Below the pieces are notes generated by a model. That model was given only the letters and a program-made list of their open reading frames with translations, did no database searches and was not told where the DNA came from. This document shows, piece by piece, positions 1-64,000 of a stretch of DNA of 64,000 nt; the stretch's first letter is position 1; every line of letters begins with the position of its first letter. The position numbers were made by a program, and so were the translations under genes. The stretch comes from an uncultured delta proteobacterium (GTDB lineage: Bacteria > Desulfobacterota > RBG-13-43-22). Location of the stretch: positions 6,159 through 70,158 of the forward strand of contig CAWIRY010000186.1 in assembly GCA_963838485.1 (NCBI GenBank), given 5' to 3'.

Positions 1-446
1 AACGAAGAGGGGCACCGGTCGAGGCCTATTTGCGCCTGGATGAAAAAGAAATCTGGGTCAGGTCCAATGTCTATACCCCGGATCATGTGGTGGTCTTGGA
101 TCATACCCTTTTACAAAATGTGGATGTGCTCCAGGGACTGAAACCTGGCGGATGGATTTTGATCAACGCCCCTGCCCCGCCCCCTGATCTCGGACGTTTT
201 TCGGGATTTCACCTGGCCTTTGTGGATGCCACCCGCATCGCCCTCCACCATCAGTTGGGTACCCGAACTCATCCTATCGCCAACACCGCCGTCTTGGGGG
301 CCTTCGCCCGGGTGCTGGGAATGCCTCCGCTGGAGGCCATTGTCCGGGCCATCGAAGAAGAAGTGCCGCGGAAAATTGAAGAGAACGTCCATGCGGCCGA
401 AGAGGCCTACGAAAGGGTGCAGACCGCAAGTGGAGAGAAACCATGA
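1..446 (+). CDS. 2-oxoacid:ferredoxin oxidoreductase gamma subunit, 5'-truncated by the window edge
   Basis: The reading frame of ORF 30..446 stays open back to base 3 (..GAPVEAYLRLDEKEI..), so the N-terminus lies outside the window. The sequence looks like the C-terminal half of PorG/KorC-type gamma subunits. Its stop overlaps the next start (ATGA at 443-446). OFOR alpha and beta subunits follow downstream. Confidence 0.8.
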   Translation, partial: RRGAPVEAYLRLDEKEIWVRSNVYTPDHVVVLDHTLLQNVDVLQGLKPGGWILINAPAPPPDLGRFSGFHLAFVDATRIALHHQLGTRTHPIANTAVLGAFARVLGMPPLEAIVRAIEEEVPRKIEENVHAAEEAYERVQTASGEKP

Positions 447-2197
447 CTGCCGAAACCAACCATTCCAAGCCAGTTTCTTTATTCATCCCCCAATCCTATC
501 TTTCCACTGAAGGCAACAAGACGGGTTCCTGGCGCTTTCTCAGACCCCGTTATGATGAAAAAACCGCCCCCTGCGGTGCCGCCTGTCCGGCCGGGGAAGA
601 TATCGGTCGCATCGAGATGCTCACCAGTCAGGGTCAGCTTAAAGAAGCCTGGGAAACGATTCTCCTGGAAAACCCTTTTCCGGGCGTCTGCGGACGGGTC
701 TGTTATCATCCCTGTGAAACGGTTTGTAACCGGGGACCTTTTGATGAAACCGTGGCTATTTCCGTCATCGAGCGCTTCCTGCCGGAAAATGCCGCCCGTT
801 ATAGTTTAAAGCCGACATGGCCACGAGAGGCTTCCAAAAAACAAAAGATCGCCGTCGTGGGCGCGGGTCCCAGCGGTCTGGCCGCTGCCTATTTTCTGAC
901 CTTACTGGGGTACTCCTGTGATGTCTTTGAGGCCATGCCCGAACCCGGAGGGGTGCTCCGCTGGGGGATTCCCAATTATCGTCTTCCCCTCCTCCCCTTA
1001 CGCCGGGAAATAGAGCAGATCATTCGGGTCGGGTTTGCCGTTCATTTGGGAAAGTCTCTGCCCCCGGGATTTCTGGAAGAAGCCCGGGGTCGATATGATG
1101 CGGTCTTTATAGGCTGCGGCCTTTCCCGTACCCCGAATCTGTCCATCCCCGGAGAAGACCTGGCAGGCGTGGAAGAAGGGTTGTCTTTCCTCAAGAAGGT
1201 CAATCAGGAAAATATTCCAGCCCTGGAGGGGCAAGTGGCTGTCCTGGGGGGCGGCAATACGGCCATCGATGTGGCCCGCTCGGTGATGCGGCTCGGGGGA
1301 AAGGCGGTCATTCTTTATCGCCGTCGGCGCCAGGATATGCCGGCCTTTGAAGAGGAAATTCAGATGGCCCTGGAGGAGGGTGTGGAATTACGGGAACTGT
1401 CGGCCCCGGTCCGCATCGACCCGGACGGTGAGGATTTTCTGCTCACCTGGCAGCAAATGCAGGTGGTTGATATGGATCCCCGGGGACGGGCCAGGGTCGC
1501 ACCTGTTTCGCAAAAAACCGAATCCCTCCGATGCACCCGGATCTTCAAGGCCGTCGGTCTTACGGCCTCGGAAGGATGGACTAATCCGCCAGTGCAGGGC
1601 CAGGACGTTTTATCCCTGACCAATACCGTCCTGGTAACACAGCCAAATGACGTGGTGAGGGTTTACGGCGGGGACCTGGCCGCGGCTATCAAGAGTGTGG
1701 TTCACGCCGTTGCCTCGGGCAAGGAAGCGGCCTTGGCCTTGGATATCCTTTTTCAAAAAGGGGGCCGGGCCGTCGAGTCCGAACTCAAGGCCTGTCAAGT
1801 GGGTAACGGTCCTTCCCTTTCTTTTGAAATAGTTCTAAAAGGACCCCGGTGCCGGCGGAGCCCCCATGTGGTTCACTATGAGGAAATCAATACCGACCAT
1901 TTCCAGTTCAGTCCCCGGATTGTCAAGCCCCGGCTGCTGAAAGAAGAACGGGTCCGGTCTTTTGCCGAAATCGACCTCAATATTTCAGCTAACCTGGCCA
2001 TGGGCGAGGCGAAACGGTGTTTTAATTGCGGGCTGTGCAACCAGTGCGACAACTGTCGCCTGTTTTGTCCGGACTTGTCGGTCATCCGGGAAGACACCCC
2101 CCAGGGACGCCGGATCGATTACGATTACTGTAAAGGCTGCGGCATCTGCGTGGTGGAATGTCCGCGCAATGCCATGGTACTGGAGGAAGAAATATGA
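443..2197 (+). CDS. GltD/NfnB-like NAD(P)H:flavin oxidoreductase fused to a C-terminal 2x[4Fe-4S] OFOR delta-type ferredoxin domain
   Basis: N-terminal Cys-rich region (CGAACPAGEDI..VCGRVCYHPCETVCNRG). FAD motif KIAVVGAGPSGLAAAYFL and a second dinucleotide motif VAVLGGGNTAIDVARS. The C-terminus carries CFNCGLCNQCDNCRLFCP and CKGCGICVVECP. Translationally coupled to the gamma subunit. Confidence 0.8.
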   Translation: MTAETNHSKPVSLFIPQSYLSTEGNKTGSWRFLRPRYDEKTAPCGAACPAGEDIGRIEMLTSQGQLKEAWETILLENPFPGVCGRVCYHPCETVCNRGPFDETVAISVIERFLPENAARYSLKPTWPREASKKQKIAVVGAGPSGLAAAYFLTLLGYSCDVFEAMPEPGGVLRWGIPNYRLPLLPLRREIEQIIRVGFAVHLGKSLPPGFLEEARGRYDAVFIGCGLSRTPNLSIPGEDLAGVEEGLSFLKKVNQENIPALEGQVAVLGGGNTAIDVARSVMRLGGKAVILYRRRRQDMPAFEEEIQMALEEGVELRELSAPVRIDPDGEDFLLTWQQMQVVDMDPRGRARVAPVSQKTESLRCTRIFKAVGLTASEGWTNPPVQGQDVLSLTNTVLVTQPNDVVRVYGGDLAAAIKSVVHAVASGKEAALALDILFQKGGRAVESELKACQVGNGPSLSFEIVLKGPRCRRSPHVVHYEEINTDHFQFSPRIVKPRLLKEERVRSFAEIDLNISANLAMGEAKRCFNCGLCNQCDNCRLFCPDLSVIREDTPQGRRIDYDYCKGCGICVVECPRNAMVLEEEI

Positions 2198-2230
2198 TCG
2201 TCGAAGTATGTTATTAAGTTATCGTTGTAT

Positions 2231-2381
2231 TACAGCGACACTTTTTTCGTCATTCCCGAATGTCTTTATCGGGAATCCAGATTTTTCAAAAAAATAAGAG
2301 AATCAACTTCCCTGGATTCCGGCTTAAAGCATGCCGGAATGACGGATAAAGAAACGCGTTGGTAAAAAAATTCGCGTAGTA
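2231..2381. repeat. MITE-like palindromic intergenic repeat, family R1, copy A
   Basis: Inverted arms CGTCATTCCCGA..TCGGGAATCCAG (2248-2280) and CTGGATTCCGGC..GCCGGAATGACG (2312-2345), each itself a hairpin. The outer ends, tacagcgacactttttt and taaaaaaattcgcgtagta, are also inverted. Related copies sit at 18990-19099 and 61022-61182. Confidence 0.6.
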
Positions 2382-2458
2382 TTAGCCCAATAACCTAATG
2401 ATCGATAACTCAGAGACAAAAAGGTCCAATTTGTACGGGGTAGACTAAAGGAAAAATA

Positions 2459-3637
2459 ATGAAAAAGGTCTTGGAAGGAAGCCAGGCCGTTGCCGAGGCG
2501 GTGCGTTCGGCCCGGGTTGAGGTGATTTCAGCCTATCCCATAACACCTCAAACCCATATCGTCGAAAGGCTTTCGGATTTCTGTGCCGACGGCTCGCTCA
2601 AAGCCCGATTTTTGCGGGTGGAGAGCGAGCATTCCGCCCTGGCGGCCCTGATCGGGGCCGCCAGCACCGGGGCCCGTACCTTTACGGCCACCTCTTCCCA
2701 GGGGCTGGCCCTGATGCACGAATTACTGCACTGGGCCGCGGCGGCCAGACTGCCCATCGTCATGGCCGAGGTCAATCGGGCCCTGGCCCCGGGTTGGAAC
2801 ATCTGGGCCGATCAGACCGACAGCCTGGCCCAGAGGGACACCGGTTGGATGCAACTGTACTGTGAAACCGGGCAGGAGGTCCTGGATACCACCTTGCAGG
2901 CTTATTGCTTAGCCGAATCGGTCAATCTTCCGGTCATGGTCATCCTGGACGCCTTTTTTCTTTCCCATACCTATGAACCGGTGGATGTGCCGGACCAGGA
3001 AGCGGTGGACCGGTTTCTTCCTCCCTTTCAGCCCAAGTTTCAATTAGACACCCAAAACCCTTGTGCCCTCGGACAAATGGCCCCGCCGGCCGTTTACATG
3101 GAAATGCGCCACAGCCTCCAGATGGCCATGGAAGAAACCCTGGGCCGATTTTCTGAAATGGAAAATAGTTTTGAAAAAATCTTCGGCCGCAGGTATGGGC
3201 CCGTGGAACCGATGGAATGTGAGGATGCCGAAATCATCCTGGTCACTTCGGGAACCATAACCAGTACGGGCCGGCAGTTTCTTCAGGATCGACGCCTCCA
3301 AGGTGAAAAAGCAGGCCTGCTCAAGGTAAAGATGTTTCGGCCTTTCCCCTATGAATTAATCCGACGGCATCTTGGGGCGGCTAAAAAGGTCGCTGTCATC
3401 GACCGGAATTTTTCTTTTGGGGCCAGCGGCATTTTTGCCCAGGAAATACGGGCCGCTCTTTGTAGTCTCCCCCAACGGCCTATAGTCTTTGGGTATATTG
3501 CCGGCCTTGGGGGGCGGGATGTGACCCTGAGCACCCTGGAAGAAATTTACCGAAACACAAAAGAAGAGGATTCCCCCTCTCAGGAAAGCCTTTGGGTGGG
3601 GCTTCACGAGGTGAGTCATGACAATGGACCTTCCTGA
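2459..3637 (+). CDS. 2-oxoacid:ferredoxin oxidoreductase alpha subunit (PorA/VorA/KorA type)
   Basis: 392-aa ORF with an RBS (aagga) before the ATG. The N-terminus MKKVLEGSQAVAEAVRSARVEVISAYPITPQT is typical of OFOR alpha subunits. Its 3' end overlaps the beta subunit gene. Confidence 0.85.
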   Translation: MKKVLEGSQAVAEAVRSARVEVISAYPITPQTHIVERLSDFCADGSLKARFLRVESEHSALAALIGAASTGARTFTATSSQGLALMHELLHWAAAARLPIVMAEVNRALAPGWNIWADQTDSLAQRDTGWMQLYCETGQEVLDTTLQAYCLAESVNLPVMVILDAFFLSHTYEPVDVPDQEAVDRFLPPFQPKFQLDTQNPCALGQMAPPAVYMEMRHSLQMAMEETLGRFSEMENSFEKIFGRRYGPVEPMECEDAEIILVTSGTITSTGRQFLQDRRLQGEKAGLLKVKMFRPFPYELIRRHLGAAKKVAVIDRNFSFGASGIFAQEIRAALCSLPQRPIVFGYIAGLGGRDVTLSTLEEIYRNTKEEDSPSQESLWVGLHEVSHDNGPS

Positions 3638-4502
3638 TCTTGAAACCATGTCCTCCGGACATGTGGGCTGCCCCGGCTGCGGGGCGGCCATAGCCATGAA
3701 ATTTGTTTTAAAGGCCCTGGGCGAAAAGACCATGATGGTCCTGCCGGCTTGCTGCTGGTCCATCATTGCCGGGGCCTATCCGCAATCGTCCTTACGAATT
3801 CCGCTGATCCACAGCGCCTTTGAAACCGGAGGCGCCGTGGCCAGCGGTGTGCGAGCGGCCTTGGATATGAAAGGCGATACGGAGACAACCGTCCTGACCT
3901 GGGCCGGAGACGGCGGGACCTTTGACATCGGCTTTCAGGCCCTGAGCGGCGCCGTAGAGCGGAATGAAGATTTCATCTATGTCTGTTATGACAACGAGGC
4001 CTATATGAATACCGGGGTCCAGCGGAGCTCTTCAACCCCTTACGGGGCCTGGACCACCACCACTCCGGGTTCGGATTGGAAAAAGATGCGCAAGAAAAAT
4101 ATCGTCGAGGCCCTGGTGGCCCACCGTATTCCTTATGCCGCCACGGCCAGCATCGCCTTTCCAGAAGACCTGGTCTACAAAGTGAAAAAGGCCAAATGGA
4201 TCAAGGGTTCCCGGTTTCTGCACATCTTTTCCAGTTGCCCCACGGGCTGGGGGCTCCCTTCGGAGTTGTCGGTCAAGATCGCCCGAATGGCCGTCCAAAC
4301 CAATATATTCCCCCTCTATGAAGTGGAAGACGGCCTTCGCTATACGATCAACTATATGTCCAAAGGCTATCTGGTCCGGGAGTACTTCAAACTCCAGGGC
4401 CGGTTCAAGCACCTGACCGAGGAGGACCTGGATCAGATCCAGGAAATGGTCAACGAGGACTGGGAGCTTTTGTTGCGTAAAGCCGGCCTATTTCAGACTT
4501 GA
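3618..4502 (+). CDS. 2-oxoacid:ferredoxin oxidoreductase beta subunit (TPP/[4Fe-4S]-binding)
   Basis: GHVGCPGCGAAIA cluster motif and a GDGGTFDIG..CYDNEAYMNTG TPP-binding signature. Overlaps the alpha gene by 20 nt. Confidence 0.85.
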   Translation: MTMDLPDLETMSSGHVGCPGCGAAIAMKFVLKALGEKTMMVLPACCWSIIAGAYPQSSLRIPLIHSAFETGGAVASGVRAALDMKGDTETTVLTWAGDGGTFDIGFQALSGAVERNEDFIYVCYDNEAYMNTGVQRSSSTPYGAWTTTTPGSDWKKMRKKNIVEALVAHRIPYAATASIAFPEDLVYKVKKAKWIKGSRFLHIFSSCPTGWGLPSELSVKIARMAVQTNIFPLYEVEDGLRYTINYMSKGYLVREYFKLQGRFKHLTEEDLDQIQEMVNEDWELLLRKAGLFQT

Positions 4503-4557
4503 TCCCTTAGATGGGAATAAACGAAAGATAGAGGGAACACAAGATAGTGAGGCGCCC

Positions 4558-5388
4558 TTGTTAAAGGCAAAGCGTAGCCTCCGCATCGGGCATGGCCTGC
4601 CCATATTCATCATGGCAATGATTTTTCCCATGATGTTCGGGCCATTGGCGGCCTGGGCCGGCCCTCCTTTCTTTACGGATGATCCGGAGCCTGTCGACTA
4701 TAAGCATGGGGAATTTTATGTGGCCTCCCAATATATACACGCCCGTGATGGAAAAGCAGCTACCTTGCCGCACTTTGAATTTAATTATGGGCCTCTTCCT
4801 AATGTAATGCTCCATGTGATCACTCCTTTTCAGTATGTAAAACCAGAGGGTGAATCCTCTCAATACGGTTATGGCGATACCGAATTCGGCATCAAACTCC
4901 GTTTCATCCAGGAAACCGAATATATCCCTATGGTGGGCACCTTTGCTTTAACAGAATTCCCCACTGGCGACAGCGATAAGGGATTGGGGAACGGCCAGGC
5001 CCAGTACTTTCTACCCCTCTGGTTTCAAAAGAGTTGGGGGCCCTGGACCACTTATGGGGGAGGCGGGTATTGGATTAATCAAGGAGAGGGGAATAAGAAC
5101 TGGTGGTTTACCGGTTGGCTGTTGCAACGGGAGATTACCAAACAACTCACTTTGGGGGGCGAGATCTTCCACAGAACGATCAGCCATGAAGGCGGTGAAG
5201 AAAGTACCGGATTTCAACTGGGGGCCATCATAAATCTTACTGAAAATCATCATATCTTGATGTCCGCCGGCCGGGACTTTGACGGTCCCAACCTTTTCAC
5301 CGCTTATTTGGCCTATCAATTTACCTTTGGTTTTGGATCGAAGGAACAAAAAACCAGCTTCAATTTTAGATCAAACAATCGGTTTTAA
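4558..5388 (+). CDS. Outer-membrane beta-barrel protein of the 'MetA-pathway of phenol degradation'-like transporter family
   Basis: TTG start preceded by gtgagg. Signal-peptide-like N-terminus (..FGPLAAWA/GPPFFTDDPEP). Alternating aromatic/Gly beta-strand pattern and a C-terminal ..AYLAYQFTFGF. The family assignment is from memory of the pattern. Confidence 0.55.
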   Translation: MLKAKRSLRIGHGLPIFIMAMIFPMMFGPLAAWAGPPFFTDDPEPVDYKHGEFYVASQYIHARDGKAATLPHFEFNYGPLPNVMLHVITPFQYVKPEGESSQYGYGDTEFGIKLRFIQETEYIPMVGTFALTEFPTGDSDKGLGNGQAQYFLPLWFQKSWGPWTTYGGGGYWINQGEGNKNWWFTGWLLQREITKQLTLGGEIFHRTISHEGGEESTGFQLGAIINLTENHHILMSAGRDFDGPNLFTAYLAYQFTFGFGSKEQKTSFNFRSNNRF

Positions 5389-5624
5389 TGAAAAAAGTTG
5401 ATCCAAAGAGGCTTTTTTTAAGGTCATTGCAGACTTGGCTGTTAGAGGAATGAATATCGTATATCCCCAACAGCTTCTATCCATATAAGAGCAATAATAG
5501 CATTAAACTCAGGTAAAATTGCGATCGGCGGGAGAGAAAGAATTCCGAACAACCGCAAATCCTGGATCCGGTTTTGGTTCCTGGTCTGGCCATCGTGACG
5601 ATGACTCGCCTAAGGTCATCAGAA

Positions 5625-6935
5625 ATGGGGGGTGACATGAACGCTTCGAACCAGAACGGGTATCTTGTTTCCAAAGGCTATGCCTGGTATGTTTTTTCTA
5701 TCCTTTTTATGCTCCAACTCTTTGACTTCATGGACCGGACCGTCATCGCCTCCTTGTATCCCTATCTAAAAAAAGCCTGGGCTCTTTCCGATGCGCAATG
5801 CGGCGCCCTGTCGGCCACGGTGAGCTGGTCCATTACCGTTTTCGCCGTCCCGGCTGCCGTTCTGGCTGACCGATGGAGCCGGAGAAAAACCGTGGGGCTC
5901 ATGGCGACCATTTGGAGCCTGGCCACATTGGCCTGCGCCTTCACCAAAAATTACAGCCAACTGATTGTCGCCCGGACCGCCATCGGCACGGGAGAGGCAG
6001 GCTACGTCCCTGCGGGAAATGCCATCATTTCGGCCTTGTTCCCGCCCCGGCTGAGGGCCACTCTGATCGGTCTGTTCATGGGGGCCGTCGCCATCGGGTC
6101 TGCTGCCGGGGTGGTTGTAGGGGGCTTTATTGCAGTACACTACGGGTGGCGTCACGCCTTCGGCATCGTCGGAATACCCGGCCTCTTCTTCGCTATTCTG
6201 TTCTTTTTTACCCGGGACTACCGGACTGTGGACCTGACTGTTAGAAAGACCAAAAACGATGGGTCCATTACCCACCTTAAGATGCTCCGCCAAGAAATTT
6301 GGAAAAACGTCATCGGCAAACCCAGTCTGTTAGCCATTTATTTCGGTCAGGCGGCCGGGTTCGTCTTTCTGGGAGCCATTGGGTCCTGGCTGCCCAGCTA
6401 CTTTATTCGAATTCACCATCTCCCGCCGGACCGAGCTTCCGCGGAGGCCGGGCTCATTCTGGTTCTGGTCATTATCGGCAATTATTTCGGAGGAATGATC
6501 GCCGACTGGATAGTGGCCCGGGGGAAGATCAACGCCAGACCCCTGGTAGCCGCCTGTCTCCAGTTAGCCAACTTTCTGGTCTTTTTTTCCGCCTTTGCCC
6601 TGGTCCGCGGCCCGGCCCAGTTCCTTTTGTTCTTGCTGGGCGGGGTGATTATGGGCAGTTACAACGGTCCGATCTATTCGGCCGTTACCGAAGAGGTCCA
6701 CGTCGGACTGCGTTCCACAGCCATCTCGGTCATGACCCTGTTTCAGAACGTGTTGGGATTTGCCATGGGGCCTATCCTGGCCGGCCTGATCTCAGACCGA
6801 TATGGTCTGGAGCCGGCCATGATCGTCATTGCCTGCGCACCGGCCTTGTCCGGAATCCTGTATTTCGTCGCCGCATCGTTCTATACCCGGGATGCGGCCG
6901 ATGTGGAAAAGGTGGAAATACACATGGAGAATTAA
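5625..6935 (+). CDS. MFS transporter
   Basis: About 12 hydrophobic segments and the MFS loop motif ADRWSRRKT. The ORF opens at 5574. The in-frame ATGs at 5625 and 5637 are more plausible starts, so the start is uncertain. Confidence 0.8.
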   Translation: MGGDMNASNQNGYLVSKGYAWYVFSILFMLQLFDFMDRTVIASLYPYLKKAWALSDAQCGALSATVSWSITVFAVPAAVLADRWSRRKTVGLMATIWSLATLACAFTKNYSQLIVARTAIGTGEAGYVPAGNAIISALFPPRLRATLIGLFMGAVAIGSAAGVVVGGFIAVHYGWRHAFGIVGIPGLFFAILFFFTRDYRTVDLTVRKTKNDGSITHLKMLRQEIWKNVIGKPSLLAIYFGQAAGFVFLGAIGSWLPSYFIRIHHLPPDRASAEAGLILVLVIIGNYFGGMIADWIVARGKINARPLVAACLQLANFLVFFSAFALVRGPAQFLLFLLGGVIMGSYNGPIYSAVTEEVHVGLRSTAISVMTLFQNVLGFAMGPILAGLISDRYGLEPAMIVIACAPALSGILYFVAASFYTRDAADVEKVEIHMEN

Positions 6936-6948
6936 CCCTATTGCTTTA

Positions 6949-7168
6949 TTATTAACCGTCTCATTCTATAGCTACTCGGTGGGGTAGCATTTTCTTCCGC
7001 CGGGGTGCCCCCAAGGGGCATGAGGGCTTAGTACGAAAATAGGGTTCGAGGATTCCAGGATTCGAGGGTTCAAGGGTTTTAACTTCCACGCCTTTCACTT
7101 GAATCCCTGACCCCTCGGCCCCTTGAACCCTTTTTCATTTTTCGTTGTGCCCGCTCCGAGCGGGGCAT
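6949..7168. repeat. Mosaic of short palindromic intergenic repeats (families R2, R3 and the TTATTAACCGTCT motif)
   Basis: TTATTAACCGTCTCAT (6949-6964) recurs at 53614 and, inverted, at 53707. The hairpin GTGCCCCCaaGGGGCAT+GAGGG (7005-7025) and its inverted partner GTGCCCGCtccgaGCGGGGCAT (7147-7168) resemble 53588-53608 and 60827-60858. The central core GGGTTTTAACTTCCAYGCCTTTCACTTGAATCC (7072-7106) recurs inverted at 23452-23486. Confidence 0.55.
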
Positions 7169-7212
7169 GTGAATTAATATGTATTGACTTTCATATCCAA
7201 AGGAGAGCGCTT

Positions 7213-8733
7213 ATGAGCAAAATCAAGAATGTGGTCATGTTGATGACCGATAGCTGGCAGTATAACTATACCGGCTGCTATGGAAACGATTGGATCAGGA
7301 CGCCGAACGTCGATGCCCTGGCCCGGGAGGGCACCGTGTTTGAAAATGCCTATGCGGAAGGGTTGCAGACCATCCCGGTCCGACGATCCCTGGCCACCGG
7401 CCGCTTCACCCTGCCCTTCGCCGGTTGGGTCAATCTGACCCCCCAGGAGACGTCCGTGGCCGACATCTGCTATCGCAACCACGTCCAATCCGCCCTCATT
7501 GCCGATTGTCCCATGCTGCATCTGGAAAAGTACGTCTACTCCCGCGGCTTCGATTACGTCCACTTCATCCGCGGACAGGAAGGGGACCATTTCTACGGCA
7601 ATGACCCCATCCGTCACGTCGATCCTCTGGACTTCCATAAACCGGTCTGCGATCTCGGCGCCACGACGGAAAGTGCCATCAGCCAGCTGACCCTCAAGGA
7701 ACTGAAGGGTTACCTGGCCCAACGACAGTTCTGGAAGACCGACAGGGACCAGCACGGGGCCCATACCTGCCGGGCGACCATCGATTATCTCGAGAGGGTC
7801 GTGGACAGGAGTAAACCATTTTTCCTCTGGGTGGATTTCTTCGATCCCCACGAGCCCTGGGACCCGCCGTCCGTCTACGATAGAGATCAAAAATGTCCCT
7901 ATAACCCGGATTATAAGGGCAAGAACCTGATTCTGCCCGTGCCCACGCCGTTGCACGAGGGCACGTACACCGAGGAGGAACTACATCACATCCGCATGCT
8001 TTTCGCCGAGAAAACCACCATGACCGACAAGTGGATCGGGGTGCTGCTCAACCGGATGAGGGAACTCGGATTGTTCGATAACACGATGATCATCTGGCTG
8101 TCCGACCACGGCGAACCCTTGGGTCACAAGGAGCACGGCCACGGGATCATGCGCAAATGCCGGCCCTGGCCTTACGAGGAACTGGTCCACGTGCCTATGG
8201 TCATCCGTCATCCCGACATCGAACCGCAACGGATCTCCTCCTTCATTCAGAACACCGACCTGACGTCGACGATTCTGGACTTCCTGGGCGTCAAGGACCC
8301 AGTGGCGGAAAAGGAGATGCAGGGCCGGAGCCTGCTGCCCCTCATAAACGGGGACGTCAAGAGGGTTCGGGACTTCGCTATCGCCGGCTACCACAACCTT
8401 TCCTGGAGCCTCTATACCGAGGATTGGTCTTACATTCACTGGCTCCATGAAGGGGAGTACAAGAACAGCCCTGAAGCGGCGATCGGGTTCTATGGGGATC
8501 TGATCAAGCAGATGGTTCCCGATATCTACCAACTGGGGCTAAAGCTGAGTCAGGAAGACCACATCTGGTCGTGCACGCCGGGCGCCAGGGCGGAGACGCC
8601 GACCGGTGACGAACTCTATTATCGAAAGAAAGACCCCTTCCAGTTGGAAAATGTGATCGGCGATGAGGGAAAAGTCGCCAACGATCTCTGGTTGCAACTT
8701 CGGGACACCCTGTTGGGGCTGAAGGTCAGTTAA
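7213..8733 (+). CDS. Sulfatase-family (alkaline-phosphatase superfamily) hydrolase with Thr at the nucleophile position
   Basis: ATG at 7213 preceded by aaggag. The N-terminus VVMLMTDSWQYNYTGCYGN..TPNVDALAREG..NAY matches the sulfatase fold. The signature reads LQ-T-IPVRRSLATGR where C/S-xPxR is expected (Thr codon at 7369-7371). No signal peptide. Confidence 0.75.
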   Translation: MSKIKNVVMLMTDSWQYNYTGCYGNDWIRTPNVDALAREGTVFENAYAEGLQTIPVRRSLATGRFTLPFAGWVNLTPQETSVADICYRNHVQSALIADCPMLHLEKYVYSRGFDYVHFIRGQEGDHFYGNDPIRHVDPLDFHKPVCDLGATTESAISQLTLKELKGYLAQRQFWKTDRDQHGAHTCRATIDYLERVVDRSKPFFLWVDFFDPHEPWDPPSVYDRDQKCPYNPDYKGKNLILPVPTPLHEGTYTEEELHHIRMLFAEKTTMTDKWIGVLLNRMRELGLFDNTMIIWLSDHGEPLGHKEHGHGIMRKCRPWPYEELVHVPMVIRHPDIEPQRISSFIQNTDLTSTILDFLGVKDPVAEKEMQGRSLLPLINGDVKRVRDFAIAGYHNLSWSLYTEDWSYIHWLHEGEYKNSPEAAIGFYGDLIKQMVPDIYQLGLKLSQEDHIWSCTPGARAETPTGDELYYRKKDPFQLENVIGDEGKVANDLWLQLRDTLLGLKVS

Positions 8734-8779
8734 CCAATAACGAATACCTCCGTTTTTAGGTTATAGAAAGGAAAGAATC

Positions 8780-10486
8780 ATGGCCAACCGGGCATACGAC
8801 CAACCAGCCTTGACGATCCCCGCAGAACTTACCGCGCATTCTCGAAAGATGGAGCAAAAAGTTTATCGGGTCACCGGGAATTATTATCTGGCGTTAGGAT
8901 ACGGCCTCGGCAGCACCCATATGATCGTGGGGGACAAGGGCGTCATCCTGATCGACCCGATCGAATGCGTTGAGAAATGCCGCGAGATCAACAGGGCCTT
9001 TCGGGAAATTACCGATAAGCCCGTTAAGGCCGTCATTTACACCCACATGCACGTCGATCACTTCTGGGGCGTCAAGGGCTTTGTTTCGGAGGAGGAAGTC
9101 CTCTCAGGACGATGTGCCGTCATCGCCCATGAAACCATGGTCCAAAATTTCGTCTTGAGCGCTGCCAACGGTCCCGGAATATACAATATGGTCCGAAGCG
9201 ACTATTCCTTCGGCAACTATCTGGAACTCGGGCCTGAAGGTCGGGTCAACAACGGCATCGGTCCGGACGTACTGGTAAAGAAAACGTCTTTTATTCCGCC
9301 CACCATGACCGTCAAGGACCAGTTGGACCTGGAAATCGCCGGAGTGAACATGCACATCTTCTGGGTCCCCAGTGAATGCGATGATGAAATTGCGGTCTGG
9401 TTCCCGGATATGAAGGTGCTCTGCAGTGCGGAGGTCATTCAGGGAGAGGCCTTCCCGAACCTGCACACCTTGCGCGGGACCCGGTACCGGGACCCCAGGC
9501 AGTGGTACAAGAGCATTGACCTTCTGCGCCGGTTTGACGCCGAATACCTGGCCCCTTCCCACGGACGACCCGTCTATGGCCGGGAAAACATCGCCGATGT
9601 TCTAAGGGCCTACCGGGATGCCATCCAGTTCGTGCACAACCAGACCATCCGTCTGATGAACGAAGGGTACACGGCCGACGAACTGGTCGGCCTCATCCGG
9701 CTTCCGGATCATCTGGCCCGGCACCCCTGGCTGGGCGAGTTCTACGGCACGGTCAAGCACGCGGTCCGGGAAATTTATCAAGGGGAGATCGGTTGGTTTA
9801 GTGGTGACCCCACCACGCTGGACCCTATACCCCCCCTGGAGTCCGCCGCCCGTCATCTGAAACTTATGGGCGGCCGGGACCCTTTGGTGGCTGAAGCGAA
9901 AAAGGCCTTGGAAACCGGGGATTACCAATGGGCCGCGGAACTGACTACCTATGTTATCCGGGTGGACAAAAACGATAAGGAGGCCCGCGGCGTCAAGGCG
10001 GAAGCGCTTCGGCAACTCGGGTATCGGACGATCAATACCAACTGGAGGTGCTGGTACCTGAGCTCGGCCCGCGAACTGGAGGGGGTGGGGCTGGATTATA
10101 CCGGCAGGCTTCACGGAGGGGAGATGATCCGGGCCCTTCCCGTGGCCGTCATCCTGGAAGCCATGGGCCTGCGTTTGATTCCGGAAAAGGCCCTTCCTGT
10201 TCACCTGACCGTGGGGTTCTGCTTTCCCGACCTCAAGGAGGCCTATGCTTTGGAAATTCGAATGGGCGTGGCCGAGTTCCATCAGAAATACCCGGACAAA
10301 GTGGATGCGGCTGTTACCATGGACCATACCCTGTTATTGGATATCATAACCGGCGTTACTTCGATTAAGGAAGGCCTCGAGTCCGGGGCCCTATCTTTGG
10401 ATGGCGACATCAGCCACTTAGCCGGGTTCTTCGCCTGTTTTGGAAAACCGAAAAGACCCGAAGATATTCAGTTGACGCTCCGGTAA
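8780..10486 (+). CDS. Metallo-beta-lactamase-fold alkyl/aryl-sulfatase (SdsA1/YjcS/Bds1 family)
   Basis: MBL motif YTHMHVDHFWG. The 568-aa length and the C-terminal region are consistent with a dimerisation domain plus an SCP2-like domain. No signal peptide is visible. Confidence 0.8.
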   Translation: MANRAYDQPALTIPAELTAHSRKMEQKVYRVTGNYYLALGYGLGSTHMIVGDKGVILIDPIECVEKCREINRAFREITDKPVKAVIYTHMHVDHFWGVKGFVSEEEVLSGRCAVIAHETMVQNFVLSAANGPGIYNMVRSDYSFGNYLELGPEGRVNNGIGPDVLVKKTSFIPPTMTVKDQLDLEIAGVNMHIFWVPSECDDEIAVWFPDMKVLCSAEVIQGEAFPNLHTLRGTRYRDPRQWYKSIDLLRRFDAEYLAPSHGRPVYGRENIADVLRAYRDAIQFVHNQTIRLMNEGYTADELVGLIRLPDHLARHPWLGEFYGTVKHAVREIYQGEIGWFSGDPTTLDPIPPLESAARHLKLMGGRDPLVAEAKKALETGDYQWAAELTTYVIRVDKNDKEARGVKAEALRQLGYRTINTNWRCWYLSSARELEGVGLDYTGRLHGGEMIRALPVAVILEAMGLRLIPEKALPVHLTVGFCFPDLKEAYALEIRMGVAEFHQKYPDKVDAAVTMDHTLLLDIITGVTSIKEGLESGALSLDGDISHLAGFFACFGKPKRPEDIQLTLR

Positions 10487-10573
10487 TGGGTGCCCGATAG
10501 GGCCTTATTCGAAAGGTTGTATTCCGCTTGGCGCAAAAAATCAGCGGGCCGGGGAATTCGTGCGCGCTTCCTG

Positions 10574-13095
10574 TTAGAAACTAATCCTCCGGTAAAAGAT
10601 TTTTTTTGCCCCTTCGGCGGTAATAATATACATCCCCACAATGACGGCCATCAAAGGAATAAAATACAACGGTAAGACCTCGAAGCCGAATATCTCTCCC
10701 AAAGGCGTATAGGGAATGAGCAGGGTGGCTATGGTCACCAACAAGGTGGCCAGAGTCAGGGCCTTACCCGGTTTGCTTTTAAAAAAGGGCTGGCGGGTGC
10801 GTATCACCAGCACGATTAAGGCAGCCGATATAACCGATTCGATAAACCAACCAGTTCGAAATTGAGCGGGTCGGGCCTTGAGGAGGAACAAAAGGATACC
10901 GAAGGTCAGGTAATCGAAGATCGAGCTGATCAAGCCGAAGGTAATCATAAAATTTTTAATAAACCGGATGTTCCAGCGCCTGGGTCTTTCCACCAATTCC
11001 CGGTCCACCCGATCGGTGGCAATGGTCAACTCAGGGAAATCGGTCAGCAGGTTGGTCAGCAGGATCTGCTTGGGAAGCAATGGAAGAAAGGTCAGAAAAA
11101 GGGAGGCCCCGGCCATGCTGAACATGTTGCCGAAATTGGCACTGGTAGCCATAAAGACGTACTTAAGGGTATTGGCAAAGGTGGTCCGGCCTTCACCGAT
11201 GCCCTGGGCCAGGACCTTTAGATCCTTTTCCAACAAGACGATATCGGCCGCTTCTTTGGCCACGTCCACGGCCTGATCGACGGAAATGGCCACGTCGGCG
11301 GCATGAAGGGCCGAGGCGTCGTTAATCCCATCCCCCATATAGCCCACGACATTGCCTGTTTTTCTCAAGGCCAGAATAATACGTTCTTTCTGGTTGGGTT
11401 CGACCTCGGCAAATATGTCCGTCTCGTTGACTTTTTGAGACAAGGCCCGATCGCCGGTCTTTTGAAGTTCTGGGCCGGTGACTATTTTCAGATTCGAAAG
11501 CCCCATCTGTCCGCCGATGGCAGCCGCTACCAGCCGGTTATCTCCGGTAATGATCTTTAAAGAGACCCCCAGATCCTTAAGTTGATTAATGGTCTCCACA
11601 ATTTCTTTTTTGGGCGGGTCAAAGAGGACCAGGAAGCCTAAAAAGATCAAGTCCCTCTCCTGGTCTCTGGTCAGGACGAGCCCAGGTTCCACCTCCCGAT
11701 AGGCCACCCCGAGCATGCGGAAGCCCTGTTGGCTAAAATCTTTGAAATGGGCTTGTATCTGCTCTTGACCTTGGGTGAGGTCTGCTTGGGTTCCGTCGGC
11801 CCTTTCCACTCGGGAACAGACGGTCAGGACATTGGATAAGGCTCCTTTGGTGATCACCAGGTGCCTGTCCCCCGGGAGACCAGGATGCTCAATCGTTTGC
11901 GAATAAAATCATAGGGCACTTCGTCGAGCTTCTGATAGCCGGAGAGATCAAAGGTACGGAAGTTGCAAATGGCCTGGTCGATAGGGTTGGTAAAGCCCGA
12001 CTCGTAATAAGCATTCAAATAGGCATAAAGCAGGACCTTTTCATTGTCCCGGCCTTCCCAATCCAAAGCCGAGTGGACCTTGACCGATCCTTCGGTTAAG
12101 GTTCCGGTCTTGTCGGAACACAAGACATTCATGCTACCGAAGTTTTCAATGGAGGATAAACGTTTGACAATAACCTTTTCCCGGGCCATTTTCTTGGCCC
12201 CATGGGCCAGGTTGATGCTGATGATGGCCGGTAAAAGCTGAGGAGTCAACCCGACCGCCAGGGCCAGGGAAAAAAGAAAGGATTCCAGGACCGGCCGGGC
12301 CAAGTAGACATTGATGGCAAATATGGCCATAACCAGGGTTAGGGTGACCTCCATAAGGAGATAGCCGAAATGTTTAACGCCGTGTTCGAATTCCGTCTCC
12401 GGGGCTCGGATTTTAAGCCTTTCCGAAACCTTGCCGAATTCGGTTTCTATTCCGGTGCGGACCACGAGGGCCTGGGCGTTGCCGCTGACCACATGGGTTC
12501 CCATAAAAAGGGTGTTGGTCCTTTTGGCCAGGGGGATTTCCGCGGTCAGGATCGCGGCCATTTTTTCAACCGGATAGGTTTCTCCGGTCAAAGAGGCCTC
12601 ATCCACAAAGAGATCTTTGGAATCCAGAATTAATCCGTCTCCGGGTATGACATCTCCGGCATTAAGCCGGATGATATCTCCGGGAACGATCTGTTGGATG
12701 GGGATTTCCTTAGCCGTTCCCTCACGCAAGACCGTGGACTTAATCTGGATTATGGCCAATAATTTTTTGATGGCATCGGCTGCTCCCCGTTCCTGCCAAA
12801 AGCCCAATAAACCGCTGACCAGAACAATAGTCAAGATAATCAGGGCATCGATCGAATCTTGAAGAAATAGAGATAACCCGGCTGCAAAGATCAGGATAAG
12901 GATGATGGGACTTTTAAATTGACCGAGCAGAAGGGTGAAGGCACCCGATTTTTTAGGCGGCTTGAGAAGATTATAGCCATATTCCTCAAGCCTCTGTTGA
13001 GCTTCTGTTTCAGTCAACCCTTGTGGAGAGGTTTTCATCTCCTGAAATAATTGATCAGGAGGGAGACTCCAAAAGGCAAGTATTTTTTGATTCAT
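10574..13095 (-). pseudogene. mgtA: Mg2+-importing P-type ATPase (MgtA type), split by a 1-nt frameshift as assembled
   Basis: ORF 11854..13095 carries the N-terminus, TGE region, GLTPQLLPAII and CSDKTGTLT. ORF 10574..11857 carries GDGINDASAL and the C-terminal TM helices. Reading ..ILVS(P)GDRHLVITKGA.. restores continuity if one base is added in the tcccggggg run near 11857-11875. Confidence 0.8.
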
Positions 13096-13116
13096 AACAA
13101 ACTCCCCCTTTAGAGT

Positions 13117-15536
13117 TTACAATCCGAACCTTCTGAACAGATAATATTTGGGGAAATCAATCCCGAGCGTAAAGAGTACGGAGAATCCTAGAACGGCCAC
13201 GACCTGATAGGGGGTGACGGATGGGACAAAGATACCGTAGATACCCAGCAGGGCAAAGCCGATCAGGGTCGCTGCACTCAGGATAATTAATTCCCGGCTC
13301 GGGAATGAGGACCAGAAGTGTCTCCGCTCCCTTACGATCAATACCCTGAACTGACTGTTGAACACCAGGTTCAGCATGACCAGGGTGCGCAGCCTTTCCC
13401 ATTCCAAATGGAAATAGTTCAAACCCATCAGGATCACCAGCAGGTCTTCCACAATCAGAAGCATGCCCGGAACGAGCGAGGCCAGAGTAATATTCTTGAC
13501 ATTCCACTGGTTCGGGTTGGGCGTATGCTTCACATGGTCGGTTGCCAGGGACATGGTTACGAAATCGTTGGCAAACACCAGCAGCGCCATCCCGAGGAGA
13601 GAGAGCACAATTTCATGGAGCCAGAAGAAACCCAAGGTCAGTAAACCAACAAATTCGATAACTTTGGTGACCTTGTTAAAACCCAGGTGAGCATTCGCTG
13701 ATAGGTCTGCCTGCTTATGGTTATGGTATCAATGATGACACCGATACCCGGTTCGGTCAAAACCACGCTGGCAGAGGCCTTGGCCACGTCAGTGGAATTG
13801 CTCACCGCTACTCCCATCTCGGCCTGCTTCAACGCCGGCGCATCATTGACTCCGTCGCCGGTCATCCCGACCATGTGCCCCCTGGATTGCAGAAGCTTGA
13901 CGATTTTATACTTGTCCTCAGGATATATCTCGGCAAACCCGTCGCTTTCTCCGACCACCTTGACCCGTTCATCTTCGCTTAAGGCCTCGATATCCGCCAT
14001 CCGGATAATGTTACCGCCGATTCCTGTCTGAACGGCGATCTCTCTACCTATGGCGATATTGTCGCCGGTAAGCATCATCGGCTTTATCCCCAGTCTTCTG
14101 GCTTCCTCTATGATGCGCTTCGAATCCGGCCTGGGCGGATCAGCCAGAGGCAGCAATCCCGCCAGTTTGAGATCGTTCAGGTCATCTCCTTCCGATCGGG
14201 CCACGGCAATCGTTCTGAATCCTTTCCGGGAAAACGCTTCGATCATCCCGTCGGCCTTCTCCCGGTCCGCTTGGTTTATTCCTTGGCACAGGGATAGGAC
14301 CACCTGGGCGGCGCCTTTAACGACCCTGAAGCGCTTTCCGGCCCCTTCGATAATCGCCTCCGTTCTCTTAATGGACGGATTAAAAGGGGTGTATTCGATC
14401 TGCCGGTAGCCGCTAAGATCAAATCCTTTTATTTTAGCATATTCGATTACCGCCAGGTCTATGAGGTCCATACCCTCCTCCTGAGAGGCTAAGGCGGCTA
14501 AGGCAAAAACATCCTCTTGCCTATATTCGGAGAAGGGCAGGCCGTCGATAACCGATAATCTATTTTGAGTTATCGTCCCGGTCTTGTCGAGGCAAAGGAC
14601 ATCAATGGATGCGGCATCCTCGATGGATGCCAGTCTGGTCACCAGCGCTCCCCTTTTGGCCAGCTCCATGGCTCCGACCGACTGGACTATGGACAGAACG
14701 GCCGGAAGGGCCACAGGGACCGCCCCCATGAGGAATATCACGGCGAAGGTCAGTATTAATAGAATACCGGCATGGATCACCAGGGCATATAGGGAGACTA
14801 AGATCGCGGCGGCTATACCCAGAACCATCATATTTTTGACTATAGCCATCATCACCTCGTCCTGATGGGATTTCGGCCTGGCTATTTTGACCAATTCGGT
14901 TGTTTTACCGAAATAGGTATTGGCTCCGGTATTGACCACCAGACCTCTGGCCTCTCCCCGCACCACTACCGAGCCGGCGTAGAGGATATCCGATGGATGG
15001 CTCTTTACAGGCAGGGATTCTCCCGTCAGGGCCGATTGATCAACGGAAAGTTCGCCACTCATCAATACCGCATCGGCCGGTACGATATCCCCAAGTCCGA
15101 CAGTGATAACGTCTCCGGGCACGATCTCTTTAGCCTCTTTTATGACCCATTTCCCGTTTCGCAAAACCTTGGCCTTGATGGCCAACTTTTTCTTGAGAAG
15201 CTCGACGGCCCTTTGGGAGCCCCTTGAGTGGAGGTGACCTATGACGGCATTGACCGTCAAAAGAACAAAAATGATGATTCCTTCCAGGTCATGTTTCAGG
15301 ACGAAAGAAAGCGCCATGGCCAGCTCCAGCAGCCAGGGCATTGGCCCCCAGTACCGCAGCAGGAATTCAAGAAAGGGATTCTTCTTTTTCTCTATGATTT
15401 CGTTGTATCCGAACCTCTCAAGGCGCTTTTCGACTTCGGACTCCGTGAGACCCGTTATGGAGGCCTCCAGGGACCTGAGGGTCGCCTCCATGGAGATTTT
15501 TTTATACTCCGAAGTGCTTCTGACTTTATCATCCAT
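13117..15536 (-). pseudogene. Type IIIA (plasma-membrane H+-ATPase-like) P-type ATPase, split by a 1-nt frameshift as assembled
   Basis: ORF 13638..15536 has LTGESLPV, CLDKTGTITQNRL and TGDGVNDAPALKQAEMGVAV. ORF 13117..13635 holds the last TM helices. An extra A in gttttaa(a)caagg (about 13676-13681) gives a continuous ..RMLTWVLNKVTKVIEFVGLLTLGFFWLHE.. Confidence 0.75.
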
Positions 15537-15619
15537 ACAGACCTCTCTTTTATTATTACCCGTCCCTTAATCCCCAGGGGATGTAAATAGGCCGTCGGTG
15601 TTTAAGGAGTCTAATCCTC

Positions 15620-16219
15620 TTATTTTTTTATAGTCAACTTGGGCTTCAGGTATCTATAAAATGAATAAATAATAATTGAGAAGAGTATAACTAAAATAAC
15701 AATATGCTCAATTCTAACCAGGCCCCGTCTTAAGAGTTTGAGACTATTCCCACCCCAATAGCCTGCCCCGATCATCAGGGCCATGGTGAAGATAGAAGAA
15801 ACCGCATCGGTGATAAAAAATTTTAGAGTGGGCATTCTCATAATCCCTGAGACCAGAAATATTTGGGCCCTCAACCCGGCAACATGCCTTCCCAATAAAA
15901 TAAGAAGGAGCCCTATCCGGTTGAATTTTTTTTCAAGAAAAGAGAGCCGTTCCGGAGAAATCCATTTATGGAATCGTCGGTGGGTAACGATCTGGCGACC
16001 ATATTTTCTGCCGATAAAATGGAGGGTCAGGTCGGCGATCAAAAGCCCGGCATAGACGGTGAGCAAAGCTGGAACGGGCCTGACCACCTGGGTGGAGATC
16101 AATAGGCCGCACAGGATCAGGGTGGCATCTTCCGGAAAAGGCAGGCCCACCCCTCCCAGGATAAGAAGGATGAACATCCCCAGGTAGGGAAAATGCTCAA
16201 TGTGGGTGAAGAGGGTCAC
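15620..16219 (-). CDS. DedA/VTT-domain membrane protein
   Basis: 199 aa. N-terminus ..YLGMFILLILGGVGLPFPEDATLILCGLL.. and a multi-TM profile typical of the DedA family. Confidence 0.75.
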   Translation of the reverse strand: MTLFTHIEHFPYLGMFILLILGGVGLPFPEDATLILCGLLISTQVVRPVPALLTVYAGLLIADLTLHFIGRKYGRQIVTHRRFHKWISPERLSFLEKKFNRIGLLLILLGRHVAGLRAQIFLVSGIMRMPTLKFFITDAVSSIFTMALMIGAGYWGGNSLKLLRRGLVRIEHIVILVILFSIIIYSFYRYLKPKLTIKK

Positions 16220-16281
16220 CTATTGCCGTTAATCCAAGCCTTAATGGATTCAGATGTTCGAGATAATTTTATTCAGCCATT

Positions 16282-16848
16282 TTATCCAGACACCTTTTTT
16301 AGCAACCAGGCCATTCGTTGTCCAAGAGTTTTAACCATCTGGATCCCTTCTTCGTCTTTTTCCACTTCCCCTATGTTCCTGCCAATTCCGATACCTCTCC
16401 CCACAATGATCATTTGCCCGGCAAGAAAAAAGTGATTCATGGAATCGAGCGTGTGGATACCCCCGGTACGACGTAAGGCGACCACAGAAGCCCCCACCTT
16501 ATTTCTATACAAGCCACCATTGGCCATAGAAACAAAACCAGCCCGGTCAATAAGGGCTTTCATCTCGGCCGTAACGTCGGCAAAATAGACCGGGGAACCC
16601 AGGATTATCCCATCGGCCATAATCATCTTTTCGATGCATTCATTAGCCAGGTCGTCTTTGACCGAACAGCGCCGGTCCTTATTTTCGAAACACTTATAAC
16701 AGGCCATACAGCCATGGATTTTCTTCCCGGAAAACTGGACCAATTCCGTTTCCAACCCTTCTTTTTCAAGTTCGCGAAAGACATGGTTAATGAGAATGGC
16801 GGTATTGCCATCTTTCCTGGGGCTGCCATTAAAAGCTAAAACTTTCAT
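16282..16848 (-). CDS. Flavodoxin-fold NAD(P)H-dependent FMN reductase / iron-sulfur flavoprotein-like protein
   Basis: MKVLAFNGSPRKDGNT phosphate-loop-like motif. Cys cluster HGCMACYKC..RRC. GSPVYF motif. Confidence 0.7.
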   Translation of the reverse strand: MKVLAFNGSPRKDGNTAILINHVFRELEKEGLETELVQFSGKKIHGCMACYKCFENKDRRCSVKDDLANECIEKMIMADGIILGSPVYFADVTAEMKALIDRAGFVSMANGGLYRNKVGASVVALRRTGGIHTLDSMNHFFLAGQMIIVGRGIGIGRNIGEVEKDEEGIQMVKTLGQRMAWLLKKVSG

Positions 16849-17203
16849 GTTGTTTCCGTCCTTTCAGATTTATTTACAGGTTTAAACCATTACAAGTTAC
16901 AACAACCTACCACTGAACTTTCTTGTTCTATTCTTTGTTGATTTCAATGATCTTATCAATTACTTCGGACAGTTTTTCTTCTGTGATGGTCCCGATTCGG
17001 TGGGATGATATTGAACCCATTATAAAATATAAATATTATCATGACAAATTATTTTCGGATCGTCTCCAAAAGAGTTGGAGAGATCTGAAGGATTCAAGGG
17101 GCAAGAGTTCGAGAGTCGATCCCGATAAGGTCAAGACTTTTCCGGAATGGACGCCGGGAAAGTCGAGAACCTGAAAAGACATCTGGATAGAAAAATCGTA
17201 GAC

Positions 17204-17269
17204 CGGCAACAGTCCTATCGCCGTTCAGGATTGGTTTTCATTAAGTGATCGAAGAGGACTGTTGCCGGT
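17204..17269 (-). terminator. Long inverted repeat just downstream of the degP-like gene, a possible terminator
   Basis: Perfect 14-bp arms CCGGCAACAGTCCT (17204-17217) and AGGACTGTTGCCGG (17256-17269), 11 nt after the stop. The loop is 38 nt and the U-run is not adjacent, so this is weak as an intrinsic terminator. Confidence 0.3.
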
Positions 17270-17280
17270 GAAAAAACTAC

Positions 17281-18744
17281 CTATTTCAGTTTTATGGCTG
17301 CAAAGAGTTTATTGTCTCCTCTCTGGATGAAGAGCAGGACGGTGTCCTGACCTTTGGCCTTCTCCAGCTTCCGGACAAAATCATCGGCATTTTTGACCGG
17401 TTTCCGGTTGACTTCCCGGATGACATCCCCGGACTGGAGGCCCGCCTCGGCGGCCGGGCTCTCCGGTTCGACCTGGGTCACCACCACGCCCGTTGATTCC
17501 TTCAAACCGAGTCCCTGGGCGATTTCAGGGGTAAGGTCTTGGACCGAAAGCCCCAGGGATTTATGGGAAGAAGGCGCCATGGTTTTTTCGGCCTTCTCAG
17601 TCAATTCTCCCACTATCAACGAACGGTCCATGACTTTTCCCTCTCGCCACAACTTGATGGTGACTGTTTTCCCCACCGGGGTCTCGGCCACGATCCTGGG
17701 CAGGTCTTTGGAGTCCGAAACCGTTTTGCCGTCAAATTCCAGGATAACGTCTCCCGGCGCGATGCCGGCCTTTTCCGCCGGGCTGTTCGGGCCGACCTGG
17801 GCAACCAGGGCCCCCTTATTATCCTTGAGGCCAAACGATTTGGCTAATTCCGGGGTCACCCCCTGGATATAAACGCCCAGCCAGCCTCGGGTCACATGGC
17901 CCTTGTCCTGGAGTTGAGCGGCAATCTCTTTGGCCATGTTGATCGGGATGGCAAAACCGATCCCCTGGCCTTCGGCCATAATGGCCGTGTTGATGCCCAC
18001 CACTTCACCCTTCATGTTGATCAGGGGACCGCCGCTGTTGCCGGGGTTGATGGAGGCGTCCGTCTGAATAAAGTTATCATAGGGACCTTCTCCGATCACT
18101 CTTCCCTTGGCACTGACAATGCCCGCGGTCACAGTCTGTTCCAATCCGAAAGGACTCCCAATGGCCATTACCCAGTTGCCGACTTTCATTTCTTCTGAGT
18201 TCCCCAGTTTGAGGGGGTGAAGATCCGAGGCCCCATTAATCTTGAGCAGGGCCAGGTCGGTCTTGGGGTCCCGCCCCACGACCTTACCCTTATACTCCTG
18301 GCCATTGCTGAGCTTCACCTGGATCTGATCGGCCCCTTCGACCACGTGGTTGTTGGTCAGAATATACCCGTCCCGGCTGATGACAAACCCGGACCCGACA
18401 CCCCGCTGTTCAAAATTTCTCGGTTGATTTCCCTGAGGGGAAGGCCCGAAAAAATTTCCGAAGGGATTCTTGTCCCCAAAAGGAAACCCGGGAAAGTTAG
18501 GGAACCCCAAGCCGACGTTTTTAACTTTCTTGACAACCTGGAGATTGACGACCCCGGGACGGACCTTTTCCGCCAGATCGCTAAAGTTGGCCGGAACCAT
18601 GGGGGTCTGGGAAAGGGTGGCCCCTGACGAAACTGCTGCCTCGGAATGCTTGACGGCCATGGATACCCCAAGCCCTGCTCCCACCAGGGTCCCGATCATG
18701 ATCAGGGCGACGAAAATTGTTTTGAATCGTTTTTTTGCTTCCAT
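17281..18744 (-). CDS. Periplasmic serine endoprotease of the DegP/DegQ/HtrA family (trypsin domain plus two PDZ domains)
   Basis: N-terminal TM/signal segment. Catalytic context TNNHVV, ..D.ALLK.. and GNSGGPL. Two PDZ-like segments in the C-terminus. Good RBS (aggagg). Confidence 0.9.
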   Translation of the reverse strand: MEAKKRFKTIFVALIMIGTLVGAGLGVSMAVKHSEAAVSSGATLSQTPMVPANFSDLAEKVRPGVVNLQVVKKVKNVGLGFPNFPGFPFGDKNPFGNFFGPSPQGNQPRNFEQRGVGSGFVISRDGYILTNNHVVEGADQIQVKLSNGQEYKGKVVGRDPKTDLALLKINGASDLHPLKLGNSEEMKVGNWVMAIGSPFGLEQTVTAGIVSAKGRVIGEGPYDNFIQTDASINPGNSGGPLINMKGEVVGINTAIMAEGQGIGFAIPINMAKEIAAQLQDKGHVTRGWLGVYIQGVTPELAKSFGLKDNKGALVAQVGPNSPAEKAGIAPGDVILEFDGKTVSDSKDLPRIVAETPVGKTVTIKLWREGKVMDRSLIVGELTEKAEKTMAPSSHKSLGLSVQDLTPEIAQGLGLKESTGVVVTQVEPESPAAEAGLQSGDVIREVNRKPVKNADDFVRKLEKAKGQDTVLLFIQRGDNKLFAAIKLK

Positions 18745-18989
18745 ATCTTTCCTCCTTGTTGAGATAGTGGCTGTTAGACTGCACCCAGTCTTTTTCTATG
18801 GACTGAAAGATAAACCTGGAAACTGACTGGAAGCTGACCGGAAGATTACAAGTTGGTCATGTTCAGGAATGACAGAAATGCGCTTATGGAAAAATCAGAA
18901 TTTATTCACCACAGAGCTCTGTGGTAAATAAGAGTTTCAAAGGGCTAAAATGTAACGAAAACTTTTATAATCAGGTTTGATGGTTTCAT

Positions 18990-19099
18990 AAAAAGTCGTC
19001 GAAAGCTTATTCTCGTCATTCCGACGAAAGTCGGAATCCAGTATTTAACCACTTAAAATTCTTCTGGACCCCGGCTTTCGCCGGGGTGACGACTTTTTA
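18990..19099. repeat. MITE-like palindromic repeat, family R1, copy B
   Basis: Terminal inverted repeat AAAAAGTCGTC (18990-19000) / GACGACTTTTT (19089-19099). Inner arms GTCATTCCGACgaaaGTCGGAATCCAG and CTGGACCCCGGCtttcGCCGGGGTGAC. Confidence 0.6.
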
Positions 19100-19107
19100 C
19101 CGGATTA

Positions 19108-20527
19108 TCAAGGTTGGAGCTGTCGAGATTTGGGGAGGGTGACGATAAAAGTGCTCCCCTGATTCGGGAGACTTACGGCGGTGATGTCGCCCCCATGGGC
19201 CCGGGCAATGGCCCTGGCCAGACTTAATCCCAACCCGATGCCCTCCTGGGACCGGCTCAGGTCGCAGCGATAAAAACGTTCAAAAATGCGGGGAAGATCA
19301 TTGGGGGAAATACCGATCCCGGTGTCTTTGACGGTGATTTCTATGTGTTCCTCTTTTTCTTCAAGGGAAACGGTTACGGATACCTCCTGACGGAGTATAC
19401 TTGATGGCGTTATCCAAAAGATTGGAAAGCAGGCGCTGGATCATCCGGGTATCACCTTTCAGGCGGCTTCTCTCCGGCAGATCACAGCGCAAATGCACTC
19501 CATTATCTTCCGCCGTGGGCAAAAAGAGTTCACAAGCCTTTTGCAGCAGGGCGGTCAGGTTGATTTCTTCTACGGATAAAGGGCCTACCCCTGATTCGGT
19601 TTTGGAAATCAGAAGCATGGTGTTGATGATATCCAGGAGACGGTCGCATTCCTCGATGGTGCTGGCCGCCATGGTCTCATATTCGCTCAGGGACTTGGCG
19701 GTGGTGAGGGTTACTTCGGCGGTTCCGCGAATTCGGGTCAAGGGGCTTCTTAAGTCATGGGCGATGTGGTCGGTCATTTCTTTTATCTCGGTGAGAAGGT
19801 CCTGAATGCGGTCAAGCATTTGATTAAAGGTAAGGGCCAGTTGATCGATTTCGTCGCCCCGACCCTTGAGGGGGACCCGTTCTTCCAGGGTACCTGCGGA
19901 TATCTTTTGAGCGGTTTGGGTCACCGCCTCCACCCCGGATACGGCCCGACGGGCCATGAACCAACCCAAACCGGCGGCCACCAGGATGAGGAAGGTCATA
20001 GTGATGATGAAAATTCCCTTAAAGGCGGCCAGAAAGCGGGAATAACTCTCCATGGCCTGGCCGACCTGCAGAATGATGGTGGGACTGATCATGGCGTAGA
20101 GGATACGGACCTTATCCGGGTGATCCGGGATGGTGATGGTCTCAAACACCGGCAGGTTGTCACGAAGCATTCCCTGGATGGCCCCTTCGGTAATATCGAT
20201 ATTTTTCCAATAGGACATATTGGATGAAGAAAAGACCTGGCCGTTCAGGGAGAGGAAGCGAAAGAAGACCTTTTTCACGCCGGCGGCCTGGGCCTCCACA
20301 AGGGCCGCGCTTTTAACGGCCTCAACGCCTTCGGAAGCCAGGAGGGTTGAAAAGCGATTGACTTGTCCCAAAAGATCCTGGTCGGTCTGGGTTCGCATAA
20401 AGGTGGTTATGAGCATATAAAACAGGAGGAAGGCCACACAAGAGGATAGAGTGAAGATCCCGGCATACCAGAGGGTCAGCCGAAAGGCCAGGGTATGGCG
20501 CAGATTAATCGGATTCCTTAAGGACAT
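19108..20527 (-). pseudogene. HAMP-containing sensor histidine kinase (CusS/heavy-metal-sensor-like), frameshifted near its ATP-binding domain as assembled
   Basis: ORF 19361..20527 ends ..NLLDNAIKYTPSGGIRNRFP*. The next frame continues VSVTVSLEEKEEHIEITVKDTGIGISPNDLPRIFERFYRCD..GLGLSLARAIARAHGG.. to a stop at 19108. Removing one G near 19379-19390 restores ..TPSGVSVTVS.. Confidence 0.8.
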
Positions 20528-21182
20528 ATCCCACTCCCCGGAGGGTATGGATCAATTTTCGGGAAAAATCCCGGTCGATTTTATCCCTCAGTCGGCAGAT
20601 CCGGGCCTCAACCACATTGGTCTGGGGATCGAAATTATAGTTCCAGACATGTTCCATGATCATGGTCTTGGAAACGACCCGGCCGGCATGGCGCATTAGA
20701 TACTCCAGCAGGGAAAACTCGATCGGCTGTAGATCGATTTTTTTCATTCCCCGGGTGACCTCCCGGGTAAGAAGATTGACGGACAAGTCCCCTACGGTCA
20801 GACTGGTGGGTTCGGAAAGGCCGCTGGCCCTTCGAATCAGGGCCTGCACCCGGGCCAGAAGCTCGGAGAAGGCAAAGGGCTTGGTCATGTAGTCATCGCT
20901 TCCGGTCTGAAGGCCTTTGATCCGGTCGTCAATGGAACCCTTGGCACTCAGGATGATGACCGGCGTACGGATTTTTTCTTTCCGCATCGTCTCGATGAGG
21001 GACAGGCCATCCCTTTTGGGCAGCATAATATCCATGATAACCGTATCATAGGGTTCGGTTAGGGCCATATCCAGGCCTGTTTCTCCGTCAAGGGCATGAT
21101 CCACGGCATAGCCGGCGGCCTTTAAGCCTTTGATAATAAAAGAGGCGATTTTAATATCATCCTCAACCACTAAAATACGCAT
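20505..21182 (-). CDS. OmpR/PhoB-family response regulator
   Basis: REC domain (MRILVVEDD..DxxIMDIMLP..) plus a winged-helix C-terminus (..LTxREFxLLEYLMRHAGRVVS..LRxKID..IHTLRGVGY). Overlaps the start of the kinase gene. Confidence 0.9.
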   Translation of the reverse strand: MRILVVEDDIKIASFIIKGLKAAGYAVDHALDGETGLDMALTEPYDTVIMDIMLPKRDGLSLIETMRKEKIRTPVIILSAKGSIDDRIKGLQTGSDDYMTKPFAFSELLARVQALIRRASGLSEPTSLTVGDLSVNLLTREVTRGMKKIDLQPIEFSLLEYLMRHAGRVVSKTMIMEHVWNYNFDPQTNVVEARICRLRDKIDRDFSRKLIHTLRGVGYVLKESD

Positions 21183-21258
21183 ACCAAGACCTCAAAGATA
21201 CGGTTACACTTGGAATCCAAAAGTCGGAATCCGGATTCTTTGATCTTTTCGCAGGCCT

Positions 21259-23389
21259 CTAAGCATTCTGCAAGGCCTTGAGATAAAATTTATCAATATA
21301 CTCTTTAACCATCCGGCGGGCAGAGAACCTGGGGGCGTTGGTTTTTATGGATTCTTTCATCACCCGGATCCAGCCGTGGGGCAGGCCATTATTGGACAGT
21401 TGGTAAAATAAAGGGATGATTTGTTTTTCCAACAGCTCATAGATCGCCTGGGCATCTTGGGGATCTCGGTCCCCGGCTATTTCTTTTTCACCAAAGGCCC
21501 AGCCGTTTTTCCCGGTATATCCTTCCACCCACCACCCATCCAGGATACTCAAATGAGGGACCCCGTTCAGGGCGGCCTTCATCCCGCTGGTCCCGCTGGC
21601 TTCCATGGGGGGCAGGGGATTGTTCAGCCAGACGTCGACCCCGTGTACCAGGTATTGGGCCAATTGTTCCCCGTAATCTTCGACAAAGGCGACCCGCCCT
21701 CCCATCTGGAAATCTTTGGGCGGCGTTAAACACCCGCTGCAGGACCCGTTTTCCCGGATCATCGGCCGGGTGGGCCTTGCCGGCAAAGATGATTTGTATT
21801 GGCCGCCGGGGATCATTGAGCATTTTTTTAAATCGCTCCAGGTCCTGAAAAATCAAATCGGCCCTTTTATAAGTGGTGAAACGGCGGGCAAACCCGAGGG
21901 TCAGGACCGACGGGTCCAGCAAGGTCCCTCCGCTTAAAATGGTCGAGGGGTTGACCCGGTCGGCGGCCCAGCGCTGGCGGGCCTTCTCCCGGATGATGTT
22001 GATCAATTTTAACTTCAGCCAGTAATGGGTCTTCCAAAGCTCCTCATCGGGGATGGTTTCCACCTTCTCCCAGACCAGGGGGTCATCATGGTCGGCCAGC
22101 CAGTCCGGCCCGAGATATTTATTAAAAAGGAGTTCCATCTTTGGTTCAATCCAGGTCGGGACATGAACGCCGTTGGTGACGTGATCGATCGGCACGTTCT
22201 CTTCCGGCATTTGGGGCCAAAGCCCCTTCCACATGCGCCGGGCCACTTCTCCGTGTCTTTTACTGACCCCGTTGCTAAAACCAGAGAGCCTGAGGGCCAG
22301 GGCGGTCATGTTAAACCCGGAAGTTGGATCCTCAGGATGGATCCCCAATTTGAGGAAGGCATCGTGATCAATGCCTAAGGTCGGCCAATAGGAACGGAAA
22401 TATTTTTCGATCAGGGGGAAAGGAAAGATATCATGGCCGGCCGCGACCGGAGTATGGGTGGTAAAGACCGAGGTGGGCCGCACCCGTGAAATAGCTTCCT
22501 CATAAGGCATTCCCTCCTGGACCCGCTCCCTGACCCGCTCCAGGAGGGCGAAGGCGGGATGTCCCTCGTTCAAATGTAAGACCGTATGCTTAATGCCTAA
22601 AGCCGAAAGCACTTCATAGCCGCCGATGCCCAGGACGATCTCCTGGCGCAAACGCTGCTCCAGGTCGCCAATATAAAGATGGGCCGATATCCCCCGGTTC
22701 CAGGGATCATTGATCGGGATATCCGTATCCATCAGATAGAGCGAGATGCGGCCTACGGCCACTTTCCAAACGGCCACATGGATCGGGGGTTCGATAAAAG
22801 GGATCTTGACGACCATTTGGTCTCCGGCCTCACTCAAAACCCGGGTAATCGAGGCCGCATCACGATCCAGGATTTCATCCGGATTTTCCTGCCAGCCGTC
22901 CTCGCGAATCTGCTGCCGCAGATAACCCTCCGGATACATAAACCCTACGGACACCATGGGCACCCGGAGATCGCTACATTCTTTAAGATAGTCACCGGCT
23001 AAGAACCCCAAGCCTCCGGCATAAAAAGGCAGGGAATTATGCAGCCCGTATTCGGCCGAAAAATAGGCGATAAAATGGGTTTCCGCATCGGGGATCCTCT
23101 CTACAAAACAATTTTCCTTCGTCTCCTGATCCCGGCGGAATTGTTCCAGGACCGAATCATAGTGTTGAAGATATTCCGGATTATGGGCAGCTTCCTCAAG
23201 AATTTCACCGGGAAGCTCAGAAAGGACCTGGACCGGATTATGCCCGCTCTCCTTCCAGATCTGGCGATCCAACATTTTAAAGAGCATCCTGGCGGCCGGA
23301 TGCCAGCTCCACCAGAGGTTGGCGGCAATTTCATTAAGACCCTTTAGCTTTTCCGGAATATGAGGGAATTGTTTTTTGCTGTCATCCAT
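21259..23389 (-). pseudogene. glgP: Alpha-glucan (glycogen/maltodextrin) phosphorylase of the GlgP TIGR02094-like type, frameshifted as assembled
   Basis: ORF 21488..23389 has an N-terminus (..NLWWSWHP..) typical of alpha-glucan phosphorylases. ORF 21259..21816 carries ..GGRVAFVEDYGEQLAQYLVHGVDVWLNNPLPPMEASGTSGMKAALNG.. The frames join as ..VFNAAKDFQMGGRVAF.. if one base is removed near 21708-21724. Confidence 0.8.
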
Positions 23390-23424
23390 AGGGATTTGTC
23401 CTTGAAACGTGAAAATGTCCTGAA

Positions 23425-23492
23425 GGATTCAGGGGGTCCAGGATTCGAGGATTCAAGTGAAAGGCATGGAAGTTAAAACCCTCGAATCCTCG
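23425..23492. repeat. Intergenic repeat family R2, inverted copy of 7047-7128
   Basis: The reverse complement contains GGATTCGAGGGTTTTAACTTCCATGCCTTTCACTTGAATCC, which matches 7060-7106 with a few differences. It is flanked by ggattc(a/g)agg-type decamers. Confidence 0.6.
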
Positions 23493-23610
23493 TCTCTTTT
23501 TTGATTATACCAGAGAAAGGGGGAAATGGCACGCTTTCTGATCGTGGCGAAGGGTTCTGCTTACAGGGGGTCTTCACCGAGGGTGATGGCTGATTACGAA
23601 TTCGCCATCT

Positions 23611-24689
23611 TTATAAGTTTTTCCGAACAAAGGGCTCACATTGCCGGGTAAAACCGATCAGTTTTTCCAGCTTTTCTTTGGCCCGGCCCGAGTCGATGGA
23701 ATCTTCCGCCCTCTTGATCCCTTCGTTAAAGGTTTTATCCAGACCCACGGCCATAAAGGCCGCGGCGGCATTCAGCAGGACCATTTCCCTCTTGGCGCTC
23801 CGTTCCCCGTGTAATAACGCCCGAATTATTCCGGCATTCTCAGCGGCGTTTCCCCCTTTGATGTCCTCGGGCATGGCCCTTTTGAAGCCCACCTCTTCAG
23901 GAGAAAAATCAAAGGTATTTACCCGGCCGTTTTTAAGATGGGAAATGTGGGTAGGGCCGCAGATGCTGATCTCATCAAAGGTCCCTTCCCCGCAGACCAC
24001 AAAGGCTTCTTTGGTCCCCAGGTGTTGCAGGACCAGGGCCATTTTTTCAGTCAACTCCGGGGCATAAACCCCCAGGACATGGGCCGCGGCCCCGGCCGGA
24101 TTGGTTAGGGGACCCAGGAGATTAAAGATCGTTCGAATCCCTATCTCCTGTCTGGGTTTGGCGGCATATTTCATGGCCCCGTGAAAAAGCGGGGCAAAGA
24201 GAAACCCGATGCCGATTTCCTGGATGCATCTTTCCACGTCGGTAGTGGTCAGGTTTAAATTGACCCCCAGGCTTCCCAGGACATCGGCGCTGCCGCACCT
24301 GCTGGAAACCGCCCGGTTGCCGTGCTTGGCCACCTTGACGCCAGCCCCGGCGGCCACAAAGGCCGTGGCCGTGGAGACATTGAAGGTCTTAGTGCCGTCG
24401 CCTCCGGTGCCGCAGGTATCCAGAATGGTTTCTTCTTCGATGTTGATCTCATCCCGGTCAAGGTTGATCAGGTGGTTTTTCAGATTGATCCGGATAGACT
24501 TGGCCCGCATGGCCCTGGCCGCCCCGGTGATCTCGGCCACCGTCTCCCCCTTGAATCTCAGAACCGTATGAAGGCCCCTATCTGGGCTTCGCTGGCCTGG
24601 CCGGTCATGATTTGGTCCATAATCCCTTCCATCTCTTTTTCCGTCAGATCCTTGCCGCTGACGATCCTGGTTATTGCTTCTTTGATCAT
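23611..24689 (-). pseudogene. trpD: Anthranilate phosphoribosyltransferase, N-terminal 43 codons out of frame as assembled
   Basis: ORF 23611..24540 has CGTGGDGTKTFNVSTA and KHGNRAVSS. Upstream, an ATG at 24689 (RBS ggagg) encodes [41 protein letters not shown] and then hits a stop. Adding one base near 24561-24570 gives ..[24 protein letters not shown].. Confidence 0.85.
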
Positions 24690-24858
24690 TTTTTTCCTCC
24701 TTGATTTAAACCCCCAGCCGGGGGCGGCTCGGCACCATTCTTATAAAGGTGTTTGCATCTAAACGTTTTTGATCAGCTTGTTGAAAAAATATTTTTAACC
24801 TCTTGCTGATTCATCCTTGGAATAAAAAGGATGTTTTTTCATCGGCCTAAAAATAAAA

Positions 24859-24890
24859 AGGCCGTGAATTTTCCTTCACGGCCTTTTTTT
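24859..24890 (-). terminator. Second intrinsic terminator hairpin (B) in the trpD leader, bidirectional in form
   Basis: On the minus strand: A7-GGCCGUGAA-ggaaaa-UUCACGGCC-UUUUUAUUUUU. Its A-run plus 5' arm can pair instead with the 3' arm plus U-run of hairpin A. Confidence 0.6.
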
Positions 24891-24900
24891 GCGCACAAAT

Positions 24901-24939
24901 AAAAAAAGCCGTGGAGAACCGGAGCGGTCCCCACGGCTT
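24901..24939 (-). terminator. Attenuator terminator hairpin (A) downstream of the Trp leader peptide
   Basis: On the minus strand: AGCCGUGGGGAccgcuccgguUCUCCACGGCU followed by U7. Its 5' arm CCGUGGG can pair with CUCACGG inside the leader ORF. Confidence 0.7.
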
Positions 24940-24957
24940 GATGATGAATAAATCAGG

Positions 24958-25032
24958 TTAGCGGTGGATAAACCCCTCCCGTGAGTTCTGCCACCACCAC
25001 CAGCTATTCGATAATATGGGTCTTTGGTTCAT
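24958..25032 (-). CDS. trpL: Tryptophan leader peptide MNQRPILSNSWWWWQNSREGFIHR
   Basis: A 24-codon ORF with four consecutive UGG codons. AGGAA lies 9 nt upstream of the ATG. The ORF sits between a near-consensus promoter and a terminator, about 270-340 nt upstream of the trpD ATG on the same strand. Confidence 0.7.
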   Translation of the reverse strand: MNQRPILSNSWWWWQNSREGFIHR

Positions 25033-25062
25033 CGTCAAAGATTCCTAAAAAAGTTGACTACT

Positions 25063-25091
25063 ATAATACCAGACCCCTTAATCCAGGTCAA
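25063..25091 (-). promoter_or_regulatory. Sigma70-type promoter for the trp leader / trpD transcript
   Basis: On the minus strand: TTGACC (25091-25086), a 17-nt spacer, then TATTAT (25068-25063). Confidence 0.5.
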
Positions 25092-25147
25092 CCGTTTTTT
25101 TACGGATGGTCATTTTTTTGAGATTTCCCGTAGCCCCTTTCCTTTAC

Positions 25148-27085
25148 CTATAATTCCCAGGCGGCCCTGGCCCCCTCTTCGACGGCCTCGATGATCCGCC
25201 GGGGTCGGAGGGCGTCGCCGATCACCGCATAGGGAATCTTTAAGGCATCCAATGGGCCTTTCAGTCCGTCCCTGGCCTTCAAGCCCACGGCCAGCACCAC
25301 CTGATCGATAGGAGATAAGGTCGTACCCTGCCCATCAGTCTCGATCTCTACGCTTCCCTCGCTGATCGATTTCAAGGTCGTGTTGAAAAGCAGACGACAA
25401 TTCTTGTCCCGCAGACGCGTATGGAGCATGTAGCCGTGGGAGGTGATCTTCAGCACCGGTGAGCGCTTGAGCATCTCCACCAGGGTTACCTGGCTGCCTT
25501 GTTCGCTCAGGAAATCGGCCGTCTCCATGCCGATCAAGCCGCCGCCGACGACCAGGACATTCTTTCCCGGTTTAACGTGACCGCCCAGGACCTGCCAGGC
25601 ATCGCAGACCTGGGCCTTATTGCTTCCCGGTATGGGAGGGATGATCTTCTCCCCGCCGGCGGCCAGGATGACAAAGCCGGGGCGATTTTCCCGGAGCAGG
25701 GATTCAGTAACGGTCGTTCCGTTTTTAATCGTGACCTTGGACTTCTTGACCTGATCGATCTGCCAGTCGATCCACTCACCGTAGATCTTCTTGTGGGGCG
25801 GTATGCGGGCAAAGCGGATCTGGCCGCCCAGATCCTTCTCCTGTTCGAAAAGGGTCACCCGGTGCCCCAGACGGGCCGCCTCATAGGCTGCTGTCAAACC
25901 TCCGGGGCCTGCTCCTACCACCCAGACCTCCTTGGGTTCGAAGGACGGACCCTGGGGGTAGATCGTCTCCTGGCCTGTTTCCGGGTTGATGGAACAGCGG
26001 ATATTGCCCTCGCCTAAAATCTCTCTTTCGATGCACCCCTGGTTGCAGGCGATGCACTTTCGGATATCGGCCGTTCGTCCGGCCCTGGCCTTGATCAGAA
26101 AATCCGGGTCGGCCAGAAATTGTCGACCGAAGGCCGCCAAATCGGCATCGCCCCGGCCGATCACCTCATCGCCCTGGGTCGGATCGGTGAACCGGCCGAC
26201 GGCAATGACCGGAACATCAACCACGTCTTTTACTTTTCTGGCCAGCCAGGCGTTAAAACCCGGCTCGTATTCGGCCGGAGGCGAGGTAATCCCGGCCGGG
26301 CTGCCGTGGGTGCCGAAGGAGGCATGGATGAGGTCGCCCCCGGCCCGGACCATATCGGGCAGGATGGTCTGCATGTCATCGGCGGAGTACCCGCCCCTGA
26401 TGGATTCCTCCGTGGATATCCGCAAGGATAAGGGGAAATCAGGACCAACTTTTTGCCTGACCTCTTTGATGACCTCGAGGACGAAACGGGACCGTTCCTT
26501 TAAAGTCGATCCTCCATACCCGTCGGTCCGCCGGTTAGACAGGGTTGAGAGAAACTGGGTCAGGAGATAACCATGGGCGCAGTGGATCTCCACGGCATCA
26601 AAACCGGCCTCCCGGGCCCGGGCCGCGGCTGACCCGAAAGCGGCGATGGCTTCTTTAATATCTTCCAGGGTCATCTCCCGGGGTGTCGTGCGAAAGACAA
26701 TGCTCGGAATGGCCGAAGGCCCCAGGGCCTTCCCCTGGGACCCCAAGAAATGACTCTCCCTGCCGGCATGATGGATCTGCATGGCGATCTTGGTCCCGGC
26801 CTCGTGGGCCACGGAAACCAGTTTCTTCAGCCCGGGAATAAACCGGTCTTCGTAGGCGCCAAGTTGATTGGGGCTGACGATGCCCATGGGATGAACCCCG
26901 GCTATTTCGGTGATGATCAATCCCGGTTCCCCTTTGGCTCGGCGTTTCATATAGGCCAGGTTCTCGGCGCTGACCGTGCCGTCGGGATTGCCCAGGTTCG
27001 TACCCATGGGGGGCATGACCACTCGGTTAGCCAGTTCCATGGATTTGATGGACATGGGTGATAAGATATGGCTCAAACTACTCAT
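25148..27085 (-). CDS. Old-yellow-enzyme-family NADH:flavin oxidoreductase with a C-terminal FAD/NAD(P)-binding domain (2,4-dienoyl-CoA reductase FadH-like)
   Basis: N-terminus ..ELANRVVMPPMGTN.. and HCAHGYLLTQFLS (OYE TIM barrel). Cys motif CIACNQGC. GAGPGGLTAA and VVGGGLIGME dinucleotide folds. Confidence 0.85.
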   Translation of the reverse strand: MSSLSHILSPMSIKSMELANRVVMPPMGTNLGNPDGTVSAENLAYMKRRAKGEPGLIITEIAGVHPMGIVSPNQLGAYEDRFIPGLKKLVSVAHEAGTKIAMQIHHAGRESHFLGSQGKALGPSAIPSIVFRTTPREMTLEDIKEAIAAFGSAAARAREAGFDAVEIHCAHGYLLTQFLSTLSNRRTDGYGGSTLKERSRFVLEVIKEVRQKVGPDFPLSLRISTEESIRGGYSADDMQTILPDMVRAGGDLIHASFGTHGSPAGITSPPAEYEPGFNAWLARKVKDVVDVPVIAVGRFTDPTQGDEVIGRGDADLAAFGRQFLADPDFLIKARAGRTADIRKCIACNQGCIEREILGEGNIRCSINPETGQETIYPQGPSFEPKEVWVVGAGPGGLTAAYEAARLGHRVTLFEQEKDLGGQIRFARIPPHKKIYGEWIDWQIDQVKKSKVTIKNGTTVTESLLRENRPGFVILAAGGEKIIPPIPGSNKAQVCDAWQVLGGHVKPGKNVLVVGGGLIGMETADFLSEQGSQVTLVEMLKRSPVLKITSHGYMLHTRLRDKNCRLLFNTTLKSISEGSVEIETDGQGTTLSPIDQVVLAVGLKARDGLKGPLDALKIPYAVIGDALRPRRIIEAVEEGARAAWEL

Positions 27086-27328
27086 GGTTTTCTCCTTTGA
27101 ATTGAGTTAGGTGCTAAACAGTGATCGTGAAATCAGACGGCATAATAACACCGTCGGCCTCAAGGCTACAGGCAAATTGTACCGAATTGAAGCTCCCTGC
27201 ACCAAGGTGCAGGGAATCTTCCAGGCAAGGTAAATGTCTATTATTTGAATTTCGCTCGCTAACCCACGCAGCAAGCTGCGGGGAATGCGCTCGCTGTCCC
27301 TGTCCAAAACCCTTCGCACTCAAGATCC

Positions 27329-27523
27329 TCAGGGAAGGATGTCTTTCACCCGGCCCACCACACCGCTAACCAGGCGTACCTTGATCCCGTGAGGATGATT
27401 AGGCGATCTGGTAAGGATATCTTTAACAACGCCTTCCGTCAGTTTCCCGGAAGGCTGGTCTTGTTTCTGTATTACCCGCACACGGGCCCCCGTTTTTATA
27501 TCCGTCCGGTTTTTTCCATCCAT
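27329..27523 (-). CDS. YwbE-family small protein (DUF2196)
   Basis: From the internal ATG at 27523: MDGKNRTDIKTGARVRVIQKQDQPSGKLTEGVVKDILTRSPNHPHGIKVRLVSGVVGRVKDILP. The roughly 64-aa size and the HPHGIKV motif fit YwbE. The upstream extension of ORF 27329..27661 is probably not translated. Confidence 0.65.
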   Translation of the reverse strand: MDGKNRTDIKTGARVRVIQKQDQPSGKLTEGVVKDILTRSPNHPHGIKVRLVSGVVGRVKDILP

Positions 27524-27760
27524 AGGGTTATCCTTCAGATTGGGCAATGTCGGGGGTAAGGCATCGGCATCGACCAATATCTGCATTCCAGCCTCGTTAT
27601 GTCGCAGAAGCGGACCTCTTCCGAATTGCGCCCCATCCGGGCAAGGATTTCTATCAATCATATAGTGTCGATATTGAGACTAATGTCAAGTCTGAAAATC
27701 CCGTTTGGTTCAAATATTTTCTTCAGAAAAGTCTTGACAGGTAACCACCCCCACCTCAGT

Positions 27761-27819
27761 CCTCCCCCATCAAGGGGGAGGAAGTTAATTTTGGTTCCCT
27801 CTCCCCTGGCGGGAGAGGG
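27761..27819. repeat. Pair of GC-rich REP-like hairpins
   Basis: CCTCCCCCatcaAGGGGGAGG (27761-27781) and CCCTCTCCCCtggcGGGAGAGGG (27797-27819). Similar G/C-run hairpins occur at 53520-53560. Confidence 0.5.
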
Positions 27820-28023
27820 CGAGGGTGAGGGGGGTTTATATCGAACATTATTATGAAACCCTTCTTAAAATCAAATCCATTGCTTTTTGTCCTTCCTCAT
27901 GATAATTTTTTCATCGATCGGCAATATTCTTATCCCGCATCAGCAAGACGCTCTGCGAGCAAAACAGAAAGTGCATTCTGGGCAGCAAGCGTCAGGGAGC
28001 TTTAACCCAAGGGAGGTACATCC

Positions 28024-30429
28024 ATGACCTGGGCATCAAACTGCACGGTAGTCTCACCCACTCAGTTGTGGTCGGCCGCTTCGACCCTTTCTCCCCGCGT
28101 GCAACAGCTTCGCCGGCAATTCTGGTCCTTTTATGAGCGGGAATACACCAACGAAGTGCGCGCTTACACCACCGGCACGCCCTGGGATGTGGTCTATTCC
28201 ATCTGGAGTTGGACCAATGTGCCCGAGATCGCCCTGTTCCAGCAGGGGTTCCGCAGTTATCTCCGGGCCGCGGCCAAGACCGTCGAGTTACCGTCCGATT
28301 TTTGTGAAGAGCCTCTGGTCGTTCGCCAGGCCCTTTTCTTTCGTCAAGTCGTACAGGCCTGCTTGCCGGTTGAAATCCTGCAGGGGGAGCTGATTGTCGG
28401 CTCCCATTTCAATACGGCCCTTTCGCGCTGCCTCAAAAAAGATGAAGCCCGTTCCCGGGACCGGGAAGAACAAAAATTCCTCGAAGCTTGGAATGAACTC
28501 AACAAGGCCGGGGTGGGAAACTGCGGCGCCGTTCCCGGTCACCTGGTGCCCAATTATCCCAAGGTCCTGAGGGTCGGCTGGAAAGGGATTGAAGATGAGG
28601 CCCGGGTTATCTTCAATGATCCGGCGAGTTCAATGGAGCAAAAGAACCTGGCCCGGGCCGTCATGATTTCCGCCGAGGCCGCCCGCGATCTGGCCAGTCG
28701 CTATGCCGATAAAGCCCAAGGCCTGGCTGAGATTGAAGCCGACCCGATTCGCTGGGAAGAGCTCATCGGGATCGCCCGCATCTGCCAAAAAGTCCCCTGG
28801 CTGCCGCCCGAAACATTCCCAGAGGCCCTGCAAGCCCTCTGGTTCACCCACATGTTGGCCATGGCCGCTGAAAGCTATCCGGGGCCGGGCCTGTCGCCGG
28901 GACGGGTGGACCAGTACCTCTATCCCTATTACCGGGCGGATCGAGAGGCTGGCCGCCTGACGAATCAGGCCGCCCGCGAGTGGCTGTACTGCTGGTGGAT
29001 CAAGCACAACTATGTTTATGATTATCAGGGCTGGACCGGCACCAATCAGGGCATCAATTCATCCTTCGGCCAGCTCATCACCCTGGGCGGCATGGATGCC
29101 CAGGGCAACGACGCCTCCAATGAATTGACCTTTCTGATGCTCGAGGTGATCGAGGAGATGAACCTCCTGGAGCCCAAGCCCAACATCCGCATCCACGCCC
29201 GCACCCCCGATAAATTACTCGACCGCCTGGTGGCCATGTTGGCCAGAGCCCAGGGTTCCCCCTTTCTGATCAATTTTGACGAGAATGCCATGGCCGGGCT
29301 TGGATGGCAGGGCCTGCCTGAAGAACGCCTCTGGGATTACGCACCGGTGGGCTGTCTGGAGAACACCCTGGCCGGCGATGACCGCTCGGGCACGGTGGAT
29401 GTGAACCTGAATCTGGCCAAGGCGATCGAGCTGGTTTTAAACGATGGCCGCGATATGGCCACGGGCAAACGTATCGGACCGCGCACCGGTGACCCTAAAG
29501 AGTTTCCAGGGTTTCCCCAGTTTATGGAGGCCTTTAAACAACAACTCCAAGCCATCCTCTTGAAGCTCATCGCCGCCAACAACCTGGCCGACGCCGGCCG
29601 GGCCCGGTGGGAACCGGTGTCTTACTTGAGCGCCCTGGTGGACGGCTGTCTGCAAAGCGGCCGTGATTGCAACGCCGGCGGGGCTCAATATAATTTTCTG
29701 ACCGTGGAAGGGGTGGCCCTGGCCACGGTGGCCGACAGCCTGGCGGCCATAAAAAAGCTGGTCTTTGAGGATCACCAGGTGGAAATGGGGAATTTGGTTG
29801 AAGCGATCCAGGCCAATTTTGAAGGCCAGGAAAGCCTGCGCCGGATGTTGCTGACCAAGGCCCCCAAGTACGGCAACGACGATGGATATGCCGATGAGAT
29901 CGCCCGGGAGGTCAGCCGCTTTTGGACCGAAGAAGCCTTCAAACATTTTTCTTCCACGGGGAAGCGCTACCGGGGCGGTTATCTTTCCTGGAATTACTGG
30001 ATTGCCTATGCGCCGTCAACGGCCGCAACGCCGGACGGCCGCCGCCGGGGACAGTTTCTCTCCAACGCCGTCTGTCCGGTCAACGGGGCCGATTGCCAAG
30101 GGCCGACCTCGGTCATCAAGAGTGTGGGCAAACTGGGACTGGAGACCGCACCCAACGGGTCCAGCCACACCATGAGTTTCAGCCCGACCTTGTTTCGCAG
30201 CCCCGAGCAACGCCAAAAACTGAAGGCGCTTTTACGGGCCTACGGCCAGGTGGGCGGAACCTGCCTGCAGGTCAACATGATAGACGCCGAAACCCTGCGG
30301 GAGGCCCAAAAGTTTCCCGACGAATATCAGAATTTGCTGGTGCGGGTTACGGGTTACAACGCCTATTTTGTCGGCCTGGGCAAGGAAATTCAGGACGAGA
30401 TCATTGCCCGTGAGTCGCACCCGGTTTAA
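28024..30429 (+). CDS. Glycyl radical enzyme (PFL-like superfamily), eliminase/dehydratase-like active-site pattern, substrate unknown
   Basis: 801 aa. The C-terminal glycyl radical motif is ..LLVRVTGYNAYFVGL.. The Cys loop ..APVGCLENT.. has a C-x-E arrangement, as in the 1,2-eliminase-type GREs. Strong RBS (gggagg). An activase gene follows. Confidence 0.85.
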   Translation: MTWASNCTVVSPTQLWSAASTLSPRVQQLRRQFWSFYEREYTNEVRAYTTGTPWDVVYSIWSWTNVPEIALFQQGFRSYLRAAAKTVELPSDFCEEPLVVRQALFFRQVVQACLPVEILQGELIVGSHFNTALSRCLKKDEARSRDREEQKFLEAWNELNKAGVGNCGAVPGHLVPNYPKVLRVGWKGIEDEARVIFNDPASSMEQKNLARAVMISAEAARDLASRYADKAQGLAEIEADPIRWEELIGIARICQKVPWLPPETFPEALQALWFTHMLAMAAESYPGPGLSPGRVDQYLYPYYRADREAGRLTNQAAREWLYCWWIKHNYVYDYQGWTGTNQGINSSFGQLITLGGMDAQGNDASNELTFLMLEVIEEMNLLEPKPNIRIHARTPDKLLDRLVAMLARAQGSPFLINFDENAMAGLGWQGLPEERLWDYAPVGCLENTLAGDDRSGTVDVNLNLAKAIELVLNDGRDMATGKRIGPRTGDPKEFPGFPQFMEAFKQQLQAILLKLIAANNLADAGRARWEPVSYLSALVDGCLQSGRDCNAGGAQYNFLTVEGVALATVADSLAAIKKLVFEDHQVEMGNLVEAIQANFEGQESLRRMLLTKAPKYGNDDGYADEIAREVSRFWTEEAFKHFSSTGKRYRGGYLSWNYWIAYAPSTAATPDGRRRGQFLSNAVCPVNGADCQGPTSVIKSVGKLGLETAPNGSSHTMSFSPTLFRSPEQRQKLKALLRAYGQVGGTCLQVNMIDAETLREAQKFPDEYQNLLVRVTGYNAYFVGLGKEIQDEIIARESHPV

Positions 30430-30496
30430 TGGAATCCTAAAAAGTATCCATCCGGAAACTATAACTTTCAGGATGGAGCGCTCAGCCATCAGCTTT

Positions 30497-30565
30497 TAGC
30501 TTTCAGCAAAATCCTTTATCATTGGGGAGTTTGGCTAAATGCTGACCGCTGACTGCTGAAAGCTA
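30497..30565 (+). repeat. Stem-loop built from gctgaaagc-type repeats between the GRE and activase genes
   Basis: TAGCTTTCAGC (30497-30507) pairs with GCTGAAAGCTA (30555-30565). Flanking gctga/cagc repeats extend the arms (30483-30570). Confidence 0.45.
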
Positions 30566-30613
30566 TCAGGAAATCTTGGATTTCCGGATGAAAACTAAAA
30601 AGGTTGACAGACT

Positions 30614-31558
30614 ATGACTTCCGGCCTGATCTTCAATATCCAGCAATTCAGCACCGAAGACGGACCAGGCATCCGAACCACGGTCTTTCTTAAAGGCTGT
30701 CCCTTGCGCTGCCCCTGGTGTCACAACCCGGAAGGCCTGCGCCTCAGGCCCGACCTGATGTGGTACGATGTGCGCTGCATCGGAGCCAGAGATTGCCTGA
30801 GCGCCTGCCCGGAAAAGGCCTTATCCCTCTCCTCGGAAGGGATACGGATCGACCGGGAGCGCTGCACCTTGTGCTGCCTGTGCGAGAAGGCCTGCCCGGC
30901 AGCGGCCCTGGAGGTGATCGGCCGTCCCTTTACCCCCGATGAATTGATGGACGAACTTTTGAAAGATCAGGTTTTCTATGAGACCTCAGGCGGAGGCATC
31001 ACCTTCAGCGGCGGCGAGCCGATGTTGCAGGGGGAATTCCTCAGCCAGGTTATGATGCTCTGTAAACAGGCCGGGATGCACGTAGCCCTGGATACCAGCG
31101 GTGCCGTCTCCTGGGAGCGCTTTGAGCCGGTCTTACCCTGGGTGGACCTGGTGTTGTTCGATTTAAAAATCATGGACAGTGAGCGTCATCAACAGGCCAC
31201 GGGCCTCTCAAACACCATCATCCTGGAAAATGCCGGGCGAATGGCTGCCAGTGGAAAACCGATGTGGATTCGAACGCCGATCATCCCCGGTTTTACCGAT
31301 GATGCGGAAAATATCCGGGCTATCGGCGGTTTTATCAGTCAAGCTTTGCCCACGGTGCAGCGTTGGGACTTGCTGGCCTATACCAATTTGGGAAAACCCA
31401 AATATCATCGTCTCGACATGCCCTATTGGTTGGAAAGGACGCCACCGTTGACCCGAGCCGAAATGGAAACCTTACATCAGGCCGCTGTTGAACTGGTGCC
31501 GACGGCTTTATGGTCCGGGGCGGCCAGGCAGAATCAATCGCCATCATCGGAAGACTGA
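30614..31558 (+). CDS. Glycyl-radical enzyme activating enzyme (radical SAM) with a ferredoxin-like 2x[4Fe-4S] insert
   Basis: FSTEDGPGIRTTVFLKGCPLRCPWCHNPE (CX3CX2C). The insert carries CIGARDCLSACP and CTLCCLCEKACP. GGGITFSGGEP SAM motif. Confidence 0.9.
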   Translation: MTSGLIFNIQQFSTEDGPGIRTTVFLKGCPLRCPWCHNPEGLRLRPDLMWYDVRCIGARDCLSACPEKALSLSSEGIRIDRERCTLCCLCEKACPAAALEVIGRPFTPDELMDELLKDQVFYETSGGGITFSGGEPMLQGEFLSQVMMLCKQAGMHVALDTSGAVSWERFEPVLPWVDLVLFDLKIMDSERHQQATGLSNTIILENAGRMAASGKPMWIRTPIIPGFTDDAENIRAIGGFISQALPTVQRWDLLAYTNLGKPKYHRLDMPYWLERTPPLTRAEMETLHQAAVELVPTALWSGAARQNQSPSSED

Positions 31559-31560
31559 CT

Positions 31561-32370
31561 ATGTCTCAGCTCGAACAGACACCAGGATTGTTGACCTCCC
31601 TGCGCGGGGAGATGACGCCCAAGTTTCTGGCCACCCGGTCGGCCGTCGGCGTCCCCAACGTCGTCCCGTGCATCTCTTTGTTGCCGGCCGAGGATCAGGA
31701 GGACACGCTTTTCTTTGGAAATTTCCTTCTGCGCAAAAGCATCAAGAACCTAAAGGAAGACCGGCGGGTCAGTATCCTGGTGGTCACACCGGAACTTAAG
31801 GGATGGATTCTCAAGGGAGATTTTATCGAATTCCAGCGTACCGGCCCCTATGTGGACCTTCAAAAAAGCAGCCCCCACCTGCGTTATAACGCCTATACCG
31901 GTGTGCGCAATGCCGGCCTTATCCGCGTGAACCGGGTGGAAGGCACCTTTTCTATCTCCAAGCTCCAGGTGATGAGGGATTATCTGCTGGCCCGTCTGGC
32001 GGCCTTCGGGCAAGGAAATAACCAAAAAACAGTATCAGGCCATGGCCTGATCATTCCCCTGGCCGTGCGGCGCGAATTCGCCAGAATGGCCGCGGTCAAG
32101 GTCCTGGCCTGGGTCAGAACGGACGGATACCCCCAGGTCATCCCCTCCCTTTCGTTGCAGCCTGCGGGTCAGACGAAACTGGTCTGCCGGAAAACCCAAA
32201 GCCTACCCTCGCCTCCGGTCAATGCCCTGGTGGCCGGCAATATCCTCACCTTTGAGGCCGTTTCTTATCAAATCAAAGGGCGCTGGTCGGATTCCAACCG
32301 AACCGGTGTACTCCGGGTTGAAGAGATTTATGCCGGCGGCCCGCCCTATCCGGGAGGACGAATCGTCTGA
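31561..32370 (+). CDS. Tandem pyridoxamine-5'-phosphate-oxidase-like (FMN-binding split-barrel) protein
   Basis: The ATG at 31561 lies 2 nt after the activase stop (the ORF track start at 31510 is unlikely). There are two halves of about 135 aa, each with a split-barrel-like pattern (..PNVVPCISLL..RRVSILVV.. and ..AVKVLAWV..GYPQVIPS..). Fold-level call only. Confidence 0.5.
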   Translation: MSQLEQTPGLLTSLRGEMTPKFLATRSAVGVPNVVPCISLLPAEDQEDTLFFGNFLLRKSIKNLKEDRRVSILVVTPELKGWILKGDFIEFQRTGPYVDLQKSSPHLRYNAYTGVRNAGLIRVNRVEGTFSISKLQVMRDYLLARLAAFGQGNNQKTVSGHGLIIPLAVRREFARMAAVKVLAWVRTDGYPQVIPSLSLQPAGQTKLVCRKTQSLPSPPVNALVAGNILTFEAVSYQIKGRWSDSNRTGVLRVEEIYAGGPPYPGGRIV

Positions 32371-32595
32371 GAGTGGGTCTGTCAAAAACATGACAAATTT
32401 TGTCCAATCATGAAGGTTAAAACCTGTTTCTCAGCCTATTCCTTCCCTTCAAAAGCCCCTCTCTTATACCTTAACTTCCCAAAATAATTGCAATTTTACC
32501 GTTTAATAAATTAATGGCTTAATTGTTGCAGATAGAATATAAGAAACTAACTGGGAAAATTGGCTTTTCGGCTTTTACCAGAAAAAGGAATTTCT

Positions 32596-32799
32596 ATGAG
32601 ACATTTCAGCGATGACGTTTTAAAAGCGGATGAAGTATCGAGATGGCTGAGAATCCCTAAGTCAACCATTTATAAGCTCTGCATAGAAGGTAAGATCCCT
32701 GGGACAAAAATCGGCCGACATTGGCGGTTTGACCGTAAAGATATTGAGGTTTGGTTCAAGAAAAGAATTAAAAATGGAAACCAGGAGATTAGCTTATGA
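32596..32799 (+). CDS. Excisionase-family / MerR-like helix-turn-helix DNA-binding protein
   Basis: From the ATG at 32596: MRHFSDDVLKADEVSRWLRIPKSTIYKLCIEGKIPGTKIGRHWRFDRKDIEVWF.., the classic excisionase-type HTH. Its stop overlaps an ATG (ATGA at 32796-32799). Confidence 0.7.
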   Translation: MRHFSDDVLKADEVSRWLRIPKSTIYKLCIEGKIPGTKIGRHWRFDRKDIEVWFKKRIKNGNQEISL

Positions 32800-32864
32800 C
32801 AACCAGGTGCCACCCAGGGAGGGATGATTGGTCTGATTAAAGTCGACGATAAGCGCCACTTTGA

Positions 32865-33833
32865 AATCAGCCGAGAGGCCGTACAGCGCACCAAATTAGA
32901 AATCAGTTCTTTAACACGAAAATAGATTTTAAACCGCCCTTAATCTTTGTCGAGGGTCTGTACGATGAATTAGAGGTTCGGGTCTTAGACCTGGACCGGG
33001 CCAATCAAGACCTACTAAAAGCCAAAGAGAATGCCGAGGCGGCCAACCAGGCCAAGAGCGAATTTTTGGCCAATATGAGTCATGAACTTCGAACACCCCT
33101 AAACCACATCATCGGGTTTACCGAATTGGTTTTGGATAAACATTACGGAGAATTGAATCCTACCCAATCGGAATTTCTGACCGATGTCCTAAGCAGCAGC
33201 CACCATCTCCTTTCCCTGATCAATGATATCCTGGACCTGGCTAAGGTGGAAGCTGGAAGGTTGGAGCTCGACCTCTCCGAGGTCCCGCTGAAGCCATTAT
33301 TGAAAAACAGCTTGGTCATGGTCAAGGAAAAGGCCATCAAACACAATATCAAACTCAAAACCGATTTTGATGGCATACCCGAGACCATCATGGCCGATGA
33401 ACGCAAATTGAAACAGATCCTCTACAATCTCTTGTCCAATGCCGTCAAATTTACTAATGACGGAGGCGCGGTTCTCCTGTCGGTGAATCGGATGCGGCCT
33501 GAGTCTTGGACCCCGGGGCCATTCAAGGATATTAATTTCGAGCGGATGACTCCAGACTCTGCACCCAATGGAGATTATCTCAAATTCGGCGTCAAAGATA
33601 CGGGCATCGGGTTGCAGGCTGAAGATCTGAAAAGGATCTTCAACCCTTTTGAACAGGCCGACAATTCGTCCAGTCGTAAATATCAGGGTACCGGTCTGGG
33701 ATTATCTTTGGCCCGCCAACTGGTGGAAGTGCACGACGGCCGCATCTGGGCCGAAAGTGACGGGGAAGGGCACGGGGCCTGTTTTTATTTTACCCTGCCC
33801 ATAAACAAATGGAGGCAGGAAACTGAACCATGA
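32865..33833 (+). CDS. Cytoplasmic histidine kinase (coiled coil, DHp and HATPase_c), N-terminus unresolved
   Basis: ..ANQAKSEFLANMSHELRTPLN (H-box), N-box LLSNAVKFT, G-boxes DTGIGL and GTGLGLSL. The frame is open from 32865 but has no plausible start before 33066. The ATGs at 32796 (same frame, blocked by stops) and 32824 (+1 frame) suggest indels. Confidence 0.75.
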   Translation, partial: NQPRGRTAHQIRNQFFNTKIDFKPPLIFVEGLYDELEVRVLDLDRANQDLLKAKENAEAANQAKSEFLANMSHELRTPLNHIIGFTELVLDKHYGELNPTQSEFLTDVLSSSHHLLSLINDILDLAKVEAGRLELDLSEVPLKPLLKNSLVMVKEKAIKHNIKLKTDFDGIPETIMADERKLKQILYNLLSNAVKFTNDGGAVLLSVNRMRPESWTPGPFKDINFERMTPDSAPNGDYLKFGVKDTGIGLQAEDLKRIFNPFEQADNSSSRKYQGTGLGLSLARQLVEVHDGRIWAESDGEGHGACFYFTLPINKWRQETEP

Positions 33834-35278
33834 AAAAAGCGACGATACTGGTAGTGGAAGATAATGACCTTAACATGAAGCTGGTGCGCAGTCTTTTACA
33901 ATTGGCCGGTCATCAGGTGCTGGAGGCCGAAGATGCCGAACAGGGGATTCGTTTGGCCTCTCTCCATCGACCGGATTTAATTCTCATGGACATCCAGCTT
34001 CCGGGCATGGACGGGTTGGAGGCCACCCGAATCCTGAAGCGCAAAAAGGAATTAAACAAGATCCCCGTGGTGGCCCTGACCTCTTATGCCATGCCCGGCG
34101 ATGAACAAAAGACCCGGGAGGCCTCCTGCTCCGGGTATATTACCAAGCCGATCGACACCCGAAAGTTCATTCAAACAATCCAGGACTTTTTGACACCAAA
34201 CAACCAACCAGTTGAGGCGGGGCCGGACAAAGGGATTATTGGAAAGCCTCGCATTCTCATCGTGGATGATGATCCGCTGAACATTAAGTTGATGATGACT
34301 GAATTGCCGGCGGAAAAATTTGGAACCCTTTCGGCCACAGAGGGTTCCCAGGCCATTCGTATCGCCCTCAACGAACTGCCGGACCTTATCCTGCTGGACA
34401 TTATGATGCCCGAGATGGACGGATTTGAAGTTTGCCAGCGGCTCAAATCCAGGGAAGAAAGCAAAGAAATCCCTGTCATATTCCTCAGTAGCCTTACAGG
34501 TCTCGAAGAAAAGGTGAGGGGTTTTGGACTGGGAGCAGTCGACTTCATTTCCAAACCATTCCAGCGCGAAGAACTCCTGGCGCGGGTTTGGACCCATCTC
34601 GAACTGAGCCGGTTGCGGACCAAGCTTGAGGCCCAAGTGGCGGAACGAACGATTCAGCTACACCGGTTGACGGAAGAACTCAAACAAAGTTTAGAGAAGT
34701 TAAGAAAAACCATGGTGGGTATTATCCAGGCCATGGCCCTGACGGTGGAAAGCAAGGACCCTTACACCGCCGGCCATCAACTACGGGTGTCCCATATGGC
34801 CAGGGCCATCGCCCAGGAAATGGGGCTCTCCAAAGATCAAATCGAAGCCGTTCGGATGGCCGGTATGGTTCATGATTTAGGAAAAATTTCGTTCCCGGCC
34901 CAGATTCTCAGTAAGCCTACTCAACTGAGCGATCTTGAATTTGGGTTAATCAAGGTTCATCCCCAGATCAGTTTTGACATCCTGAAAGACATCGATTTTC
35001 CCTGGCCGGTGGCCCAGATCGTTTTTCAGCATCATGAAAGGATCAATGGGACAGGGTATCCCTTGGGGCTGTTTGGAAATGAAATTTATTTGGAGGCCAG
35101 GATCTTAGCCGTGGCCGATGTGGTTGAGGCCATTGCCTCACACCGTCCGTATCGGCCGGCCCTTGGTTTTAAAAAAGCCCTGGAGGAAATCTCGCAGAAC
35201 AGAGACATCCTTTATGATCCCGAGGCGGTCGATGCCTGTCTGAGGCTTTTTAAGGAGAAGGGATATAAAATTGAATGA
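33830..35278 (+). CDS. Response regulator with two receiver domains and an HD-GYP c-di-GMP phosphodiesterase domain
   Basis: REC1 (ILVVEDNDLN..DLILMDIQLPGMDG..KP) and REC2 (ILIVDDDPLN..DLILLDIMMPEMDG..KP). The C-terminus carries HDLGK and HHERINGTGYP. Confidence 0.9.
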   Translation: MKKATILVVEDNDLNMKLVRSLLQLAGHQVLEAEDAEQGIRLASLHRPDLILMDIQLPGMDGLEATRILKRKKELNKIPVVALTSYAMPGDEQKTREASCSGYITKPIDTRKFIQTIQDFLTPNNQPVEAGPDKGIIGKPRILIVDDDPLNIKLMMTELPAEKFGTLSATEGSQAIRIALNELPDLILLDIMMPEMDGFEVCQRLKSREESKEIPVIFLSSLTGLEEKVRGFGLGAVDFISKPFQREELLARVWTHLELSRLRTKLEAQVAERTIQLHRLTEELKQSLEKLRKTMVGIIQAMALTVESKDPYTAGHQLRVSHMARAIAQEMGLSKDQIEAVRMAGMVHDLGKISFPAQILSKPTQLSDLEFGLIKVHPQISFDILKDIDFPWPVAQIVFQHHERINGTGYPLGLFGNEIYLEARILAVADVVEAIASHRPYRPALGFKKALEEISQNRDILYDPEAVDACLRLFKEKGYKIE

Positions 35279-35328
35279 TAATTTTATTCGGCATCACCTT
35301 TAAGTTTCTGTCAACCGGGGGACCATAA

Positions 35329-36582
35329 ATGAAGGACGGGGATAGAACGAAGTCGCGGTTAATGGATATTAATTGCTATTTGCTGACCTTTGTCGCAATC
35401 TGGACCGCGGGAGTCATTGCTTCTCTGGGGTGGAATATCTACCAGTTGAAACAGTCTATCTTGAAAACCGCCCGGACGAGCGCCGAGATCTCCTATGATA
35501 AGGACGTCATCTACCGAAGGTGGGTTGCCAGGCAAGGAGGTGTGTATGTGCCTGTTTCGGAGATGACCCCCCCCAACCCGTACCTCAAAGTTCCTCACCG
35601 CGATATCAGGACCCCTGATGGTCTGTCTCTCACCCTGGTCAATCCGGCCTACATGACCCGCCAGGTCAATGAACTGGCCATGGAAACGCTTAACTTTCAG
35701 GGGCACATCACCAGTCTCAATCCTATTCGGCCCGGGAATTATCCGGATTCCTGGGAAAGAGAGGCACTTAAATCATTTGAGCGAGGGATAAAAGAGGCCG
35801 GTTCCGTCGAAATAAGGTCGGGGAAAGAATATTTTCGTTTCATGCGCCCTTTGGTCACGGAAAAATCCTGTTTGAAGTGCCATGAAATCCAGGGATATAA
35901 AGAAGGGGATATCCGGGGAGGAATCAGCGTATCGATCCCCATGGAACCCCTGAGGGCTATTGAGCGATCCCGTATGGTCGAATTGACCCTCGCCCACAGT
36001 TTTTTGTGGATCATCGGCCTTACGGGAATCGGTATTGGTACACGACGTCTGAGACGCCAGACTCTTCAGCGTGAAAAAGCGGAGGAAGAGTTACTTATCC
36101 TCGCCATAACCGATCAACTTACGGGCCTGCACAACAGAAGGGGGTTTTTATCTCTTGCCGAACAGCAGTTGAGATTATCGGACAGAACGAAGGATAGAAT
36201 GGTGCTCTTTTTGGCCGACATGGATGGGCTGAAGTGGATTAACGATACCCTGGGACATAAAGAAGGGGATAACGCCATCATTGAAGTGGCGATGGTACTC
36301 AAAGAGACCTTCCGATCATCCGATATCATTGCCCGTATGGGAGGGGATGAATTTGCCGTCCTGGCCATCGATACCACTGAGGTAAATTCTGAAATCTTTA
36401 CCGGCCGGTTACAGAGCCTGATTGACGCGCACAACAATCAGGAAAACCGGAATTATAAGCTTTCAATCAGTGTGGGCTGTTCCTTTTATGATCCTGAAAA
36501 TCCATGTTCGATCGATGAACTCATGGTGCAGGCGGATCAATTGATGTACGAAGAGAAGAGGAATAAACAAAAAATCACTTGA
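35329..36582 (+). CDS. Membrane-anchored diguanylate cyclase with a periplasmic DUF3365-like CXXCH (heme c) sensor domain
   Basis: TM1 (..LLTFVAIWTAGVIASLGW..), CLKCH motif, TM2 (..FLWIIGLTGIGIG..), then a GGDEF domain with RMGGDEFAVLA. Confidence 0.85.
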   Translation: MKDGDRTKSRLMDINCYLLTFVAIWTAGVIASLGWNIYQLKQSILKTARTSAEISYDKDVIYRRWVARQGGVYVPVSEMTPPNPYLKVPHRDIRTPDGLSLTLVNPAYMTRQVNELAMETLNFQGHITSLNPIRPGNYPDSWEREALKSFERGIKEAGSVEIRSGKEYFRFMRPLVTEKSCLKCHEIQGYKEGDIRGGISVSIPMEPLRAIERSRMVELTLAHSFLWIIGLTGIGIGTRRLRRQTLQREKAEEELLILAITDQLTGLHNRRGFLSLAEQQLRLSDRTKDRMVLFLADMDGLKWINDTLGHKEGDNAIIEVAMVLKETFRSSDIIARMGGDEFAVLAIDTTEVNSEIFTGRLQSLIDAHNNQENRNYKLSISVGCSFYDPENPCSIDELMVQADQLMYEEKRNKQKIT

Positions 36583-36697
36583 TAAGGCGTAATCCGCTCC
36601 GGGGGCCGTTTATGCCAAAATTATGAGCGCAGAAGACACTATTTCAAGCTTGCCTGATCCGATATGATCCTGATGTGGAGGGCAGGGCGCTCCGAAA

Positions 36698-37402
36698 TCA
36701 TTCGATTCTCCGGGCTACGATCAAGAATTGTGTGGTGTCGATGTCTGCCGCGAAGGATAAAAAACCCGGTGACCGGCGTATCCCGAGCCTCTTTTTAAGA
36801 CGCTTGACCGCCCTGGTTAACCAGTGTATTCGGTGAGCGCTTTCCTGGGCTACGACACGTAAGCCCGCCTGCTGGACGAGATCAATCGCACTTTTTCGAG
36901 TAAAAAAACGAAGGTGCGTACGATCGAGGATTCCCTCATGGGAGTAATTCCATGATCCAGACAGGAGACCTCCTATGACACTTTTGTGGCCCACATTGGG
37001 AATGCTGATAATCAGATAACCGCCGAAAGTCAAACGATCACGCCAGAGACGCAACATTTTCCATGGATCTACCATGTGTTCGAGCACATCGGCGAAGATG
37101 AGGCAATCCGGTTGAGGCCAACTATCCGGCAGGGGATCGTCGGCACTGCCGCATAAGACGTCATCAAGCACCAGGCGGGCACGGATTGCTTTGTCGGCCA
37201 CCGGCTCGATTCCACGAACTTCCACGCCAGGGCGCTCGCTTTTAAGCAACGCGCCGAGGGCGCCTATACCACAGCCGATGTCTATAATATACCTGCATTC
37301 TTGAGGGACCCAGGCAGCCACCTCCGGTCGGGCATGTTCGTAGTACGTTGGGTGTGTCTCCATGTCGGTTACAGATGCAGTTGGGGTGCTCTTCATCTTC
37401 AT
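36698..37402 (-). CDS. Class I SAM-dependent methyltransferase
   Basis: Motif I IIDIGCGIGALGALL, followed by ..IFADVLEHM... Overlaps the end of the flippase gene by 4 nt. Confidence 0.8.
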   Translation of the reverse strand: MKMKSTPTASVTDMETHPTYYEHARPEVAAWVPQECRYIIDIGCGIGALGALLKSERPGVEVRGIEPVADKAIRARLVLDDVLCGSADDPLPDSWPQPDCLIFADVLEHMVDPWKMLRLWRDRLTFGGYLIISIPNVGHKSVIGGLLSGSWNYSHEGILDRTHLRFFTRKSAIDLVQQAGLRVVAQESAHRIHWLTRAVKRLKKRLGIRRSPGFLSFAADIDTTQFLIVARRIE

Positions 37403-39003
37403 AGTAATTTTCTGCCTTTCTCCTCGACCTTCGAGGGGAGGAGGAGGATCGCCTTCTTTAGGCCGGCCCGGTCAATAACCAACACGATTGAGAGAAACAC
37501 TACCAGGGTCAACAAAACTACTCCGGCCAGTGTACCCGGACCGACAACCCAAGAAGCCAAGGAGTGGGATAAAAAGTAGGTAAGGACCCCGGCCAGGGCC
37601 GACGGCCAGATTCGGGAAAGGACCCTTGATCCCGGGATGACTTTACGCATAACTATTAACAGAGCGACATTGCCCAGGATCACGTGTACACAATACCCCA
37701 CCGAAAAACCGATAATCCCCCAGCGGGGGGTGGCGTATGCCACGATGATCCAGTTGAGCAATGTCCAGCAAAAGGCCAGGCGGGCGAAGATCTGGGGCCG
37801 CCCGGCAGCATCCAGGGCCGCGCCGACTATCGGTGAGATAAAGCCGATGGTAATAGCCAGGCTATAAACATAAAGGAGCGGAACAGCGGGCAGCCATTTG
37901 TCCGACCAGACCACCCGTACCAGAGTAGGGCCGAGCCCGCAGAAAAGCCCGGCCAGGAAGAAAGTACCAAGGGCGCAGATCAAGATGGAATGGCCGAGCG
38001 TCTCGGCGAAGGTCGAGCGGTCATGACGGAGTCGGCTGAACAGGGGAAAGGTGACGCGTCCGATGATTTCAACGATCTTAACCGGTAAGAAGCCGGCAGT
38101 CTGCGCCCAGTTAATGTAGCCCAGTGCCGTAGTGCCGAGAGTACGGCCGGCATATATCGGTGCGATCGCCCCATTGATAAAGCCGATGACATTTTTAAGT
38201 TGATAAGGGATCCCGAAGGCGATGATCGGGCGGAGTAAATGGCGATCGAAGACGAGACTGGGCCTCCAGGGACGCATGATAATAGTCATGGCGGTCCCGG
38301 CAGTCACCTGGAGCAAGACGCTGCCGACGAGGGCCCAGACACCCCAACCCCGGAAAGCCAAGAACACGGCGCTGCCATAGAATACCAGCGACTGAACAAT
38401 CTCGATCGCTGCCAATCGGCCGAAGAGCAGCTCCCGTTCCATCTGGATGCTTGGGATGATTTTCACCGTGGTGAGCAAGAGACACAACGACATGACCCGA
38501 AACAGGGCCTGAGAACCCTCTGGCAGGGTTCTCCAAATTAGAAGGAGATACGGAGTGACCACCCAGATTATGGTCACGACCACCAGGGCAATCAGAAATT
38601 GCAAAAAAAAGACGCTCGACAGTTCCCGTTGCGTCGGCGGTTCCTTGCGCTGGACCAAGGCGCCGCCGAGTCCGGCGTCTCCGATAAAAGTAAAAAACAA
38701 AAGCACGAACTGCACGACTCCGAAGACCCCGAAGTCCTGCGGAGTGAGCAGACGGGCCAGGAAGATGTTACCGCTGATCACGGCAACCTGCAGAATGGCG
38801 GAACGGATCATCAAGGCCAGGACGCCAAGGCGGGCCCGTCGCCTGAGGGTAGTGGTATCCATCCCGGGTTTGCCGGAAGAGAGATCTTCATCCGGGGCCG
38901 GAGATGAGTTGCTGATATCAGGGCTCGCCGAGGAGACTCGTTCAGCTTGTGGGGGTTGGTCGGAGTCGGGATTGGGCGGAAAACAAGGATCCTGACCGCT
39001 CAT
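37399..39003 (-). CDS. Polysaccharide/oligosaccharide flippase (Wzx-like, MOP superfamily)
   Basis: About 12-14 TM helices. It has a low-complexity Pro/Ser/Asp-rich N-terminal extension. An alternative start at 38862 (MDTTTLRRRARLG..) would remove that extension. Confidence 0.75.
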   Translation of the reverse strand: MSGQDPCFPPNPDSDQPPQAERVSSASPDISNSSPAPDEDLSSGKPGMDTTTLRRRARLGVLALMIRSAILQVAVISGNIFLARLLTPQDFGVFGVVQFVLLFFTFIGDAGLGGALVQRKEPPTQRELSSVFFLQFLIALVVVTIIWVVTPYLLLIWRTLPEGSQALFRVMSLCLLLTTVKIIPSIQMERELLFGRLAAIEIVQSLVFYGSAVFLAFRGWGVWALVGSVLLQVTAGTAMTIIMRPWRPSLVFDRHLLRPIIAFGIPYQLKNVIGFINGAIAPIYAGRTLGTTALGYINWAQTAGFLPVKIVEIIGRVTFPLFSRLRHDRSTFAETLGHSILICALGTFFLAGLFCGLGPTLVRVVWSDKWLPAVPLLYVYSLAITIGFISPIVGAALDAAGRPQIFARLAFCWTLLNWIIVAYATPRWGIIGFSVGYCVHVILGNVALLIVMRKVIPGSRVLSRIWPSALAGVLTYFLSHSLASWVVGPGTLAGVVLLTLVVFLSIVLVIDRAGLKKAILLLPSKVEEKGRKLL

Positions 39004-39267
39004 TGAAGGGCCCTTTGATGCCAGACGATACGGTGAAACCAGCGTACCCGTGGCCCGCCTTGAACGTGGATAAGAAGGGTATCCCTTAGGGTTCGGGTCT
39101 GCCTGGCCTGGCCTTGCGCGCGACTTTTCATCGGCATCTGGCGTCCTGATAGAGACTATACATACCTATTCGTGACAGGAGCAATAGTGATATAATCTTA
39201 AAAGAAGGCCGCAAGATGGTCATTTCCTTTTAATTTAAAGGATTATAGTCAGGAAAAAGAATAGGGG

Positions 39268-40206
39268 TCAAGGAGAAAAATCGGTAACCGGATATTGGAT
39301 TAATCCCAGGAAGGCCTCTCTAAGTTCCTTATATTTTTTCATCCGCAAATAACGAAAAGAGTCCCTTGCTATTACCCAGGGCAGTACCAGAAAAAAAAAG
39401 AGGAATTTCTCAGAAGATCGGCCGTTTCGAAAAACCATGAGCAGGCGATTCCGCCAGCGGGTCCGGCTTTGCAGCAGACCGTATTCATCCCCTCCGGATT
39501 GACTCACCTCATGATAAACCAGGGCTCCCGGAACGTACAAAATCCGAAAACCGGCTTTTTGCGCCCGATAACAGAAATCCACATCTTCGAAGTAGCTGAC
39601 AAACTCAGGGGCAAAGAGCCGGACCTTATTCAGGACCTTTGAATCCAACCATAAGGCACAGCCGCTGGCAAAATCGATCCTTTCCTGTCGGTCGTGCTGC
39701 CCCCGATCGGCTTCCCCTTGCCCGATATTTTTGGCCCAACCCTGCCATAGCCTTAGCTTTCCCCCACAGGCCCACAAGGTTTTTTTATCGCCATAATAAA
39801 TCTTGGGACTCAAGATGTCGGCGTGTTCCCTTTGAGAATACAGGTTTTCCAGGGCTTTTTCTTCGAGTTGGGCATCGTTATTTAATAACAGGAGATAGCG
39901 GACCTGATATTTTTCTTGGGCATAAGCCACAGCCAGATTGTACCCTTGGGCAAAGCCGTAGTTATGCTTTAAGAGCAGCAGTTCGATCCCGGGAATCCTT
40001 TTAAGTTTCTCTATAGAATCCTCGCTTGAACCGTTATCGGCGACGATGATTTGACCGTCAAATGAAAAAGGGATTTTTACGGAATCAATGGCCTTTCGGG
40101 TTAATTCCGGTTTATTCCAATTCAAGATGATAACAACCAGATCCAAAGGATTTGCCTCGATAGTAAGGACACACTCAGGGTTTTTGAAAACGTAGTGAAG
40201 GACCAA
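39268..40206 (-). CDS. Family 2 glycosyltransferase
   Basis: ..VVIILNWNKPELT..ADNGSSEDS..NYGFAQGYN..LLLNNDA.. (the DxD-type NDA and GT2 core). The TTG start is uncertain. Confidence 0.8.
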   Translation of the reverse strand: MVLHYVFKNPECVLTIEANPLDLVVIILNWNKPELTRKAIDSVKIPFSFDGQIIVADNGSSEDSIEKLKRIPGIELLLLKHNYGFAQGYNLAVAYAQEKYQVRYLLLLNNDAQLEEKALENLYSQREHADILSPKIYYGDKKTLWACGGKLRLWQGWAKNIGQGEADRGQHDRQERIDFASGCALWLDSKVLNKVRLFAPEFVSYFEDVDFCYRAQKAGFRILYVPGALVYHEVSQSGGDEYGLLQSRTRWRNRLLMVFRNGRSSEKFLFFFLVLPWVIARDSFRYLRMKKYKELREAFLGLIQYPVTDFSP

Positions 40207-40221
40207 TAAAAAGTAGGTTGC

Positions 40222-40746
40222 CTATTTCCCCCCGATGGCTTTCAATATTTCTCCCAGGGCATCCCGGGCGATGGCCCTCATTTCATCATCCGTTCTATCC
40301 TGAATGGGATGGGGAACATACACGGCTGCCGGCTCATAGCCAAGGGCCCGCGCTTGGGACTCCCCAGCCTCCTTAAATTCTGCTGAGGCCACATAAACGC
40401 CGGCCACTCCCCGCCCTTCCAGATCAACGATGTCATGCACACTGCACGACGTGCATGACCCTCAATCGGCAAGGGCTTCAATCACCACATCACATTGGGA
40501 TCTGATCTCCTGTTTAAGTTCAAGGGGAGCCACTCTGGCGAAAGTCGGTTTTTGATACCGCCTGACTTTCAGGCCTCGTCCGGTAAGTTGCTTCTCCACT
40601 TCGTCTAAAAAAATGTCCCCCCGGGGTTTGGAAATATTCAACAACCCGATGGTCCTCCCCTTCAGATCCCCGGGACACCTTAACCGTTCCCGCATCTCCG
40701 GTGATCGTTCGGCCGTGGGGTCCAGCAAAAAGGTGGTTTGCTTCAT
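40222..40746 (-). CDS. UGSC-motif selenoprotein (174 codons) with an in-frame TGA at 40462-40464 read as Sec
   Basis: ATG at 40746 with aaggag 7 nt upstream. Reads MKQTTFLLDP..VVIEALAD-[TGA]-GSCTSCSVHDIVDLEGRG..ILKAIGGK*, with ORFs 40462.. and 40222..40440 in the same frame. A perfect 9-bp hairpin begins 2 nt after the TGA. I recall a 'UGSC family (seleno)protein' label in NCBI annotation, but that is memory, not a search. Confidence 0.7.
40432..40459 (-). promoter_or_regulatory. SECIS-like stem-loop immediately 3' of the in-frame UGA
   Basis: Minus-strand RNA: UGA-GG-GUCAUGCAC-GUCGUGCAGU-GUGCAUGAC. This is a 9-bp perfect stem with a 10-nt loop that begins with GU. Confidence 0.6.
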
Positions 40747-42183
40747 GATCGAATCTCCTTGGTTACGGGTTGGCTTCCTCTTAGAGCCGCTGGCCAGCCA
40801 GCCGCCGATAATGGCCGAAAACCGTCCGGCCGTACCCCCGGCATGAACCAGGATTAGACCTCCGGAGCGAAATTTGGGCAAGGTCAACTCCATCATTTCT
40901 TCAGGGATGCCCTCGGCGATTCCCTGGGCCCCCCGCACGAGGTCTTTACCGGGAATTTGAAGCAGGCTGTCCAGTTCTTGCCTGAGCCTGAACTTGGTCC
41001 AGCCGGCTTGTTGAAAGATCCGACCGTGTTCCGGTGATACCACCAAAAGGGCGTCGGCGGCCATGGGGATCTTGGGGTGGGCCACGGTTCGCAGGCACAA
41101 GGCAAAGGTCCGGGCCAGGGATTCGGGTGTCCTGGAAAGCTGGTCAACCACGGCTTGAACCCCGTCTCCGGCAAAAAGGGTCACCGTGGATGTCCCTTCC
41201 GGAAATCCCCGTTCCATGGAAAGGGGTTCCCAGGGGGAGCCCGCCTCATTCTCGGCAAAACAAAAGGTATACTTGCCGGGATTCCCCAGAGCGGCCCGGT
41301 CAATCTCTCCCGGCCTTCCACCTCCTACATTCCGGACCACCAACTGGAGGGCCCGGCCGATCGTGGCATTGGCCCGGTTCCCCTGCCCGAGGGCGTTGAC
41401 ACCGGAGTTCATTCCAATGGCCCTGGAAATGGGACCGTTGACGATCACCACCGGACCGGAAAAATAGGTTGTGGCCAGGAGACCGTGCAAACAGAATTCA
41501 TCCAAACAGGCGGCTTCTATGGCGGCCAGAACGACCGGCAGGTACTCCGGTTTACAGCCGGCCATGACGGCATTGATGGCCACTTTCTCCACGGTACAGG
41601 CCGCCTGGTTGGGCGGAATGATTCCGACCAATTCGTCCGGAGATCTTGGTGTTCCTTCAAGCATGTGCACCACACGGACTTCGGTAGGAGGAACGACCGG
41701 CAAGCCGTCTGTCCATCCATGGGCAAAACAGGTTTCCATGTCGTCTTCCAAAGGCGGCGCGGCTATGCGCCGCGAGGCCAGATGGACCCCCCCAAAGCGG
41801 ACAGCCAGTTCCTCCGCAATCCCGGGTTCGACATTCTTCGAGCCGCAACCCGGACGAAAAGGGGCCAGCCCTTCCCCCAGTCCTTTGATCCCGGTCATGG
41901 CGCGCCATTCCTCCCGGTCCCAACCGACAATCCTCCTGGTTTCCTTGCCGTTTTCCATAAGAATCAATGTGGGGACCGTCTCAATCTGGAAATGGAAGGA
42001 TTGTTCCAGCGTTGTATCGTTGATGACACCCGCTAGGCCATCCGGAAACCCAGGGTCATCCTGGGTATAGATGGTCAGGATCCTGTTTCCTGTCCTGATC
42101 TCTTTCATGACCGGCACAATCATCGTGCAGGTGGCGCAGTCCTTTTTACAAAACAGAATTAATCCATCTCCTGGTTGCTCCAT
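40747..42183 (-). CDS. Thioredoxin-fold domain (CATC) fused to a roughly 400-aa uncharacterised domain, 3' boundary unresolved
   Basis: Likely start is the ATG at 42183 (MEQPGDGLILFCKKDCATCTMIVPV..). The conserved-looking core ..AHGWTDGLPVVPPT..AINAVMAGCKPEYLPV.. has no family I can name. As assembled, the ORF runs without a stop into the UGSC gene. A -1 frame would end at a TGA overlapping that ATG (..SQPVTKEIRS*). Confidence 0.55.
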
Positions 42184-42288
42184 CACTTGCCTTCCGATTC
42201 GTTTTTGGGGAATCTTTGAATTATATCGGCATCGATTCGAGGTTCGAAACTCGAATTGAGTTGATAAGGGATTGTTTTTGATGGGTAG

Positions 42289-42317
42289 AGTATAGGATAA
42301 GAAAAAAACCGGGTCAA
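42289..42317 (-). promoter_or_regulatory. Sigma70-type promoter candidate for the thioredoxin-like/UGSC operon
   Basis: On the minus strand: TTGACC (42317-42312), a 17-nt spacer, then TATACT (42294-42289), about 105 nt upstream of the ATG at 42183. Confidence 0.45.
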
Positions 42318-42340
42318 GGAGAAATGCAGGGCCGAATTGA

Positions 42341-43677
42341 ATCATATTAAATGTTACCGAAGGGGTTAAAATAGAGGGATCGTTGACTCATAATTAAAGT
42401 TACCGAGGAAGTTTCTCGGTAGGAGGTAATTAATTATGAGTCCCCAATCCAAAAAAGAATACCTGGCAGCCATTGTTAAACGATATAAGAATGCGTCCAG
42501 ATCCGGGAAGCACCTCATTTTGGATGAATTCTGTGCTGCTACCGGTTATCATCGAAAGCATGCTATTCGCTTGCTCAGAGGCTTTAAGCGGTTCACCAAA
42601 CCCCAGCCTAAGCGTCGTGGCCCTAAGCCCGTCTACCACTCTCCAGAGCTCTTAAAAGCCCTAAAGAATATTTGGCTGGCCGCTAATCTGCCCTGTTCCC
42701 CCCGGTTAAAAGCCTTGTTGCCTTTATGGCTGTCCAGTTACGCTCCCACCTTCGGGGTACTGGCCTCCCAGGTTTTAAGGGACCTGGAAAGGATCTCTGT
42801 CGCCACCATAGGGCGGTTGCTGAAACCCGTCCGCAGCCAGTATAAAAAACGAGGCCGGGCCACTACCAAACCCGGCACGCTCCTGCGAAAACAAATCCCC
42901 CTAAAAACCAACCAGTGGGATGAATCCCGGCCTGGCTTTTTGGAAGCCGATACCGTCGCCCATTGTGGAGACTCAATGGCTGGCATGTTCGCCTTTACCG
43001 TAGACGGCGTCGATATCGCCACCGGTTGGACCGAACAACGGGCGGTCTGGGGAAAAGGTGAATCCGGTGTCCTGGAACAAGTCCATCATATCGAACAATC
43101 TCTACCTTTCCCCTTACTCGGATTCGATTGTGATAATGGCGGCGAATTCTTAAACTACCATCTCTTCAGGCACTTCACCGAAAGAAAAAAGCCCGTCCAA
43201 TTTACTCGTAGCCGTGCCTATCATAAAGACGACAATGCCCACATCGAACAAAAAAACTGGACCCACGTCCGCCAGTGGCTGGGCTATGATCGCTTGGATA
43301 ACCCCAAAGTCGTTCCCCTCTTAAATGACCTCTATACTCAGGAATGGCGCCTTTTTCATAACTTCTTCTTGCCCTCGGTCAAACTGCTGGCCAAAGAAAG
43401 AATTGCTTCTAAAACCATCCGGCGCTATGATCCTCCTAAAACCCCTTACCAGCGGGTTATGGAATCCCCTTTGGTAACGCCGGCTATTAAAAGGGAACTC
43501 ACGGCACAGCTCAAAACCTTGAACCCCTTTCAGTTGAGAGCAGCCATTGAGATGAAGCTTAAAAAAATCTTCCAAACTCAAGAACGAAAGGATAGGTTAA
43601 TCCCTAACCCTCGGTAACATCCATTATGAGTCACTGATTTCCTACTTCACTCCCTCTGGGTAACATTTAATTATGAT
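42341..43677 (+). mobile_element. Insertion sequence of about 1.34 kb with one DDE (rve-type) transposase and doubled terminal repeats
   Basis: Outer inverted repeats ATCATA-TTAAATGTTACC (42341-42358) and GGTAACATTTAATTATGAT (43659-43677). Inner copies TGACTCATAATTAAAGTTACCGAGG (42384-42408) and CCTCGGTAACATCCATTATGAGTCA (43609-43633) match at 21 of 25 positions. No clear target-site duplication was seen. Confidence 0.7.
42436..43617 (+). CDS. DDE transposase (integrase-core/rve domain), possibly IS481- or ISNCY-like
   Basis: RBS aggagg. N-terminal HTH-like region (..ILDEFCAATGYHRKHAIRLLR..). Candidate catalytic residues in FLEADTVAH, GFDCDNGGEF and HIEQKNW. The family name is uncertain. Confidence 0.75.
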   Translation: MSPQSKKEYLAAIVKRYKNASRSGKHLILDEFCAATGYHRKHAIRLLRGFKRFTKPQPKRRGPKPVYHSPELLKALKNIWLAANLPCSPRLKALLPLWLSSYAPTFGVLASQVLRDLERISVATIGRLLKPVRSQYKKRGRATTKPGTLLRKQIPLKTNQWDESRPGFLEADTVAHCGDSMAGMFAFTVDGVDIATGWTEQRAVWGKGESGVLEQVHHIEQSLPFPLLGFDCDNGGEFLNYHLFRHFTERKKPVQFTRSRAYHKDDNAHIEQKNWTHVRQWLGYDRLDNPKVVPLLNDLYTQEWRLFHNFFLPSVKLLAKERIASKTIRRYDPPKTPYQRVMESPLVTPAIKRELTAQLKTLNPFQLRAAIEMKLKKIFQTQERKDRLIPNPR

Positions 43678-43841
43678 TAACTTGGGGGCAAAAAGACAGA
43701 GGAACGGGGGAGCGAGTGATTTAACCGAACGGACAGACCTCACCGCCTACTGCGGGCTCAAGGAGACGGGGTATTCGTTCGTTGACTAATCCGTCTTAAT
43801 CGATTATGATTCTCCCATATTTTTGAGCCGAAGAGGGGTTT

Positions 43842-44546
43842 ATGTCTTTACGCAGTTTATACGTCCTCCCTTTCTTTATCATCCTGACCGTGGTGTTTAG
43901 TGTCCTTGCCTTATTGATGGCCTTTTTTGATTCGAGTGGGAATCATTCCCATCGGATGGCTTCCCTGTGGGCTTCTCTCGTCCTCTTCTTCAGCGGGGTC
44001 CGGGTGAAGACCGTTAATATGGATGTTCTTACGCCCGGTGCACCTTATATCTTTGCCGCCAACCACCAGAGTGCTTTTGACATCCTGGCCCTTCTCGGTA
44101 AATTAAAGGTCCAATTTCGTTGGCTGGCCAAGGATAGCCTTTTTACCATCCCCGTCTTCGGCTGGGCCATGAGGAAGACCGGTTATATTCCCATTAACCG
44201 TTCCAATCCCAAGCAGGCCTATCAAAGCCTTCTTCAAGCCGCCAAAAAGGTCAACGAAGGGATCTCGGTCCTTATCTTTCCCGAAGGGACCCGACAGGAG
44301 ACGGACCGTCTGGGAGAATTTAAAAAAGGGGGCTTCATCCTGGCCTTAAAATCCCAAAAGCCCATCGTCCCGGTGGGCATAATAGGCAGCGCCAAGGTCT
44401 TGCCGAAGAACAGTTACCGGATCACCCCGGGGACCATAAGGATCATCCTGGGCAAGCCCATCCCCACGGCAGGCACCCACACCAGGGACGCCGAACCATT
44501 GATGGAGAAAGTCCGGGAGGCGATAGAGGAGAACTTGAAACATTGA
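43842..44546 (+). CDS. plsC: 1-acyl-sn-glycerol-3-phosphate acyltransferase
   Basis: N-terminal TM segment. NHQSAFD (HX4D) and FPEGTR motifs. Confidence 0.85.
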   Translation: MSLRSLYVLPFFIILTVVFSVLALLMAFFDSSGNHSHRMASLWASLVLFFSGVRVKTVNMDVLTPGAPYIFAANHQSAFDILALLGKLKVQFRWLAKDSLFTIPVFGWAMRKTGYIPINRSNPKQAYQSLLQAAKKVNEGISVLIFPEGTRQETDRLGEFKKGGFILALKSQKPIVPVGIIGSAKVLPKNSYRITPGTIRIILGKPIPTAGTHTRDAEPLMEKVREAIEENLKH

Positions 44547-46234
44547 TGCCGGATACCCAACTTTTGTTATCTGACCCCCAATCCCCCTTGGACATCATCC
44601 CCCTGGGGGGCCTGGGGGAGATCGGGCTCAATATGCTCCTGGTTCAATATGAGGAGCACATCCTGATCGTGGATGCCGGCCTGATGTTTCCGGAAGACTA
44701 CATGCTGGGCATTGATATTGTGATCCCGGATTTCAGTTATGTCTTAAAGAACAAAGAGCGCATCCGGGCCATCGTACTGACCCATGGCCATGAGGATCAC
44801 ATCGGGGCCTTGCCTTTCTTGCTTAAAGAATTATCAGTCCCGGTTTATGGTTCCCGGTTTACCTTGGAGCTGGTCAAGGAAAAATTAAGAGAACATCACC
44901 TCTTGGGACAAAGCGACCTGCGGACGGGCTCGGTCAAAGAATCCCTGAGCATAGGACCTTTTCAAATAGAATTCATCCGGGTCACCCACAGCATTCCGGA
45001 CGGTATGGGCTTAGCCATCCGGACTCCTATGGGGACCTTGATCCATTCCGGAGATTTCAAGATCGACCAGACCCCTTTAGACGGCGAAATATCGGACATC
45101 AATACTTTTGCCGCCTACGGGGCCAAGGGGGTCCTGGCCCTCATGTCGGACTCGACCAATGTCGAGAGGGAAGGCTATACCCTGCCTGAAAAAAGGATCG
45201 GCGAGACCCTGGACCAGATCATGAGGGATTGCGAAGGTCGGGTGATCGTGGCCGTCTTTGCCTCCAACATCAACCGGATCCAGCAGGTAGTCAATTCGGC
45301 GGCCCGCTATCAGCGCAAAGTGGCCTTTAACGGCAAAAGCATGGTGGTCAATTGCCGGATCGCCCAGGAATTGGGCTTCCTGACCGTCCCCTCCCAGATG
45401 GAGCTGACCCTGGGAGAAATGCTTCAGCTTCCCGATTCCCAGGTGACTATCATCACTACCGGCAGCCAGGCCGAACCCATGTCCTCTTTGACCCGGATCG
45501 CCCGGGCTGACCACAAGCAGATCAGGATCAAGAAAGGCGATACGGTCATTCTCTCCTCCAGATTTATCCCCGGAAACGAGAAGGCCATTGACGGTTTGAT
45601 CAATAACCTCTACCGATTCGGGGCCGAGGTGATTTATGAAAAGGTCTCGGAGATCCATGTCTCCGGCCATGCCAATCAGGAAGAATTAAAGTTGATGCTC
45701 CACCTGACCCGGCCTGAATATTTCATACCCATTCACGGGGAATACCGCCATCTGGTAAAGCATGCCCAATTGGCCCGGAAGATAGGCCTTCCTAAAGAAA
45801 ACCTGATCCTGGCGGAAAACGGCCAGGTCATTCGCTTTGACCGGCAAGGAGGACGGATCGTCGACCAGGTGGAAGTAGGACGGGTCTTTGTGGACGGGAA
45901 AGGGGTCGGGGATGTAGGCAGCCTGCTTCTGCGGGACAGACGCCACCTGTCCAACGAAGGACTGGTGGTGGTGCAAGTAGTCTTGAACAATCAGACCGGA
46001 GAATTGCTCTCCGGCCCCGATATCATCTCCCGGGGCTTTATTTCCGAAGAAGAATACCCACAACTGATCCAGGAGGCCAAAGAACTGGTCATAGAGATCT
46101 TGTATCTCAGGCAGAAAGAGGATATAAAGAACTGGCCCGATATCCAGGAAGAAATCCGCAAGACCCTTAAAAGGCTCTTCGATCGTTCCCTGGAACGAAG
46201 GCCGGTGATTTTGCCCTTGATTATACCGATGTAA
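44543..46234 (+). CDS. rnj: Ribonuclease J (MBL / beta-CASP family)
   Basis: ..IIPLGGLGEIGLNM.., THGHEDHIGALPFLL, HVSGHA. Length of 563 aa. Confidence 0.9.
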   Translation: MMPDTQLLLSDPQSPLDIIPLGGLGEIGLNMLLVQYEEHILIVDAGLMFPEDYMLGIDIVIPDFSYVLKNKERIRAIVLTHGHEDHIGALPFLLKELSVPVYGSRFTLELVKEKLREHHLLGQSDLRTGSVKESLSIGPFQIEFIRVTHSIPDGMGLAIRTPMGTLIHSGDFKIDQTPLDGEISDINTFAAYGAKGVLALMSDSTNVEREGYTLPEKRIGETLDQIMRDCEGRVIVAVFASNINRIQQVVNSAARYQRKVAFNGKSMVVNCRIAQELGFLTVPSQMELTLGEMLQLPDSQVTIITTGSQAEPMSSLTRIARADHKQIRIKKGDTVILSSRFIPGNEKAIDGLINNLYRFGAEVIYEKVSEIHVSGHANQEELKLMLHLTRPEYFIPIHGEYRHLVKHAQLARKIGLPKENLILAENGQVIRFDRQGGRIVDQVEVGRVFVDGKGVGDVGSLLLRDRRHLSNEGLVVVQVVLNNQTGELLSGPDIISRGFISEEEYPQLIQEAKELVIEILYLRQKEDIKNWPDIQEEIRKTLKRLFDRSLERRPVILPLIIPM

Positions 46235-46247
46235 CAGGAATTTACCC

Positions 46248-48425
46248 TTGTCCAAAGAAGACAGGCCTCAAAAACCGATCTATTATGAAATCCTCGGCCT
46301 ATTCCTGGGGGCCTTGGGGGTACTGTTGCTGCTAAGCCTCCTTTCCCATCATCCGGCCGACCCGTCTTTCAGTTCTCCTCAAATGACCAACTGGCCGGTA
46401 AAAAACTGGATAGGTAAATTCGGGTCATACCTCTCGTCCTTCCTGTTTGAGTGGTTGGGGCTGGCCTCCTTCTGGCTTTGTTTCATCCTTTTTCAATTAA
46501 CCGGCTTTTCATTTCGCAAGGAACCCCATCCTTCCCCTTCCTGGTACGCCGTCGGGTATCTCCTGGTGATTTTTTCCTTCGCCGGCCTGCTTTCCTCCGG
46601 AGATGAAAATTTTCAATTTTTCGGTTGGAATTTTCCCTGGGGAGGAGTCCTGGGCTATCTGGTCTTTCACCGCCTGGAATTATTGCTAAACCCTCCCGGA
46701 ACCCATATCTTTTTGATCGCCTTGCTGTTGACCGGCTTTATCATTATCACCCGGGTTTCCCTGGCCCGGGTCGGGGAACGGGTTCAGGTCTGGCTCTTTA
46801 GTCATGGGCGCCGTCTGCGGGACGGGGTCCAAAAAAAACGGGAGCGAAAGCGGAAGGCCAACACCCTGCGGGTGGAAATGGAGATCCAAAAGGAAAAAGA
46901 ATCCCGGCCGCCAACCATCGTTCAAACCCAGGTAGTCAAACCGGCCTCACCCCAACCGAGGCCCCAGCCTCAGCAGGAACAATTTGTCTTCATGAAGAAC
47001 CCGGGGGATTTTGAACTGCCCCCCCTTTCCCTGCTGGATACCTACGAGAAAAAGGATCAGGAAATCCAGCAGCAGAGCCTGATCATGAATTCCCGACTCC
47101 TGGAAAAAAAATTAAAGGACTTCGGGGTGGACGGTCAGGTCACCGAGGTCTCCCCGGGACCGGTGGTCACCATGTATGAATTCGAACCGGCCCCTGGAGT
47201 CAAAATAAGCCGGATCACCAATCTTTCCGATGACCTGGCCATGGCCATGCGGGCCGTCAGCATTCGAATCGTCGCCCCTCTTCCGGGAAAATCGGTCATC
47301 GGCATAGAAATTCCCAACAGCCAACGGGAGACAGTCGGTCTGAAGGACATTCTATCCTCTCAGGATTTTTCCGGCTCCAAGGCCAAGCTGACCTTGGCCC
47401 TGGGAAAAGATATCCTGGGCTTCCCGGTGGTCACCAATCTGGCCAGGATGCCCCACCTTTTGATCGCCGGGGCCACCGGTACAGGAAAAAGTGTTTGTTT
47501 GAACGCCTTGATCAGCAGCATCCTCTTTAAGGCCCGGCCAGAAGAGGTCCGTTTTTTCTTTATAGACCCCAAGCGGATTGAACTTTTGCCCTATGAAGGA
47601 ATCCCTCACCTGCTGCATGAGGTGGTTACCGATGCCAAAATGGCCACTCGGGTACTGCGTTGGGCCATCCGCGAGATGGAAGATCGCTACCAGAAGATGG
47701 CTGACAAAGGGGCCCGGAATATCGATACCTACAACCAAAGGCTGCTCAAGGAAAAGAAAGGAACCCCAGAAAGATATCCCGAAGAATGGCTGCCTTATGT
47801 AGTCATTGTCATTGATGAGCTGGCCGATCTGATGCTGGTGTCTTCCCGGGACGTAGAGGAGTACCTGACCCGACTGGCCCAGATGGCCCGGGCCGCCGGG
47901 ATTCATCTGCTTCTGGCTACCCAGCGACCTTCCGTAGATATTCTGACCGGCATTATCAAAGCCAATTTCCCGGCCCGCATATCTTTTCAGGTTTCTTCCA
48001 AAACCGACTCCCGAACCATCCTCGACGCCAATGGGGCCGAGGCCCTCCTTGGGGCCGGGGATATGCTTTTCCTTCCACCGGGGGTCTCCAAATTGCAGCG
48101 CATCCATGGGGCCTTTGTCTCGGAAGCCGAAATCAAACGCTTAACGGAATTCTTAAAGAATCAGAAGCAGGCAGTTTATGATGACACCCTTTTAGCAGTG
48201 GAGGATACAGGACCCGCGGAAACCGATGAAGATATGGACGAGAAATACGAGGCCGCGGTACAGATCGTCAAAGAGACCCGACAGGTTTCCATTTCCATGA
48301 TCCAGCGGAAACTGCGTATCGGCTATAACCGGGCCGCCCGATTAGTCGAGATCATGGAACGGGAAGGGATCGTCAGTTCGGGCGACGGGGGCCGTCCCCG
48401 GGAAGTCCTGATCAAGAATTTTTGA
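46248..48425 (+). CDS. ftsK: DNA translocase FtsK
   Basis: N-terminal TM helices and a Pro/Gln-rich linker. Motor domain with HLLIAGATGTGKS, VVIVIDELADLM and LLATQRPSVD. C-terminal gamma wHTH (..SISMIQRKLRIGYNRAARLVE..). Confidence 0.9.
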   Translation: MSKEDRPQKPIYYEILGLFLGALGVLLLLSLLSHHPADPSFSSPQMTNWPVKNWIGKFGSYLSSFLFEWLGLASFWLCFILFQLTGFSFRKEPHPSPSWYAVGYLLVIFSFAGLLSSGDENFQFFGWNFPWGGVLGYLVFHRLELLLNPPGTHIFLIALLLTGFIIITRVSLARVGERVQVWLFSHGRRLRDGVQKKRERKRKANTLRVEMEIQKEKESRPPTIVQTQVVKPASPQPRPQPQQEQFVFMKNPGDFELPPLSLLDTYEKKDQEIQQQSLIMNSRLLEKKLKDFGVDGQVTEVSPGPVVTMYEFEPAPGVKISRITNLSDDLAMAMRAVSIRIVAPLPGKSVIGIEIPNSQRETVGLKDILSSQDFSGSKAKLTLALGKDILGFPVVTNLARMPHLLIAGATGTGKSVCLNALISSILFKARPEEVRFFFIDPKRIELLPYEGIPHLLHEVVTDAKMATRVLRWAIREMEDRYQKMADKGARNIDTYNQRLLKEKKGTPERYPEEWLPYVVIVIDELADLMLVSSRDVEEYLTRLAQMARAAGIHLLLATQRPSVDILTGIIKANFPARISFQVSSKTDSRTILDANGAEALLGAGDMLFLPPGVSKLQRIHGAFVSEAEIKRLTEFLKNQKQAVYDDTLLAVEDTGPAETDEDMDEKYEAAVQIVKETRQVSISMIQRKLRIGYNRAARLVEIMEREGIVSSGDGGRPREVLIKNF

Positions 48426-48451
48426 TACTTTTATCAGAATAAGGAGTGGCC

Positions 48452-49180
48452 ATGAAAAATAAGAAAAGGCTTTTAAAATGGATGGTCTCAAGTTTCATAG
48501 GAATGGTTTTTCTCTACCCCATTCTTAGCCAGGGGGTGGCTATGGCCCAGGAGAGTGGGGAGTTATCTCTCATCCTGTCCCAATTAAAAGACCGTTTTGC
48601 TTCCTCGAAAACCTTTCAGGCCGATTATATCCGGGAACTGGTGCCTAAAGTGGCCTCTAAGCTGCCCTCTTCTTCTTTCCAGGCCGAAGGGGTGCTTTCT
48701 TTCCGTTCCCCCAATAAACTGAGGATGGACCAGAAAAAACCCCATCCGGAACAATTGATTTGCAACGGCGATAAGGTCTGGTGGTATCTGCCGGAGGAAA
48801 AGGTGGTTAATGTTTACCGGTTAAAGGATTATTATCTGCAGATAAAGCCGATCATCGATTTTCTGTCGGGCCTGGGCAGATTGGACAAGAATTTTTCGGT
48901 TCATTTAGCTAAATCCCTTCCAGAGGAGGCCCCTTTTTACCAACTGACCTTGAAGCCCAAAACACCCCAACCGGACTTGCAGCAGATTCAGGTTCGGGTT
49001 TCCAAAACAACTTTCCTCCCTATCGAATTTTCGTTCGATAACCTGCTGGGAGATGGAACCCGTTTTCGTTTCAGCCGGATGCAGACCGGGTTGTCTTTAG
49101 CCGGGTCCTTTTTTGAGTTTACCCCCCCGAAGGGGACTCAGGTTGTTTCCCAGCCTCCTGTGTTTCCTCCCAAGAAATAG
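48452..49180 (+). CDS. lolA: Outer-membrane lipoprotein carrier LolA-like protein
   Basis: The ATG at 48452 lies 5 nt after aaggag (the ORF track start at 48446 is a GTG). Signal peptide, then ..F.A.F.Q.. and ..G.L.....K.R.. patterns. Its position after ftsK is the classical ftsK-lolA arrangement. Confidence 0.7.
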   Translation: MKNKKRLLKWMVSSFIGMVFLYPILSQGVAMAQESGELSLILSQLKDRFASSKTFQADYIRELVPKVASKLPSSSFQAEGVLSFRSPNKLRMDQKKPHPEQLICNGDKVWWYLPEEKVVNVYRLKDYYLQIKPIIDFLSGLGRLDKNFSVHLAKSLPEEAPFYQLTLKPKTPQPDLQQIQVRVSKTTFLPIEFSFDNLLGDGTRFRFSRMQTGLSLAGSFFEFTPPKGTQVVSQPPVFPPKK

Positions 49181-50717
49181 GAATATAAAAAATCTTAAGT
49201 TGCCGTTTGGGGCCGTCCCGCTGATAGCCGAACAGCCCCTTTAAAAAAGAAAGTTGAAGGGCCTCTTTTTCTTTCACATAAGTAAAAAGAAAACTGACCT
49301 CGACCCTGTTCAGGTCTTTTTGTTTTTGATGATAATACAGGCCCCATAAAAACCTGGAAATCTCTTTGCCCTTTCCGTCCTGGTAGTACTCATAGACCCG
49401 GAAGAGCATCCCGTAATTTCGCTCCAGACCCTCCCAATCGGCCGGCATCAGGTCCGGAAAATAAAAATGCTCCATCCCCCTTCCATCCTCTTCGTAGTGG
49501 AAGAAGGGCCAAAACTTGGTCAGCCTCTCCCAGCGGTCTTCTTTTTTGTAATAAACCTGCTGAAATTTACTGATGTATAAAAACCGGTTCAGGACCTCGT
49601 CCCTGTCTTCGTCTTCTTCCTTTTCCTGAATAAAGATAGGCCAGAACAAAGACATCTTTTCCCGCTGCTCCACTTTGCGATAGGTAAAAAGGGGCCAGAA
49701 TTTAAAGGCCTCTGTATTTTCTCCCCGGGCAAATTGAACGATGGGCCAGGGAAAATCCACCTGATGATAGTTGAAATGGTCCTCGGAGTAAAAATTAAAA
49801 AAAGGCCACAGAAAAATGGTCTTATGTTCGTTGGGACTTTGCTCCGAAAGATAAAGGGGGAATAGATAAAAATAGGTTTTTGGGTAATCGGTATCCAAAT
49901 ATCGCTTTTGGTACTGACCGATGGGCCAGAGGAAAAAGGTCTTTTGATAGGCCCCTCGACCTTCTTGTTTCTCCTGTCCATAAAGCGGCCAAACCCGAAA
50001 CCCCGAACGCTCTCCACCGGAAGTTATGGAAAAAATCGGCCAGAGAAAATTATAGGTTTGGGTTTCCCCTTCCCGGACCCGGGTGTAGAGAGGCCAGAGG
50101 ACAAACTGGATTTCATCCCGGGCGAACCGGCCGCGGAATTCGCCACCGAAGGGAAACACCCCGCCATAGGACTTTCCCTCTTTATCTTTTCCCCAAAAAA
50201 CCGGGAAGAGGTCGACATTATCTTTTTTGTCCTTTTCTTCCTCTTTTTCTTGAGCAGGCGTGAAAGAGGAGTAAAAAGGGATAAAGCGTTTGAGCGTTCC
50301 CTCGGGTGTCTTTCGATATCGCCCCAAAGGATAGAGATATTCCAGGTCTTCGGTCTGTTCTTTTAGATTTTTGCGATAAGAAAAAAAGGGGCGGAAGGTC
50401 CACTCCTTTTCATCAGGGCTTTCGGCCTGGGAGTAAAAAGGCCCGGCCCCGTCCAAACGGCGGCTTTGTTTTTCCTGATCGGTTTGTATATGAAAAAGAG
50501 GAGAGACGTTTTCCGGCTGGAGATCGGAAGAAAGATGGGCACAGCCGGAAGCGGAGAGCAGGAATAAAAAGAAGAGCAATGGGAAAAAGGAAAATGGACC
50601 GTGGCAGCGGGAAAAGGCTTTAAGTTCGGAGTTCGGAGTTCGGAGTTCAGAATCCACTATGGATGGTTTTCCAACGAATCCGCCTCGATGGACACGCTTA
50701 ACTCCGAACGTTACCAT
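49119..50717 (-). CDS. Hypothetical lipoprotein with about 12 repeats of an aromatic-W-P motif (F/L-W-P-[ILF]-[FY])
   Basis: Lipobox LLSASGC. Recurrent FVLWPLY, FLWPIF, RVWPLY, FLWPIG, FLWPFF, FPWPIV, FWPLF, FWPIF and FWPFF spaced about 20-25 aa apart. It is the fourth gene after mlaE-mlaF-mlaD. The start is uncertain, because the ATG at 50717 gives a 59-aa pre-Cys leader that reads through a heptamer repeat. Confidence 0.55.
   Translation of the reverse strand: MVTFGVKRVHRGGFVGKPSIVDSELRTPNSELKAFSRCHGPFSFFPLLFFLFLLSASGCAHLSSDLQPENVSPLFHIQTDQEKQSRRLDGAGPFYSQAESPDEKEWTFRPFFSYRKNLKEQTEDLEYLYPLGRYRKTPEGTLKRFIPFYSSFTPAQEKEEEKDKKDNVDLFPVFWGKDKEGKSYGGVFPFGGEFRGRFARDEIQFVLWPLYTRVREGETQTYNFLWPIFSITSGGERSGFRVWPLYGQEKQEGRGAYQKTFFLWPIGQYQKRYLDTDYPKTYFYLFPLYLSEQSPNEHKTIFLWPFFNFYSEDHFNYHQVDFPWPIVQFARGENTEAFKFWPLFTYRKVEQREKMSLFWPIFIQEKEEDEDRDEVLNRFLYISKFQQVYYKKEDRWERLTKFWPFFHYEEDGRGMEHFYFPDLMPADWEGLERNYGMLFRVYEYYQDGKGKEISRFLWGLYYHQKQKDLNRVEVSFLFTYVKEKEALQLSFLKGLFGYQRDGPKRQLKIFYIPISWEETQEAGKQPESPSGG
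50624..50651. repeat. Tandem heptamer repeat (GTTCGGA x3 plus a variant)
   Basis: gttcgga gttcgga gttcgga gttcaga. A related GGAGT(T)CAGAAT motif recurs as TGAATTCTGACTCC x2 at 60893-60920. Confidence 0.6.
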
Positions 50718-50766
50718 CTTGATCCCTTGACTCTTTGGTTCCTTGACTCCTTGCCCCCTTCCTTTC

Positions 50767-51828
50767 TCACTTAAGGACCGTCCCTAATATGGTTCCTAAA
50801 ATACTCACCGGGACCTGTTCCTGCAGGCCTTCGGTGGCCTTGGTCACGCTTCTCAGGGTATATTTGGTTTCTTTGTACAGGGAGTCGTCATTGACTAATT
50901 TCCCCAAAGTCCCTTCCCCTTGATTGATTTTTTGAGTCGTCTGGTTCAGGTTGGTCGCCGTCTGATCCAGTTTGGTCATGGTATCCTTGGTCTCATTGTA
51001 TAGGGAGTCGTCATTGACCAATTTACCCAGGGTTCCTTGCCCGGAGTCGATTTTATTGGCCACTCTTTCCAAACTGCTCATGGTTTTTTGGGTTTGATTA
51101 TAAAAATCTTCATCTTTGATGAATTTCCCAAGACTTCCCTTCCCTTCATTGATTTGAGCCACGGTGTCTTTTAAACCGGTCACGGTGGTCCGCATGTCGT
51201 TATAAAGGGCATCATCCCGGATCAATTTCCCCATGGTCCCCTCCCCTTGGGAAAGCCCCGTTGCTATACTCCGGATATCCTCGGTGGTTTTTTTGATATT
51301 AAAAAAGGTTTCTTTCAGATTGTTTTTTCCTTCTTCGGTGCCCAGGATATCACCTATGTTTTTTGTAACCTTGGAGATATCCTCCATGGCCGGCTTTGCC
51401 TTGGCCAGGATATCATCCAACTCGACCGTCGACCGGCTCCGGCTGATGAGCCCGCCTCCCTTAAGAAGCTGGGCTGTGGCCCTTCCCGGTATAATTTCAA
51501 TAAATTTATCCCCTAATACTCCCTGGGATTTGATTATGGCCTGGGCGTCTGCATATATGGGAACCTCTTTGCGGATGGTCATGGTCACCTGGGCCCGCCC
51601 ATCCTTTAAGGCAATGTCTTTAACCTGGCCGACTTCAATGCCGGCGATCTGGATCGGGCTGTTTTTAACTAAGCCGGAAACAGAATCAAAAGAGACCGTC
51701 AATGTATAGCCCTCAATTGTTTTAAATTTTGTCTTATTGACCCTTAAGACCATATATCCAAGGACCACCAGGCCGATAAAGACAAATATCCCTACCTTGA
51801 CCTCAATCCCTATTCCTTTTCTTTCCAT
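50767..51828 (-). CDS. mlaD: MCE/MlaD-family protein with a long repeat-containing C-terminal extension
   Basis: N-terminal TM segment and an MCE domain (..YTLTVSFDSVSGLVKNSPIQIAGIEVGQV..). The C-terminus has four repeats of 34-41 aa of the form G-x-G-[TS]-[LM]-GK-[LF]-x-x-D-[DE]-x-[LF]-Y. Confidence 0.85.
   Translation of the reverse strand: MERKGIGIEVKVGIFVFIGLVVLGYMVLRVNKTKFKTIEGYTLTVSFDSVSGLVKNSPIQIAGIEVGQVKDIALKDGRAQVTMTIRKEVPIYADAQAIIKSQGVLGDKFIEIIPGRATAQLLKGGGLISRSRSTVELDDILAKAKPAMEDISKVTKNIGDILGTEEGKNNLKETFFNIKKTTEDIRSIATGLSQGEGTMGKLIRDDALYNDMRTTVTGLKDTVAQINEGKGSLGKFIKDEDFYNQTQKTMSSLERVANKIDSGQGTLGKLVNDDSLYNETKDTMTKLDQTATNLNQTTQKINQGEGTLGKLVNDDSLYKETKYTLRSVTKATEGLQEQVPVSILGTILGTVLK
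50827..51246 (-). repeat. Intragenic tandem repeats (about 102-123 nt units) encoding the MlaD C-terminal GxLGKLxxDDxLY modules
   Basis: Four copies are visible at the protein level, from GEGTMGKLIRDDALYN.. to GEGTLGKLVNDDSLYKETK. They are also visible at the DNA level, for example ggagtcgtcattgac(t/c)aattt(c/a)ccc at 50880 and 51005. Confidence 0.7.
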
Positions 51829-51838
51829 CTTTCCTCCT

Positions 51839-52588
51839 TCATGGTTCAGCAGCCTGTTCCGGGATGCGACCCAACAAAAAATCCTGAACTAATTTATTGG
51901 TTGATTGACGAAAGACCTCCGGGGGTCCTTGCTCAATGATTTTCCCTTCATAGAGCATGGCGATGTTATGGGCAATTCGGAAGACGCTCTGGATATCATG
52001 GCTGATGACCACGCAGGTCAACTGAAATCGTTTCTGGGTGTCTATGACCAACTGGTCGATCGAAGCGGTCATGATGGGGTCCAGGCCGGTAGTCGGTTCA
52101 TCAAAGAGCATTATGTCCGGTTCCAAGGCAATGGCCCGGGCCAAGGCCACCCTTTTTCGCATACCGCCGCTTAATTCCGAAGGCATTTTTTCTTCAATAC
52201 CCGACAGCCCCACCAAAGCCAATTTTTCAGCCACGACTTTGGTAATTTCGGAATGGGACGACATTTTATGGTGTTCCCGAAGGGGAAAGGCCACGTTCTC
52301 TCCGACGGTCATGGAATCAAAGAGGGCCCCTTCCTGGAAGAGCATACCGAACCGTCTTCGAATCCGGTAAAGGTCCCTTTCCCGTAAGCGGTTGATTTCT
52401 TCATCGTCGATCCAAATCTCGCCGCTGTCCGGACGGATGAGCCCGATGATGTGTTTAAGCAGGACGCTCTTGCCCCCGCCGCTGCGCCCGATAATCACGG
52501 TCGTTTCCCCGGTGGGGATGGTCAGGTTCAGGTCCTTAAGGACCTCTTGACTTCTAAAGGATTTATTCAAATTGATCAGTCGGATCAT
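51839..52588 (-). CDS. mlaF: ABC transporter ATP-binding protein (MlaF type)
   Basis: Walker A GRSGGGKS, signature LSGGMRKRVALARA, Walker B IMLFDEPT. Confidence 0.9.
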   Translation of the reverse strand: MIRLINLNKSFRSQEVLKDLNLTIPTGETTVIIGRSGGGKSVLLKHIIGLIRPDSGEIWIDDEEINRLRERDLYRIRRRFGMLFQEGALFDSMTVGENVAFPLREHHKMSSHSEITKVVAEKLALVGLSGIEEKMPSELSGGMRKRVALARAIALEPDIMLFDEPTTGLDPIMTASIDQLVIDTQKRFQLTCVVISHDIQSVFRIAHNIAMLYEGKIIEQGPPEVFRQSTNKLVQDFLLGRIPEQAAEP

Positions 52589-52593
52589 TGTTT

Positions 52594-53388
52594 TTAAAAC
52601 AACAGCGATGTGATGACATAAGTGCCGATCAAGATAGACACCGAGGAGATAACCACCGCCTCGGTTGTGGCCCGGCCCACCCCTTCGGCACCGCCGTAAG
52701 TATAGTATCCCTTGTAGCAGCCGATCAAGGTCAGGAACAATCCAAAAAAGACCGACTTGACCATTCCCTGGACCAGGTCGCCCATTTCCACCATATTGGT
52801 CATCTTGCTGATAAATACACCGGAATTGATGTTCAGCAGGATGACTCCGACGAAATAGCCGCCAATAATCCCTACCAGTATATTTATGGCCGTCAGCAAA
52901 GGCACCACCAGGACCCCGGCCCAGATTCTGGGGACCACCAGATAATGAACGGAATTGATGGCCATAATCTCCAGGGCGTCAATCTGCTCGGTAACTCGCA
53001 TGGTCCCCAACTCCGCGGCAATAGCCGAACCGGCCCGGGCGGTGACCATGAGAGCGGTCATCACCGGCCCCATCTCCCGCAATAAGGATAAGGCTACGAT
53101 TCCTCCCATCAGGCTTTCTCCGCCGAATTTTTTAAAGCCGTGATAACTTTGAAGAGCCAGGACCATACCGGAAAAAACACCGGTCAGGACGACGATGAAG
53201 AGGGATTTGACCCCGATAAATTCCATTTGCTTGATGAGATTTCTGAACCGAAAAGGGGGAACAAAAGTCCAGGCGATGCTCCGGATGAACATCAGCAGGA
53301 TCTCGCCCATTTCAGACATAAAGGAAAGGACTCGGGTTCCAATTAGAAAAAAGAATCGATTAATCACAGCGCCCTGTTTTTCAGCCAA
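52594..53388 (-). CDS. mlaE: ABC transporter permease (MlaE type)
   Basis: 264-aa multi-TM protein. The ..REMGPVMTALMVTARAGSAIAAELGTMRVTEQIDALE.. motif is characteristic of MlaE/Ttg2B. Confidence 0.9.
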   Translation of the reverse strand: MAEKQGAVINRFFFLIGTRVLSFMSEMGEILLMFIRSIAWTFVPPFRFRNLIKQMEFIGVKSLFIVVLTGVFSGMVLALQSYHGFKKFGGESLMGGIVALSLLREMGPVMTALMVTARAGSAIAAELGTMRVTEQIDALEIMAINSVHYLVVPRIWAGVLVVPLLTAINILVGIIGGYFVGVILLNINSGVFISKMTNMVEMGDLVQGMVKSVFFGLFLTLIGCYKGYYTYGGAEGVGRATTEAVVISSVSILIGTYVITSLLF

Positions 53389-53587
53389 ATATTATCAAAT
53401 ATTCCATTCTTAATAAGCCCAAAAGGAAGCAAGAAGTCAAGAAAAAATAAACCCTAAAAAAATGCCGCAATTCATCTTAATCCTGGCGGTCCCGGGGCAA
53501 ATTTGTTATATTAATAAAATAATTTACACCCCACCCCTCTGCCCTCCCCCTCTGAGGGAGGCGGGAGGGAAATTTTAATGGGGCGTG

Positions 53588-53723
53588 GCGCCCGCATCAA
53601 GCGGGCATGAGGGTTTATTAACCGTCTTATTGTAGTATCGACCAGTCCTTTCGCCAATGACTTCAGAAAAAGCAGCCTCGCCTGCTGGAGTTGAGTAGTT
53701 ATTATTATGAGACGGTTAATAAA
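53588..53723. repeat. Intergenic palindromic repeat: an R3-type hairpin plus a TTTATTAACCGTCT inverted pair
   Basis: GCGCCCGCatcaaGCGGGCAT+GAGGG (53588-53613) resembles 7005-7025. TTTATTAACCGTCTTAT (53614-53630) is inverted at ATGAGACGGTTAATAAA (53707-53723). Confidence 0.55.
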
Positions 53724-53755
53724 ATGGGAAGTTAAAAAAGACTAAAGGATAGACC

Positions 53756-54391
53756 ATGAACGGCGTGATCGTAGTCGATATTCAGGGAGATTTTACCCAA
53801 TTAATGGATGGCCCTCTCTCCGTGCCGGGGACCAGTCTGGATTATCTGCACAAGATTAGCAAGGCCATCGATCAGGTAAAGGGTTTGGGAATCCCTCTCT
53901 TCGCCTCTCAGGATTGGCATCCGGCTGACCACATTTCCTTCTATACCAGTCATCCCGGGAAAAAGGCCTTCGATAAAATTTCCCTTCAAGGAAAAGAACA
54001 AATCCTTTGGCCACCGCACTGTGTGCAGGGAACTTCGGGTGCGGATTTATTGATTGATCCGAATTCATTTAAGGCGGTTATCCGGAAAGGATGGGACCCC
54101 TGGCATGACAGTTACTCCTGTTTTCAAGACGACGCAGGACAGGAAACGGAATTGAATGGGATTTTGAAAAGTGAAGGGATTAAAAAGTTGGTTATTTTCG
54201 GCATTGCCACCGACTACTGCGTCCGCTGGACCGCCCTGGATGGATTGGATAGAGGCTATAAAATGGTGGTGATTAAATCCCTCTGTCGGGGGGTTGACCC
54301 GATAACCATTGCCCAGGCCCTGGAAGAAGTCAGGAAAAAGGGGGCCATAATCATCGATGATCTCGAGACCTTCATAGCCCTTCAGTCCTAA
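53756..54391 (+). CDS. pncA: Nicotinamidase/pyrazinamidase (isochorismatase family)
   Basis: ..VIVVDIQGDF.., ..SQDWHPADHISF.., ..LWPPHCVQGT.., ..GIATDYCV.. (catalytic Cys context). Confidence 0.8.
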   Translation: MNGVIVVDIQGDFTQLMDGPLSVPGTSLDYLHKISKAIDQVKGLGIPLFASQDWHPADHISFYTSHPGKKAFDKISLQGKEQILWPPHCVQGTSGADLLIDPNSFKAVIRKGWDPWHDSYSCFQDDAGQETELNGILKSEGIKKLVIFGIATDYCVRWTALDGLDRGYKMVVIKSLCRGVDPITIAQALEEVRKKGAIIIDDLETFIALQS

Positions 54392-54418
54392 TATTGTACC
54401 CGGAAGGCTATTCTCGTT

Positions 54419-54841
54419 TTATGTCATGGCCGCAATAATCCTGGCCCCAAGGGCCTTGATTCTTTCCATGTCCCCGGCCCTGAAGCCGTGACGCACCGCG
54501 ACCTCTTTTTCCCTGAGGGGGACTAAGTGGACATGAAAATGATCGACGATCTGCCCGGCTATCCGTCCGTTAAGCTGATAAACCCGCAAGCCATCCGGTT
54601 TCAGGGATTTTTTGATCGCCAGGGCCACTTTTTGGGCGGTGCGCATGACTGCCGCCAGGGCGCCCTCCTCAATATCAAAAAAAGTGGGGGTGTGGGTTCT
54701 GGGAATAATTAAGCAGTGTCCGTCCGAACTGGGGTTGATATCCATAAAGGCCAAGGTCTGATCATCCTCAAAAAGCTTAACACTGGGAAGCTGATTAGCG
54801 ATAATCTTGCAAAAGGCACATTCCTGAATAGGTTCCATCAT
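54419..54841 (-). CDS. HIT-family (histidine triad) nucleotide hydrolase/transferase
   Basis: ..CAFCKII.. and the histidine triad HFHVHLVP. Confidence 0.85.
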   Translation of the reverse strand: MMEPIQECAFCKIIANQLPSVKLFEDDQTLAFMDINPSSDGHCLIIPRTHTPTFFDIEEGALAAVMRTAQKVALAIKKSLKPDGLRVYQLNGRIAGQIVDHFHVHLVPLREKEVAVRHGFRAGDMERIKALGARIIAAMT

Positions 54842-54995
54842 CTCTCCCTTTTTTTATCGGCCACCCCCATCGGTTACATCAGCTTATCCAATCGCTTCTT
54901 GGTTTCCATGTCCTCGTTAACGGTTCGTTTGATCAGATCGGCCACCGTGAGGGTGTCTTCTCCACGATTTTTTCCGACCAGGATGTTTAAAGGCT

Positions 54996-55889
54996 TCAGG
55001 AAACCATTTCTGCAATGATGTCTTTCACCGGTCTGATGGCCTTGATCAAAGTGCTGACCTGACCGCCTCCGGCCGGGAACAGGTCGAAATCACCGCTTTG
55101 CCAGGCCTTTCCGGCATTCATCAAATTGTATTCTTTGGTCAGGTCCGCCCCTGAAGCCAAGAGTCCGGTCAATTTCGGATTGATAAGAGTTCGCATGGCC
55201 ATGCCGCCCACGGGCAGACGCACGGTTCCGGGCTCGCCGCAGCCGACAATAGCCTCCTTCCAGGCCCGAGAGGCTGGACTTTCTTCGGAGGCCAAAAAAG
55301 CCGTCCCGATCTGCACCCCCTGAGCGCCAAGGGCCAGGGCCGCCTAAAAGCCGCGTCGGTCGGCGATTCCACCGGCAGCCACTACCGGCACCTGGACCAG
55401 GTCACAGACCAGGGGGATCAGGATCAAATTGGTGGTTTCCGGTCCGGTGGTGCGAAGGCCACCTGATTCCGTTCCGGAAACGATCACGCCGTCCGCCTCC
55501 GCCTCAGCGGCCTTGGCCGCCATAGACGCGGCCAGAGTGACGTGAAGGACTTTCATCCCCAGTCCCTTGATCTTGGGATAGATTTTTTTGGGTGCCCCGG
55601 CCGAGGTGGTTACGGTGTTAACTCCAGCCTCGGCCAATATCTCCAGGATAGCCTCATTGTTGGGGTTCATGGCGATCATGAGATTAGCCCCAAAAGGTTT
55701 ATCCGTAAGGTCCTTTATCTGGGAGATCATCCGCCTGACCTTTTCCAGGTCGGTGACAAAGCCCAAAGCCAGCATGCCGAAGGCACCGGCCTCGGACACG
55801 GCGGCCACCATCTTCGGATCATTCAATTCCCCGATGGGTCCCTGAATAATGGGATATTGGCACCCTAAAATTTCCAAAAGTTTCGGCAT
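54996..55889 (-). pseudogene. Nitronate monooxygenase / FabK-like FMN TIM-barrel oxidoreductase, interrupted by an in-frame TAG as assembled
   Basis: ORF 55344..55889 ends ..VVAAGGIADRRGF*. The same frame continues AALALGAQGVQIGTAFLASEES.. (ORF 54996..55316). The TAG at 55344-55346 falls inside the conserved GGI.D.RG.AAAL.LGA.GVQ.GT motif. Confidence 0.8.
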
Positions 55890-55921
55890 AACCCATACCT
55901 CCTTTATCTGGACTTCCCCTC

Positions 55922-57019
55922 TTAAACCTGGCTGGCCTTAACGGCTTCCCGCAGGGCTTTCTGGTCAAGAGGGGGCGGTAAAATATCGGCCCTTTCAACC
56001 AGGGTAATGGCCTCAAAATCACAGCCGGTGGCACACACCCCGCATCCGATGCACCGGTCTAAATTCAATTCCGGCTTATCTTCATCTCCCATGGTTAGGG
56101 CTTCGGTGGGACACCGATCGACGCAGGTGCCGCAAGCGGTGCACAGATCGAAATCATGCCAGGGTTTAAACCCGGAATTCATCGCCAATCCGGGTTTCGG
56201 CTGGGCCAAGGCGGTTTTCAGCATCATGCAATGACAGCCGCAACAGTTGCACAGAAACTCGATCTCCTGACGATTGACGGTTGCGTGAACCAGGCCAGCC
56301 TCTTCCGTTTTATTGAGGATCTCCCGGGCCTCTTCTTTGGAAATCTGACGGCCTATTTTCCGATCAATGAGAAACTGGGCACCTATCCCGAAGGTCATAC
56401 ACACGTCATCCGGTTTTCCACAATCGTCCTTTTCATCGAGTAATTTGGCCTCATGACGGCAAAAACAGGTGGCGACCGCCAGAGGTTGGTATTTTTCAAT
56501 ATAGGAAGCCACCTGCTGATAGGTGTGGATGGTATTTTCGGCCTGAATTTTTTTATCCACGGGGATTACCCGGCTGGTCGGATAGGTCTCCTTAGGAGGC
56601 CCTTGTCCGGCATCCAGGGCCAATTTGTAGGCATGAATCAGCTTGGCGAGGTTTTTATCCCTTTCCGTTTTCGAACCCCTCATGAATTGGTATTCAAAGA
56701 TCCCGGGCACAAAAACCGGTGCGCTGTAAAAAGTGACCCCGCCCATGGAACCGGCGGTGCAAAGACCTTTATCGGCCATGGCTTCCAGAATGGGTCTTAC
56801 TTCAGCAACGGATTTGCCCATGACCTTGGCAACGGCTTCGGCGGGATTATAACCCTTGGGGATCGCATTATAGACTGCCGCCTCCTCCGGGGTAAAAAGC
56901 TCTTCAACAAGGGCATAAAATTCGGGGATATCCTTACCAGGGTATCTTCCGTGCCTTTTAGCCAAGACCTCGCATAGTTCATGATACACTTTTTCAGCCA
57001 TTTCTTTTCCCCCTATCAA
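55922..57019 (-). CDS. Cys-rich Fe-S protein with a C-terminal 2x[4Fe-4S] ferredoxin domain, function unknown
   Basis: Central CFCRHE..DDCGKPDDVC..CNCCGCHC cluster. The C-terminus carries CTACGTCVDRCP and CIGCGVCATGC. Confidence 0.7.
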   Translation of the reverse strand: MIGGKEMAEKVYHELCEVLAKRHGRYPGKDIPEFYALVEELFTPEEAAVYNAIPKGYNPAEAVAKVMGKSVAEVRPILEAMADKGLCTAGSMGGVTFYSAPVFVPGIFEYQFMRGSKTERDKNLAKLIHAYKLALDAGQGPPKETYPTSRVIPVDKKIQAENTIHTYQQVASYIEKYQPLAVATCFCRHEAKLLDEKDDCGKPDDVCMTFGIGAQFLIDRKIGRQISKEEAREILNKTEEAGLVHATVNRQEIEFLCNCCGCHCMMLKTALAQPKPGLAMNSGFKPWHDFDLCTACGTCVDRCPTEALTMGDEDKPELNLDRCIGCGVCATGCDFEAITLVERADILPPPLDQKALREAVKASQV

Positions 57020-57116
57020 AGTTTTGATTTGATCTCGGCCATGTTGGCCCGATGATTATCGATTCGGAAATATCCAGGTTAGCCGCCTGAGCACAAGACA
57101 CATCATCCTGCTGATC

Positions 57117-58139
57117 TTACTTCGGCGCCGTCCGCATCATCCCCGGCACAATCCTGACCTCTTTACGGGGATTTCGTTTGGCCTTTAATTCCGCTTTCGA
57201 TCCCGCCATGACATAAACCCGTTCCTGACGGTCCCTGAGGGGTTTCAGCACCCTTTCAACGTGTTCCTTCTTATTTTCGAGATAAACCGGTTTGACTTCT
57301 TCTCCCGCCGGACAAACGGCCATACAGTAGCTGCAGCGGTAGCTCATCCGAAACATCAGAGACTGCCACATGAAAGCCGTCTCCCGATCGTTGAAATGGG
57401 ATCGATATTCCGCCATGTCCTGCGAGGAAACCATGGCTTCCACCCAGTTCTGAAAGCCGGTCATGTTGTCCCGGTAAGTGTGGGTGATACAGGCCGAAAA
57501 ATCAAAAGGCTGGTCTTTGGTGATGGCCCCGGTCGGGCAGACCACGGCGCATAGATTGCATTTGATGCAGGGATTCTCCGTCAGCGGACGGTCGTATCGA
57601 TCCAACAGGCCATTAATCAGGATACTGTCTAATTGGATGCAACTGCCGTATTTCGGATGCAGGACGAGCCGGTTCAGGCCCATGTGCCCGAGACCGGCCT
57701 CCACGGCCATGATCTTATGGCTCACGTCCCAGATTTTCCCCGGATACCGATCCAGGTCCATGGGCCATCCCTTGTTGACCACCACCCCCCGGATTCCGAT
57801 TCGGTTCAAGCGTCGAAGAATTTCTCGCGAAAGGTCGGAAATCTTATCCCCCGTGTGATGGTATTCTTCATTGGCCACATAGCGAGCCGGGCTTTGAAGG
57901 GTTTCCCGATTATTGGTCGTAATAATGGAAATGATACTGCTGGTCAGAGAGTAAACGTGTAATATCCCCTCTCGCTCCTTTTGCAGCGGCTCCCTCTCCA
58001 TATCCACCAGTCCCACATCGTCGGCCCCGGCCTCGAGGCAGATCTTTTTGATCGCCTCCGCGGAATAAGTCCTTTTTCCCTCTCCCTCGCCAGAACCCTT
58101 CATGTCCGAACCCAAATTTTTCTTCCCTTCTGTTTTCAT
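57117..58139 (-). CDS. QueG / reductive-dehalogenase-superfamily Fe-S protein (epoxyqueuosine-reductase-like)
   Basis: ..SHKIMAVEAGLGHMGLNRLVLHPKYGSCIQL.. followed by CIKCNLCAVVCPTGAI and ..CSYCMAVCPAG.., the QueG-like layout. Overlaps the stop of the molybdoenzyme gene. Confidence 0.65.
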   Translation of the reverse strand: MKTEGKKNLGSDMKGSGEGEGKRTYSAEAIKKICLEAGADDVGLVDMEREPLQKEREGILHVYSLTSSIISIITTNNRETLQSPARYVANEEYHHTGDKISDLSREILRRLNRIGIRGVVVNKGWPMDLDRYPGKIWDVSHKIMAVEAGLGHMGLNRLVLHPKYGSCIQLDSILINGLLDRYDRPLTENPCIKCNLCAVVCPTGAITKDQPFDFSACITHTYRDNMTGFQNWVEAMVSSQDMAEYRSHFNDRETAFMWQSLMFRMSYRCSYCMAVCPAGEEVKPVYLENKKEHVERVLKPLRDRQERVYVMAGSKAELKAKRNPRKEVRIVPGMMRTAPK

Positions 58140-60370
58140 AGGGCCTCCACTCGGCAGGGTACATAGCGGTGCATCGGCGTCCCCAGGAAGTCCCGGTTGG
58201 TGTTTTTCGTCAGGCGATTCACGTTGACCCCGTGGGCCTTGCCGTCATAAACCAGTCCAAAACCATGGGGGATAGCCACGTGACCCTTGCGGGCCGTTTC
58301 GGTAACCTCCAGTTCAACCTCCAAGGAACTAGCCTCGGTGGTCACCCGGACCTGCTGACCGTCCATGAGCTTCAAGGTTTCAGCGTCGGCCGGGTGCATG
58401 GCCAGGGTGCAGGCCCTTTTGCCCGCGTTCCAGGCCGGGTCCCGCATGAGGGTGTTGGCGTTCATGGAGGTGTGGCGTCCGGCCATGAGAATCAGGGGAA
58501 ATGAGGGATCGGGCCTCAGGGCCACTTCTTCCTGCTCGGCATCGATCCCCTTGACCGTATCTATAAGCTCCGGGATATATAAATCGATCCTGCGATCTTC
58601 GGTTTGAAGATGACCGAAATTATTGTTCGGGTCCACCTGTCCGACCCAGAGGCCTTCCGGATGGTCGATAATTTTCTGAAAGATCTCCTCACCCAGACCC
58701 ATTCCCGGGGTAAAGCCTACCCGGGCGGCGTTTTCCTGAAAGGCCTTGGGCGTGGTCTGAAGGATTCCCCAGAGCGTGGCCAGATGAACGGACCCCATGC
58801 CCTTTCCCAGGGTTTTTCCGAGAATAAAGGGCAGGACCTTCAAGGCCGCCGGTTCTTTCTGTGCATAGGCCATAAGGGCCGCACCAAAGGCCGCCCGGCT
58901 TCCTTCGGCGGCCTTATAGAGACTCTCGGGGATGGGTGGGATCAGGCCCAATCGATCGGCCAGCCGAAGATGGATCTCTCCGGCTTCCAACGGCTCTCCG
59001 TCGGGTTCAATGATGGGCCTCCGCATCTGGAAAAAGATGCCCGGATAAGTAAGGGCAAAAAAGATCCCGTCCCAGGACTCAAAACCGGACCGGGCCGGAA
59101 GCACATAGTGGGACAATAAGGCCGTTTCCGTCATGGCCAGCTCGGAAGTCACCAACAGATCCAGACGCTTGAAGGCCTGTTCATAGGCCGTGGTATCCGC
59201 GTAGGAACGCAAGGGATTGGAGGCGGAGACGATGACCGCCCGCAGACGATCCGGGCGATCGGAGAGGATCTCCTCGGGCATGGCATTGGGTGGAAAGGTG
59301 GCCGAGACCGGGAATATATTGGTGGTCATGGTCCGCCAGGTCTTGGGATTCCGCTCATCGGAATGGGCGCCGGTAGGCATCAAATGGCCGGGGAAAATGG
59401 TGCCCCCGGGCACACAGATCCGCCCGCAGATGGCTTGTAAGGTCGCGGCCAGGTAGGATGAGACGGCGCTGTGGCGATTCATAAAGAGGCCGAGGTCATA
59501 ACGCAGAGTGGATTTGCGGGTGGCAAACAGACGGCTGATCTCCTGGACCTGATCGAAATCAAGGTGACAGGTCCGGACAGCCGACCGGGCATCAAAATTC
59601 GTATACAACGATTTTATGTTCTCAAACCCGGAGGTATGATTTTCGATATAGTCTTTTTTTTCCCAGCCTTCCTGGAGGATAATGGCGATCATGGCCCGAA
59701 GGAGAAGGGCATCCGTTCCCGGCCGAATCGGAAGATGCCTGTCGGCGATCTTGGCCGTTTCGGACAGGCGGGGGTCAACGACAATAAGGAGTTTATTAGG
59801 ATCCTTGGAGATACGCTGAAGGTGCCGGGGGGCCTGGGGGATCTGGTGGCTCTGCATACCGTTCCACCCTAATATCAGAAAGAGGTCCGTTTCCGCCACA
59901 TCGGGCACTCCGTGCAAATATTGTCGGCCGAACATGCGACCATGAACCCAGAACATCCCGGAAAATTCCTGGGCCAGGGCGCTGTAGTGATAATAAGAAC
60001 CAAGCCCCCTTAATAAACGGACCCCAAAGGCGGCCTCAAAATGACATCCCTGGCCGCCGCCGCCCATATAAGCAAAAGATCGGGGGCCGTACTGATCGAC
60101 GATGCCCTTGAGTTTGACGGCGATCTCACCAATGGCCTGATCCCAGGAGATACGCTCAAAACGGTCCCCCACCCGCTTCAAGGGGTATTTAAGACGATCG
60201 GCATGATGCTGATGATAAGCGACATTCATCCCTTTTCGGCAAACATACCCTTGGCTGCGGAGATTTTCCTTGTCCCCTTTAACCTTAACAATACGGTTGT
60301 TTTCGACTTCCACTTCCAGACCGCAGTTCTGGGCGCAAAGAACACAGCTTGTTTTGTGGGTTATTCCCAT
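58136..60370 (-). CDS. Cytoplasmic molybdopterin (bis-MGD) oxidoreductase with an N-terminal [4Fe-4S] motif, substrate unknown
   Basis: N-terminus HKTSCVLCAQNCGLEVEV..VCRKG (CX2CX3C..C). 744 aa, no twin-arginine signal. RBS aggagg. No in-frame TGA. Confidence 0.8.
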   Translation of the reverse strand: MGITHKTSCVLCAQNCGLEVEVENNRIVKVKGDKENLRSQGYVCRKGMNVAYHQHHADRLKYPLKRVGDRFERISWDQAIGEIAVKLKGIVDQYGPRSFAYMGGGGQGCHFEAAFGVRLLRGLGSYYHYSALAQEFSGMFWVHGRMFGRQYLHGVPDVAETDLFLILGWNGMQSHQIPQAPRHLQRISKDPNKLLIVVDPRLSETAKIADRHLPIRPGTDALLLRAMIAIILQEGWEKKDYIENHTSGFENIKSLYTNFDARSAVRTCHLDFDQVQEISRLFATRKSTLRYDLGLFMNRHSAVSSYLAATLQAICGRICVPGGTIFPGHLMPTGAHSDERNPKTWRTMTTNIFPVSATFPPNAMPEEILSDRPDRLRAVIVSASNPLRSYADTTAYEQAFKRLDLLVTSELAMTETALLSHYVLPARSGFESWDGIFFALTYPGIFFQMRRPIIEPDGEPLEAGEIHLRLADRLGLIPPIPESLYKAAEGSRAAFGAALMAYAQKEPAALKVLPFILGKTLGKGMGSVHLATLWGILQTTPKAFQENAARVGFTPGMGLGEEIFQKIIDHPEGLWVGQVDPNNNFGHLQTEDRRIDLYIPELIDTVKGIDAEQEEVALRPDPSFPLILMAGRHTSMNANTLMRDPAWNAGKRACTLAMHPADAETLKLMDGQQVRVTTEASSLEVELEVTETARKGHVAIPHGFGLVYDGKAHGVNVNRLTKNTNRDFLGTPMHRYVPCRVEAL

Positions 60371-60390
60371 ATATCCTCCTCCTGAAAAAA

Positions 60391-60813
60391 TTACCGGCTA
60401 AATTGTTCCCGCAGTTTATGAATAAGACCGCGCAACTCGCGCTTTTCATTTTCCGTAAAGGCCGCCAGGAATTCTTTGTTGGCCTCCTCGATCAGCTTCC
60501 TGGCCTCCAGTCCCGTCTCTTTCCCCTGCTTAGTCAGATGGATCTTTATGGAACGCCGATCATCGGGATTTCCCTTGCGTTCGATGAGCCCGGCCGCTTC
60601 CAAACGATCCAGAATGCCGGTCAAGGTGGCGCTGTCTAATTCAACCTTTTTCCCTAATTCACCGGCCATGATCTGATCCGCCTCGGCCAGGAATCCAAGG
60701 ACCATGGCCTGGACCGGAGTGATGCTGAGCCCCGATATCTTCTGGGTCATAAATTTTATGCCGGTCTGACTGGCTTTGGCTAATTGAAAAAAAATACAAT
60801 TATCGGATTTCAT
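60391..60813 (-). CDS. MarR-family transcriptional regulator
   Basis: 140 aa with a winged-helix pattern ..ITPVQAMVLGFLAE..MAGELGKKVELDSATLTGILDRLEAAGLIERK..DRR... Lies 20 nt upstream of the molybdoenzyme gene. Confidence 0.85.
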   Translation of the reverse strand: MKSDNCIFFQLAKASQTGIKFMTQKISGLSITPVQAMVLGFLAEADQIMAGELGKKVELDSATLTGILDRLEAAGLIERKGNPDDRRSIKIHLTKQGKETGLEARKLIEEANKEFLAAFTENEKRELRGLIHKLREQFSR

Positions 60814-60935
60814 ATTAAATCCCCATGCCCCTGTGGGGCGCTACGAAAAATGAAAATAAAACTTAGAAATAAATAGTTAAAAGTCTTTATTCTGAATTCT
60901 GACTCCTGAATTCTGACTCCTCAAATTTTATTCTC

Positions 60936-60956
60936 GTATACAATTATCTTGTACAC
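60936..60956. promoter_or_regulatory. Candidate MarR operator (imperfect palindrome)
   Basis: GTATACAA-ttatc-TTGTACAC, 7 of 8 inverted, about 120 nt upstream of the marR start. Confidence 0.3.
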
Positions 60957-61021
60957 AACACAAATAAAACTGTCAAGAAAAAAATTTGACCCATTTCACT
61001 CCTGATGGTCTTGTAAAAAGT

Positions 61022-61182
61022 CGCTCATCGTCACCCCGGCGAACCCCGGATCAGGTCCGGGGCAGGAGCCGGGGTTCAGGCGTAGTCACGACGAAGGTTT
61101 GGAACCGGTTCTATCTTCCCGGATAACCGCTATCGCCGGAATGAAGAAAAGGCCATTTTTTGACTTTTTACAGGATCATCGC
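61022..61182. repeat. MITE-like palindromic repeat, family R1, copy C
   Basis: Termini TGTAAAAAGTCG (61022-61033) and TGACTTTTTACA (61171-61182). Inner arms CGTCACCCCGGCgaaCCCCGGATCAGG.. and ..TTCCCGGATaaccgctATCGCCGGAATGA are similar to copies A and B. Confidence 0.55.
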
Positions 61183-61202
61183 CACGGCAGGCTGAAATGG
61201 AG

Positions 61203-61232
61203 TTGACAGCTTTCCTCTTTTCGGTTTATAAA
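61203..61232 (+). promoter_or_regulatory. Sigma70-type promoter for tRNA-Arg
   Basis: TTGACA (61203-61208), an 18-nt spacer, then TATAAA (61227-61232). The tRNA 5' end lies about 9 nt downstream. Confidence 0.5.
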
Positions 61233-61240
61233 TCTATTGC

Positions 61241-61316
61241 GCGCCCATAGCTCAGTGGATAGAGTGCCGGACTACGAATCCGTAGGTCGCAAGTTCGAAT
61301 CTTGCTGGGCGCGCCA
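61241..61316 (+). tRNA. tRNA-Arg (anticodon ACG), CCA encoded
   Basis: Cloverleaf folded by hand. Acceptor GCGCCCA/UGGGCGC, D arm GCUC-AGUGGAUA-GAGU, anticodon arm CCGGA-CUACGAA-UCCGU (one C-U mismatch at its base), variable loop AGGUC, T arm GCAAG-UUCGAAU-CUUGC, then discriminator G and CCA. Confidence 0.9.
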
Positions 61317-61323
61317 GAATATC

Positions 61324-61358
61324 AATGGGTTATCCAATACGGTTAACCCATTTTTTTA
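61324..61358 (+). terminator. Intrinsic terminator after tRNA-Arg
   Basis: ATGGGTTA-tccaatacggt-TAACCCAT followed by TTTTTTT. Confidence 0.7.
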
Positions 61359-61445
61359 TTTCAATTTTATCTTCACCTTGTTCCCATTTATTATTTTTGC
61401 GAAAACATTAGGTAGGTGTACTGGGGAAAACCGTGGCTTTTTGTT

Positions 61446-61688
61446 TCAAATCTCTTTAGTTAACTCTTTCCATACCTGGCGACGGGCAGAAGTCCATAGG
61501 TTTCTGCTTGATCTGAGATTAAAAATAATCCATCCAACCAAGCCAAAAAGAAAAATACACATAAAAAGAGTTTTTTGTATATCGAAATACCAATCTGGGG
61601 CGCTATCCCCCCAACCGATTACTTCGGCCAGGAAAAAATGCCAGGAAAAATTTAAAAAAACCCCTATTACGACTCCTTGGATAATCAT
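61446..61688 (-). CDS. Hypothetical small membrane protein (two predicted TM helices) in an AT-rich tRNA-flanking region
   Basis: 80-aa ORF MIIQGVVIGVFLNFSWHFFLAEVIGWG..MCIFLFGLVGWIIFNL.. There is no recognisable family and the codon usage is AT-rich and atypical for the window. Confidence 0.3.
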   Translation of the reverse strand: MIIQGVVIGVFLNFSWHFFLAEVIGWGDSAPDWYFDIQKTLFMCIFLFGLVGWIIFNLRSSRNLWTSARRQVWKELTKEI

Positions 61689-62079
61689 TACAGTGATCCT
61701 GATAATTTTTTTTAATAGACAGAAAAAGATATTCTAAAGTTAAAATATCTTTTTAACCTGACGAGCTTCTTTCTTGTCTACCAAATCTTCCTTGTCTTTA
61801 TACAGGCGAGCTAAAATCGTCTCTCGAAACCCCTAATCCTTGGCATCGGGACCGCCGTTGATGGCCTCAACCAGGGTCTAGACGCGGCTTTTTTGGGACT
61901 ATGTAATTTCTTTATTGGTTTTCCCGAAAGCGTCGATGCTTTGTTTTTATATCCTCTTTCAAGCCGATCAAGGGCATAGAGATTTTTTTTGGAACGGGCG
62001 TTGAACCATTTAATCTTTTTAATTGACCAACTTGCCTAAGGCGGATAGGATGTCCCCAGGTTTTTAGGAGGAGCAAAAA

Positions 62080-62505
62080 ATGGACCATCGGGTCAAGGAA
62101 GCCCTATTTCTAAGAGTAGCCCGGGAACCGTTTGCCAAAAAATTTAAATTAAAACAGGTCGATCTGGATGAAGGTTATTCCAGAGTGACCATGACCTTTA
62201 CCCCGGATATGGAAAACATCTTCGGCATGGCCCATGGCGGGGCCATTTTCGCCTTGATCGACGAGGCCTTTCAAACGGCCTGCAACGCCTATGGCACCAT
62301 GGCCGTGGCCTTGAATATGACGATCACCTACGTTTCTTCTCCTGCACCCGGCAGCAAACTTACGGCCGAGGCCAAGGAATACAGCCGGACTGCCAAGACG
62401 GCCAATTATGATATTAAGGTCCTTGATGAACGGGGAAATCTGATCGCTTCCTGTCAGGCCTTGGCCTTTCGCAAAGGGAAACCCCTGTCCTTCCTGGAAC
62501 CTTAA
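62080..62505 (+). CDS. PaaI-family hotdog-fold acyl-CoA thioesterase
   Basis: 141 aa with ..NIFGMAHGGAIFALIDEAF.. RBS aggagg. Confidence 0.8.
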   Translation: MDHRVKEALFLRVAREPFAKKFKLKQVDLDEGYSRVTMTFTPDMENIFGMAHGGAIFALIDEAFQTACNAYGTMAVALNMTITYVSSPAPGSKLTAEAKEYSRTAKTANYDIKVLDERGNLIASCQALAFRKGKPLSFLEP

Positions 62506-62563
62506 TCCAGTTTGCCTTGTTCCGGTGAGACGATATAATCCTTAATCAACTTTTCGGTGCCCC

Positions 62564-63925
62564 ATGGACTCCATTCGCCTGGCTGTTATTGATGACGAAC
62601 CCACGGTCTGCCAAAGGCTGAAACAGATATTTCGGAAAGGCCCTTTCGAGATAGAGACCTTTGGGGAGGGAACGTCGGCCCTGGCCCGGATGGATCAAAA
62701 ACCCTTTCACATCATCCTCTCGGATATCCGTCTGCCGGACATGGACGGACTGGAGATCCTCAATCGAATCAAAAAAAATTATCCTTCCACCGAGGTCATT
62801 CTCATAACCGGCTATGCCACCCTGGATCAGGCCGTGGAAGCGGTTAAAAAAGGGGCTTTTTATTATTTGGCCAAGCCCTTCACCCCCGACCAGGTCAGGG
62901 CCGTCGTCAAGCGGGCGGCAGAACTCTCAAAATTATCTTCCGAAAATAAACGGCTTCGGGAAGAAGTATTTCAAAAGATCCAATACGACGGGATTGTGGG
63001 TATCAGTTCCAAGATCAAAGATCTTTTGCAGGCCATCGGCAAGGTCTCTCAAATTGATTGTAATGTTCTGATCCAGGGAGAAAGCGGGACCGGCAAAGAG
63101 CTGGTGGCCCAGGCCGTCCATTTCAACAGTTCGCGACTTTCCGCCCCCTTTGTTGTTTTTAACTGCGGCGGATTTACCGAAGAGTTGATCGCCAATGAGC
63201 TTTTCGGGCATGAAAAAGGGGCCTTCACCGGGGCCGACTCCACCAAAATCGGGCTCATGGAGGCGGCCCAGGGCGGGACCCTTTTCATGGATGAAATCGG
63301 AGAGATGCCCCCGACCATGCAGGTCAAGCTCCTCCGGGTGATTCAGGAAAAAAAATTGCGTCGCTTGGGAAGCACCAGGCCCATTGACCTGGATATTCGC
63401 CTCATCAGCGCCACTAACCGGGAACTGGAAAAAGAGGTGGAACAGGGCCGCTTCCGCCAAGATCTTTTCTACCGTTTAAAGGTGGTCGCTCTAAAAGTCC
63501 CTCCCCTGAGGGAACGAAAAGAAGATATCCCCTTGCTGCTGAACCATTTTCTGATGAAATTCAATCAGGCCTACAAAAAGAAGGTCCAGGGTTTTTCCAG
63601 GGAGGTCCTGGAAACTCTGATGATCTATTCTTTCCCGGGTAATGTGCGGGAATTGGAGAATATCGTGGCCAGTGCCGTGGCCTTATCCGAGGGCGCCCTG
63701 ATCACCCCCGCCGACCTCCCCGAGGATTTGCGGCAATTCGAGGTGGAAACCTATGGGTCCTCAAAATGGCTTTCCTGGGAGGAAAACGAAAAGGAATATA
63801 TTCAGAAGATCCTGGAGGCCACGGAGCACAACAAAATAGAAGCGGCCCGCATTTTAAAGATGTCCCGTACCACCTTGTGGAGGAAGATTTTAAGATATGG
63901 GCTGGATAAGACCCCTGACAGTTAG
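62564..63925 (+). CDS. Sigma-54-dependent response regulator (NtrC family): REC, AAA+ and Fis-type HTH domains
   Basis: REC (..IILSDIRLPDMDG..KP), Walker A GESGTGKE, GAFTGA loop, ..FRQDLFYRL.., C-terminal HTH ..AARILKMSRTTLWRKI.. Confidence 0.9.
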   Translation: MDSIRLAVIDDEPTVCQRLKQIFRKGPFEIETFGEGTSALARMDQKPFHIILSDIRLPDMDGLEILNRIKKNYPSTEVILITGYATLDQAVEAVKKGAFYYLAKPFTPDQVRAVVKRAAELSKLSSENKRLREEVFQKIQYDGIVGISSKIKDLLQAIGKVSQIDCNVLIQGESGTGKELVAQAVHFNSSRLSAPFVVFNCGGFTEELIANELFGHEKGAFTGADSTKIGLMEAAQGGTLFMDEIGEMPPTMQVKLLRVIQEKKLRRLGSTRPIDLDIRLISATNRELEKEVEQGRFRQDLFYRLKVVALKVPPLRERKEDIPLLLNHFLMKFNQAYKKKVQGFSREVLETLMIYSFPGNVRELENIVASAVALSEGALITPADLPEDLRQFEVETYGSSKWLSWEENEKEYIQKILEATEHNKIEAARILKMSRTTLWRKILRYGLDKTPDS

Positions 63926-64000
63926 AATTTCTGTTAAACCCCCAGAAAACTCCCTGCTTAAGACCTCATGAATTCCCTTTCTTAACTCATCGTTCCATTA

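Follow-up and report, generated by a model that had tools for sequence, protein, structure and literature searches.

A very probable UGSC-family selenoprotein gene with a shifted candidate SECIS and a conserved, translationally coupled partner gene

In the 64-kb stretch of DNA analyzed here (hereafter the window), the minus-strand segment 40746..40222 very probably encodes an ordinary, selenocysteine (Sec)-decoded member of the UGSC family, with a SECIS shifted from the hairpin that first meets the eye. The gene (40222..40746, minus strand) comprises 174 codons, with Sec at codon 95 and the stop codon TAG at 40224..40222, as delineated by translation, HMM searches, and full-length Cys-form homologues. 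Translation of 40746..40222 gave MKQTTF...VVIEALAD-stop-GSCTSCSVHDIVDLEGRG...GGK-stop, that is, 94 residues, a stop, and 79 residues, which reproduces the joined reading ..VVIEALAD-U-.. proposed earlier from the DNA letters (hereafter the sequence-only reading). Profile searches using the 174-aa protein with U replaced by C matched NF041046, "UGSC family (seleno)protein", at 150.5 bits, above the curated cut-off of 125, with protein residues 30–171 aligned on profile positions 2–146 of 147, and PF24696, "UGSC family", at 143.2 bits (cut-off, 25); a PDB sequence search with the same protein gave no relative. The core of the sequence-only reading, a UGSC-motif selenoprotein cut at its Sec-UGA by gene callers, is therefore upheld by the family match, the homologues, and the conservation of the codon. 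The description of the gene as "hidden" did not hold, as the family is already in NCBIfam and Pfam and has figured in selenoproteome papers since 2007. Thus, the UGSC-containing protein appears as a selenoprotein of unknown function in the 2007–2008 papers by Zhang and Gladyshev (PMC1976440, PMC2398784), and a 2026 review has UGSC under NF041046, still without a function (PMC13188914). In agreement with the earlier remark that the function is uncharacterized, our full-text literature search retrieved eight papers mentioning the family and no functional study among them. The locus is one Sec-containing UGSC gene in an already catalogued family and hence not new, the low novelty following from the existing curation of the family. 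Added here are a covariation-supported, shifted SECIS, a conserved and sometimes fused partner, and a probable indel joining both genes; a description of the conserved partner gene or of the SECIS covariation was not found in the searchable UGSC literature.

The open reading frame 40462..42345 (minus strand) terminates in the TGA at 40464..40462, and the open reading frame 40222..40440 (minus strand) shares its frame, as the sequence-only reading had noted. Also as noted there, the downstream frame contains no ATG, its GTG at 40440 lies within a hairpin region, and no Shine-Dalgarno sequence is found upstream of that GTG. The assignment of the start to the ATG at 40746, preceded by the Shine-Dalgarno sequence AAGGAG (40755..40760, minus strand) and opening a 174-codon gene, was likewise reproduced, except that the spacing was counted as 8 nt and not 7 nt. 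This AAGGAG, which lies within the end of the partner gene described below, is largely kept in an alignment of eight relatives, five of which have it exactly.

The reading of the in-frame UGA (40462..40464, minus strand) as selenocysteine, the U of UGSCTSC, draws its main support from the homologues. Protein searches returned Cys-form homologues of ~180 aa, which run continuously through the Sec site (..EALADCGSCTSC..), together with ~95-aa database entries stopping at ..EALAD and entries beginning with MHDIVDLE. On the encoding contigs, the short entries are neighboring 94-aa and 72-aa gene calls; because both match the single Pfam UGSC domain, we regard them as two parts of one gene, divided at the TGA. 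The entries ending in ..EALAD, a kind of homologue that the sequence-only reading had named as potentially contradicting it, are accordingly mis-called halves of Sec genes. A scan of one genome per species yielded at least 576 UGSC loci, the best 80 of which belong to Desulfobacterota, Actinomycetota, Chloroflexota, Gammaproteobacteria, Myxococcota, and Acidobacteriota; the Gammaproteobacteria among these 80 include the cultured Halopseudomonas, Marinobacter, and Pseudohongiella. In a pattern search of 84 related loci, GAY-TGA-GGN-WSN-TGY-AC matched 83, and none of the 84 had TGY at the Sec codon. The comparison of Cys- and Sec-containing homologues suggested earlier thus showed that the Cys-form proteins have Cys here and that 83/84 loci have TGA.

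Residues other than Cys and Sec were also seen at this position, namely W, R, or G in the database homologues P0002, P0003, P0015, and P0016. The codons for these residues (TGG, CGA/AGA, and GGA) are each one base from TGA, and the residues may reflect genuine substitutions, sequencing errors, or translation under an alternative code. Reading of TGA as Trp under an alternative genetic code was rejected because the partner genes of the relatives terminate in TGA.

It is extremely improbable that the TGA is a true stop, separating two small genes or marking a decayed pseudogene, for example after loss of Sec decoding. Such a reading would accord with the public gene calls, which give 94-aa and 72-aa products, and with the search for Sec machinery in the window: selA, selB, and selD were not found among ~50 window ORFs scanned against NCBIfam or Pfam, Rfam detected no tRNA-Sec or SECIS family in the window, and ARAGORN detected no tRNA-Sec there but only a tRNA-Arg. 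However, a 64-kb window cannot decide whether the genome has sel genes, let alone show their genome-wide absence, and the downstream half is devoid of both an ATG and a ribosome-binding site. Moreover, the TGA and the hairpin are kept in 83/84 loci across phyla, both halves fall in one Pfam domain, and the Cys forms are continuous. Since neither sel genes nor tRNA-Sec were found in the window, we infer Sec decoding in the source organism from its relatives. In Halopseudomonas pachastrellae, selA (TIGR00474, 570 bits; L020 3538..4917) lies directly 3' of the UGSC gene, and therefore Sec machinery and a UGSC selenoprotein are clustered in a cultured organism.

Two overlapping hairpins follow the UGA, and a 76-nt stretch of this region folds at −34 kcal/mol with z = −3.4 relative to shuffles. 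The 9-bp hairpin that the sequence-only reading had pointed out (40432..40459, minus strand) is present as described: the arm GUCAUGCAC (40459..40451), which begins 2 nt after the UGA, forms a perfect stem with GUGCAUGAC (40440..40432), and the two enclose a 10-nt loop, GUCGUGCAGU. Energy minimization of the free mRNA in this lineage yields this fold. The existence of the hairpin is thus confirmed, but it probably does not act as the SECIS; an overlapping, conserved hairpin of SECIS type, GUCGUGC-AGUGU-GCAUGAC (40432..40450, minus strand), is better supported. The stem of the latter, 7 bp long or 8 bp if an A-U pair closes the loop, begins 11 nt after the UGA, and its loop, which contains an invariant G-U, begins 18 nt after it.

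The support comes from alignment A5, which spans 78 nt around the UGA (columns 16–18) in 82 loci and provided 77 distinct sequences for the analysis of pairing. The conserved hairpin (columns 30–36 / 42–48) was paired in 97.4% of the cells over the 77 distinct sequences, and none of 500 shuffles was as good; compensatory changes were found in three pairs, the only ones that count as independent covariation because the peptide SCTSCSVHD also constrains most stem columns. Thus, at columns 33/45, A occurs only with U (6/6), and at columns 36/42, C-G is replaced by U-A in Marinobacter. RNAalifold recovered the core of this hairpin unprompted, and G38 and U39 of its loop are invariant in the 82 sequences. 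The calculated energy is −9.1 kcal/mol for the window sequence, −10.9 kcal/mol for the consensus, and only −6.1 kcal/mol for Marinobacter. Furthermore, the synonymous sites just 3' of the UGA are nearly frozen (ACG, UCG, UGC, AGU where the residue is Ser, and GUG), the codon after the second Cys being AGU in A5 wherever it encodes Ser; this near-invariance of synonymous positions indicates selection at the RNA level. By comparison, the 9-bp hairpin (columns 21–29 / 40–48) was paired in 74% of the cells across the relatives, no better than shuffles, and disruptions of its four outer pairs affect between a third and three-quarters of the 77 distinct sequences. It needs a UCA Ser codon together with a CAU His codon, which are common to few lineages; judging from the alignment, its outer half is lineage-specific. 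A third hairpin, UGCAC-GUC-GUGCA (5 bp with a 3-nt loop), was considered and rejected, as it offers no explanation for the invariance of G38 and U39 and was not the choice of RNAalifold.

The published model of the bacterial SECIS has an apical loop of 3–9 nt on an upper stem of 4–16 bp, a G in the first two loop positions that is usually followed by G or U, a UGA-to-loop distance of 16–37 nt, and an energy of −7.5 kcal/mol or lower (PMC13188914, Fig. 2A). The conserved hairpin is a candidate SECIS that agrees with the model throughout: it has a 5-nt loop on 7 bp or a 3-nt loop on 8 bp, a loop start of A-G-U-G-U, a spacing of 18 nt, and an energy of −9.1 kcal/mol. The 9-bp hairpin lies outside the model in its 10-nt loop (3–9 nt required) and its 11-nt spacing (16–37 nt required). 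We therefore consider the conserved hairpin at 40450..40432 likely to be the recoding signal, so far as sequence comparison can indicate. It is quite unlikely that in this lineage the 9-bp hairpin (40459..40432) serves as the SECIS or as an extra element modulating recoding, a role for which its perfect stem, its standing as the minimum-energy fold here, the GU at the start of its loop, and its occurrence in the closest relative (L001) could be adduced. Against it stand the breakage of the outer pairs and the departures from the published model (PMC13188914) given above; already in the next relative (L002) it contains a mismatch and a wobble, and its 5' arm would probably already have entered the ribosome once the UGA occupies the A site.

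In the free RNA of the window, the 9-bp hairpin (−16.3 kcal/mol) is favored over the conserved one (−9.1 kcal/mol), and the two are mutually exclusive because they share the 3' arm. A possible course of events during translation would reconcile this with a role of the conserved hairpin. Presumably, when the UGA enters the A site, the first ~11 nt downstream are unwound, by which the 5' arm of the 9-bp hairpin would be melted, leaving the conserved hairpin able to fold at the mRNA entrance. With this hairpin as the likely signal, SelB and Sec-tRNA(Sec) most likely decode the UGA at 40464..40462 as selenocysteine. As a caution, the most striking hairpin that follows a UGA when one sequence is viewed alone is not necessarily the conserved, functional element.

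Upstream of the UGSC gene lies a partner gene (40743..42183, minus strand), assigned by homologues, synteny, and fold, which encodes a thioredoxin-like N-terminal domain followed by an uncharacterized domain of ~370 aa. The gene starts at 42183 (MEQPGDG..); its homologues number more than 8000 and are typically 479 aa long and end in ..GSRGSQPVTKEIRS. The sequence-only reading had noted a thioredoxin CxxC in the neighboring gene; indeed, the N-terminal domain carries the redox motif C-A-T-C (Cys16/Cys19; 42127..42138, minus strand), which is invariant in 20 homologues. The AF2 model of the partner, moderately confident with a pLDDT of 72.6, has a thioredoxin fold over residues 1–100, for which thioredoxin structures in the PDB were matched with a TM of about 0.6 on the target. 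A PDB sequence search with the partner matched the thioredoxin domain and nothing for the rest. The ~370-aa C-terminal domain gave no significant PDB fold neighbor, no NCBIfam family, and no Pfam match at E up to 10. The TGA of the partner gene and the ATG of the UGSC gene overlap as ATGA (window 40746..40743) in 8/8 aligned relatives, and the invariant partner motif GQGNRAN precedes the UGSC gene on the same strand in at least 75 of the 84 UGSC loci, the other neighbors of the pair varying between loci. As judged from this arrangement, the partner and UGSC genes are a conserved, translationally coupled pair.

Several further genes were observed around the pair. A gene for an FMN oxidoreductase of the NMO family (PF03060) adjoins it in several lineages (L002 6271..7236, L085/L086 5982..6875, and L087 6111..7004); in L087 it overlaps the start of the partner gene, and in the window the NMO-family gene is not adjacent. 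This flavoprotein may be a third component. Directly upstream of the partner gene in the window is a divergent 393-aa ORF (42436..43617, plus strand) with no Pfam or NCBIfam match at E ≤ 1e-5, and in L001 a 384-aa gene adjoins the pair in a similar placement.

Among 1.84 billion representative proteins, a profile search picked out natural fusions such as P0217 and P0210, in which a Cys-form UGSC-like domain comes first and is followed by the partner C-terminal domain. The UGSC-like domain of P0217 and P0210 is 34% identical to that of P0001, a Cys-form homologue (E = 2e-20), and the partner C-terminal domain shows 40–43% identity (E = 4e-70 and 4e-68). In these fusions, the UGSC domain occupies the place that the thioredoxin domain has in the 479-aa protein; the ~370-aa domain is fused to thioredoxin in the Sec systems and to UGSC itself in the Cys systems. 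By inspection, Cys210 (MAGC[KR]PEY) and Cys308 ([FM]C[FIM]AE) of the partner are kept in both P0217 and P0210, and Cys226 is kept in P0217 and not in P0210. The single-chain fusions P0207, P0210, P0217, and P0287 have CGSCTAW, CGSCTSW, or CGSCSAA, the third Cys being lost. These proteins are probably the "UGSC/Unknown_1 fusion" noted in the GOS paper, with Unknown_1 presumably corresponding to the partner C-terminal domain. Collectively, the conserved adjacency, the translational coupling, and the fusions show that UGSC and its partner are functionally linked.

In the window, no stop separates the partner from the UGSC gene (ORF 42345..40462) because of one extra T at 40783 (minus strand; GGCTC-T-AAGAGG), as revealed by alignments A2 and A8 with eight relatives. 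This T puts the partner out of frame 40 nt before its stop, so that its last 13 codons are read in the UGSC frame; taken literally, the sequence would encode a 653-residue fusion protein. At least three further minus-strand genes of the window are each divided by a frameshift at the very point where the family profile carries on, namely those for an alpha-glucan phosphorylase (23389..21488 and 21816..21259; profile 1–452, then 454–600), a Mg-type P-type ATPase (13095..11854 and 11857..10574; profile 17–426, then 434–864), and an H+-type P-type ATPase (15536..13638 and 13635..13117; profile 1–601, then 621–743), which suggests an indel-prone assembly. Because of these genes in the same 64 kb and because the T is absent in the eight relatives, the extra T is probably an assembly indel and the locus two genes.

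If the T were genuine, the product would be a single 653-residue protein composed of thioredoxin, the uncharacterized domain, and UGSC, with Sec at residue 574, made alone or beside a stand-alone UGSC protein translated from its own ribosome-binding site. We regard this as unlikely, although only the UGA interrupts the frame between 42183 and 40222, the T does not lie in a homopolymer run, both domains are naturally fused in other organisms, and a 651-aa ORF in another dataset (P0155) has the same partner-then-UGSC order. The natural fusions, however, have the opposite order with UGSC first, and P0155 looks frameshift-ridden, with long stretches seemingly out of frame; moreover, the T is lacking in 8/8 relatives, one of them 94% identical, and the frameshift-split genes of the window weigh in the same direction. 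With the locus taken as two genes, the annotation should give one Sec-containing gene in place of the 94-aa and 72-aa fragments, and the frameshift in the partner needs checking.

The fold of the UGSC protein was modelled by AF2 on P0001, the Cys homologue, which is 60% identical to the window protein. The model (pLDDT, 87.6) consists of a (beta-alpha)5 flavodoxin-like domain, in which C/U-G-S-C is located between the strand of residues 87–93 and the helix of residues 96–111. Its best fold matches in the PDB were generic flavodoxin-like proteins with TM ≤ 0.52, and no thioredoxin was among the 50 best fold matches listed. The predicted fold is thus flavodoxin-like and not thioredoxin-like, in contrast to the thioredoxin-like fold guessed in the UGSC literature. 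In the model, U-G-S-C-T-S-C would stand where a strand ends and a helix begins, a position typical of redox-active nucleophiles.

From the gene pair and the fusions, UGSC may be the dedicated selenol redox subunit of an undescribed two-component enzyme in which catalysis would be carried out by the ~370-aa domain of the partner, and not a free-standing antioxidant; we put this somewhat short of an even chance. UGSC and its partner would constitute a dedicated selenol/thiol oxidoreductase pair. The large domain of the partner would bind the substrate, the Sec/Cys pair of UGSC would perform the redox reaction, and the selenenylsulfide so formed would be recycled by the thioredoxin-like domain, a division of labor that we propose a shade more tentatively still. 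The UGSC family is among the commonest selenoproteins of aquatic metagenomes, without a known function, and the two-component reading, if true, would offer a concrete handle on the function of this abundant aquatic family. The family is made experimentally approachable by the coupled partner gene, the natural fusions, and the cultured Halopseudomonas and Marinobacter with selA beside the pair.

Two other gene groups of the window were recorded. At 28024..31558 (plus strand), a gene for an 801-aa, PFL2/HypD-like glycyl-radical enzyme precedes that for its radical-SAM activase. At 55922..60813 (minus strand), genes for a MarR regulator, a molybdopterin oxidoreductase (FdhA/PhsA-like, 744 aa), and two 4Fe-4S proteins are located together, the molybdopterin oxidoreductase gene showing no obvious in-frame TGA at its start.

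Compared with known systems, the window gene is a member of the UGSC family, as evidenced by the full-length match, the same U-G-S-C motif, and a similar size of ~175 aa, and shows no essential difference from it; Sec forms predominate both in the family (255 Sec versus 21 Cys in the GOS survey) and here (83/84 loci). The candidate SECIS resembles that of the E. coli fdhF type in that it likewise lies within the coding sequence just after the UGA and has a small apical loop with G and then U, but it shares no sequence similarity with the fdhF element and contains no bulged U. The minimal E. coli fdhF element has a gap of 11 nt between the UGA and the stem, equal to that of the conserved hairpin. 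Unlike bacterial SECIS elements in general, the window element is overlapped by a stronger competing hairpin in this lineage, and it matches no Rfam family. As for other selenoproteins with a comparable motif, GrdB and PrdB of the glycine and D-proline reductases (PF07355) have no detectable sequence relationship to UGSC, which gave no PF07355 match at E up to 10, and differ in gene context, no gene for a pyruvoyl subunit or a GrdA-like protein being found near UGSC. GrdB has the motif U-x-x-C-x-x-C, and its system is recycled by thioredoxin-type dithiols. PrdB has a U-x-x-C motif (PMC2398784). A multi-component arrangement is common to these reductases and the UGSC system.

Follow-up and report, generated by a model that had tools for sequence, protein, structure and literature searches.

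What does a MarR-family regulator control when its gene leads genes for a molybdopterin enzyme, a QueG/RdhA-superfamily protein, a Cys-rich Fe-S protein and an NMO-type flavoenzyme? Such a locus lies on the minus strand of the window, by which we mean the whole analyzed stretch of 64,000 nucleotides from an uncultured delta proteobacterium. The host is considered a syntrophic sediment bacterium. An earlier note, prepared from the sequence alone, regarded the five genes as one MarR-led unit, and our analysis supports this view.

Organization of the marR operon

All open reading frames were located on the minus strand as the earlier note had placed them (Table 1). The gap between marR and the MopB gene is 20 nt. 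The QueG-like gene overlaps the MopB gene by ATGA if its first ATG is used, in agreement with the overlap noted earlier. Most homologues of the QueG-like protein are 325–328 aa long, compared with 340 aa from the first ATG, and Met13 is therefore another possible start.

Table 1 Features of the marR-led operon and its promoter.
Feature	Position	Strand	Description
marR	60391..60813	-	140 aa; MarR-family regulator; Pfam MarR
MopB (bis-pyranopterin Mo/W) enzyme gene (predicted)	58136..60370	-	744 aa; N-terminal [4Fe-4S] motif, Lys46, Glu135
QueG/RdhA-superfamily Fe-S protein gene	57117..58139	-	340 aa from first ATG
Cys-rich Fe-S protein gene	55922..57001	-	359 aa; ATG start of the database record at 57001
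NMO/FabK-like FMN enzyme gene	54996..55889	-	interrupted by in-frame TAG at 55344-55346
-35-like box TTGACA, marR operon promoter	60971..60976	-	read from sequence
21-bp imperfect palindrome GTGTACAAGATAATTGTATAC, candidate MarR operator	60936..60956	-	overlaps -10 region

The Cys-rich protein had been described as 365 aa long, with a CNCCGCHC cluster and a 2x[4Fe-4S] domain. This cluster and two 4Fe-4S motifs of the ferredoxin type were found, and the length holds for a TTG start (57019-55922) but not for the database record. The position of the NMO-like gene was likewise as described, but the gene is not intact: a TAG codon interrupts it within GGIADRRGF*AALALGA, where orthologues have Gln (CAG) or Arg. 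Its best match is FabK. The N-terminal piece matched Pfam NMO (PF03060) at 113 bits, and the two pieces scored 139.8 and 29.9 bits with the FabK model (TIGR03151) against a cut-off of 453; an intact TIM-barrel FMN enzyme is not recognized. In the closest relative the gene is unbroken (297 aa), and a second NMO gene, missing from this genome, is present. The TAG codon probably reflects a pseudogene or a base-call error.

A conserved palindrome precedes marR

The candidate operator consists of GTGTACAA-GATAA-TTGTATAC, in which seven of the eight arm positions are complementary. Of 38 related loci, 25 carry the same palindrome upstream of marR (0.02 expected per region), and a TTGACA box lies at a fixed spacing (14 or 24 nt) upstream of it in 23 related loci. 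With a generic sigma-70 model, no full promoter was predicted at marR, as the final T is missing from the −10 candidate, TACAAG. The palindrome occurs twice in the 5.04-Mb genome, in which the reversed control pattern had no match; in the genomes of five relatives, it was confined to marR-Mo promoters, with one site per locus copy. The second copy in the genome of the host precedes an unlinked OYE gene by 54 nt. The orthologue of this OYE, 71% identical in one relative, is encoded next to the Mo gene in relatives. The earlier proposal of an operator is thus borne out to the extent that the palindrome is a real, conserved, operator-like site far above chance, and MarR is predicted to bind to it.

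The regulator matched Pfam MarR (PF01047) with 56.2 bits (cut-off, 24.6; E = 3e-15) and accordingly has both the winged-helix domain and the palindrome at its own promoter that are typical of the family. Its best NCBIfam matches were Saro_0803 and OhrR, both far below their cut-offs (56 bits against 200 for OhrR), and HpaR also matched. Cys6, in helix alpha-1, is invariant in 37 orthologues. In a pairwise alignment with Xanthomonas OhrR (2pfb), the OhrR Cys fell on Phe8, two residues C-terminal of Cys6. We rejected an OhrR-type 1-Cys peroxide sensor, as the reactive Cys is not at the position of OhrR Cys15/Cys22. A manual comparison with B. subtilis OhrR suggests that the two Tyr residues that hold the Cys are not kept either. 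Given the two-residue shift of Cys6 relative to the OhrR/SarZ Cys and the apparent loss of the OhrR tyrosines, thiol sensing by this MarR is no more than a possibility.

Regulators of the MarR (with Cys), TetR and HxlR types gate responses to electrophiles and oxidants, for example OhrR, NemR-NemA and YodB. The present system resembles the OhrR-ohr, NemR-nemA and YodB-azoR1 regulons in its small, presumably autoregulated repressor, in a palindromic candidate operator over the promoter, in flavin reductases as predicted targets (here OYE, NMO and an FMN_red-type flavoprotein) and in the invariant N-terminal Cys of helix alpha-1. It differs from OhrR/SarZ in the two-residue offset of this Cys and in the apparent absence of the OhrR Tyr, and to our knowledge none of the OhrR, NemR and YodB regulons includes Mo, QueG-like or Cys-rich Fe-S enzymes.

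The 744-aa protein carries Glu at the metal-ligand position

The 744-aa protein matched Molybdop_Fe4S4, Molybdopterin and Molydop_binding at 49.4, 106.8 and 67.0 bits (gathering cut-offs of 22.7, 24 and 26.8 bits, respectively) and has the domain set and order of the MopB/DMSO-reductase superfamily. We predict a Mo/W-bis-pyranopterin enzyme, for which FmdE-type accessory genes beside the Mo gene in relatives (6 to 9 loci) give indirect support. MopB proteins without the cofactor, such as NuoG and QrcB, exist. The invariant [4Fe-4S] motif (C9-x2-C12-x3-C16...C44, followed by Lys46) begins at residue 9 and leaves no room for a Tat or other signal peptide, which agrees with the cytoplasmic location proposed before.

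Profile comparison with the PDB ranked HDCR FdhF first (299 bits), ahead of F420-dependent Fdh (287 bits) and acetylene hydratase (277 bits). Three independent profile alignments place Glu135 opposite the metal ligand, which is Cys in HDCR FdhF, Sec in F420-dependent Fdh and Cys141 in acetylene hydratase. The earlier note had advised identification of the Mo-ligand residue, and the position is thus occupied by Glu, not Cys or Sec. This Glu was invariant in 21 family members. The His that adjoins the ligand in formate dehydrogenases is Phe136 here and Phe, Leu or Lys in the family. The best NCBIfam match was Fdh-alpha (TIGR01591), at 250.3 bits against a cut-off of 666.25; every curated family scored below 40% of its cut-off, and the enzyme and eight representatives of the wider clade were all far below every NCBIfam cut-off. 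Judged by these scores, it lies outside the clades of known function; on sequence comparison, FdhF-type formate dehydrogenases and acetylene hydratase are its closest relatives.

The enzyme shares with acetylene hydratase (2e7z), HDCR FdhF (7qv7), F420-dependent Fdh (9t1s) and FdhH (1aa6) its soluble nature, a length of about 730–745 aa and the domain order; the N-terminal [4Fe-4S] motif followed by a conserved Lys is also common to the acetylene hydratase and FdhF types, which were the best matches at 250–300 bits. It differs from them in having an invariant Glu where they have Cys or Sec, and neither the His of formate dehydrogenases nor Asp13 of acetylene hydratase is kept. Asp13 of acetylene hydratase, next to the second FeS cysteine, is catalytic. 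The enzyme was therefore rejected both as a formate dehydrogenase (TIGR01591/FdhF), being below the cut-off with Glu135-Phe136 in place of Sec/Cys-His, and as an acetylene hydratase, with Glu135 for Cys141 and Ala at the position of Asp13.

An acidic metal ligand is known from the Asp-ligated NarG, EbdA, PcrA and SerA of the DMSO-reductase family. The likeness to these enzymes lies in the carboxylate at the ligand position, but they are type II enzymes of about 900–1200 aa with another FS0 motif and beta/gamma subunits, and have Asp instead of Glu. EbdA reached about 39 bits when the single sequence was used and 108 bits when the family profile was used; the corresponding values for HDCR FdhF were 160 and 299 bits. 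Among the nearest 150 clusters at 50% identity, 37 were of the Glu type and 60 of the Asp type, and more distant relatives have Asp at this position. We found no characterized member of the Glu/Asp-type branch. The family is 75–93% identical across genera of Syntrophales and common in metagenomes from peat, groundwater and digesters. The genome itself encodes a paralogous Mo enzyme (58% identity), the gene of which is followed by that of a Fer4_16 protein.

The two Fe-S proteins belong to little-described families

The relationship of the QueG-like protein to QueG/RdhA, proposed earlier, holds at the profile level. The family profile matched a PceA-type reductive dehalogenase (8q4h, E = 9e-16, profile positions 15–201), QueG (5d08, E = 4e-15), 4uqu (E = 4e-13) and NpRdhA (4ras, E = 9e-6). 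Cys191, 194, 197, 201, 217, 269 and 272 are invariant and form two cluster motifs with QueG/RdhA spacing; the protein therefore has both the core-domain profile and the two Fe-S motifs of the superfamily. We ruled out epoxyqueuosine reductase QueG, as the TIGR00276 score was 59.7 bits against a cut-off of 200 and covered only profile positions 91–210 of 337. The score with the RDH model was 33.5 bits against 160. Similarity to 5d08, 8q4h, 4uqu and 4ras covers the first Fe-S motif and the part of the chain that directly precedes it, but unlike these proteins the QueG-like protein lacks a Tat signal, an RdhB partner and a match to the QueG C-terminal domain. It is possibly corrinoid-dependent; its AF2 model was of low confidence (mean pLDDT 52).

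The Cys-rich protein starts with a winged-helix domain and ends with a 2x[4Fe-4S] ferredoxin domain; the domain between them has eight conserved Cys (CxC...C...C...CxCC...C). The genome contains nine further full-length or near-full-length copies, one of them split in two. In Acetobacterium wieringae, the isr (isoprene-regulated) operon encodes the N-terminal module of IsrA and a 350-aa '4Fe-4S ferredoxin', and an unusual Fe-S or Ni site has been suggested for a cluster of at least six Cys in IsrA (PMC10134865). By description, these proteins and the Cys-rich protein are alike in a length of about 350 aa and in having a first 270 residues without a domain match followed by a ferredoxin domain (PMC10134865). 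Two CxC motifs also correspond, at 179/181 and 251/253 here and at 180/182 and 254/256 in IsrA, and both proteins have a cluster of six or more Cys. Unlike IsrA, the Cys-rich protein has no NfnB-like FAD/NAD module, and its partner is a Mo enzyme; unlike the isr operon, the locus has no hypA/hypB nearby, and the HypA genes of the genome are on other contigs. The Cys-rich protein thus resembles the front module of IsrA, a putative isoprene reductase, insofar as the two can be set alike by description.

Only the regulator and the Mo enzyme are widely conserved

We compared 79 loci, 73 of which had enough flanking or downstream DNA. The Mo gene was accompanied by a MarR gene in 38 loci and by a TetR gene in seven. 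The partners were the Cys-rich Fe-S protein (13 loci), the QueG-like protein (10), crotonase (nine), OYE (eight), NMO (eight) and FmdE (six); an FMN_red-type flavoprotein also recurs. At least one redox partner was present in 26 of the 79 loci, and no partner family was found in the operon in 41 of the 73 with enough DNA. Partners also cluster where the Mo gene is absent, as in a MarR-OYE-QueG-like set and a nitroreductase-crotonase-OYE-FmdE-QueG-like-crotonase-NMO set, and an HxlR-QueG-like-Mo set was also found. Only relatives with at least 90% identity retain the full gene order. The combination of four cofactor classes is not a fixed pathway, and the examination of neighbourhoods that had been advised supports the regulator and Mo enzyme as a core, but not the exact gene order beyond close relatives. 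The QueG/RdhA-like, Cys-rich Fe-S, NMO, OYE, FmdE and crotonase genes are exchangeable partners. The locus joins three orphan redox families in a probably co-regulated set, namely a Glu-type MopB enzyme, a QueG-like protein that is not QueG and an Fe-S protein resembling the IsrA front module.

Discussion

We favor, at a probability of about 0.45, the reading that the repressor-gated operon and its unlinked second unit form an autoregulated set of cytoplasmic, low-potential and oxygen-sensitive reductases, inducible and directed at electrophilic, unsaturated or oxygenated small organic molecules. MarR would bind the 21-bp palindrome overlapping its own promoter and the site of the same type before the OYE gene, keeping both units off, until an inducer releases it, most likely either an electrophilic or oxidizing small molecule acting on Cys6 or an organic ligand. 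In the Mo/W enzyme, Glu135 would hold the metal, or set the chemistry, in place of Cys/Sec. The QueG/RdhA-type Fe-S protein may depend on a corrinoid, the Cys-rich protein may serve as an electron donor or as a catalytic reductase in its own right, and NMO/FabK (broken here) and OYE would be the FMN ene-reductases. Together they would reduce or deoxygenate such compounds, which would be detoxified and at the same time provide the syntroph with an internal electron sink. Aromatic, nitro- or halo-organic compounds, as proposed in the earlier note, may be among the substrates. The operator, in 25 of 38 loci and at the OYE gene, the recurrence of flavoenzyme and Fe-S partners around the Mo gene, their clustering elsewhere, the types of regulator, the alignment of Glu135 with the metal ligand, and a cytoplasmic Mo enzyme with conserved FeS motif and Lys46, and hence a predicted electron-transfer role, speak for this reading. 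The offset of Cys6, the crotonase, thioesterase and CoA ligase neighbours, which point to CoA-thioester metabolism, and the 41 of 73 loci without partners speak against it. Our literature search found no inducer, substrate or activity for any member. A bolder version, in which the Mo/W enzyme would be the first kind with a Glu metal ligand and, together with a QueG/RdhA homologue of the corrinoid type and an Fe-S module that has an IsrA-like six-Cys site and may bear nickel, would form a new cytoplasmic system to hydrate, deoxygenate or hydrogenate unactivated unsaturated compounds (alkynes, dienes, epoxides) as the electron sink, with substrates switching the system via alkylation of the MarR Cys, is a long shot.

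The CoA-related neighbours lead to a different reading, in which the module serves the catabolism or respiration of a single organic substrate, probably in the form of its CoA thioester (for example of an unsaturated, hydroxylated or aromatic acid). MarR would then respond to this substrate or to its CoA ester in the manner of CouR, BadR or HpaR-type regulators, the Mo enzyme would perform hydroxylation, dehydroxylation or hydration, and the flavoenzymes would reduce enoyl intermediates. Crotonase (ECH) genes in nine of the 79 loci, acyl-CoA thioesterase in four, AMP-dependent ligase genes nearby in 11 and a 4HBT thioesterase gene upstream in the window (62080-62505) fit such a module, as do the enoyl reductase FabK as best match of NMO, the presence of FadH and BaiCD among the best family matches of OYE, and the matches of MarR to HpaR and to Saro_0803, which we take to be a regulator of aromatic catabolism. 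However, no fixed pathway genes accompany the Mo gene, the partners vary from genus to genus, the operon has neither a transporter nor a dedicated CoA ligase, HxlR and TetR regulators are found with these genes as well, and all family scores are far below their cut-offs; we consider this module unlikely, if a serious contender. It is improbable that the Mo enzyme and its regulator are self-contained (for instance an S-oxide, N-oxide or oxyanion reductase) with the downstream Fe-S and flavin genes as mere passengers. The many loci without a partner family would be explained, but redox partners recur too often for chance and cluster with each other elsewhere, the paralogous Mo gene also precedes a Fer4_16 protein gene, the unlinked OYE gene carries the same operator, and the gene spacing is tight (a 4-nt overlap and a 32-nt gap). 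The best PDB and NCBIfam matches of the 744-aa protein might suggest a formate dehydrogenase/CO2 reductase or an acetylene hydratase, but either identity is extremely unlikely in view of the Fdh-alpha score, the invariant Glu, the replaced His, the Ala, variable in the family, at the position of Asp13 and the separate TGA-containing FDH-like genes in the genome.

In the reading that we favor, the repressor, its 21-bp operator and the two promoters of the regulon are all defined, so that EMSA or reporter screening could lead to the inducer and from there to the substrate. The Glu/Asp branch is very large, and if enzymes of the FdhF/acetylene-hydratase-like part of the superfamily have a carboxylate ligand, their chemistry would differ from that of the Cys/Sec enzymes.

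Gene organization of the operon

Five genes lie in succession on the minus strand with short gaps between them, and their positions are summarized below together with related genes of the same genome. The coordinates agree with the earlier description of marR followed closely by a molybdenum/tungsten (MopB) enzyme. The Fe-S motif of that enzyme already starts at residue 9, so a signal peptide is absent, in line with the lack of a Tat signal noted earlier.

Positions of the operon genes in the window and of paralogues elsewhere in the genome
Feature	Location	Strand	Remarks
marR	60813-60391	minus	140 aa; 20-nt gap to next gene
MopB Mo/W enzyme	60370-58136	minus	744 aa; ATGA overlap if next gene starts at first ATG
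QueG-like Fe-S protein	58139-57117	minus	340 aa; 97-115 nt to next gene, depending on its start
Cys-rich Fe-S protein	57019 or 57001 to 55922	minus	365 or 359 aa; 32-nt gap to next gene
NMO/FabK-like gene	55889-54996	minus	interrupted; HIT gene 154 nt further on
Glu-type MopB paralogue	C113:43779-46001 (locus L092:7777-10092)	minus	followed by 245-aa Fer4_16 protein
Cys-rich paralogues	contigs C162, C121, C49, C157, C114, C208, C177, C142 and others (loci L105-L115)		scattered

The NMO-like flavoenzyme gene proposed to close the cluster is present, and it is interrupted at codon 182 by an in-frame TAG (55346-55344) within the motif GGIADRRGF*AALALGA. In L116, the closest metagenomic relative (93% identity in the Mo enzyme), the genes are arranged as in the window and the NMO gene is intact (297 aa). 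The codon corresponding to TAG is CAG (Gln) in the near relative L075 and encodes Arg in other orthologues. Pyrrolysine recoding was ruled out by these codons and by the intact L116 gene. Either the operon is decaying at its flavoenzyme end in this genome or a base was miscalled there. L116 also carries a second NMO gene (321 aa) between the first one and the HIT gene. Because only 154 nt (54842-54995) are found at this place in the window, the second gene has been lost here.

Mo/W enzyme and QueG-like protein

Homologues of the Mo enzyme are abundant and highly conserved (75-93% identity among the best 120), and all named ones belong to Thermodesulfobacteriota. The enzyme fell well short of every curated family cut-off; the best score was to formate dehydrogenase alpha (250 bits against a cut-off of 666). 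We built a profile from 21 family members, which are 34-81% identical to the query, and aligned it with characterized enzymes. Glu135, at the metal-ligand position, was invariant and aligned with metal ligands of these enzymes, namely Cys in HDCR FdhF, Sec in F420-dependent formate dehydrogenase, and Cys141 in acetylene hydratase. Lys46 and the FeS cysteines were invariant as well. Neither the His of formate dehydrogenase nor Asp13 of acetylene hydratase is kept in the family. Formate dehydrogenase, acetylene hydratase, and Nas/Nap identities were rejected on ligand residues and scores.

The ligand position was then compared across the 150 nearest clusters at 50% identity; in their full-length proteins it was occupied by Glu in 37, Asp in 60, and Cys in 2. 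None of eight representatives of these clades reached an NCBIfam cut-off. Our literature search found no characterized homologue. A paralogue in the same genome is 58% identical and likewise has Glu at this position (motif ALGQEHTG). Since a Fer4_16 protein follows it, the pairing of a Mo enzyme with a QueG-like/Fer4_16 protein occurs twice in this genome.

The QueG-like protein had been assigned to the QueG/RdhA superfamily, and its family profile supported this kinship by matching PceA-type reductive dehalogenase (E 9e-16), QueG (4e-15), and NpRdhA (9e-6). These matches cover the first cluster motif of those chains and the stretch immediately preceding it. The protein is not QueG itself (59.7 bits; cut-off, 200), and its AF2 model (mean pLDDT 52) was too poor for a fold search. 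In a relative with a 91% identical QueG-like protein, a DUF1638 gene (L117:8208-8984) replaces NMO at the operon end. DUF1638 often accompanies corrinoid-protein genes.

Cys-rich Fe-S protein

The model of the Cys-rich protein (mean pLDDT 90) consists of a winged-helix domain, a middle domain with eight conserved cysteines, and a PorD-like 2x[4Fe-4S] domain. Fold searches matched only the winged-helix (Z about 7) and ferredoxin (Z about 10) domains; they gave no full-length match and none for the middle domain (about 140-275). Unnamed 4Fe-4S clusters were the only matches in the ESM Atlas.

The isoprene-regulated (isr) operon of Acetobacterium wieringae encodes a 350-aa ferredoxin, of which the first 270 residues align with the front of IsrA, a putative isoprene reductase (PMC10134865). 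In IsrA, the CxC motifs lie at 180/182 and 254/256, and a Cys6 site that may bind nickel was proposed at the end of the substrate tunnel (PMC10134865). Accessions for comparison are VUZ27132.1 (IsrA) and VUZ27135.1. The Cys-rich protein has CxC motifs at 179/181 and 251/253; the comparison was made with the published description, and on that basis IsrA is a well-matched lead.

Besides this gene, the genome has nine copies of the Cys-rich protein that are complete or nearly so (33-59% identity); the one on C162 is in two pieces. Most have no partner gene within 1.5 kb. None lies beside HypA in this genome: HypA genes were found on two contigs (C178 and C89) and a weak match below the cut-off on a third (C189), and no Cys-rich paralogue is located on these three contigs. 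The copy number of the Cys-rich protein is more in keeping with a catalytic family than with a dedicated ferredoxin.

Regulator and candidate operator

Cys6 of MarR was invariant in 37 orthologues with identity down to about 30%. In pairwise alignments, the sensing Cys of OhrR and SarZ aligned with Phe8, two residues after Cys6. Thus, thiol sensing through Cys6 is possible, but the protein is not a canonical OhrR.

The imperfect palindrome noted earlier as a candidate operator, GTGTACAA-GATAA-TTGTATAC (60956-60936, minus strand), is located downstream of a TTGACA box at a distance of 14 nt. It proved to be conserved: of 38 related loci, 25 have the site G-Y-ATACAAG-WWA-ATTG-Y-AT-R-C ahead of marR (expected, 0.02 per region). 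The TTGACA box always precedes it at one of two fixed distances, which places the site over either the -10 region or the start of transcription. A generic sigma-70 scan called no promoter at the operator, and the promoter was assigned solely from the conserved TTGACA box.

The 5.04-Mb genome contains exactly two copies of the site and none of a reversed control pattern. The second copy, on contig C43 (4888-4908), has the same promoter layout and lies 54 nt upstream of a gene for an OYE flavoenzyme. This OYE is 71% identical to the one directly adjoining the Mo gene in a relative with a 90% identical Mo enzyme. In the genomes of five relatives, the site occurs solely at the marR-Mo promoter, one per locus copy. 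We conclude that the predicted regulon in this genome comprises the operon and a relocated OYE gene, with MarR as the putative binding protein.

The leader between operator and marR start codon is unusually long here and in L075 (142-183 nt; 30-40 nt in most relatives), and in the window it contains a perfect tandem duplication of the 14-nt unit GGAGTCAGAATTCA (60893-60920, minus strand). The C43 OYE (L091:4962-6062, 366 aa) has a C-terminal C-x5-C-x11-C motif (CLSDNQCF...GEGIYC), resembling part of the [4Fe-4S] motif of FadH/enoate-reductase-type OYEs; the FAD/NAD domain is absent. Genes for a GntR/FCD regulator, a crotonase, and a thiolase-like protein follow (L091:6350-11634), and the same stretch contains another MopB gene, read as two ORFs (242 and 485 aa).

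Conservation of the gene set and possible function

We surveyed the window and 78 related loci by ORF clustering and custom HMMs. The loci were collected with a single-protein query and represent relatives at about 46-90% identity, all from Thermodesulfobacteriota MAGs. The regulator in operon with the Mo gene was MarR in 38/79 loci and TetR in 7/79. Other operon members were the Cys-rich protein (13/79), QueG-like protein (10/79), crotonase (9/79), OYE (8/79), NMO (8/79), FmdE (6/79), acyl-CoA thioesterase (4/79), and an FMN_red-type flavoprotein (3/79). At least one redox partner was present in 26/79 loci, and the partner families were absent from 41 of the 73 loci having enough downstream DNA.

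The four-cofactor combination singled out earlier is therefore not a fixed set, since partners vary and the exact gene order of the window is found in close relatives only. The partners also form clusters lacking the Mo gene, namely MarR-OYE-QueG-like and a run of nitroreductase, crotonase, OYE, FmdE, QueG-like, crotonase, and NMO; a further grouping is HxlR-QueG-like-Mo enzyme. The gene set is modular rather than a fixed pathway.

The main alternative is a substrate-specific CoA-ester pathway, to which the crotonase, thioesterase, and ligase neighbours point. The reading that best fits the operon is a repressor-gated cytoplasmic reductase set whose targets would be small organic molecules that are reactive or unsaturated.
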